Positions 1-64,000 of a stretch of DNA of 64,000 bases are shown in pieces. A model generated the notes under the pieces. That model worked only from the letters and a program-made list of their open reading frames with translations. It searched no databases and had not been told where the DNA came from. Source of the stretch: Podospora anserina (lineage: Eukaryota). The position numbers were made by a program, and so were the translations under genes. The stretch lies in contig CM030338.1 of the NCBI GenBank assembly GCA_017654855.1, positions 744,001 through 808,000 on the forward strand. The letters are read 5' to 3'. The stretch's first letter is position 1. Every line of letters begins with the position of its first letter.

Positions 1-11530: not shown

Positions 11531-11945
11531 ATTGGGTGTGTTGTTGGGTCAAAAGCTTGTGTTGTTATGATTTTGCTTTGGGGACAGAAGAATGAAGAGT
11601 GAGGGATGAGATGCCAATGAATGACTTAAGAGGGCATACAGTAGGCCTCACACGTGCCCCCAATTCTTCAGTGACTGGAGAAGGTGTGGGCTATGAGGGG
11701 CTCGTAGAAAGCTGAGGCGAACACTGTAGGCCTCGCCCAGTCATCAAGCGGGGAGTCTACAACCTCTTAGACTCATGCGGATCCTTGCATGAGGCCTGCA
11801 AAGTTCTGCTTAAGAAGCAAACAATTCATCGAGGACTCAGCAGTCACCCTGTTATTAGGTGGACGGATTCTAAGCTCATCTTTTGGTCTCTTTCTCTTGC
11901 CTTTGAGACACTACCATAGGAGAACGAAACATCAACAACTCAACA
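11531..11945. promoter_or_regulatory. Bidirectional promoter viperin / NMP kinase with three YGAGGCCTRC motifs
   Basis: GTAGGCCTCA at 11641-11650, GTAGGCCTCG at 11726-11735 and TGAGGCCTGC at 11790-11799, in a 415-bp gap between divergent ATGs. Confidence 0.7.
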
Positions 11946-12775
11946 ATGGTGCCAGAAACCCGTAGAACTCGCGACTTGATCTTTGTCATCGGTAAAGTCA
12001 TCATAGTATCACTACCCCAACATTTCATTCTTGGCTGACCGCTTCTCAGGTGCTCCCGGAGCGGGAAAGGGTACCCTCTGCAAAATGCTGGCGGAAGCCA
12101 ACAACGTCGACCACCTCTCCCTCGGAGACCTTTTACGGCAAACCGTGTCATCACCCAACGCAGACCAATTAATCGCCGGGTGCATCCACCGTGGAGAGCT
12201 CCTACCAACACATATACTCCACGAACTTTTGTATCACCGCGTGGCCCAACCTGTATCCTCTACCGCTGGTCGACCCCTCCTGCTGGACGGCTTTCCCCGG
12301 CGGTTGGACCAGGCTAGAGAATTTGAAGCAGTGGCAAGTACCCGAACTGGCGCAACTTTACTCATTATTTCGGGAGCTGGCGGCTGAGTCTGCTAACTGA
12401 CACCTCGCAGTTTGGACCCCCAAAGCTCATTCTCTTCTTTGACTGTCCCGAAGATCTCGCGAGAGAAAGGGTTATCACGAGAAAATTAGGTCGGTTTGGC
12501 GACACAGTCGAGATATTCGACAAGCGGTATTCCGAGTTTCGCGAGTCAAACCCGCCAATCTTGAGCCATTACGCAAGACCCGAGGGCAGACTAATCACAG
12601 TATGTCGTATGGAAGAATACCATCTTCAGAATGAGTGTGTCACTAAGATGAATAGATCGACACCAGTGGCGCAACAGAAGAATCATATCAGAAGCTGCAG
12701 GCTGCTCTGGGTAGCAGTGAGGAATGGGCAGCTCTGACTTCCGAAGCCCCAAAGTTCCCCGTCGAATGGTTATGA
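11946..12775 (+). CDS. Nucleoside monophosphate kinase (adenylate/UMP-CMP kinase family, short LID); exons 11946-11991, 12050-12333, 12411-12599, 12656-12775
   Basis: The spliced product has DLIFVIGAPGAGKGT (P-loop split by intron 1), HLSLGDLLR, LLLDGFPRRLDQA, LFFDCPE..RERVITRKLGRFGD..IFDKRYSEF and IDTSG. All junctions are in frame. Confidence 0.9.
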
Positions 12776-12887
12776 GAAATGACAGACGATCAGGTCCACA
12801 GTCAGTGCAAGTCTAAACAGAGCTGAGAAATTATAGAGAAGCAGGCCTTTGGTATAGTTGTTGTACAATGCTGCCGACGGGTGGTGA

Positions 12888-13526
12888 TTATGATCTCTTC
12901 TTCCCCATCATCTCAAAATAAGCCGTCAACTTCCCCACCGGCCTCCCCTTCCTAAACGCCCAGCCATACCTCCTCATAAACTTCTCAATCCTCTCATCCA
13001 TCCTCTCCATCTCCCCCATCTTCTCCTCCTCACTCGCCTCCCCATCCAGCACCCTCTGCAGCTCCACCTCGCCAACCTCATGTCCAAAATCAATATGATC
13101 CCTCACAATCCTGAACTCCTCATCCGCAATCCACGTCTCACGGGTGGTAACAAAATCCGCCATGATCCCCAGCCCAAAATCCTCTTTTTCATGAGCTTGA
13201 ATCCCCGTGATATTCTCGACACAAGCCGCAATGTCGCTCACTCTGTTGAGCTCTTCAAACCGCGAGTTGGTAAAGTCACCGCCTTTCCGAATCTTGGCTT
13301 CCCATATCCCGTTGCGGCGGCGGATCCAGGCGCCGGAGGAGGAGAGGAGGTTAGACTTGTCGTAGTAGGTGTCGCGGATTGTTTGGAGGGGGAGTGAGCA
13401 AAGGGATTGGAAGGGTGGGATGCCGCCGTTTTGGGTAAGGTGGCGGACGGCGAGGGAGTGGAATTTGCGTTCGACTTCTAGGATGCAGGGGGAGAGGGCT
13501 TTCTGGAGGGGTGGTCGGATAGCCAT
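12888..13526 (-). CDS. CYTH-domain triphosphate tunnel metalloenzyme, thiamine-triphosphatase-like
   Basis: ExExK motif LEVERKF, plus DTYYD, WIRRR..WEAK, DFGHEVGEVEL and GKLTAY. Start taken at MAIRPP (13526). Confidence 0.88.
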   Translation of the reverse strand: MAIRPPLQKALSPCILEVERKFHSLAVRHLTQNGGIPPFQSLCSLPLQTIRDTYYDKSNLLSSSGAWIRRRNGIWEAKIRKGGDFTNSRFEELNRVSDIAACVENITGIQAHEKEDFGLGIMADFVTTRETWIADEEFRIVRDHIDFGHEVGEVELQRVLDGEASEEEKMGEMERMDERIEKFMRRYGWAFRKGRPVGKLTAYFEMMGKKRS

Positions 13527-13628
13527 TGTGAGGTGGGTGTGTTGGTTTTTGTGTGCATTCGGTTTGAGTGAGAAGTCGAGAGGATTAAAGGACACTGAGA
13601 AAAGTGTGAGCGAATGTGGTGAATGCAA

Positions 13629-13640
13629 TGAGGCCTACAG
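13629..13640. promoter_or_regulatory. Fourth copy of the YGAGGCCTRC motif upstream of the CYTH gene
   Basis: TGAGGCCTACAG. Its reverse complement CTGTAGGCCTCA matches CTGTAGGCCTC at 11724-11734 and GTAGGCCTCA at 11641-11650. It lies ~100 bp upstream of the ATG. Confidence 0.65.
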
Positions 13641-13842
13641 TCAGAAATTCTCACTTAAAAAGCTGTGTGTAACCAACAACTTTTGGTGGGGCAAGAGTGA
13701 ATGGGAGCAAGTGAGTGAGCGATTGGCCTGTGCTTGCAAACAGATTTGACAACGATTTGTAAACATCGCAAAATTACCATCTATGATACATCTGAAATTC
13801 CCATCACCCGTCCCCGGTTTCACACACCTCAAAATAACAAAC

Positions 13843-15017
13843 CTACAAAGAAACAACCAACTTAGTCCCACTAACACCCCCCCTCAGCTTCTCCAACCCT
13901 GCCCCAATAACCCCCAACCCCTTACCCACACCCTCAATCTCCAACGGCAGCTTAAACCGTCCCGACTCAACCAAATCCACCAATTTCGTCATAGCCGCCC
14001 CGCCCCCATCAGTCTGGAACGCCATCCGGCCAAACACCATCGCGGCCTTGACCCCCTCCGGCACCTCCAACTTCTCCCCCGTCATAACATGACTATACAG
14101 CTTCGGCCCATCCTCCCTAAACGCCCCGAAGATCTCCTTGTTCCCTGCCATCGCCCCAGCAACAGTATCAATCATTGCGTCAACCCCCTTCCCATCAGGC
14201 GAGGCGTCACGAACCGCCTTGGCGATTTGATCGGGCTTCATGTTGCGGTCGACGCAGGTTGTCGCGCCGAGGGAGGTGACTTTCTGGTTGTGGGCGCGGG
14301 AGTTGGTTGTGATGATTACCAGGTGGGGGAGGGCGTCACGCAGGAGTTGGACCGCGGAGGCGCCGACGCCGGAAGAGCCGCCGATGACGAGGACCGAGGT
14401 CAAAAGGGGGGGTTTGACCTGGGGTTGGGTGGCACCTGGGGTCATTGGGCTGGTGAGGTCGTCGAGGTTGGGGATCCTCTCGTTGGGGAGCTCCCTGAGG
14501 TGGGGGAGGGGGACGCCGAGGCCTTTGATGATGGAGGCTACGGCTGTGAGGTAACAGATTCTGGGGGAAGCAAGATTAGCAAGAGATACAGTGTGCAGTG
14601 AAAAGGGGTTGCTCACGGAACAGAAGCAGCCTGCTCAAAAGTCCAAGCTGTGGGCTTGCGGCAGGCGTAGTTGGCCGGGACGGTCGTTACATCCTGGAAA
14701 GCACCGGCACGGCCACCATGGCCAGCCAAGCTCATGACCGCATCACCGGCCTTGAACCCCTGAACATTCTTACCAACAACTTCCACCACACCAGCTGTGT
14801 CGATGCCGAAGATCTCGGGCCAAGAATCGACCATCATCCCATGGTGAAGATTCTTCCAGTCGAGGGGGTTCAGACCAACAGCACGGTTCCGGATGCAAAT
14901 CTCGTTCGGCCCAGGAACTGGGTAAGGTGCGTTGATCAGCTGGAACGGACCGCCTTGTCTGGCAGCGATGTACTGCTGAATGCCTTTCGGGGCGACCGAG
15001 CTGGCGTTTGGAGACAT
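13843..15017 (-). CDS. Medium-chain dehydrogenase/reductase, enoyl-reductase-like (TOXD/LovC-type), one intron near 14563-14616
   Basis: GroES-like N-terminal domain AVGLNPLDWK..GIDTAGVVE..GAFQ, Rossmann motif VLVIGGSSGVGASAVQL, C-terminal GVSGTKLVV. Confidence 0.88.
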
Positions 15018-15652
15018 GTTGGTGAGAGTGTCGAGTGTTGAGAGACAAATCTTGTCTGAGTGATCTCTGCTGCTTCAAGAGATTACATATGAGATGGGAT
15101 CAGGTTTTGCTCCCGAGGAGGCGAGATTCAGGGGTGACGTCGCCATTCTCCGGCGTTCCGTAGCGCGAGCGTCTTGACTCGAGCAAAACTGCCATTCCCC
15201 GGGCTAGATACTGTGACTGACTGGCTTCAAAGCGCGCCGTTGAGCCGCTGTTCACAGGCCGGGTGTCGTTAGTTTAAGCTTCTTTACCCCTGACCCCTTT
15301 CCCGAAACAGTGGGGCCGGTCGGCCCCGGCACGTCGGAAGTGGGACCCGGGATTGTGGGGCACATCGGCCGGCCCCGCTGTCACACCACCGTCCACCTGT
15401 GCTTGTCACGCCATCAACATCACCTCACCGTCTTCCCATCCCAACACCATGGAAGAGGGGAAGCACCAGTATCGGGTGTAGTGTTGCTCATTTGTCTATA
15501 AAACATCAGTTTTGCCACTTCAGTCAATACAGCTGTCTCTCCCACCATTGTTACAACAGATCTCTTCAATACTTCTTGCAGACAAGCCACATACCCACCA
15601 CCGCAACACAGCCTAGGTGACTGTTACGTTTTCAGGTTCACTCACAGCAAAA

Positions 15653-15928
15653 ATGAACCATACCAACACCGCCAGCCATCAATCACCAAAACCTCAACAC
15701 CCACCAGAGGAGCACCATCACCATCACCACTGGTACCACCTCAGCCAGCAAGCTCTCCTATCAGGGCTGATGTGCATGTCATGGGGTGCACTTCCCCCTG
15801 ATGCAGTCGAGTACCTTGCCAGTCCAAGTCATGCACCCGACTCGGAGTCCATTACTGGCGTTCATCATCACACCTTGTACCCTGTTTCGTCTCACGGTTC
15901 AGCGCATTCCGCATCGCGGCCAAAGTAG
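15653..15928 (+). CDS. Possible small His-rich protein (91 aa)
   Basis: TATAAAA at 15497-15503, good CAAAAATG start context and an HHHHHH tract. No homology recognised. Confidence 0.4.
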   Translation: MNHTNTASHQSPKPQHPPEEHHHHHHWYHLSQQALLSGLMCMSWGALPPDAVEYLASPSHAPDSESITGVHHHTLYPVSSHGSAHSASRPK

Positions 15929-16191
15929 GGAAGGCAACGAATTTGATGATTAATGATTACGATTTTTGATACCCCAAAACTGTTAGTAAGCCCCAAGGCA
16001 AACATCTCATCCCTGCTTAGACTGACAGCCCAAGGATTGGAACTTTGCGTGGTCTTTTAGGCGAGAATCGGCCGAGGGATGCAATGAAGGAGATTTTCCG
16101 CAATTCGAGCAAGGCCTTCATGTTGCTCTTAAAGCTAGCCAATGCTACTTAATTTTGATCATTTCTGAGACCTGCCGCGTACCAGTGACAG

Positions 16192-17747
16192 CTACTCTCG
16201 CTTCGTCTGAGGCTGAGGAACAAATAGCCAAACGATTGCCGAGGCCGATATCAGGCCCGCAAGGACAGGCTGCAATACCGAGACTCCAACGTGGGCGCCC
16301 AGTATGCCGGTGACGATCGGGAACAGAGAACCACCAAGTTGGGCAAAGACGAAGAGGAAGGGCAGTGCTGTAGATCTGATGTCGGGAGGGAAGAGCCGCG
16401 TGCCCACCCCAAGGGCCTGTTGGCGACTGTTAGCTAAAACCCCGATTCATGAAACCAAATTAGGCAGGTTGGGTACTGACAGTCGCAAAGAATGGCCCGA
16501 GAAAGAACCCCAAGAAGCTGATGGCGACCGAGGCAGCAATGATGTTGGGAACACTGTAACAAGTCTCGATTAGCCTCACTGCCCCACACAATATCTCCTG
16601 TCCTGCCACCATGTGATGATACTTACAGCCAGAATACCAGCTGAAACGCTAGACAGAACAGGCAGTATATGAATATCATCCGCCGCTCGCCGAATTTGTG
16701 TGTTGGATCGGGCAGAAGGAGGCGACCCAAGAGACAACCGCCGCTGAACCCAGCTGGAACGTATCCCATCTGCCTCAAGTCGCCATCGCGGACATCCACG
16801 AGATATTCCACAACCCATCCACCAGCGGTGACGCAAACCCCGAGATGGAAGAAGAAAAACAGACTGATTACCCAAACGCTTCGCGTCGTGAGGGTCTTTT
16901 TTATGAGGGCCGAAGCGCTTTTCTCGGGAGCCACAGTACCGGGATCAAGAGCACGCACACGGGGTCGAAGGCGGAATGTATCCCGAAATGCCACCATGGC
17001 TAGTGCCAAGTTAGCAACACCCAAGCCCAGAGGTACGGTGTAAAACAAGTACCACTGCGAAGATCCGTCTCCGGAAGGCGATGACGCGATGGGGGAGGCA
17101 GCGAATGGCGCAACGAGACATCCTGCCATGTACATGGCATGGATAAAACCAAGCCAGCGGTGAACAGTCAGACCCTTCTCCGTGGCGACATAGGTGTTTG
17201 CCTGTGTGTCCTGGAAAGCCTGTCCGATGCTGGCAAACCAGAAGGTGGTGATGAACAAGCCAAACGGCGGCGTGGGCCATGCTCTCAGTGCATGGGCGAC
17301 GACTTGGAAGGCAGCGCCTAAAACCATCATAGCTCCAAGATCAAGGCGATGATTGAGATGTGTGTTGGACAAGGCGGCGGATAACCAGCCCACGAAACTC
17401 GCCGCATATCTTGTCTGTGTCAACACGATGCCTATATACCTATGTTGGTCGAATGAGCGAGAGCGTCGAACTTACAGGGCAGACACAATGGCAGTGGTTA
17501 CACCATAGTCGCGGATGATGTGTGGTATCAAGGCACCGATGCTACCGTCGTTGACACCGGACACAAAAAACGAGAAAGCAGCGCTGGCGAGCTTCAAAAG
17601 AACCGACTTGGTGAGCCCTTGGGCCTGAAGATCTTCAGAGGGGGGAGAGTCGTCCACTTGGAAAGAAGCTCTTGCTGTGGATCGTGATGCATTCTCGGCA
17701 TCGCTCGGAAGTTCAACTGTGTAAGTGGTTGTGGCTGCTTTGGACAT
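16192..17747 (-). CDS. MFS transporter (Bsc6/FucP-like), 4 exons
   Basis: FSFFVSGVNDGSIGALIPHI, GQAFQDTQANTYVA, HAMYMAGCLVAP, GGWVVEYL..GFSGGCLLGRLLL and AQLGGSLFP. GTAAGT/GTCAGT donors at ~17475, ~16625 and ~16481. Confidence 0.88.
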
Positions 17748-18268
17748 GGCGGATATTCGTTATGTGTATCAATCTCCCGAGCCTTGATACCTGGCTTGAG
17801 GGACCTAATCGTGGGCAAACGAAATCCTGACCGGACAGCATTTTATCAGTGTTCATGGAGGACAAGGGCCAAGGAGCGCATTTGTCAGGGTTGCCAACTT
17901 GGGATGATCCCCAGATCTCGTCGGTGTCATGCCTTCGTTTCCCCGCTGATTTGGTGGGTTTTATGGCGGGGATCACTGGCTCAAACGTGCCGAAATGGCT
18001 AAACTTCGGTGGGCAGTGGGTGTCTCGCTTCAGTGGCATGGCTAAAAGTCGGAGACCTGCACCAGCCACGGCCACTCTGCCGAGAGATCACGATCACAGA
18101 AGTGCTCCTTTTCCCGACTTTTTCCCGACTTACACGCTCCGTTGTTGCTCTTCTTGCTCAAATGGCGGAAATCAAGACCGAGATGATCAAGATAAAAGGG
18201 CGAGGTGCTGTCCTCACGAGAGAGATTGGATGAAATGTCCAAGTTCAGACACACCTCAAGCAACCACC

Positions 18269-19818
18269 ATGACATCTCCCTCAGTCTACGACAACTTTGT
18301 CTGGCGCGAGATCAGCCTGGCATTTGGCAGCGTGACGCCGACGAGGCCGAGGTGTTCTACTCTTCTCTGGTCAAACAGTACGCAGGGAGCGGCCGCATGC
18401 ACTTCGCTATCACTGGCCATGTGTCGTTGACTATCCCGGTTCTCGAAGGCCAGGATGCCACTGCCGTCGCGCCAAGATTCGACGCAGCTCTACAAGCCGC
18501 ATGGCTGAGACTTCGACACCAACTTCCCAGCATCGGTGCCCAAGTTCACTTTGACAGCCATGAGCAGAAGTGGAAGAAGACATACGCGATTTTGCCCGAC
18601 GACGGCGCCCGCGCCGCCTGGCTTGACAAGACGTTTCACTTCATTACAGACGGGCAGACTGGAGTGGAATGGGCCAATTCGGACCCTCCTGCTCCAGAGC
18701 TTGCGACATTGTTTGTCGTTGCCGTACCTACTTCTCCTAACTCAGGGGTCCGCCGTGTCATCGTCCTTCGCTCCCCTCACGACATCATTGATGGCATTGG
18801 CACTCTACAACTTCTCAATGCCTTCGTTCATCACGCCTCACAGGCTTTGGGTGAGTGCTCGACCATGCAACTTGCCATATTCGATGGTTCCGAGACAGCA
18901 CGCCTGAGTCCACCTTATCGAGTGGCCGCCGCTGTTCCTCCAGTTCCCACTCCCGAGCAGAAAGCGAAACAAGCAGCACTACAAGAGGCCAACAACGCAC
19001 CCCAAGATCTAGCAGTTGGGAGCATCGGCATTCCATATCGTCAAGGCGCTCCCTTACCTGGTAAACATCAACGAGTCGCTCATACCATTTCTGCCGATCG
19101 TGTCTCCTCACTGCTGGCGGCGCTCAAGGCTATTGGTGCGACGCCGACCCATGCGTTCCACGCTGCCATTGCCATGGTAGTCCGCGATCTCCACACCGAG
19201 AGCCTCCCGGCGCCGCCTGATGCTGGCGCCTTGGTCAAGTACATCAACTACATTCTTCGGAATGAGCGTCAAAGCTGTCAGCCGCCTTTAAACGGGCCCC
19301 ATCATGCAGCAGCCGTTTATCACTCTGTTTCTGGGGCCAAGCTTGCTGTAACGATGCCGGCCACCGTCTTTACCGATGCCAGCAAACGAGACGACGAATT
19401 TCTCGATATCTTGGCTCAAATGCGACAGTTCTACCACTCCGTGCGTGACGACAAAGACCACTTTGCTCTGGCACCATACATCTGGACGGCGGCCACCCCT
19501 TCCCTTCCATTGCCTCAATCCGAGAACGACAAGTGGGATATTCCGGTCCCGTCGCCCAATTCCAAGCCCTCTGTCTCCATTTCCAGCATGGGCCTCATCG
19601 ACAAACTAATTGTTTCGCGCGTCGGTGAGGTAGAGGTTCACAACCCCTGGGTGACCGGTGAGGAGCTGGGCACTGGACTGGGGTTGTTTCTCGGGACATT
19701 TAGAGGAGAGATGGAGCTTAGTGCCGTGTTCAACGAAGCGTGGCATACAGCGGAAGAGGTCCACGGGTTTTTGGACACGTGCGAGAAGATTGTTTTTGGT
19801 TGGGTTGATCGTAGGTGA
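18269..19818 (+). CDS. Tri3-like (trichothecene 15-O-acetyltransferase family) CoA-dependent acyltransferase; apparent 1-bp frameshift at ~18316
   Basis: HxxxDG motif RSPHDIIDGIG, AAWLRLRHQLPSIG and C-terminal LFLGTFRGEMELSAVFNEAWH. The ATG at 18269 (CACCATG) is out of frame with the main ORF. Confidence 0.8.
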
Positions 19819-19990
19819 TGGGGGATGTGTGTCAATCGACGGTCCTCAATTTACACAAATTCTTTTTGACGGCCATTTGCGTGTCTGGGAGGCGATTTGT
19901 GACACATTGGGCAACTGGGCAGGGCTGTTAGGGCCTCAGGGGTAGCTAGCCGTTAGCGATATGAATGCCAAGTCCAACCTGCATTTGCAA

Positions 19991-20071
19991 GTCGCTTTGG
20001 CGGAGTGGTTAACGCGCGGCCCTGCTAAGGCCGTTTCTTCGGAAGCGTAGGTTCGAATCCTGCAGGCGACG
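19991..20071 (+). tRNA. tRNA-Ser(GCT), intronless
   Basis: Acceptor stem GTCGCTT/AGGCGAC, A box TGGCGGAGTGG, anticodon arm CGGCC-CTGCTAA-GGCCG, long variable arm, B box GGTTCGAATCC, discriminator G and a downstream T-run. Confidence 0.95.
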
Positions 20072-20628
20072 TTCACTTTTTGCATTCCTTTTACAGCCTG
20101 ATCATTATGTAATTCTTTTTTTCCCGCTTTCCAGGAGGAACTTAGGTCGACAAGGTCGGGACGTAGCACAATGCGGAAGCCTAACTCAACGACGAGTGAC
20201 GATCAACGGAAACTTATAGTTGGGCATCAGCTCGCAATTCAACCTTTTCCGCTCTTTTCTTCCTCCATGGTCGATCTGATCACCATGCCTCTTGTGTTTC
20301 TCTGCGGGAATGTTGAAGCGGCGTTGCACAAATGAGGTTCAAAGTGCGGCCCCCACATTCTTTGCAGCGTTCCAGACCACCAGACTTCCTTCTTTCACGT
20401 TTGCTGCAGTCAGCGGGCGGTGCAGGCAACAGTCACACCTTCTGGAAATCTTCCACCCCAGGGCACCTGGTACATTCTCAACATAAGGTAGAGCCCTACC
20501 AACATCATGGTCTCCGAGCACCGGCCGGGCAACTTATATATCACCGATTTACGAGACCCATAACGATGCTCCAATAGACAACAGCCCATTCTCCCACAGA
20601 TCTTCCACCCCGCCTTTGTCTTGACCCC

Positions 20629-22185
20629 ATGCCCCCCATTCAACCCCGCGGCGTCGGCCCTACCGAGTCCTTCGTCTTTCCCACAGGCACCGTCAAAGAC
20701 AACCTTCGGACTTTTTTTCGAGCTTGCGAACTGGGCAGCACCAGATATGTCGAGAAATGTATCAAATCTCTTTCTCCTGCGGGCAGGGTGCCGCTCTTGA
20801 ACTATAGCACCAGTTCAAAGAATCGTCTAAAAGCGCTGCACCTCGCGGCCCAGGCCGGCCATAACGATATTGTCCGGTTGTTACTCGAAGCGGGAGCACA
20901 GGTTGATGTGGCGGCTGAGAAGGGCGTGACACCTCTGGCCTGTGCAGCCGCCTCGGGACAGTCTGGGACTCTTCAGATTCTCCTGGAGCATGGGGCTGAT
21001 CCGCATCGCCTCATGGAGGATGGGCTCACCATTATTTCTCATGCTGCCAGGTCAGACGTGGTGCGAGGACAGGCGGATACCATCGCCATGCTGATTGAAC
21101 ACGGAGTTGATCCCAACGCCATCGACGAGACGCCCAAAAAGTCAGCCCTGAACTGGGCCTGCAGTCAAGGCAATCTCGCTGTGGTGAGGATTCTCCTCGA
21201 CCCAAACGTTGGTGGCGTCAAGCCAGGTGAGATTCTCGGCGAGGACGGGTGGACAGCCCTTCACTTCGCTGCCCGATGTCAAGTGCTCGCCGGTAAGGAC
21301 GTCACCCAGTACCTCATACGCGCAGGGATGGATCAGACAGTCGGAGACATCGACGGCTGGCTTCCTATCCACTACGCGGCTAAATACGCCAACGTCGTCA
21401 CCCTCGGCTACCTCATCCACCAAAAGCCCGGGCTTTCCCAACTCATCGAAATCAAAACTGATACCGGCGGCACCCTTCTTCATTGTGCCTGTGATGAAGG
21501 AGAGGCAATCAAGTGGCTTCTTCGACATGGCGCAGACGTCAATGCTCAAGACGATGAAGGCGACACACCGCTGGGCTTGTCGTGCTATGACGGGATAGGC
21601 GATACTGTGAACCTCCTTCTCCAGGCCGGAGCGGACCCAAAGATTCAAAATGAGGAGAAGCGAACCGCGCTTCACTGGGCTGCGAGAGGCGGGGCGGTTA
21701 ATGCCGGCCGGGGGCTGCTCAACAAGTGCCCGGCTCTTTTACATATCAAGGACGAAAAGAACCTTTCTGCTATGCATCTAGCCATCAGGAAGTTTGAGCC
21801 AACTTTTGCTGAGATGCTCCTGGATGAGTTCTACCCGGAGTATGCGACAAATCTACACGGGGATTTGACGGCTGTGCATGAGCCTTCGGGAGAAACACCT
21901 TTGATATCGGCGGTGAAGAGGTTTCAGGTTGGGGTGGTGGAAAAGTTGTTGAAGTTGGGGGCCGAGGCTGATGTCAAGGATAAGAGCGGGAAGACGCCGT
22001 TGGTGTATGCCAGTCGGGCAAGGAAGCATAGTGAGAAGTTGGTTGAAATGCTGCTGGATCATCAGGCGGCGGAGAAGGCTAAGGAGGCGGCGGAGAAGGA
22101 GACGGGGGGTGAGAAGATGCCGATGGAGTTGCAACATATGCTTCAGTTTTTGAAGACGGTGTTGGAGGAGCAGGAGAGGGAGTGA
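20629..22185 (+). CDS. Ankyrin repeat protein (about a dozen repeats)
   Basis: Repeated ALHLAA/TPLACAA/TALHFAA/TALHWAA..LL..GAD motifs. Confidence 0.9.
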   Translation: MPPIQPRGVGPTESFVFPTGTVKDNLRTFFRACELGSTRYVEKCIKSLSPAGRVPLLNYSTSSKNRLKALHLAAQAGHNDIVRLLLEAGAQVDVAAEKGVTPLACAAASGQSGTLQILLEHGADPHRLMEDGLTIISHAARSDVVRGQADTIAMLIEHGVDPNAIDETPKKSALNWACSQGNLAVVRILLDPNVGGVKPGEILGEDGWTALHFAARCQVLAGKDVTQYLIRAGMDQTVGDIDGWLPIHYAAKYANVVTLGYLIHQKPGLSQLIEIKTDTGGTLLHCACDEGEAIKWLLRHGADVNAQDDEGDTPLGLSCYDGIGDTVNLLLQAGADPKIQNEEKRTALHWAARGGAVNAGRGLLNKCPALLHIKDEKNLSAMHLAIRKFEPTFAEMLLDEFYPEYATNLHGDLTAVHEPSGETPLISAVKRFQVGVVEKLLKLGAEADVKDKSGKTPLVYASRARKHSEKLVEMLLDHQAAEKAKEAAEKETGGEKMPMELQHMLQFLKTVLEEQERE

Positions 22186-23284
22186 TGTGGTCAGATTAAG
22201 GGGAAGTAAGGTTTCAAACATCTGCTCTGATCTGGAAATTAGAGTAGGTACTTGTCCTTACCCAGCCGTGTTGTTCTAATGTGTTATTTGCCTTAGGAAT
22301 CGCGATGATATATCGGAATAGCCGTACCTTTACCTAACATTGTTCACATTCAATGTCACAGAAACAACACACCAGACACGATTAGCTACGACTAATAATT
22401 TCAAGGACTCTGACCGTCGCTTGATAACAAGTACCCCGTACCCTAGGAAATTCTCTGCTGCGTTACCGTCGCTGCGGGCTAGTGACGTCATTGTGCTTGT
22501 GTCGGATATGGAGGTTCATCTAACATTGAGAACCTTTCAAAACCACGCCGGGCTAGGACATTTGGAAGTCAACAGGGACAATAAATGTTATGGTCAATGA
22601 CTACAGCTTATCCTCTACATTAGACCTAGATAACCGTGACATGTTCGCCATCAGAAAGGATAGAGTGTCGTGATGTCACCTAGGGTTAGGGCTCAACGCG
22701 GTCATGGGTGTCTCATGTGAGCGGAGCTAGGTTGCTTTCCAACCGAAATCCGAGCCCCTCTGTGGGTCGCCACTCGTCTCGATCTCGATCTTGCATTCCC
22801 AAAGACGTGTGCGCCGAAAATCCCATGGAAATCAATGCGAAAATCTTGGAACCGCAGCCATGGCAAAAAATCCATGACCCTTTTAGGAGTAATCACCCTA
22901 TCGCTATAACAGACAACCATTGGGCTACGAGAGACGCTGCTTCAAATGTGGCCGGAGAGAGCGAAGAGTTTGGGGGAGCAGGTGAGCAATAAGACTTGGA
23001 CGCTAAGGTACGGGAACTTGGCACGGAAACATTCTGGTCTTGTCCGGCTCCCCGCCGCAACCAAGTTGACACCACTCAACCCGCCCCCCCTGGGCCTGGA
23101 CTGGGGGTACAGAGTACAGGCACGCTCGCCAGCCTTTTTGGGTTGCGACCGCCACCAGGAAATACCAGGTCTTTGATCCTTCCTCTGCAATCTGCAATCT
23201 TGCTTGCACCGTCTCCATCCAACTGAACGATGTAGGCAGAGCAAGACCCACTTGCCCTCTAGCCCTAGCATCCAACGCCCTAGA

Positions 23285-26200
23285 ATGTCGGTTAATGGCC
23301 CCGAGCCACCGGTGCCGGCCGTTGTGGCAGCAAGTGACGCCGTCGAGGTGAAGAGCTCTGAGCGAGCCAGGCAGAGAGAGATCGCAGCGTACGTCGCCCA
23401 CGCCCGCGCCCAACACCTTGATCTCACTCACCTAACTGTGACCCTCCTGTGTAGTTACCTCTTGGCCGCCTCGTTCCCTCCAGATCTCCCCGCCGCTTTC
23501 GCCGAAAAGGCCACGCTGAACTCGGATCCCATCCTCAATGGCCTCACTCAACTCGGCGCCCTGCGACTGGGCTGCGACAGAGCCTTTGTGTCTCTCATCG
23601 ATAGAACATACCAATATGTCGTCTCGGAGATCACGCGATCACACTCGCTTTTTGACTTGATCTCCGACCCGGGAGACACCATCGCGATAGGTGTTTGCAA
23701 GCTGAGGAATTGCGATGGTGTGTGTCCGGCAACCATGAACGCGTTTATGGACGAGACAGGTGAATGGGTGAAAACAGGACCCGATGTCATTGCGAATAGA
23801 ACGAGATATATCATCAACAACTTCACGACACACCCCGACTACAAAGACCGCCCATATGTCAAGAATTACCCCTACTTCCGATCATACCTCGAGGTCCCTC
23901 TGGTCTCTTCGCTTGGGTACTTGATGGGAAGCTACTGCGTGGTGGACAGCAAGTTGAATGAGTTTGACGATGACGAAAAAGTGGAGATTATGAACGAGAT
24001 TGCTGTCGCCATCATGGCGCATCTGGAGAATGTTAGGATAAAGCAGAGCCGAGATCGTTCGGCCCAGCTAATACAAGGGTTAAGCGGATTCATCAGGCAT
24101 GAACCACCCTCACAGCGGCCCTCCCGTGCGAGTGCCATACCTAGGCCGGCGCCCAGCGACCTCGATCCTCCGACAACGACGGAGCAGCGGGGCAGCATTG
24201 GAGGTTCCAACGACGACGGCAAATCCACCGACAGAACTGATTCGACTGATGTACAGTCGTCTGATGGGTCTCAACGACCGGAACCGATTAATGTCATTTC
24301 ATCGTCGTCAATCGAGTCAGGCCAGTCTGGCCTCTCTTTGTTGTCGGAAGCCAGACAGACTCCTTCCGAGACACCTCCAACAACCCCGCGGGACGAGGTC
24401 AATGAGAATCCGATGGAACAACAATTGAAGACGGCTATCGCTCGCACCGATGCAGACAAAGCCGCCATTGCAAACCCACCGGCCCCCTCATCGGAAACCT
24501 CGGAATCACACGGGAGTGGCTTCATATCTTCAGCCAACATCAAAACCACCTTCTTCCGAGCCGCCGGTACCATTCGACGCTCTATGGACATGGATGGCTT
24601 CATGTTTCTCGACGCAGTGCCAAGTTCTTATAGTGACAGGTCCGACCAGCCCACTCTGAACAGCCAGCCAGGGACTCTCCACGACTATGAAGAAGGCCCA
24701 TTTTGCTCTGCCATTGTCAAATCTTGTTTAGGGCCCACTGGTGAAAACATTACTCACTCTTCCCAGACGCGCCTGCCTGAAGTATCGCTTCAACGGTTTA
24801 TCCGCGCGTTCCCTCAGGGCAAAGTGTTTACCGCTGATGAATATGGCCCGATCGATGACAGTTACGGACCTGGGAAGCGATTCCAGTCCTCTCGTCAACA
24901 ACCAGACCCAGCAACTGTACGACTGAAGGATGACATTGACGCCCTATTCCGAGTTTTGCCCTCTGCCAAATACGTCGTCTTCCTGCCGTTGTGGCATTTC
25001 CAGCGCGAATGCTGGTATGCTGCCAGTCTGGGTTGGGTGGAGGACCCGACTCGGGCTATCGACATCACGGATATCGGTCTGGTGTCTGCGTTCGGCAATT
25101 CCATCATGGCCGAGGTATCACGACTTGAAGCCCTCGCCGCCAGTCGCGCAAAGTCAGACTTTGTTTCATCCCTTAGCCATGAATTGCGCAGTCCACTTCA
25201 TGGAATCATGGCCAGCAGCGAGTTGCTGCGAGAGAATATGTTGGACAACCCACTCTTGTCGACTTTAGATATGCTGGACTCCTGCGCCACAACGTTACTC
25301 GACACGTTCAACAACTTGCTCGACCACGCTGTGGTGACCCACGCCGGCCGGGAACGTGACCACAAGTCACCGGCTGCACAGCTCCGAGTCACTGACTTGG
25401 GGCTGCTCGTGGAGGAAGTTGTGGAAGCCATCCGTGTCGGCCACCTATCTGGGAACGCCTTCCACATGCAATCGTCGATGCTCAAGAAGATAGCAGAACC
25501 AGTTAACAGCAACGTACCCGACCGTCCATTACTCATCACCGTCCATGTCGCGATGAAATCTGCCTGGAGAATGCCCGTCAACGTCGGTGCATGGAAGCGC
25601 ATCGTCATGAACATTTTTGGAAATGCCCTGAAGTACACCTTGACTGGACGGATTGAGGTGAAACTAAAAACAGTTCAGCGACTGGATAAGACAGGGAAGT
25701 CTTCTGAGCATATATCCTTCTCGGTGCAGGACACTGGGTTGGGAATGTCTTCTGACTATTTGAAGTATCACCTGTTCACCCCGTTTTCCCAGGAAAATAG
25801 CCACTCACCGGGCATGGGCCTCGGCCTCAGCATTGTCCAGCAACTGGTCAATGACCTCGGAGGCTTCGTTGAAGTTTACAGCTCGGTTGGCATAGGCACA
25901 TGCGTCGAAGTCCTCGTTCCCCTGAATAAAAATGAGACGGACTCATCGGTGGCAGTGCCTGTCCAACCTCCACAGCAACTATTCGACGCACATCAACGCC
26001 AGCTCGCTGGTCGCACTTTGTGTCTGATCACGAGCGAAGCGTACAGTGCTTCCAACAACACTGGTCCAGGGGCCAACAAAGATCAGCGCCTTTGGACCAT
26101 GAATGTCGAAAGGGCTTTGAAGTCCAACGCGGGTGAGACCATTGGTATGACAGTGACCATACCAACACATAATGAGCCACTGCCAACCGCAGATATCTAC

Positions 26201-27073
26201 GTTTTGGATTCTGGCGCGTCTCATGGTACAGCACACAAAGACATTGATGACTTTATGGTCAGACATTCGCATATTGCGCCCTTGGTGTTGCTGTGCTCAG
26301 GCTCTGGGCCGCCATCATGCCTGAAGTCGAGTACAACAAAGAATCACCCTCTTCACATCCACCACCCCCTGGGCCCCAGGAAACTGGCGGCAGTATTATG
26401 CGCGGCTCTTGAAGCCAAAACGCCTCTCAACATCGACACAGTCCAGCCCATCAATTCGGCCCAAGCATCTGCCGTCGCCAAATGGGTTACGCCTGTCCCT
26501 CTCAGTCCGGGTGTTCCTGCGCTGGCGAAACTGAAAACAGAACTGGGACCAATAACCGGACCAGACCCTCGGCCGGCAGTGCCAGTGGAAGCGAAGACTA
26601 ATAAGCCTATCACTTCACCAACGACGTCTAATGCTGGGGGCACCGCGCAATCCCCCTCCGCGCCCACCAGACATCTCTTGCTTGTTGACGACAACCCCAT
26701 CAACATCAAACTCCTCACACATGTGGTCCGCAAACTCAACCACACCTTTCTCACTGCAGCCAATGGCTTGGAAGCTGCACAACTTTACAAGAAATCTCTG
26801 GAAGGCCAGGGGGCGCGGTTTGATTTGGTGTTTATGGATATCAGCATGCCCATCATGAATGGCTTCGAGGCCACACGGGAAATTAGGCAGATGGAGGCCA
26901 ACGTGGGTGTTGTTGACAAGGTCAAGATTGTTGCTCTCACGGGACTAAGCAGCGATTTGAGCCGGAATGAGGCGACGGCGAGCGGGTGTGACTTGTTCCT
27001 GACGAAGCCAGTCAAGATGAATGTTGTCAGGGAGGTGCTGAATGAGCTGAACAACGATAGCGCAGGGGGGTGA
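23285..27073 (+). CDS. Hybrid sensor histidine kinase (GAF-like, HisKA, HATPase_c, REC); probable intron ~23389-23454
   Basis: SHELRSPLHGI (H box), NIFGNALKYT (N), DTGLGMS (G1), GMGLGLSIV (G2), and receiver motifs LLVDDN, FMDISMPIMNG and FLTKPV. Confidence 0.93.
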   Translation: MSVNGPEPPVPAVVAASDAVEVKSSERARQREIAAYVAHARAQHLDLTHLTVTLLCSYLLAASFPPDLPAAFAEKATLNSDPILNGLTQLGALRLGCDRAFVSLIDRTYQYVVSEITRSHSLFDLISDPGDTIAIGVCKLRNCDGVCPATMNAFMDETGEWVKTGPDVIANRTRYIINNFTTHPDYKDRPYVKNYPYFRSYLEVPLVSSLGYLMGSYCVVDSKLNEFDDDEKVEIMNEIAVAIMAHLENVRIKQSRDRSAQLIQGLSGFIRHEPPSQRPSRASAIPRPAPSDLDPPTTTEQRGSIGGSNDDGKSTDRTDSTDVQSSDGSQRPEPINVISSSSIESGQSGLSLLSEARQTPSETPPTTPRDEVNENPMEQQLKTAIARTDADKAAIANPPAPSSETSESHGSGFISSANIKTTFFRAAGTIRRSMDMDGFMFLDAVPSSYSDRSDQPTLNSQPGTLHDYEEGPFCSAIVKSCLGPTGENITHSSQTRLPEVSLQRFIRAFPQGKVFTADEYGPIDDSYGPGKRFQSSRQQPDPATVRLKDDIDALFRVLPSAKYVVFLPLWHFQRECWYAASLGWVEDPTRAIDITDIGLVSAFGNSIMAEVSRLEALAASRAKSDFVSSLSHELRSPLHGIMASSELLRENMLDNPLLSTLDMLDSCATTLLDTFNNLLDHAVVTHAGRERDHKSPAAQLRVTDLGLLVEEVVEAIRVGHLSGNAFHMQSSMLKKIAEPVNSNVPDRPLLITVHVAMKSAWRMPVNVGAWKRIVMNIFGNALKYTLTGRIEVKLKTVQRLDKTGKSSEHISFSVQDTGLGMSSDYLKYHLFTPFSQENSHSPGMGLGLSIVQQLVNDLGGFVEVYSSVGIGTCVEVLVPLNKNETDSSVAVPVQPPQQLFDAHQRQLAGRTLCLITSEAYSASNNTGPGANKDQRLWTMNVERALKSNAGETIGMTVTIPTHNEPLPTADIYVLDSGASHGTAHKDIDDFMVRHSHIAPLVLLCSGSGPPSCLKSSTTKNHPLHIHHPLGPRKLAAVLCAALEAKTPLNIDTVQPINSAQASAVAKWVTPVPLSPGVPALAKLKTELGPITGPDPRPAVPVEAKTNKPITSPTTSNAGGTAQSPSAPTRHLLLVDDNPINIKLLTHVVRKLNHTFLTAANGLEAAQLYKKSLEGQGARFDLVFMDISMPIMNGFEATREIRQMEANVGVVDKVKIVALTGLSSDLSRNEATASGCDLFLTKPVKMNVVREVLNELNNDSAGG

Positions 27074-27680
27074 GCAGGTAGCTCAGGATAGACTGATGAG
27101 CGGTAATATTTGTGGAAGGACGCAGCAGCAGATGTGATCTTGCGTTAAATCACGCTGCTGAGATCCAACAAGGACAAACAACGGAGGCGACAGGTGCACC
27201 GGCGTCCCACCATGCATGCCAGAATAAACAGGACTGGCTAGGTGTGTTCATAACGGAGAGCAAAAACAATGCAGTACCTCGCGCCGCGGTTTATATATAT
27301 ACGAAGAGACGAATCTTGACAGAATTAGGTAGCGGAGTTATTGGATAGGAAACACGCCGCAGGAATATCACGGATGGCGCTTGGGAGCGAAAGCGCAACG
27401 TGCGAAACCCACGCCCCATACAGGTGTTTGGGGCAGTGTCATTTGGGGTTGGGATTACAAAAGGGGAGCACGAGACAACAATGGAATGATACACAGGTAT
27501 GGATATGATGAGATATATATATACATTATCGAAATTATACCAAACAGAAGACTTTTTTTCTCTTCGACCACCGCAATCTAACCCCCAAAACCGAATGTCA
27601 AAACCCCCCCAACTCCAATACCCAAAGACTAAACCAAAAGAAAGGAGTCCACATCTAATAACCCAGACCTTGGAAACAAC

Positions 27681-29717
27681 TCACCTCCTAACCCAATAAC
27701 CCCCCCTCCCATGCATCCTATCCTTCGCCTCGGGATCAAACCCCCTAATCCCAACCTTGTGAAGCGGCACACTCGGCACTTTGCTCGCGACTTTTTGCTT
27801 GACATCCAGAAATCTCTCCCCCATTCCTCTCTCACTCTTCTTTTGCTTCAACAGCACCGCCGCGTTTTCAGGTCCCCAATTTTCTCTCCTTCCCGGCCCA
27901 GAAAGGCAAGACAAGACCATGTGCACGTCCTGACTAAACGCCACTAGTTTGTCCTCTATCTGCGCGTTGAACCCCAGACACGGGCGAAGATACCCCATTG
28001 CAATGACTTTGATCTCCCTCCCGAGAAAACCACGGGGGAATTCGTGGAGCAGGTGGACAGCAACCTGCGGCTCTGGGGCCGCTTGCGGTCGGGAGGAGGG
28101 GAGAGGGCCGGCGGAGATGAGAGCCTCGTGCCAGACTGGCGATGGGGGCGGGGGGCAGTCGGGGGAGGAGGAGGCGGTTTTGGGCGGGAGGATGCACGCC
28201 CACCCGGCGTACACACCCCTCAGGGCGAACCTTGCTGATTCGGGGGATGTGCGCAGCAAGTTTGCGGTGGGGACGCCAAGTTCGGCGGTGGATCTCCCTG
28301 TTCCTCGGTTGACGAGGCCGGTGAATTTCAGGGGGAAGGGGGGCAAGGGGCCGGAGTCGGGGCCAATATCATGGCATGAGGAGGAGGAGGAGGAGGAGGA
28401 GCGGGAGGAGATGTACAAGTTTTTTTCTTGACGGAGGGCGGCATTTTCGTTTATTTTGTCTGTGGCTACCTCGTAGGCTAGGGTTTTCACCATGCCGGGG
28501 GCGACGCGGTCGTAGCCTGCTTGGATGGGGGCGATGATGGGGTCGACGCGGGAGAGGATCACCTTTGAGCCGACAAAGGCTGCGGCTTCGAGGGGGAGGG
28601 TGGAGAGGGTTGCGCCGCGGAATTTGGACGAGTCGGTTGAGGTGCTGGCTACGCGGAAGATGGGGGAGGAGCAGAGGATTTTGCGTTTTGAGGAGGAGCT
28701 GGTTTCGTCTGCCTGACCATCAGGGGGGCCACCGGCGCAGAGGTGAAGACGAAAGTAACCGTCGTCCGAGGCTTCAGGAATGCGGACCACGTGGGTTTCG
28801 CGGGGGATGTGGGCTTTTTTGGGGCCTTTATCTTTGAGCATCTTTCTGGCGGCTTTGTCCATGTCTCTCTTCCAGCCGCGCTCGGTGTCACGCTCGACTT
28901 CGTCTGGCTGGACGGCGACGGAAGGGGTGACGTTGAACCAGTCGTCTGTGGAGCCGAAGAAGGCTTTGATCTTCATGCCGCTGTCGCCGGAGAAGCCGCG
29001 TTGTTGAAGCCATATTGAGCGATCTGGTGGGAGGGGATAGTCTGGGGCGCTGAAGATGGATATCTCAACTGAGGTGCTGGGGCCACGATAAAAGATGAGT
29101 GGTGAGGAGTGTCGCAAAATGGTGTAGTGCTTTGTTGACTCGGTTGGCGGTGGGATCAAGCCACCGGCGAAATAACGGGCTTCTGAAAGGGCGTTTTGCC
29201 AGAATGGTTTTGACTCTGCACCAGAGTTAGGTCCGGGGGTCACACCCGGCCCGAATGTCGCAGCGGCGCTAACGGGTGTGGGAGTTGTTGGGCGTGGGCT
29301 CAGACTGGGAGACTTTAACCCGTACTGGGATAAATTCGGTAGACTGGTCTGCACCCGGAGCCGGTGACTGAGCGGCGGTGGTGGTGGTGGCGGTGGTGGT
29401 GGAAAATAGGGGCTTTGCGGGCTTCTGTCTTCGCCGCGCGACACCGGCCGGAGAGGGTCTTCAATCCGGAGTGCACCGATGCCGGGATCTACATTGACCC
29501 GCACCGGAAGTGGGGGCGGCCGGGGCGGCCTCGGCGGTGGTGGTGGAAGTGGAAGCGTCGGGAGCGGTGTATACGGAGGTGGTGGTGGTGGTTGTTGCTC
29601 CCAGTGGTTTTCAGGGGTTGCCGTTGCCCGCAGGTCAAGAACAGGTGATGGTGGTGGACGGTAAAAGTCAGGAGCTGGTGGTCTTTGTCCAACATGCAGA
29701 CACGAGGGGTGATCCAT
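27681..29717 (-). CDS. Proline-rich protein with C-terminal riboflavin-kinase-like domain
   Basis: GTGRSTAELGVPTANL, GVYAGWA, VHLLHEF and IKVIAMGYLRP resemble the RFK fold. N-terminus is poly-Pro. Confidence 0.75.
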   Translation of the reverse strand: MDHPSCLHVGQRPPAPDFYRPPPSPVLDLRATATPENHWEQQPPPPPPYTPLPTLPLPPPPPRPPRPPPLPVRVNVDPGIGALRIEDPLRPVSRGEDRSPQSPYFPPPPPPPPPPLSHRLRVQTSLPNLSQYGLKSPSLSPRPTTPTPVSAAATFGPGVTPGPNSGAESKPFWQNALSEARYFAGGLIPPPTESTKHYTILRHSSPLIFYRGPSTSVEISIFSAPDYPLPPDRSIWLQQRGFSGDSGMKIKAFFGSTDDWFNVTPSVAVQPDEVERDTERGWKRDMDKAARKMLKDKGPKKAHIPRETHVVRIPEASDDGYFRLHLCAGGPPDGQADETSSSSKRKILCSSPIFRVASTSTDSSKFRGATLSTLPLEAAAFVGSKVILSRVDPIIAPIQAGYDRVAPGMVKTLAYEVATDKINENAALRQEKNLYISSRSSSSSSSSCHDIGPDSGPLPPFPLKFTGLVNRGTGRSTAELGVPTANLLRTSPESARFALRGVYAGWACILPPKTASSSPDCPPPPSPVWHEALISAGPLPSSRPQAAPEPQVAVHLLHEFPRGFLGREIKVIAMGYLRPCLGFNAQIEDKLVAFSQDVHMVLSCLSGPGRRENWGPENAAVLLKQKKSERGMGERFLDVKQKVASKVPSVPLHKVGIRGFDPEAKDRMHGRGGYWVRR

Positions 29718-31200
29718 TATCCTCAGAAGTACTCTCCCAAAATAATTCTAATTATGAGCCCAGTTTATTTGAAGATTCTGAGTTGATGAAAACACGAACC
29801 TCAAGTTTGCTTGCTGCTCGGAAATGAACAAAACAAACAGTGGAGTAGCAGGTCTGGGCACTACGGATTGGGACACTTGAAAGTATAACCCTAACCCTAT
29901 TCTATCCAAGACAACACACCCCATAAGTTTCCATCACTGTCACAAACTACTTTGCCTGTATCACATATCCCAAATAGCCCCTGCTCAATACCTGATATGT
30001 GATGCTCAACGACTGTTATTGGCGTTCAGGCTGGGCTCGATGGTGTCGAGAATTGCTTGCATCCGTGCTCGATAGAACCTTTTTCGCGAAGGTGCAAGGA
30101 GGGATGTCGGAGAAACTGGTAGGATGTGGGTAAAGACATTGTCGTGTGTGTAGGTCATGGCATGGTGAAGATCTTCGAGACTCAAACTGCTAGGGACATC
30201 ACCAATAAGGCAGTGAGCAAACTGAACATAAAATAGGTGAAATCTTTAGGTGTGCCACAACAAAGACACAGGGTGACTTGGATGAGGAAGTGGCTACAGT
30301 GAACAGAAACAGAAACTCAAGAAATGCGTCAAATAGGTACCGTAAGTCAGAGTTATCCGTGGATGTGGTCGCTGAAGTTAGGTTCCGACGATTCATTGTG
30401 TCAAGTTCTGATGTGTTGGGTGGTGTTTGTCTTGAAGAGTGATTGGTGACAAGCCACCGTCTCGAGCTTCAGTAAGTGGGAGAGAAGCAATGCCGCAGAA
30501 GTGTTGGTGTGCAAAGACGAGCAAAACGGGAGCTACCTTCAGGTTTACATTGCACATTTTGAAGAGGCACGGCGGTACCTTTATAAATCTGTTCTCAAGC
30601 TCAAGACGCAGTTGCTGTTCTCTACCTACTGACCCGATCGTGGTTTTCAGCATCACTTCTGAAGCAGTGCCTCAGACCTTCCTTCCAGTCTGGTTTTGGT
30701 TCTCGTCCAATGAAATGGCACGATCTCGTACATCCAATCTCCTGGATTCAATGTTTCCAATGATCAGGGTCAAGATCGACCCGGTACGTACCCTCTTCTG
30801 AAATGGGCTGTCGGCCAATCAAAAGCAATCTGCCTTTGAACGATCATCCAGGCAGATATCATCTTTTGCCGGGCTTGTGGTCAAGGCATCGAAACGCGCT
30901 CCAAGGCGCCCCGCACCCAAGCTGAGAATACGGAAAGCATGTTCCTCCCCAAAGCCAAGTTCAATTCCCACGTTTGCCAACAGGTGATGGCCAAGCTGTG
31001 TGGTATTTCTCCTGACCTTCCATCATCCTTCCACATTTTATGCGGCTCGAACTGTCCTGATTTGAGGCCATTCACACTGCACAACACGTTCAACGCAAAC
31101 AGGACACACCTCCAGCCCTGTACTCTTTTGACTTATTACCACTTTCTTGTTCGCAAGGAGATCCAAAATCTATAACCGCGATATCCTTCTCAGGCATTTA

Positions 31201-34200
31201 GTGGAGCTTGCATCACAGAAGCCAAAGAAGGAATTAAAATGGGAATCTTTCAAGGAAGAGCTCGTGGAACTCTACATCTCCCGAGATCTATGTTTGAAAC
31301 AGCTCATGGGGATAATGGAGGAGCGACATTCTTTCCAGGCCACGTATGCATTTTTTAAATCTACCCGCAGTAAGATTCAAGGGCAGGATCGCACAGACTC
31401 TGTCCAGAACGCCACAATACGAATATCAATTCAAGAAATGGGGACTTCGGAAGTACATGACCAAAAACTGTCTACATAACCCCATCGCGATTGGTGTTCG
31501 GCTCTCTATGGCGAGGAAGGAGAATGACCGGATTGCTGCAAAGCCACAACTAATTTTTCATGGGAGGGTGGTTAAAGACCGTACTCTGAGGCGAAAAGGA
31601 ATCTTGACTCCTTTGAGAGAAAGCCATCCTGAGGTTTATAAGCAAGGTAAGTCGTGTCCAGTGCTCTAAACACTCCGCCACGCTGTCTGCTGACATTCTT
31701 CTTTGAATGTAGAACGTTCGAAAACACCTCCGGGAATGCAAGTTGGCCGGCAGTCAGAGCCTCTGGGCAACAATCAGGAGTTCGCATCTACCCATTGACA
31801 GCCTCGAGCTCAAGTTAGTCAAGCAAATTGGAGGTATGTCGCATCAAAGTATTGTTCTGAAGGAGTATCAGAAGCCTCTGATGTTGCTTTTTGCTTACCA
31901 AAGAGAAGACAATTCTGCCTTCGGATCTTGTGGCTTTCGAACTTCACCGACATCCCTGGTTGTGAGCATGCGTGATATTCGCTGTACGTACAGCGGTATA
32001 TCCGAGAGCCTTTCAGCTCTGGAGTACGCCTGCATCTGCGGAAACCTCAAATTAGCGCACCTACTCATCGACCTGGGCCACCCAATTTGCGAAGCATCGA
32101 GCGGCTGGAAAAGGAGTCTTCTTGTACTGGCCATTTTAGGATGGAATGAACGCAAATCACGGGCTAATCGCAGGAAGACACGACGCGTTTGGAATATGGA
32201 TTGCGAGTCTTGGACTTGTCATACAAGTCACGAAACCCAGAAGCTGATGGCATTTCTCCAGGTCTTGATTCGGTCGAATGCGAAGATACAGCCGCCAAGT
32301 CGAATGCACGATGGCCGCGGTCCCGTCTCCCTCGCAGGAGATCGTTCAAGCGATCCCCTCATCATCACGCTCAACGAGGGCCACACACCTTTAACAGCGG
32401 CATCTCTGTTTCATAATACAGCCGTCGTCGATGAGCTTCTAGTCCTTAAAGCAAGCATTCTTGACCGATGTCAGACCGGCCCCTCGGCCCTTGCATTATG
32501 CATCTCGAACTTCTGGAACTATCCGACACCGCAGGCGACGTCTTTTCCCATACCTTGGATTCCTTACTGTGATTCGGACCCCGACATCGACGTTTGCGAG
32601 TCAGCCGTTCTGAAAATCGCCACCCGCTACCTAAGCCAACCTTCTTCATCTAGCATCGAGATCTAAACGCCTAACAAAGCTCTTCCTCTGGTGTGGAGCA
32701 CGCCCAATGCACTATAATGCCTGTCACTTACAAGAAATGATTCGAAATACAGGAAAGGGCTATTTACACCTCATTGTAGCGAAGCATGCCAATCTTCCAG
32801 GCAAGTTTATATTATCTGTTTTCAGGTTGGCTGAGGGTGGGGATTGCTTCTGGTTTGATTGCATCGTGGATGATCGCAAAAGCCACAGTGCCGAGCTCGA
32901 CTTCTTCACCAGGGCACTTCAAGTCTCCAAGACCCACAGAAGGCTGAATCCTGAGCTGCTCGAGACATTCAAATATCTGGAGTATTATCCAAAGGATAGC
33001 GTCGTCAAGTTCCTCGAGGTAGCTTGCCCTATCCTGACAGTCGAAACTCTTCACCAACTCGCCGAAAACCCATGTTTTGTAAAGAGACTTGTTCCAGATT
33101 TGAACCCAAACCTTATCACTCACTCGATTCTGGGAAAAATTACGATACGGCAAATTTCTTGATTAATTACAGGTTAACTATCAACTCCGTCACCGAAGGA
33201 GGCCATACGCCATTAACAGCTGCCATTCGGATGCAACACCCACAACTGAGAAGCAAAATCTGGAGGTTGGGAACACGCCTCGTCATACCAGGAGATACTG
33301 CATGCCACTGTGGTCGGTCGCTGTACGCAAACGCACTGGTAACGGCGGCAGAGGTTGGAGATCTGCCATGCATAATAAGTCTCACCAGTAGTGGCTTTTT
33401 TGACATCAACCACTGCGGTGTACTCTCAGATCCCTACCAAAGTTGGTCGCACTGACTTTTTTTGCCCTGCAGATGTGCGACTGCGCTGACGGCGGTGATT
33501 TTGGAGGGCAATGTGGACATCGCACATTTGCTTCTCAAGAAACGAGCATGTCCCAATAGGCACCCCAGCGCCTCCATCGATTCAGTATTACCACTTGTTG
33601 CCGCTATCATTACCAGTAACATACAAATGGCGCAGACGCTACTCCTCGCTGGGGCCACCTCGTACGACCAACTCGCTCTTGACAGCATCTCCTTGGGATT
33701 AGGACTGGAATTCATCGAACTGTTGCTGGACTTCCTTCCGAGTTATTGCAACGTCGACAGGCAGTTCTGGAATTTGATTCTGAACAAAGTCATCAAGCTT
33801 TACCCAACCTTTGACAATGGTGTTTCCCATGCACACTACCACAGAGTGCTGCATCGGGTGTTGATGACGAAGATTCCCAGGATGAACGGAAGTCCAGCAT
33901 ACCATGGACTGCCCCCCTCTCCAATATACATGGCTTTGATTCACGGACCACCAGAAATACTCAAGGCATTAGCTGAAGCCGGTGCCGATGTCAACTCTCC
34001 ACTATATCCGCCCAGGGAACTTCTCCAGGCATATCCGCTCTAAGATTGTGTCTGACCCAGCGATGCGGGCTGCAAAAGCTGAAGATTCTCCTTGAGCTTG
34101 GAGCAAAGGACGCAACCGACGAATGTGACTCTCCCACGACCAGCATTTCACTCATTGAACTAGCAGTGAGGAATCTGGACTTTGATACGACAATGTTACT

Positions 34201-35041
34201 TCTGGAAAACAACTTCGACGCGGACCCGTGGCCCAAATCTGACAGGACTGCCCTCCAACTTGCTTTATTCCCTGAGTCACCCAAGAAAGAGTGCGATGAT
34301 TCTATGGAGCTGGCCAAACTTCTTTGTAGCAAAGGAGTCGACCCGAATCTCGTCGCACAGAAAGACCGGCTAACACCCTTGCAACAAGCCATCGAGCATG
34401 GGAATCTAGAGATTGTCGAGCTCTTATTCGAGCACCACGCCAACGTCAACAAACACAGCGAGCCTGACGTTGAGTTTGATCTGTCCGCAACACACCAACC
34501 GAACGAAGAAAGTTTAATGACTCCTCTTCAGCTCGCCATAAAGGAACAGCACCCAGCTATCATCAAGACCCTACTCAAGCATGGTGCGGACGTTAATTTG
34601 AGGGCCAAGAGATGTGGTCCTCCCGGAGGACACAAGCCATCCATCCTATATCCCTTCCTCACCCCGCTTCAGTTAGCCCTTTACACTTCACAGCCCGAGT
34701 ATGTGGAGATGATTCTCGAGCATGGGGCTAATATCAACGCACCACCTCATCCACAAGGCGGTGCCACAGTGTTGCAATACGCTGCGATGAGGGGGTATGT
34801 CGGGCTGGCTGAGGCCTTGTTGGAGAAGGGGGCAAAGGTGAACGCCGCTGCTTCCGAGTATGATGGGCGGACAGCTCTCGAAGGGGCGGGAGAATATGGT
34901 CGGCTAGACATGGTACAGCTTCTACTAAATGCTGGAGCGCGGGTTGACGGGTTTGACTTGGAGAGGGCATTAGACAGGGCCGAAGGGAATGGACATATCG
35001 CGCTGAAGGAATATCTGGAAAGGAGGTGTATTGGTGTTTGA
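31201..35041 (+). pseudogene. Clr5-domain plus ankyrin repeat gene with multiple disablements
   Basis: Clr5-type WESFKEELVELY..LKQLMGIMEERHSFQAT/QYEYQFKKWGLRK and C-terminal ankyrins (GATVLQYAA, GRTALEGA). Frame breaks near 32666, 33135 and 34020, an in-frame TGA at 33453-33455, and GTG where the start ATG is expected (31201). Confidence 0.75.
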
Positions 35042-37723
35042 TAAACCTGAACATGGCGTCGCTTCTGATACGGAAAGGAGGGTGCGAAATGCCCAATATT
35101 TGTTTTGATGATTATCTAGGTACCCGGTATCAGGTAGGTAGGCAGTGAACCGAGAAGTTCGACTTCAGAAATACAAAATTTGATATGAAACAGATACTCC
35201 ATGCCCGCCCCAACATGATTCGCAGCTAGCTGCTACCAAAACACACACGCTGACGCCTGATCTACAGACGCGACCACTGCATAGAACCCAACCTGCTCAA
35301 CTCTCCGTTGTGCCTCCAAGCCTCCCAATCCAGCACCTTGTCTTTACTGCAACGGCAGCTTTTGAGTGCTTCTCACTTCGCGACTGATCAGTCCCTTGTT
35401 CTCTTCGGCAGGGCTTTCCACCCAAAGTCGGTGAGGCCTGTATCTTGAACCCAGCGTAGGTTCGAGACCTACCGGCGCCGACCTGTGGGGACTGGGGGCT
35501 AGGCGCAGTGGTCACAAGCCCCATTTCCACCCAGAGCTCCAACTTCTCCCACACTGCTAAGCGAGAGAATTGGCCAAAGTACCTCAATTTATCAAACCGT
35601 TGGAGCAATTGAGTTTGTGGGAATGGTACTCACAGATTCAGAGCAAGAAGGGCAATAAAAAACACCCGGTTCTTCCCTGTTTCTATGTACAAGCTCTTCT
35701 GGCACCCTACTGCCCTCTTTCCCTCTCCTGCCTCCTTGTTGCGTACACAATAGTCCTTCCCGTCCGGATTAACCCTAACATTGATCGAACAAGCACAGGT
35801 TCCCTGAGAGAGCTCAGTCTTGGAAGGGGTTGTTCCGGGAAAGGTGTTTCCGAGATACTGGGCCGGAACATTAGGGGAATAGTACCCCGATTCAGCCCGT
35901 TCTACCTGCCGTGTGGCATTCGGCATCGGTCGTGCTCCAGCACCTGAAGAGGTGCCCACCAGCGCTCTTGAACTTCCCGACGGGACAGTACTTGATCAGC
36001 CTCTGGCGGAGACAGTATGGTCAACGGCGGCTGGAGCCATTTGGTCTCGAGTCCCTGGGGCGCATAATACTTAACATCCGCTCAGCAGAATCCGAGTCAT
36101 CGTTCCCCAATGGCATGTATTGCCATTGACGTGTCTGGTTTGGGCATAAATACCACTGTCCAGTCGCGTCGTCTACATAATATGCGAATCCATCGCTGCC
36201 CCGGACATCCCGGATTATCGCCAGCACACACAGGGAACAAACGTCAGTTAAGAGGTTCAAAAAGTGCTTGGAGTTGCTGTAGGGGTAGCAATTTCCAAAT
36301 ACTTACGCCGCAGGTCTTGCATAGTATCGCCCTCTCGCCGATGGGGGGGGTGGCTGAGTGAGCAGAACAACGGCGTCCGCGTGCTCTTTGCGACTTTGCG
36401 GATTTTGAATCTTTGACAGTAGCCTTTTAACTTCGAGGTAGTTTGCTGTGCTTCATTAGTGGCCGGACTGAGTAAAATAACGGCTAATTCGGGAAACTAG
36501 TTGGTACTTATCTTGAACGAGTTCTACAGCTGGTTGACGCCCAACACCTGCCTACGGCTGGTGTATGATCATGCCAGCGGCGTTGATATCTCATCTCTAT
36601 CTTGTAGGTTCATGTGATACAGTCACCTTTGCGGCTGGGAGGCTCAAGGTGACTTGATCGTGTGAGAAACGGGCCGTCGTATGGTCATACAGAATGTGAA
36701 ACCTTGAAAATGACAGGTTGGCTCCAATGTCATATCAGACGTGGCGGCAAAAGGGCGCCTTGATAGGTATTGGTGTACGGTCATAGGAGCTATCATGTTC
36801 GGGTGGCGAGTAACATGATGTTGGCTACCTTAACTTGAATGCCATTGACCAAAGCTCCTGAAATCCCAAGATTTATTTCAGATGTCTTACTTCATAATCA
36901 CGCATTCTTTTGTGGAACCACGGACGTTCTGTAGACGTTTCGAAGTATTCAGCACTCATTAGCTCTAGTTGCTGGGGTATTATTATAATCTCTATTGTAA
37001 ATGATGAGGTTAACTAGGTAGGTCCTTTGTTGTTATGGCGAGGCAAGAGCAACAGGAGTGTTTCTCATTTCAGGCACCTTGGAGAATGCGACTCACGGGT
37101 TGCCCCTTTTACCAGTAGCGGAAGGAACGGCGACCTGGACGTAGTTGGACCTCCACCTACCTACCTAGGTAAGGTACTGTGTGTGCTGGTGGTGATGTAA
37201 CAGGCAACAGCGGAGCTGGAAAGCGCCAGGGCTGAGAAACTACTCAGGGACAGCACCCCAAGGCAAGGACGGTTGGCGAGCCTTAAAGCAGGGTGTTTGT
37301 GGCAAAAAGGTTCACTGGGAAGAAGGCACTGCTCAACCGCCAGCAACTTGACGACATCCGCTGGTGGAGCCGCGGGCAATCTGCTGTCAATAGGTAGGTA
37401 GTCCATCAAAACTGAGGCAGAGCAAACATCCCACGCCCATTTCAAATCTGATGTTGAAGCTAGCTGCTACCAAAACAAACATACCTACTGGCGTCCGATC
37501 AACGGAGATACAAATGTAAAAGGCAACCTGTCCCAAGCTCCACTATTCCTCAAAGCCTTTTATTCCAATCATGTCTTCTCTCTTTGCTTCTCCTCCTCCT
37601 CCGCTCAATCATGCTGCCGATAAAGTAGTCCTGATACCTGTGCCTGCACAAGTAGTGTGAGCAAGCGGCAGATTCTGAGCGTACATGGTTCGTCCTGCGT
37701 TTATCTGACGTGACTGAAATTCC

Positions 37724-39053
37724 CTATGACATCCTTTGGCCAATGATTTGCACAACCCTAAACAAGAGAGTTAGCTGCCTCCGGTAAAGTGAGTTCCCTA
37801 TGACCCTAGAGGGAGAAAGCTCGAGGGCGAGATATGTACTCAATGCGTCACAGCAGGTGGGACAGAACGCTGAACCCTTCTCTGTCTGGCCGAAAAAACG
37901 CTCTTCGCACCCTCGTAACAGAGTTCTATCGCTACCACGCCTTCCCTCTTTAACGTTCCGCCTGGCTTTACAGTAATCTCTTTTAGTTTTGTCAGCGTGC
38001 CAGGCAACGCGACACGCACAAGGTCTCCACTGAGGCACAGGGGCTGTGGCTGTGACTGTGACTCGGAGGGCTTCTGACGCGGTTACTGGCACTGGAGCTG
38101 ATGCCTGAGTGGCGACTGTCCATGCATTTTGCTCGTAATCAAAGCCGGTCGGCATCGGAGCTGGTGTCTGAGGGTTGACTGCCCATCCGTAATAATTCTT
38201 GGCCGGATTCACTTGCACTGGAACTGGAGCTGGTGCCTCAGTGCTGACTGGCCGGTCATTTGCCCCGGAATCATAGCCCTCTGACATTGGAGCCGGTGAC
38301 TGAGTGCAGAATCCCAAGTCATTTGCCTCGTAATCATAGCCGGCTGGCACCGGAGCTGGTGCCCCAAAATGGTGTTGCCATGCAATCTGCCTCGTAATTA
38401 TAGCCGCCCGTGCCGGCTGCCATATCTGACTGTGGTGCAAATTAAGATTCTGCTTCGAAAGCGGCTTGAAATTGTTGATCTGGAATCTTGCCCATTGATC
38501 CAGACGTCATATCTTTCAGCCATCTCGAAGGCGTGATTTTCGTTGGTCTCGAAGATGCACCGGCGCGGCTGTCTCGTCCTCTCTTGGGCAACGATCTGAC
38601 CTTTGGCTCCGACACTTTCTCAGCTCCTCGACTTCTCTTTGACAATTGTGCGACGCTGGGAGCCGTTCGTATGAGGGAGCCCCCTAGGACCGTGTAGCCT
38701 GACATGAATCTTGTCGAAGTCTTTTTAGAAGCAGCTTGGGCTTTGTTGCCTTCAGAGGAATCGGCTAAGGTTGTATAGTCTGATGTGATCCATGTCGGCG
38801 AAGTCGTGGCGATGCTAGGGTCAGTATAACCAGTAGTTGAAGCCGATTGAGCTTGAGATTTCTGATTGAGCGCTGCGTCTGCTAGCGCATGCAGGCCGTA
38901 CGGTCCACTATACTGAGGGACCTCGTCTGCCCTTCTCATTACACCTCCCGCAGACAAATCCGCAGTGCCCTCTTCACCCAGCTGCCGTATAATTGGTAGC
39001 TGCAATCGGCCAGCAATAGTAGACATTAGCATGATGCTTAAGTGGCCTTGCAT
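37724..39053 (-). pseudogene. Orphan, probably broken gene with internal ~20-aa repeats
   Basis: Two abutting out-of-frame ORFs (39053-38442 and 38440-37724). The structure is uncertain. Confidence 0.4.
38080..38365 (-). repeat. Imperfect ~60-bp tandem repeat (~5 units)
   Basis: APAPVPAGYDYEAND / SPAPMSEGYDSGAND / APAPVPVQVNPAKN / TPAPMPTGFDYEQN / ASAPVPV. Recurrent GGAGCTGGTG on the + strand. Confidence 0.75.
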
Positions 39054-40752
39054 AGACTCATGCTGGTGGCAGAGGTTGATGACTTACACCACATCTCCCA
39101 CACAGTTGCCCCCAAACCCGCGGCGCTTACTGCGATTGCACCTACACCGACCGTCACACTGGGACATGTTGTTTCTTTGCGATTTTCTAGCTCTTTGGAA
39201 GCGCCTTGTAAAGACTGTCTACCGCAGTTGGATTGCTTCGTTGATAGAATGAGTTGTTTTACCAGTGAGTAAGCAAGGTGGGTAAATAGGTACTTATATA
39301 GAAAGTCGTTCTGCGACTAATTGACTTCCGGCGCCTCGCGCATGGTGGGCATATGATTCCGCCTCCATGTTTGCTATCTCATCTCTTCGTATCTCCACAT
39401 GATTTGATAATTTGCGCAGCTTGGGTGAACCAGAGCCAACCCAATGCCGGGACACAGCCAAGTCTCATGTATTCACCGATTGTCAACAATGTGTGACTTT
39501 TTGATCGCCCAGTGCTAGAATTCATGTGAGCATCATCAAGGGCTATGTTGGTGGCGACTGTTTCAGGAACGTTCTCGTGGTAGCATCACGTCGGGAGAAT
39601 ATTCAGAAGAAACTAGATTATGAGTTTTGGTACCTGAGGAACAAGGCATTTATCTCCGTTGGCACTGGTCAAAGCTTTCCAGAATGACCACCGCAGGCTT
39701 TCTTCCAAACAATCCAGTCCATATTCTTAAAACAGGGAGGCCCTGGTGATTCGTTCTGGGCGTAGGTGGGCATGACAGTTCAGTGCACTGAAGATCATTT
39801 GATTGCCCAACAAAGAACGGCAGTTGTTCTCAGCAAACTAGACCAGAAAATAAATATACGGCCCAGATTCATAGTATTCATCTATTGGAAATTTGACCAT
39901 ATGTTTTCTGGAAGTATTCAGTGCCTCGCAGCTGGAACAGATGGATTATCATTTCTGTTCAGGGGCCATTGTTTACAAACTGATAAGAGAGAGTGGGTCT
40001 TTTGAAAAGGCGCTCTTGAGCTCAAGAAATGAAAGTTTCCAAGCAGGAACCAAGAGATCCGTCGTCAATGATATGCAGGTAAGGAAATTTCAGGTTCTGA
40101 TCTCCAGCTGTCACGGCTGTCAGAATGGGTGTTCAATCGGCAAGGTCGATCAATTTCCCGTTCCCTGTCCTGCCCAACGCCGCCATCACCCCTTTTTTTG
40201 CGACAACCTACCACACACACGCCTTCTCTTGAAATCAACAGCAAAGTTCCAACATTGACACACTATTACTATACTAGCTCTAACTATATCGAGACGATGG
40301 ATCTATTGAGGCTGTCTGAGAAAAGCCCTGGAGCCAGACTTATAAGTGTGCAGCTGGAGGAGAAAGCCAAGTGACTTTGCTAAATTGTAGACTTATGTGG
40401 TCAGCACACCATCCCTGAAACGGTCACAGACTTGCAAGCTCTAAGCCAGTTTCAGCCAGGAAGGATTCATTCTTTGCGACTGCCAGCATGCATCAAGGAA
40501 CGGAGGTTATAAAGTCCCAGCAGATATCAGCCACATGCCTCAAAGCGCAGCTAACAGCCAATATTCGTTTCTCGTCAGTTCAAAGATTCTCACTTCTTTT
40601 CTCGCCCGGTTCTATTCTCTCCTCCACAGTCTGATAATCTTACCCTGCCTAGGAACCTAGATACTGGCCTTTATGTATCAGCACCTCAGGACCTGAGACC
40701 CATGATAAAAGACTGACAGACATTTCAATCCGGCGCTAACGAGAGAGGGGTG

Positions 40753-41999
40753 ATGACTCTCAATCTCACCAGGAACTTCTTGCTTCTAGCAAGTATTGCC
40801 ACGAAGATTGGTGCCTCGCCACAAAGGCATTCGGGTTGGGCCTCACCGGAGCCCACCGGCACAAAAACACAAGATGGACTAGAGTATCTTCGGATATCGC
40901 ATAAGCCTACGGATGCCCCGATCCTGGCCACATCACGAGAGTTGCGTCGCGGGGATGATGATGCTGGCGTCTGCGGTTACTTCGACAACCCCGCTATTCG
41001 TACGTGATGCTTAATACTTTCCTATCATATATGAGTCTAACAGCACTTTATTTCAGCGGCTTATCACTGCCTTCCACACGAAACATGCACCAACATCGGC
41101 AACTATCGCGCGTGTTGCCCCAAGGGAGATTGGTGCGCAGATTTGGACTCTCACCACACAGCATGCGTGGATTACACCCATGCCGCGTGCCTCTATCCAA
41201 CGCCAGGCACGTTATGTTGGTAAGAGCCCTTCAAGTTCTCGTAGCAAGTCGGTACGATACTAACTATTGGACCCTCAGTAATGGCGAAGACGGTTATGGC
41301 TATTGCCGGCAATACCACTGGTCAACATCTGCAACACCGAATCGAACCTTCACGGTCTTTGCCTGCATGCCAGGGAAACACACCGATGTTGGCACGCTCT
41401 TACCCACCCCGCCCTCGGGCTCCAGTCTCGCCACCGAATCATCGAACGATCCCAGCTACGAGGACTTGCTACGTTTCGGAGGCTCTACATTCTCATCGAC
41501 GTCAGACACGCCATCAAGCAAAAGCGAAACACCAGTTGGGGCCATTGTGGGAGGGGCTATTGGGGGTCTGGCCGTCATAGGAGCAGTCATTGTCGCCATC
41601 TTCTTCATGTTCTTCCGCAGCAAGAAGCAGGTGACTGAGGCGAAATCAGGGCCAGGATCGTCGACATCGTTGTCGGATCATGAGCAGTCGGTTGACCTGC
41701 TGCCTCAACAGTCGCCGATTGCTAGGACATGGAGGCCTTCTTCTATATCCTATGCACCCCCACTCTCGGGTCCGGGGTTCACACTGCCGTATCCCAAAGG
41801 AACAAGCACGATTGTGTCACCCGAGAGCGAAGACGACTCGCTAGAACAACAACGACAACATCAACCGTTAATGTCGATGCGGGGACCAATGAGCCCTGTC
41901 AATGCTGTTCCGGTCGAGATCGGAAAGGCCAAGGAGTCTCCTATTGAACTGGCTGAAACGTGCGGACACTATGAGCTTGCGTCACATCCTGTCAAGTGA
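40753..41999 (+). CDS. Type I membrane protein with Cys-rich ectodomain, Ser/Thr stalk and single TM (Mid2-like topology); 2 introns (~41000-41057, ~41220-41278)
   Basis: N-terminal signal-like segment, CGYF..CTNIGNYRACC..ACVDY..TLC, TM VGAIVGGAIGGLAVIGAVIVAIFFMFF followed by RSKK, and a cytosolic tail with PIELA. Confidence 0.8.
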
Positions 42000-42325
42000 A
42001 ATCGAAGTAGTGTGGCATATGGGTTTATAGCGAGTCCAGATATAGGGTACAAGTAATACAGTGTATTTTCTGATAGAGAAGATAAGCGAACTGGAAGAAA
42101 CCCAGACCTACACAAAGCCTTCTTATACCACAAGAGCTTATCCGTGGGTCAAGCGCTGGAGACCCGTGTAAGTTGATAGGACTTTACTGGTCAGCGGCAA
42201 GGTTTCGTTTGCAGAAAACGCTTTTGTTGACTCTGATGAACAGCACGCTAGCATTGTTAGGTATACACATTTTCATTTTCAGGGCATACGCTTTGTATAT
42301 AGGTACCTATGGGTTACTGCAACAT

Positions 42326-43093
42326 CTACTCTTCGAGGTAGACTCCTTGGCCACCTTCCGACTCAACAAAGCCACACATTCTCAAAATAATCCTCGCAGT
42401 ATCTCCGTCAACGTCTACATTCCCAACGTATCCCAACCACCCCTCTCCAACCTTAGCCATCGCAGCCGCACTATCACCCGTTGAATCAGAATACCAGCTC
42501 TCACCGGGTTTCATTCCCTCCGCCCGCAGCTTAACAGCATTCCAATCAACTACATCAGGCAATGCATCTTCCCCCTGTCCCGGAGCCTCAGCCCTTCCAT
42601 ATTCACCCCGTGAACAACCAGCAAACTTCCAATCCAACCCCTTGATCTTAGAGAGCATGGTGTCAAAGTCTCTTGGGATAACACCACACGGAAATCCGCA
42701 GCAAATAATCACCCTGCCCCCCTTTCGGATGTAATTCTTGAGGAGCAGATGCCATATGGGAGAATGGCGAGGGAAGGTGATGCCGTGGTCAGCAATCAAT
42801 ACAGCACTGAAGCTGTTCGCGACCTCTCGGTGGGAAAACATCTCCAGGGCATCTTCGGGGTCTTCGGCCTTCAAGATTCTGCCCGACTCTGCCGGCAAAG
42901 CATGTAAGAGGTTCTCGTATTCGGTGTCGAACCAAGAGGGCGACTGTAGGGAGAGAAGAAGGACGTGCCTCGGGATACGTAAGGGTCTGAGAACTGTCCT
43001 GTCGCCGTGGACTATGGTGGTTGAATTGCCGTTGACGGTGGTTCGTTCGCACGTATGCGACTGGTGGTCGCTGTGGTGGTTCGTGGTAGCCAT
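42326..43093 (-). CDS. Hypothetical alpha/beta protein
   Basis: VLLLSL..SAVLIADHGI..YIRKGGRVII..GWLGYVGNV, a pattern seen in a fungal conserved hypothetical family. Start at MATTNHH. Confidence 0.7.
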   Translation of the reverse strand: MATTNHHSDHQSHTCERTTVNGNSTTIVHGDRTVLRPLRIPRHVLLLSLQSPSWFDTEYENLLHALPAESGRILKAEDPEDALEMFSHREVANSFSAVLIADHGITFPRHSPIWHLLLKNYIRKGGRVIICCGFPCGVIPRDFDTMLSKIKGLDWKFAGCSRGEYGRAEAPGQGEDALPDVVDWNAVKLRAEGMKPGESWYSDSTGDSAAAMAKVGEGWLGYVGNVDVDGDTARIILRMCGFVESEGGQGVYLEE

Positions 43094-43837
43094 CTTAGAC
43101 GATAAAGGGGTTGGTAAACAAATATACAGACTCTGCAAAGTCGAGTGATATACCTTGACAACTATCCAAGCTTTGAGACATTGAGGAAGATGGGTCTCAA
43201 GAGGAGGTTTCTGAATGTAAAAGTCGAGAAGCAGTCGGAAGAAGAAGCAGTAGGGAGTGACTGTTGATTTTACCATTCAGTTCACGTGGTCAAAGACAGC
43301 GTCACCAGAAGAGCAACAAGCAGGTGGGTTGTCACCTTATCGCGTTATCGGACATGACAGTACGATAACAAACCCCTGAACAGTGCTCACAAATGTTAAC
43401 TGGCAGAATTTTGCCATGTTGCCCCGCCTTTGTCTTATTTCAGGATATTCCTGCAAGGACCCATTTGTTCCTTTTGATGTATGCTGTATCTTCTTCTGAC
43501 CTGTCGAAATTCGAGCCTTGATCATGGTTGAAGGATGAGGGTGTAAAATAGAGAACCTGGCATACCTAAGATAAATCATCATTGTGTTTGAGTCAATTCA
43601 AGCAATGTTGTCAAAATTATTGCCTAAAGGTCAGTAAAATTTGATGAAAACAAAGCTATGTTCTTTGCCAACTCATAGCTACCTTTACTTAGTCGTTACC
43701 AACCTAATATTCAACTTTCCACATTATAACCTCAAAAACTAACCAATCAATCCATGCTTGCTTTGAAATGACTTTCGTCACCCTTCCATGTTTCTCTAAG
43801 ACCTCGAACTGCAATATCATCACTTCTTCCCAGCCTG

Positions 43838-45209
43838 TCAATGTGCCTGTTGATTTGCCACCCCCATGCGGGCCAACTTCCCAGTATCAAAAGAGATAGC
43901 AAGAATCCAGAAGATGGTCGCGAGGGGCATAATTTGTCCAATACTCCGGATTTCCTGCTCAGGGCTGCCACCACCATTGGCAACCTCCATCCAGCCTGAC
44001 ATGTCAACCCAGTCCCGCAGAATTGTGAGGTGGGCATATGACAGGAAGCACGGGATGCTGCACAACACAACAAACGCTGTTGTCATGAAGACATTCTGGT
44101 GATAATTCGGCCTATTTCTCGTCAAGAACTTCTCCAGATGGGCACCAACGTATCCCACTGCTAGCATATAGCAAAAGACAAAGGCTGGGTTGACCTTAGG
44201 CCCGGGCCCGCCAATCGCGTCTCTCTGCTCAGGGGCCAGGCTGATAAACGGGTCCAGGTCAGGATCGAGAAAACATGCCATGGGAAGGAGAAGCGAGCTG
44301 TCGGAACGGCCCGGGGTTGGGATGAACATCAGTTCGGGGGACGTGTTCCTTTCCATTTGGTAGTACAGGTACCGACAAAGAAATGCATATATGATGATGG
44401 AGGCGGCCGTTCGCAGGCATCCGATCCATTTGGACCTCCAAAAGTCGTCAAGTACATAGACTGAAAGTGTGACGCAAGACAGTGACAAGATGAGTGTATC
44501 GACGGCGAAGTTGTAGTGGTAGGCTGAAAGGGTGCATTTGGACTCCAGACCAAAGTTGAGGGCATAGGAGAAGGCGAGGACAAGTTGAGCATCGATCGTC
44601 ACCCTGAAGAGCTCTTTCATCCAGGACTTGAGCCAGGAGTAGACCCCTTTGGCTGTGTTCTTTCCTTTCTGTGCCATGCTGGAGGGGTGACCCTTGCTGT
44701 TGCTTTTGTTCGTTGTGGGAAGACTATGAAGATATTGTTAGTATCTGTGGATTACAAGAGGCATTCGGTTGAGACCTACATCTTTGATTTCTTTCCCCGG
44801 AGGCGATATGACCACTCCCGCACTACAAACAGAATAGCCACGATGTTGACGAAAAGTGCCGAGGCGAGAGATATCCACACCTAGAATACCATGGTTAGAA
44901 GATACCATTCGAATGAAACTTGGTACTTGGTACGTAGCCCCGCGGAGTGGGTGTGGTTCAGGGTAGAAATCAACTTACTCCGTATCCAGCAATGTCTGGG
45001 TTAGCTTCGAAGTGGCCACGAGTTATATTGCCATATGAATTGACAGTGTTGTTGGAGAAAAAGTTGACAACACAGCTGGTGCTGAGGTCAACACCGAGAA
45101 GACAACAGTCATGCTGAAGATTGGTCTCATAATTGGAGGACAGGAAATAGGGCACCCATTGCAAGAAGTTGTGCTGCACACCGTCTTGTGCACAGGTTGG
45201 TGATGCCAT
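43838..45209 (-). CDS. Multi-pass membrane protein of an expanded fungal family, 3 exons
   Basis: ANPDIAGYG/V, DAQLV..CTLSAYHY, and terminal SIGQIMPL with several hydrophobic helices. Introns ~44882-44978 and ~44721-44778. Confidence 0.75.
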
Positions 45210-46569
45210 GATGTTCAGATATGCTCGAGAGACAACTGAGAAGCTTGTGGTCCTTGGGGAAAACAACACGGACAATAGAGAACTCCATGACTTTTTAACT
45301 TGAGAGACTTACCTACTTCAAGTTCTCCTCCGGTCACTTCGCCCGAGAAGGCTACCTCTCCCTCCCATTGCAAACCCCAAATTTAAACCAAGGGTTGCAC
45401 TGTGCCGCATAAAGTTCAACAAGGCGATGCTGAGCATGAGTGGTTCCTCTGTGATGGTGTAGTGGTGTTGAAGCCCAGCCTTGTGGTGATTAGAACCTAT
45501 TAAAATAGGTTTCTACAGTTGGCGTGGGTTGCCGTTGAAGACTACAGGTGGTCCTATATGCAGGCCCCACTCAACTCCTGTATGTCTTGACCGCGCCGCT
45601 TCAAGGCCGTTTAGTAGACCGGCGTATGTTACAGATTTGTGGAAATGATCGACTCCAGAATGGAAACTACTGGTTTGATACAAATAGAAAGGCTGCTCTG
45701 TTGCATAGGAAGGGAACGGCCCGCGGAGTTCCGATACTGAGGCTGAATACGAACTTGACTTGAATGGTCAGGACTTGAGAAGGGATCCAAACACACCTAC
45801 AGCCATAGAAGGCATCAACCAAGTGGCCCCCAACGGGACACATAGCTGCAGTATGCAGTATGTCGATCAGGAGGTCGTATGGGCGCAAGGCTGTGGGTGA
45901 AGTGGCAAGTATCGCACACCACTACGATGAATTCTACATAAGGGTGCTGCAATAAGAAAGTTTGTCAGTCTTCAAGGCTTAAAACTCCAATTTCCACCAC
46001 GGCTTGTGTGGTCTGGCCGTTAGGTTGCTCTTGACCAATTTCCAAGAGAAAGCTCTAACAGAGCTGACAAAAGACTTCTGACAAATGAGATATTGTGGCA
46101 TGGATAAGCTGGAAGAGGTTCGTGACAGCGTCGTTGTGTTTGGTAAACGGGGCCAGGGTTGGGGTTGCAAGGTGCAGAAGCCAAGGCATCGGAAGCAGGG
46201 GCGGCCTGTCAGAATTTGTCACGTGTATGTCACTTGGCAGTCAAGCACAGGCCAATGGGCCCATTGCATCACTAATAAACCCCCCACCACGGTTGATTGG
46301 CTAGCCGACGCCCGATTTTTGGGTTCCATTTGCTTTCCAACGAAGGCAGAAAGATCAACGGCAGCTATCTTAGTGATCATAAAAGTGATTCCCTTTCCAC
46401 TCAACCCGCCAGCGACTGTTGCCTGCCGTTTTCAGCGAACAACCGCGACCACCAGCTCCCCGGACACGTCCAGACTCGACCAAGCCATCGTCTTTGGCAC
46501 ACCGACCCGAGTCCACGAACCACAACAACATCCCCTCTGTTTACAGTTCCACACAACCAAATCGTCAAG

Positions 46570-47521
46570 ATGGGTGAATCGCGGTTCGTGCTCCCGACGC
46601 CGCGTCCACACGGCGCGGGGTCCTGGTGATCCGTCCCCAGCAACAGCAACGACTGACGAATGTTTTGCACACAGGCAAGAGCTTGTGCAGTGGCTCAACA
46701 GCCTCCTGCAGCTCAACATCACCAAGGTCGAGCAATGTGGTACTGGGTACGTCGTCGATGCCCCTCCCCTGCAGTTGAGCTCGAGGAACACCAGAGACTG
46801 ACAATGGACGCCCGGAAACAGCGCCGCCCTCTGCCAGGTCTACGACAGCATCTTCCAAGATGTCCCCATGTCCCGAGTCAAGTTCAATGCCAACACCGAA
46901 TATGCATACATTCAGAATTTCAAAGTCCTGCAAAGTGAGTCTTTGCCGAGCTCCTTTGAGGTTACCGTCTCTAACTATCTGCCTCTAGACACCTTCACCC
47001 GGCATCACATCGACCGATCGATCCCCGTAGAGTCGCTCGTGAAGTGCAAGATGCAAGACAATCTTGAGTTCCTGCAGTGGACCAAAAAGTTCTGGGACCA
47101 ATACTATCCCGGCGGTGACTACGATGCCGTGGCCAGACGGAAGGGCGCCCCAACCGGACCTGCTGGAGGTGCGGCTCCCCGCGTGACGGCGTCTGCGGCG
47201 AGACGTCCGGGTGGGACCACTCCCACCACCGGCCCTCGAGTTGGGGCCAAGGCCGCTGCTCCCAGCGCCGCCTCTCTCGCCCTGCAACAGGAGAACACCA
47301 CCCTTAAGGAGACCGTCGTCGGCCTTGAGAGGGAGCGTGATTTCTACTTCAGCAAGCTCCGCGACATTGAGCTCCTTGTCCAGCAAGCTGTGGAGGAGGA
47401 CCCCGAGCTCGAGAAGCAAGAGGACGGCCTGGTCAAGCAGATTCAGACCATCCTGTACTCGACCGAGGAAGGCTTTGAGATTCCCGAGACGGAGCAGCTT
47501 GACGACCAAGAGACATTTTAA
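46570..47521 (+). CDS. BIM1: Microtubule plus-end binding protein EB1 (Bim1/Mal3), 4 exons
   Basis: MGESR/QELVQWLNSLLQLNITKVEQCGTG/AALCQVYDSIF..KCKMQDNLEFLQW (CH domain), LERERDFYFSKLRDIELL (EBH domain) and C-terminal ETF. Confidence 0.96.
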
Positions 47522-48609
47522 GGCATGGAATGCCACAGTATTCTGATTTGATGAAGCTATGGTTCGGGAAATCCGACGCCGTTGTAGACGGATACAAAAC
47601 AAATCAGGGGGAAGGCGTGGTGGTGGACAAAAGCAAAAGGATTGATGTTAGTGCGGAGTTGCCTTCTATACCCCAAAAGCCCCTCATGGGTGCTGCTTTG
47701 CCTACCCTACTTAGTCTTGTTGGCTCTCACCACGACGTACCGGGTGTGGGGGCGAGTTCTGATAGACAACAAGCATTTATGACATGGAATTTGTAATCAG
47801 CGAAGCTAATACTTACTTTCTATTGCGAGTGATGGACATTTGGAAGGAATTGAATATCGAGGCACTGGTGTTGACGCCTGAATGCGGGACTTGAGTGTGG
47901 GGGAGCGGGTAGCAGAAGATATGCAGGTCGAAAGAGTCAGAAACCTGAGTTGCGTAACCGAGCCGAGACCCTGGAATTCAGGCAGGTGGGTTGAGGAATA
48001 TCCTATGGGACTTATGCCGTAAGCTGAGCCCCAATATCAACTCCTATTTCTCTCTTGTTCTCGTGATGGTCACTTTTGGTGTCTCATTATGCCAGTTGAC
48101 TTGGTGTGGTGTTTAGTGTCAGGGTCAGGGTTATCAGTGTAGGACACTAAACCAGCCACCCGCAACCCAATCCGGCAACAATGACACCACTGGGCCTCGT
48201 GGGCGTCAAGTGGCAGGCACCGAGCGAAGCTCGGAATCAAAGGTTCCCACTTACAATCAACAACCTTTTCTATTTTGCTGCGCCATTCAAGATACCCTCT
48301 TCTTCAAATTGTTTGCTGTCTTTTCTATCTTTCGTCCTTTCCACATTTCACGGCTCCAAGCGGCGCAGTGCCATCTCAAAGCAAGCGCCCCATCCGTTGA
48401 TGCCCAGCTGAGGGTCCCGAACTCATCACCATCATCCGAAACACCCTGACCGACTCGACCGACCGCAACTAACCACGCTCGGTCGCGTGTGTGTGCATTT
48501 CCCCAGGGTGTTAAACTTGACAACAGCTGGGGAATTTCCTCGACACGCGGTATTCAACAACCGTTACTATCACCATCAGCCAACACCACCCCCGCCGCGC
48601 AACTACAAG

Positions 48610-60662: not shown

Positions 60663-60682
60663 CTGACTGACTGACTGACTGA
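60663..60682 (+). repeat. (CTGA)5 microsatellite
   Basis: ctgactgactgactgactga. Confidence 0.85.
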
Positions 60683-61743
60683 ACCAAGACGACGTGCTTT
60701 TTGTCCGTAATCGTCAAAGTCCCAGGAGAGGATGACGGCCCCCATGTTCCTCGGCAGCGGAGGCATCGAGGGGCGGGTAAGAGGGGCCACGAACGGCCTG
60801 TGCAAAATACGACTGACTGTGCCGCTGTCGTACAGATGGAGCATCCACCCAACTGCGGGATACCGAGAGGAGCGCGAAACGAAGGACCTGCAGGTCCAAG
60901 AACGAACTCCAAGGTGAGAGCCGCGGTGAGTCGAGGCTGCGCATAAACGCTTTGGACGTTGGTTGTTGGTTGGAGGTTTTCCTACAACTATGTTGGATTA
61001 TCAAACAACACCTCCACCATAAACCTGGGAAAATCCAGGACGGTTATCGAAATGAGCAGCGGCCGCATCGTTAACCGTCTCATCTTCCTGTCGCAAAGTC
61101 ATCATCCAATGATGTGTCTGGCGCAACATGACATGAAAGTGGGATTAGAAATCCACTCTTAGGGCTACATACAATTGCTCGGACGACATTGTAAAGCGAG
61201 CCCCTGGTTCCTGGCATATCCCCACTCTCCACTGCACCTCAGCCCTATCTCGAGCATACCACATTGAACCTCATGCGGTTTGCTTCATCCAAGTCTGACA
61301 CCGGATCGGGAATCAAAATGCAAATGCCAAAACTCAACGGTTGTCGAAATGCTATGCTGTGCGGCGCTGTTGTTGAACTTGCTCGTTATTGGCTTTGATG
61401 ACGACGCTGATGTGCAGTTCCGAGCCTCTGCGAGACTGAATTTCTGACATCAGATCAGGATCCAGTCCTCCTTCTAGAAACGCATTGTTCCTCTTCTGTG
61501 CCTCCAAAAAAAGAAAAAAAGAAAAAAAGACTTCTGTTCTATCAACGTATTCGAGTATTGCTGCTGCCAATCGCTTACCCCGTCCCGTGTACATACAGTA
61601 ACTATTCTCCATAACCATGGCAGCACACCTCCCACCTTATTTCCTGCTACATTTCCAATCCCAACAGATAATACACCCTATCTATAACCCCTAAACAAAA
61701 CCCTCACTACGCAGTTGTCGTCATCATCACTCTCCTACCTGCC

Positions 61744-64000
61744 TCACCTCCCAGCAGGTGACCGCAACGTTCCCGACATATCCCTAGTCCAATCTCCATC
61801 ATTGTCCTGCTGCCCATTACCATTCCCCTGCAACCCGCCACTACCAGGCCTCAAATTCCAATCGTCCAACGACTCCCTCCCATCAACACCAGGCAACCTC
61901 AGCTGTGGCGGCCCAGTCTGGGAAAGCATACTCACAGTTCCCTGATAGTGTTCGGATCCAGCAGGCGCCGGCGTCCGATCTCTCGAAGGCCCCTCAGACC
62001 CAAACTGATCAAAGTCAGGCAGCTCAAACCCGTGATCCTGAAACGGTGGTCTCGGCTGCCTGGTCTTTGTCGGCGTCTGATCACGGTCTCTGTCCATGAT
62101 CTCAGGCACCCTCTCATCCGCCGGCATCTCCACCGGGAACGGGTTCGACAACTGCACCTGTTGATACTGCTGCTGCAGTTCCAACTCACGCTGCTCCAGA
62201 ATCTGCGGCGCCGGTTCCACGTTCCTCAACGAGCTGCTCCCCGGTTGGATCGCCCCGCTCGACGAGCGGAAACTTCCCACGCTCGCACGGTGAGCATCTA
62301 TCGTTGGGGAGTCTGGGTGGTCGCTTGATGGTCCGAGTGACTCTCTGTCCATGTCCTTGATAGCGAACTGGGCCATGGTCCGCATCTTCCTGCTGACCCA
62401 CCCAGCCAGGATCCTTCCACGCTGCTTCTCTCCCAAACGACTTCGGGGGAAATCTCCCTTGTTGACAAACGCAACGATATCAGTCACGATCTGATGTTCG
62501 TTGAGGACCGCATTCACAATGACAGGAACAATGGAAGCAAGGTATGCCTTGCGGGCCACCTCGGCAACAACCACAACAAGACCACCGGCTTGGAAAACAG
62601 TACTGGAAAAGGATGTGTCAGCAAAACATGGCCAAGGGTTAGAAAATGTGGACAGAGAACTTTACCATCCACCCGGTACAATGCTGTGATGGCATCGTTC
62701 AACCGAGAACTCAATGTCCATTGGGAAATGGCTCAACCCATTGATCTCAATCGTCTCCCCAATGTTGCCGAGGACAAAGACAACCTGCATGTCCACCAGC
62801 GCGCCGCCTGGCCCAATAGGCCTCCTTACACTGTGCAAGAAACCCAGGTCTCCAGTGCGAACATACTGGATACTCGGGTCCTCCACCGTCCGCCCGTCAA
62901 ACCGCTGCACGTCGAACGCGTCCTTGGACCTATAGAACGCCTTGGCGCAGGCTTCCGAATCGACCCAGATCTCACCAAACTCTCCCTCACTGCACAGCAT
63001 ACATGTCTCGGGGTTGACAATGGCAATCTGTGTCGAGACCGGCACCATTCCCGAGTCTTGAACAAGCAAAGCCTTGGGATCCCGCTCGGGGTCTGTGACT
63101 TGAATGAGACCCTGACGCAGAGCCTTGCGGTCCAGCCAGAGCTCGATGGGCTCAATGCACATGTACGACCGCGAGGCGATCATCGGGTTGAGAACATGAG
63201 AATACACCGTGTTGATGGCAGTACGGTCAAGGCCGGCCGTGGCAAAATGCATCCGTACCTTCTGGAATACATCGACGCGGGGCCTGGCCTCGGCCGATAT
63301 CATCATGTTTTTGAGCTCATGCAACGTGAACCCCTTACCCGGCACGGTTCTCATGGCGTAGTCAAGCATCTGAGGAGTGGCGTAAGTATCCTTGATCTTG
63401 TACCTTGACAAAATCAAGAACAAAGAAGCAGGATTCTGGGCAAACTCGACCGGGGAAAGCAGGTACGTGGGCGTGCCGATGTAAATGCCCATGAGACACG
63501 TGTGGAGGAACCCGAGCCCGGTGGTACTCCTGACACAGCCAAGAACTGGCCGGGAGCTAGTCATCTGGCAGGTTTCCTTCTGCACTTTACACATGCCCAG
63601 GATGGTATCGTGGCCCAGCTGAACCGCAATACGGCGCTGGTCAGGCGTCCAGTACGTCCATATAACCACCGGATAACCAGGCTGAACCCACGCCGGATCC
63701 ATCGTGATGCCCAGGTCTCTCAGGCCGCTGTTCTGCTTGGGCGGCTTGGTTGTGTTGAAGATGTTGGGCACCATAATCTTGAGAATCTGGGCCGACTGCT
63801 TGATGTGCTGAGCAACTGTCTTGGTTTTGAGAAGGTGGTCGACCTCTTGATTCACCAACACAGCTCTAACCGAGTAGTCTGCCAGCAGATGCAGAAACGC
63901 AGGCACATCTTCCGAGAGGCGATTCTGGTCCATCGGTGCGATGGGGATGACAATCACGCCGAGGTTGATGCAGGCGTGCACAGCAAAGACAAACTCTTCC
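61744..64000 (-). CDS. CPS1: 3' part of DIP2/CPS1-like acyl-CoA-ligase-like (AMP-binding) protein; intron ~62604-62664; gene continues beyond the window
   Basis: WTYWTPDQRR, YKIKDTYAT, GEIWVDS, YVRTGDLGFL, INGLSHFPMDIE.SVERCH and DFPRSRLGEKQRG. Confidence 0.9.

Follow-up and report, generated by a model that had tools for sequence, protein, structure and literature searches.

In animals, RSAD2, CMPK2 and other ISGs are controlled by the ISRE – an IRF/ISGF3 site with a GAAA-repeat consensus – and we know of no IRF/STAT factor or interferon in fungi. A fungal antiviral module, OLD-ZAO of Neurospora crassa, was reportedly described by Honda, Yokoyama and Suzuki in 2025. The product of stop-codon editing in this module is a transcription factor that attaches to its own loci and acts as the driver of antiviral defence, and ZAO-2 binds old-zao loci; the review that describes this gives neither a binding motif nor viperin (PMC12754623). 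The accessible part of a Fusarium study gives the ZAO homologue three fingers (PMC11169179). According to the sections of PMC7648066 available to us, viruses induce dcl-2, rrp-3, qde-2, a 6-16 gene, an RNA helicase and set-6 in Neurospora and do not induce dcl-1 and qde-1, and Cryphonectria rdr4 behaves like the induced RNAi genes of Neurospora in the corresponding sections of PMC4182546. These sections name no cis-element, and the word viperin has no occurrences in PMC7648066. As far as the available text of Shomar et al. reports, fungal viperin adjoins a CMPK1-type kinase, tested fungal viperins make mainly ddhUTP, and some viperins carry a fused domain predicted to be a triphosphatase/cyclase (bioRxiv 10.1101/2023.09.13.557418).

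The locus considered here lies within a 64,000-nucleotide stretch of the Podospora anserina genome, all of which was analysed (hereafter the window). Its first gene (10556..11530, minus strand) encodes in a single exon a 324-amino-acid RSAD2-like radical SAM enzyme that matches PDB viperin entries (E 1e-146) and the PADLOC pVip model (E 4e-69). The product has a hydrophobic N-terminal tail and the CxxxCxxC and GGE motifs, resembles solved viperins over its full length, and is 100% identical to a named Podospora pseudoanserina protein. By these features it is a member of the viperin (RSAD2) family, with ddhNTP synthesis as its predicted activity. Transcribed divergently is a UMP/CMP-kinase-like gene of the adenylate kinase family (11946..12775, plus strand; 212 amino acids; PF00406; best PDB match uridylate kinase, E 6e-15). 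The kinase gene model has exons at 11946-11991, 12050-12333, 12411-12599 and 12656-12775 and a GC-AG second intron. All three introns are backed by joints in contigs of 4 of 24 sequencing runs presumed to be RNA – contigs that show the introns and give neither transcript starts nor levels. The third gene (12888..13526, minus strand) encodes in a single exon a 212-amino-acid CYTH/thiamine-triphosphatase-like protein (thiamine triphosphatase match E 8e-7). A Pfam search with this gene gave no match; its product is 43% identical to a paralogue, encoded on another contig, that has a PF01928 match.

Viperin, kinase and CYTH genes are found together in other fungi. Among 80 fungal viperin loci, many of them redundant, the kinase is present in 35, the CYTH gene in 30 and both in 26, and both accompany viperin in 24 of the 32 loci of at least 7 kb (again with many redundant). 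Relative to the RSAD2/CMPK2 pair under ISRE control, the linked fungal kinase differs in being of the UMP/CMP (CMPK1-like) type. The third member, a separate CYTH gene, and the transcriptional control described below go beyond the available text of Shomar et al. (bioRxiv 10.1101/2023.09.13.557418). A PADLOC scan of 28 ORFs named only the viperin, an SF1 helicase (MkoA, E 1.5e-42, plus an AAA tail) and a weak AAA_28 match.

The original prediction held that four copies of a 10-bp motif, YGAGGCCTRC, link the promoters of these three genes, and exactly these four exact matches occur in the whole window. Three fall within the 415 bp of divergent promoter shared by the viperin and kinase genes: TGAGGCCTAC at 11641..11650 (minus strand), 111 bp upstream of the viperin ATG; CGAGGCCTAC at 11726..11735 (minus strand), which pattern matching and site alignment place with a 3' extension AGT; and TGAGGCCTGC at 11790-11799 (plus strand), immediately preceded by TGCA (together 11786..11799) and 147 bp upstream of the kinase ATG. 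The fourth is a full extended form at 13624..13641 (plus strand), made up of TGCA (13624-13627), a TGAGGCCTAC core (13629-13638) and AGT (13639-13641), and lies 103 bp upstream of the ATG of the CYTH gene. Each of the three start codons thus has a copy at the distance of about 100–150 bp that had been proposed, and the four copies overall fall 100–300 bp upstream of the three genes.

Dinucleotide shuffling of the window (100 shuffles) gave a mean of 0.62 matches and a maximum of 3. Allowing one mismatch gives 12 matches in the window where 15.0 would be expected; the enrichment is thus limited to the exact form. Because the pattern had been picked after the copies were seen, we ran a look-elsewhere control in which both promoter regions were shuffled 150 times and any 10-mer with two twofold positions, four copies and the same spread was counted. 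An equal pattern arose in 3 of the 150 shuffles, so the local evidence alone amounts to a p of about 0.02. The four local copies are real, and by themselves just moderately unusual.

The local case for the motif is modest; the genome-wide case is strong. The 36 Mb on nine contigs contain 321 YGAGGCCTRC sites, all of them listed by position, whereas the reversed pattern has 183. In the genome as a whole the motif is thus not rare, and most of the 321 sites look like chance. The motif is nonetheless clustered and enriched in promoters beyond chance. Eight clusters within 400 bp are present among the 321 sites, compared to a mean of 1.19 and a maximum of 6 in 5000 random placements, and the only two site triples genome-wide (0.005 expected) are those of the viperin/kinase promoter and the dcl2 promoter. 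Among the first 100 of the 183 sites of the reversed control pattern, checked by eye, no pair lies within 400 bp.

Several clusters were dropped as targets. A 21-bp periodic repeat that bears AGGCCT and carries the motif core at a few places accounts for L014 and part of L016, and L087/L213 lies inside a laccase ORF; the wider-spaced clusters L018, L019, L020, L030, L031 and L032 consist of coding or unrelated sites. Lone TGAGGCCTAC sites fall inside ORFs of at least 200 amino acids in 30 of 56 cases, and among the 26 outside such ORFs only the site of the CYTH paralogue – which thus carries a motif site, like the CYTH gene of the cluster – is at a recognisably related gene. Annotation of the other core forms covered about 29 of the 79 CGAGGCCTAC sites and a minority of the TGC-type sites.

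The RNAi genes were found through family searches of the genome that made no use of the motif and returned two Dicers, two Argonautes and four RdRPs. Exact sites precede dcl2 (Dicer-like 2, named by its homologues) at -775, -506 and -228, the Argonaute whose best PDB match is QDE-2 at -289, and an RdRP-helicase fusion gene at -170. A variant site is located at -195 of an RRP-3-like RdRP, which is labelled by elimination and by its N-terminus and is 54% identical to a 1351-amino-acid Neurospora protein. An Atlas search confirmed RdRP only. In the upstream promoter scan, the other Dicer, the other Argonaute, QDE-1 and the fourth RdRP had no exact or variant site. Three of eight RNAi genes thus have exact sites within 1 kb upstream, an outcome with a probability of 6.6e-5 given the genome-wide rate of sites and of 1.6e-3 if that rate is tripled. 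Enrichment at dicer, argonaute and RdRP genes, which had been put forward as a check, is thus borne out, and with the expected paralogue pattern: by analogy with Neurospora, the division between site-bearing and site-free RNAi paralogues is that between virus-induced and non-induced genes. This pattern supports the original view of a co-inducing virus/dsRNA-response element, with virus induction of the Podospora genes inferred from their Neurospora and Cryphonectria orthologues.

Promoters of other candidate defence genes extend the pattern. A table of 39 promoters, in which several start codons are estimates, contains 10 with a core site, 5 with a variant and 24 with no site; labels in it such as sad1-like, dcl1, sms2, mgm1, vps1, SEN1 and UPF1 are putative ones, in part assigned by elimination. 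A dynamin gene found via clusters and lone sites has two motif sites, and a family search returned a second site-bearing dynamin with Mx proteins as its best PDB matches; both Mx-like dynamins are preceded by exact or variant sites. Two sites each are present at a divergent zf-3CxxC/FtsJ-methyltransferase gene pair and at a kinase-HAD-uracil-phosphoribosyltransferase gene, and one at an OTT_1508 deaminase gene. Variant sites are found at the single 6-16 gene of the genome, at an SF1 helicase gene matching the Mokosh helicase model, and at a prospectively found TPR-SET gene that, compared by gene type only, is of the same type as Neurospora set-6. On contig C4 the zf-3CxxC promoter has a duplicate that retains a site; as this is a RIP-mutated copy (87% identity), it was not treated as independent evidence. 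A core site also lies upstream of a NACHT gene.

In the same table, three other non-housekeeping dynamins, all four PF01612 exonucleases, the second zf-3CxxC gene and one OLD gene have no site, which speaks against the regulon reading; the housekeeping-type dynamins and six other helicases, as hoped, have none either. By gene type, the site-bearing genes of Podospora resemble the dsRNA/virus-induced set of Neurospora and Cryphonectria in matching its dcl-2, qde-2, rrp-3/rdr4, 6-16, RNA helicase and set-6 types, and differ from it in the four PF01612 exonuclease genes without a site.

Alignment of 25 sites at defence-type genes gave the extended form (A)TGCAn-YGAGGCC(T)RC-ARY, within which the GAGGCC core is invariant. 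Of the 321 core sites, 10 have the upstream TGCA flank (one of the 10 is the RIP-mutated duplicate) where 1.18 would be expected, and the second base 3' of the core is a purine at 25 of 25 defence-gene sites versus 33 of 55 other TGAGGCCTAC sites (p 7e-5). Neither the TGCA flank nor the 3' purine was used in choosing core sites, and positions not used to pick sites thus carry information. The step that added variant sites is partly post hoc, since these were accepted after being seen. The 80-bp flanks of the 25 sites show no homology except where windows overlap, so the sites are not one repeat.

TGCANYGAGGCC has 44 occurrences in the genome versus 13 for its control, 11 of them at already flagged genes and 33 new. 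Thirteen of the new sites fall in long ORFs and just one at a defence-type gene, the TPR-SET gene; HET-domain genes are near extended sites in 3 of the 33 new loci. In a second prospective set of 14 unexamined sites with the 3' extension, none had a recognisable defence gene within 1 kb.

A candidate reader of the motif is encoded in the same genome. At 1.135-1.144 Mb of contig C6 lie two OTT_1508 deaminase genes. Each is arranged back to back with a C2H2 gene that encodes three fingers and contains an in-frame TAG. Judged by this arrangement, the locus is an OLD-ZAO module with two old-zao pairs. As in Neurospora crassa, the in-frame UAG is present; the Podospora module differs in that its two pairs are adjacent. 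Exact or variant motif sites are present at the old-zao loci, the type of locus that ZAO-2 is said to bind in Neurospora; the old-A/zao-A region has a variant site and old-B a gapped variant only.

At positions -1, 2, 3 and 6, both ZAO-like proteins have R, D, N, R in finger 3 and E, K, D, R in finger 2, and these residues are kept in three orthologues. Glutamate at -1 of a zinc finger also reads C. Among selected fingers, those with R-1/N3/R6 target GAG and those with D-1/R6 target GCC, as given in Table 1 of PMC1920264. PMC7293014 contributed nothing of use on this code. Fingers 3 then 2 would therefore spell GAG-GCC, the invariant core. Finger 1 differs between the two proteins and gives no clear prediction for a third triplet, and the TGCA and ARY flanks are unaccounted for by three fingers. 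E-K-D-R and R-D-N-R are combined only in the two ZAO-like proteins and in an ankyrin-TPR protein, in which the same pair is embedded (12 of 16 similar loci inspected). A ZAO-finger profile search returned three close orthologues among 150 matches, the rest being mostly long poly-finger proteins. On the strength of the recognition code, we think it rather likely that ZAO-type three-finger C2H2 factors read the motif.

Taken together, these data make it nearly certain that the motif is a real regulatory element. By analogy with the induced genes of Neurospora and Cryphonectria, it very probably marks a virus/dsRNA regulon, and our preferred reading, which we hold to be the probable one, is that of a virus/dsRNA-inducible regulon element, a functional analogue of the ISRE, most likely read by ZAO. 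The element would act in either orientation, about 50–800 bp upstream of the start codon, singly or clustered. Virus or dsRNA would raise old/zao transcription, and OLD would edit the premature UAG to give full-length ZAO, which would bind GAGGCC-core sites with finger 3 on GAG and finger 2 on GCC. ZAO would then induce the RNAi genes, the Mx-like GTPases and helicases, its own old/zao loci and the viperin cluster. Within the cluster, the three sites of the divergent promoter would fire viperin and kinase together, and the fourth site the CYTH gene. Judging by their families, the kinase, perhaps along with the site-bearing uracil-salvage enzyme, would supply UTP, viperin would turn UTP into the chain terminator ddhUTP, and the CYTH enzyme may remove or limit a triphosphate.

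The same regulon might have another reader – an upstream non-ZAO factor that binds TGCAnYGAGGCCTRCARY and is the inducer of old, zao, dcl2 and the other targets, with ZAO acting downstream or as an amplifier only – which we consider somewhat unlikely. A site of 16-18 bp exceeds what three fingers cover, and old and zao need induction before full-length ZAO exists; the route by which viruses activate OLD-ZAO is stated to be unclear (PMC12754623), and Cryphonectria dcl2/agl2 induction needs SAGA and DCL2 according to the available part of PMC7648066. The R-D-N-R finger also occurs in other C2H2 genes (12 of 16 similar loci inspected), yet among the inspected finger proteins its combination with E-K-D-R is confined to the ZAO-like pair and the ankyrin-TPR protein, and GAGGCC is precisely what is invariant in the motif. 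Both points argue for ZAO as the reader.

Alternatively, the motif could serve non-self or stress responses more broadly (heterokaryon incompatibility, bacteria, calcium/Crz1), with antiviral genes among its targets by coincidence. The Crz1 consensus GNGGC[G/T]CA resembles the motif core, and the HET-domain genes near 3 of the 33 new extended sites and the core site upstream of the NACHT gene would fit such a role. HET genes are numerous in Podospora, however, so some chance HET neighbours are expected, and the second-triplet finger of the protein that we take to be Crz1-like, R-H-D-R, presumably predicts GCG and not GCC. Core position 6 is C in 25 of 25 sites (by pattern definition), the motif clusters without relaxation, and the recognisable targets are nearly all of antiviral type, which leaves this alternative quite improbable. 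Least credible to us, and very unlikely indeed, is an origin in chance and a dispersed repeat, with a 10-mer chosen post hoc and clusters derived from a degenerate repeat. The 321 sites genome-wide, the local look-elsewhere p of about 0.02, the 21-bp periodic AGGCCT-bearing repeat behind one cluster and part of another, the further cluster in the laccase ORF and the lack of conservation of the motif in other fungi all speak for it. It is at odds with the non-homologous 80-bp flanks of the 25 defence-gene sites (overlapping windows excepted) and with the paralogue pattern, the triples and the two unselected flanks, each significant.

For footprinting, we collected 80 metagenome viperin loci and thinned them to 42 partly non-redundant promoters, taking 600 bp upstream. 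The core, relaxed or extended motif is absent from all 42 viperin promoters of other fungi (50–78% protein identity); three of these loci are Chaetomiaceae-like, two of them with little DNA upstream. GAGGCC alone is present in 11 of the 42, against 8.1 in shuffles, and the 42 promoters yielded no convincing de novo 7-mer. Among 29 CYTH promoters of other fungi, a two-mismatch look-alike was found in two near-identical loci only. Conservation in orthologous promoters, as the original prediction would have it, thus fails at this long evolutionary distance. Given these 42 viperin and 29 CYTH promoters, use of the element to control the cluster may be a trait of the Podospora lineage, even though conservation of the finger residues reaches further.

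Read as a probably ZAO-bound element of a virus/dsRNA regulon, the motif invites comparison with the ISRE. The ISRE proper is ruled out, as the motif core is GAGGCC and not the GAAA-repeat consensus. Like the ISRE, the fungal motif is a short element, often in multiple copies, upstream of viperin, a linked kinase, Mx-type GTPases, a 6-16 gene and RNA helicases. Unlike the ISRE, it has an unrelated sequence, also covers RNAi genes, and has as its candidate reader a C2H2 protein that would be gated by RNA editing.

Our literature search, which covered mainly open-access papers and, for ZAO, the review, returned no named promoter element of this kind and, within the same scope, no report of fungal viperin induction by a mycovirus; PMC13327615 added nothing on either point. 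We therefore propose, tentatively and at slightly less than even confidence, that the motif is an undescribed cis-element of fungal antiviral transcription – a ZAO-bound analogue of the ISRE that places viperin, kinase and CYTH genes, RNAi genes, Mx, 6-16, the RTP-like zf-3CxxC gene, the Mokosh-like helicase and the uracil-salvage enzyme in one RNA-editing-gated regulon. If the primary ZAO paper already has the motif, the novelty shrinks to the target list, above all viperin. If the proposal is true, a fungus without interferon would have assembled an interferon-like gene programme, and the motif would be a sequence handle for finding new fungal antiviral genes. A concrete site and a candidate factor open up to experiment how antiviral genes are turned on in fungi, and the site would be a first sign, at the level of regulation, that the viperin clusters of fungi protect the very host that carries them against viruses.

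Unannotated site-bearing genes are candidate effectors. The AAA_28 gene and the RdRP-helicase gene have one common site-bearing promoter here, and a single link across species speaks for the regulon: the AAA_28 gene adjoins viperin in 3 of 80 other fungal loci and is fused to viperin in one homologue (P0092).

Two genes outside the viperin cluster share the YGAGGCCTRC motif of its promoters. We observed two copies upstream of a gene encoding a kinase-HAD-uracil phosphoribosyltransferase fusion (excerpted locus L017:1823-3925), ~184 and ~236 bp 5' of its likely ATG; this fusion could supply UMP to the viperin pathway. The second is another CYTH gene (L064:2052-2978; G000:C4:487 kb), with 43% identity to the CYTH gene of the cluster, an N-terminal extension and a motif copy of its own.

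Sites are also found at genes of other kinds. A C5 DNA methylase + SNF2 gene (L245/L264; G000:C5:1.217 Mb), which we take to be of the DNMT5 type, has an extended variant site ~600 bp 5'. Good sites also precede un- or weakly annotated ORFs (L016:4550-5131, L237/L262, L253/L265, L068, L045 and L019), which we propose as candidate new antiviral genes. One encodes a small protein with C2H2 repeats, another a ClpB-type protein, a third is a HET-domain gene and the other three are unknowns. The core AGGCCT additionally occurs in a degenerate 21-bp periodic repeat, AT-rich in part (L014:4270-4310, L016:4280-4330, L050:1990-2050, L042:1980-2010, L048 and L092). Contig C4 holds a RIP-mutated copy (L243; G000:C4:3.713-3.718 Mb) of the zf-3CxxC locus of contig C2; the copy has 87% identity to the original and takes in its promoter as well.

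Two neighbouring old-zao pairs (G000:C6:1135000-1144000; L037, L038) have convergent zao genes, each with an in-frame TAG. The zao-B coding region contains one exact motif site 5' of its TAG, possibly the promoter for a short isoform resembling zao-1C. ZAO-like zinc-finger pairs are repeated in a large ankyrin + TPR protein (L206:2-5122; G000:C3:3.486-3.491 Mb), where they sit between the two repeat regions and have the same recognition residues as ZAO. It may represent an NLR-like protein into which a finger domain has been integrated.

In other fungi, a P-loop kinase-like AAA_28 gene adjoins viperin (L109, L115, L116) and is fused with it in the homologue P0092; viperin in fungi probably has AAA_28 as its fourth partner. 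In Podospora, the AAA_28 gene is divergent from the RdRP-helicase gene. The RdRP-SF1 helicase (AAA_11/AAA_12) fusion (L027; G000:C6:4.846-4.852 Mb) is a fourth RdRP, additional to the three Neurospora types. Upstream of viperin in a Chaetomiaceae-like viperin/kinase promoter (L096), two GGTGGCAA words, similar to the Rpn4/PACE element, stand in place of the YGAGGCCTRC motif.

Within the window, intron 2 of the kinase gene (12334-12410) has a GC donor. A>G differences at positions 10227 and 13400, present in all four of the sequencing runs compared (guessed to be RNA), are most likely strain differences. A DUF6594 gene (9231-10423) is convergent with viperin, and one run-derived contig extends from it into the viperin region.
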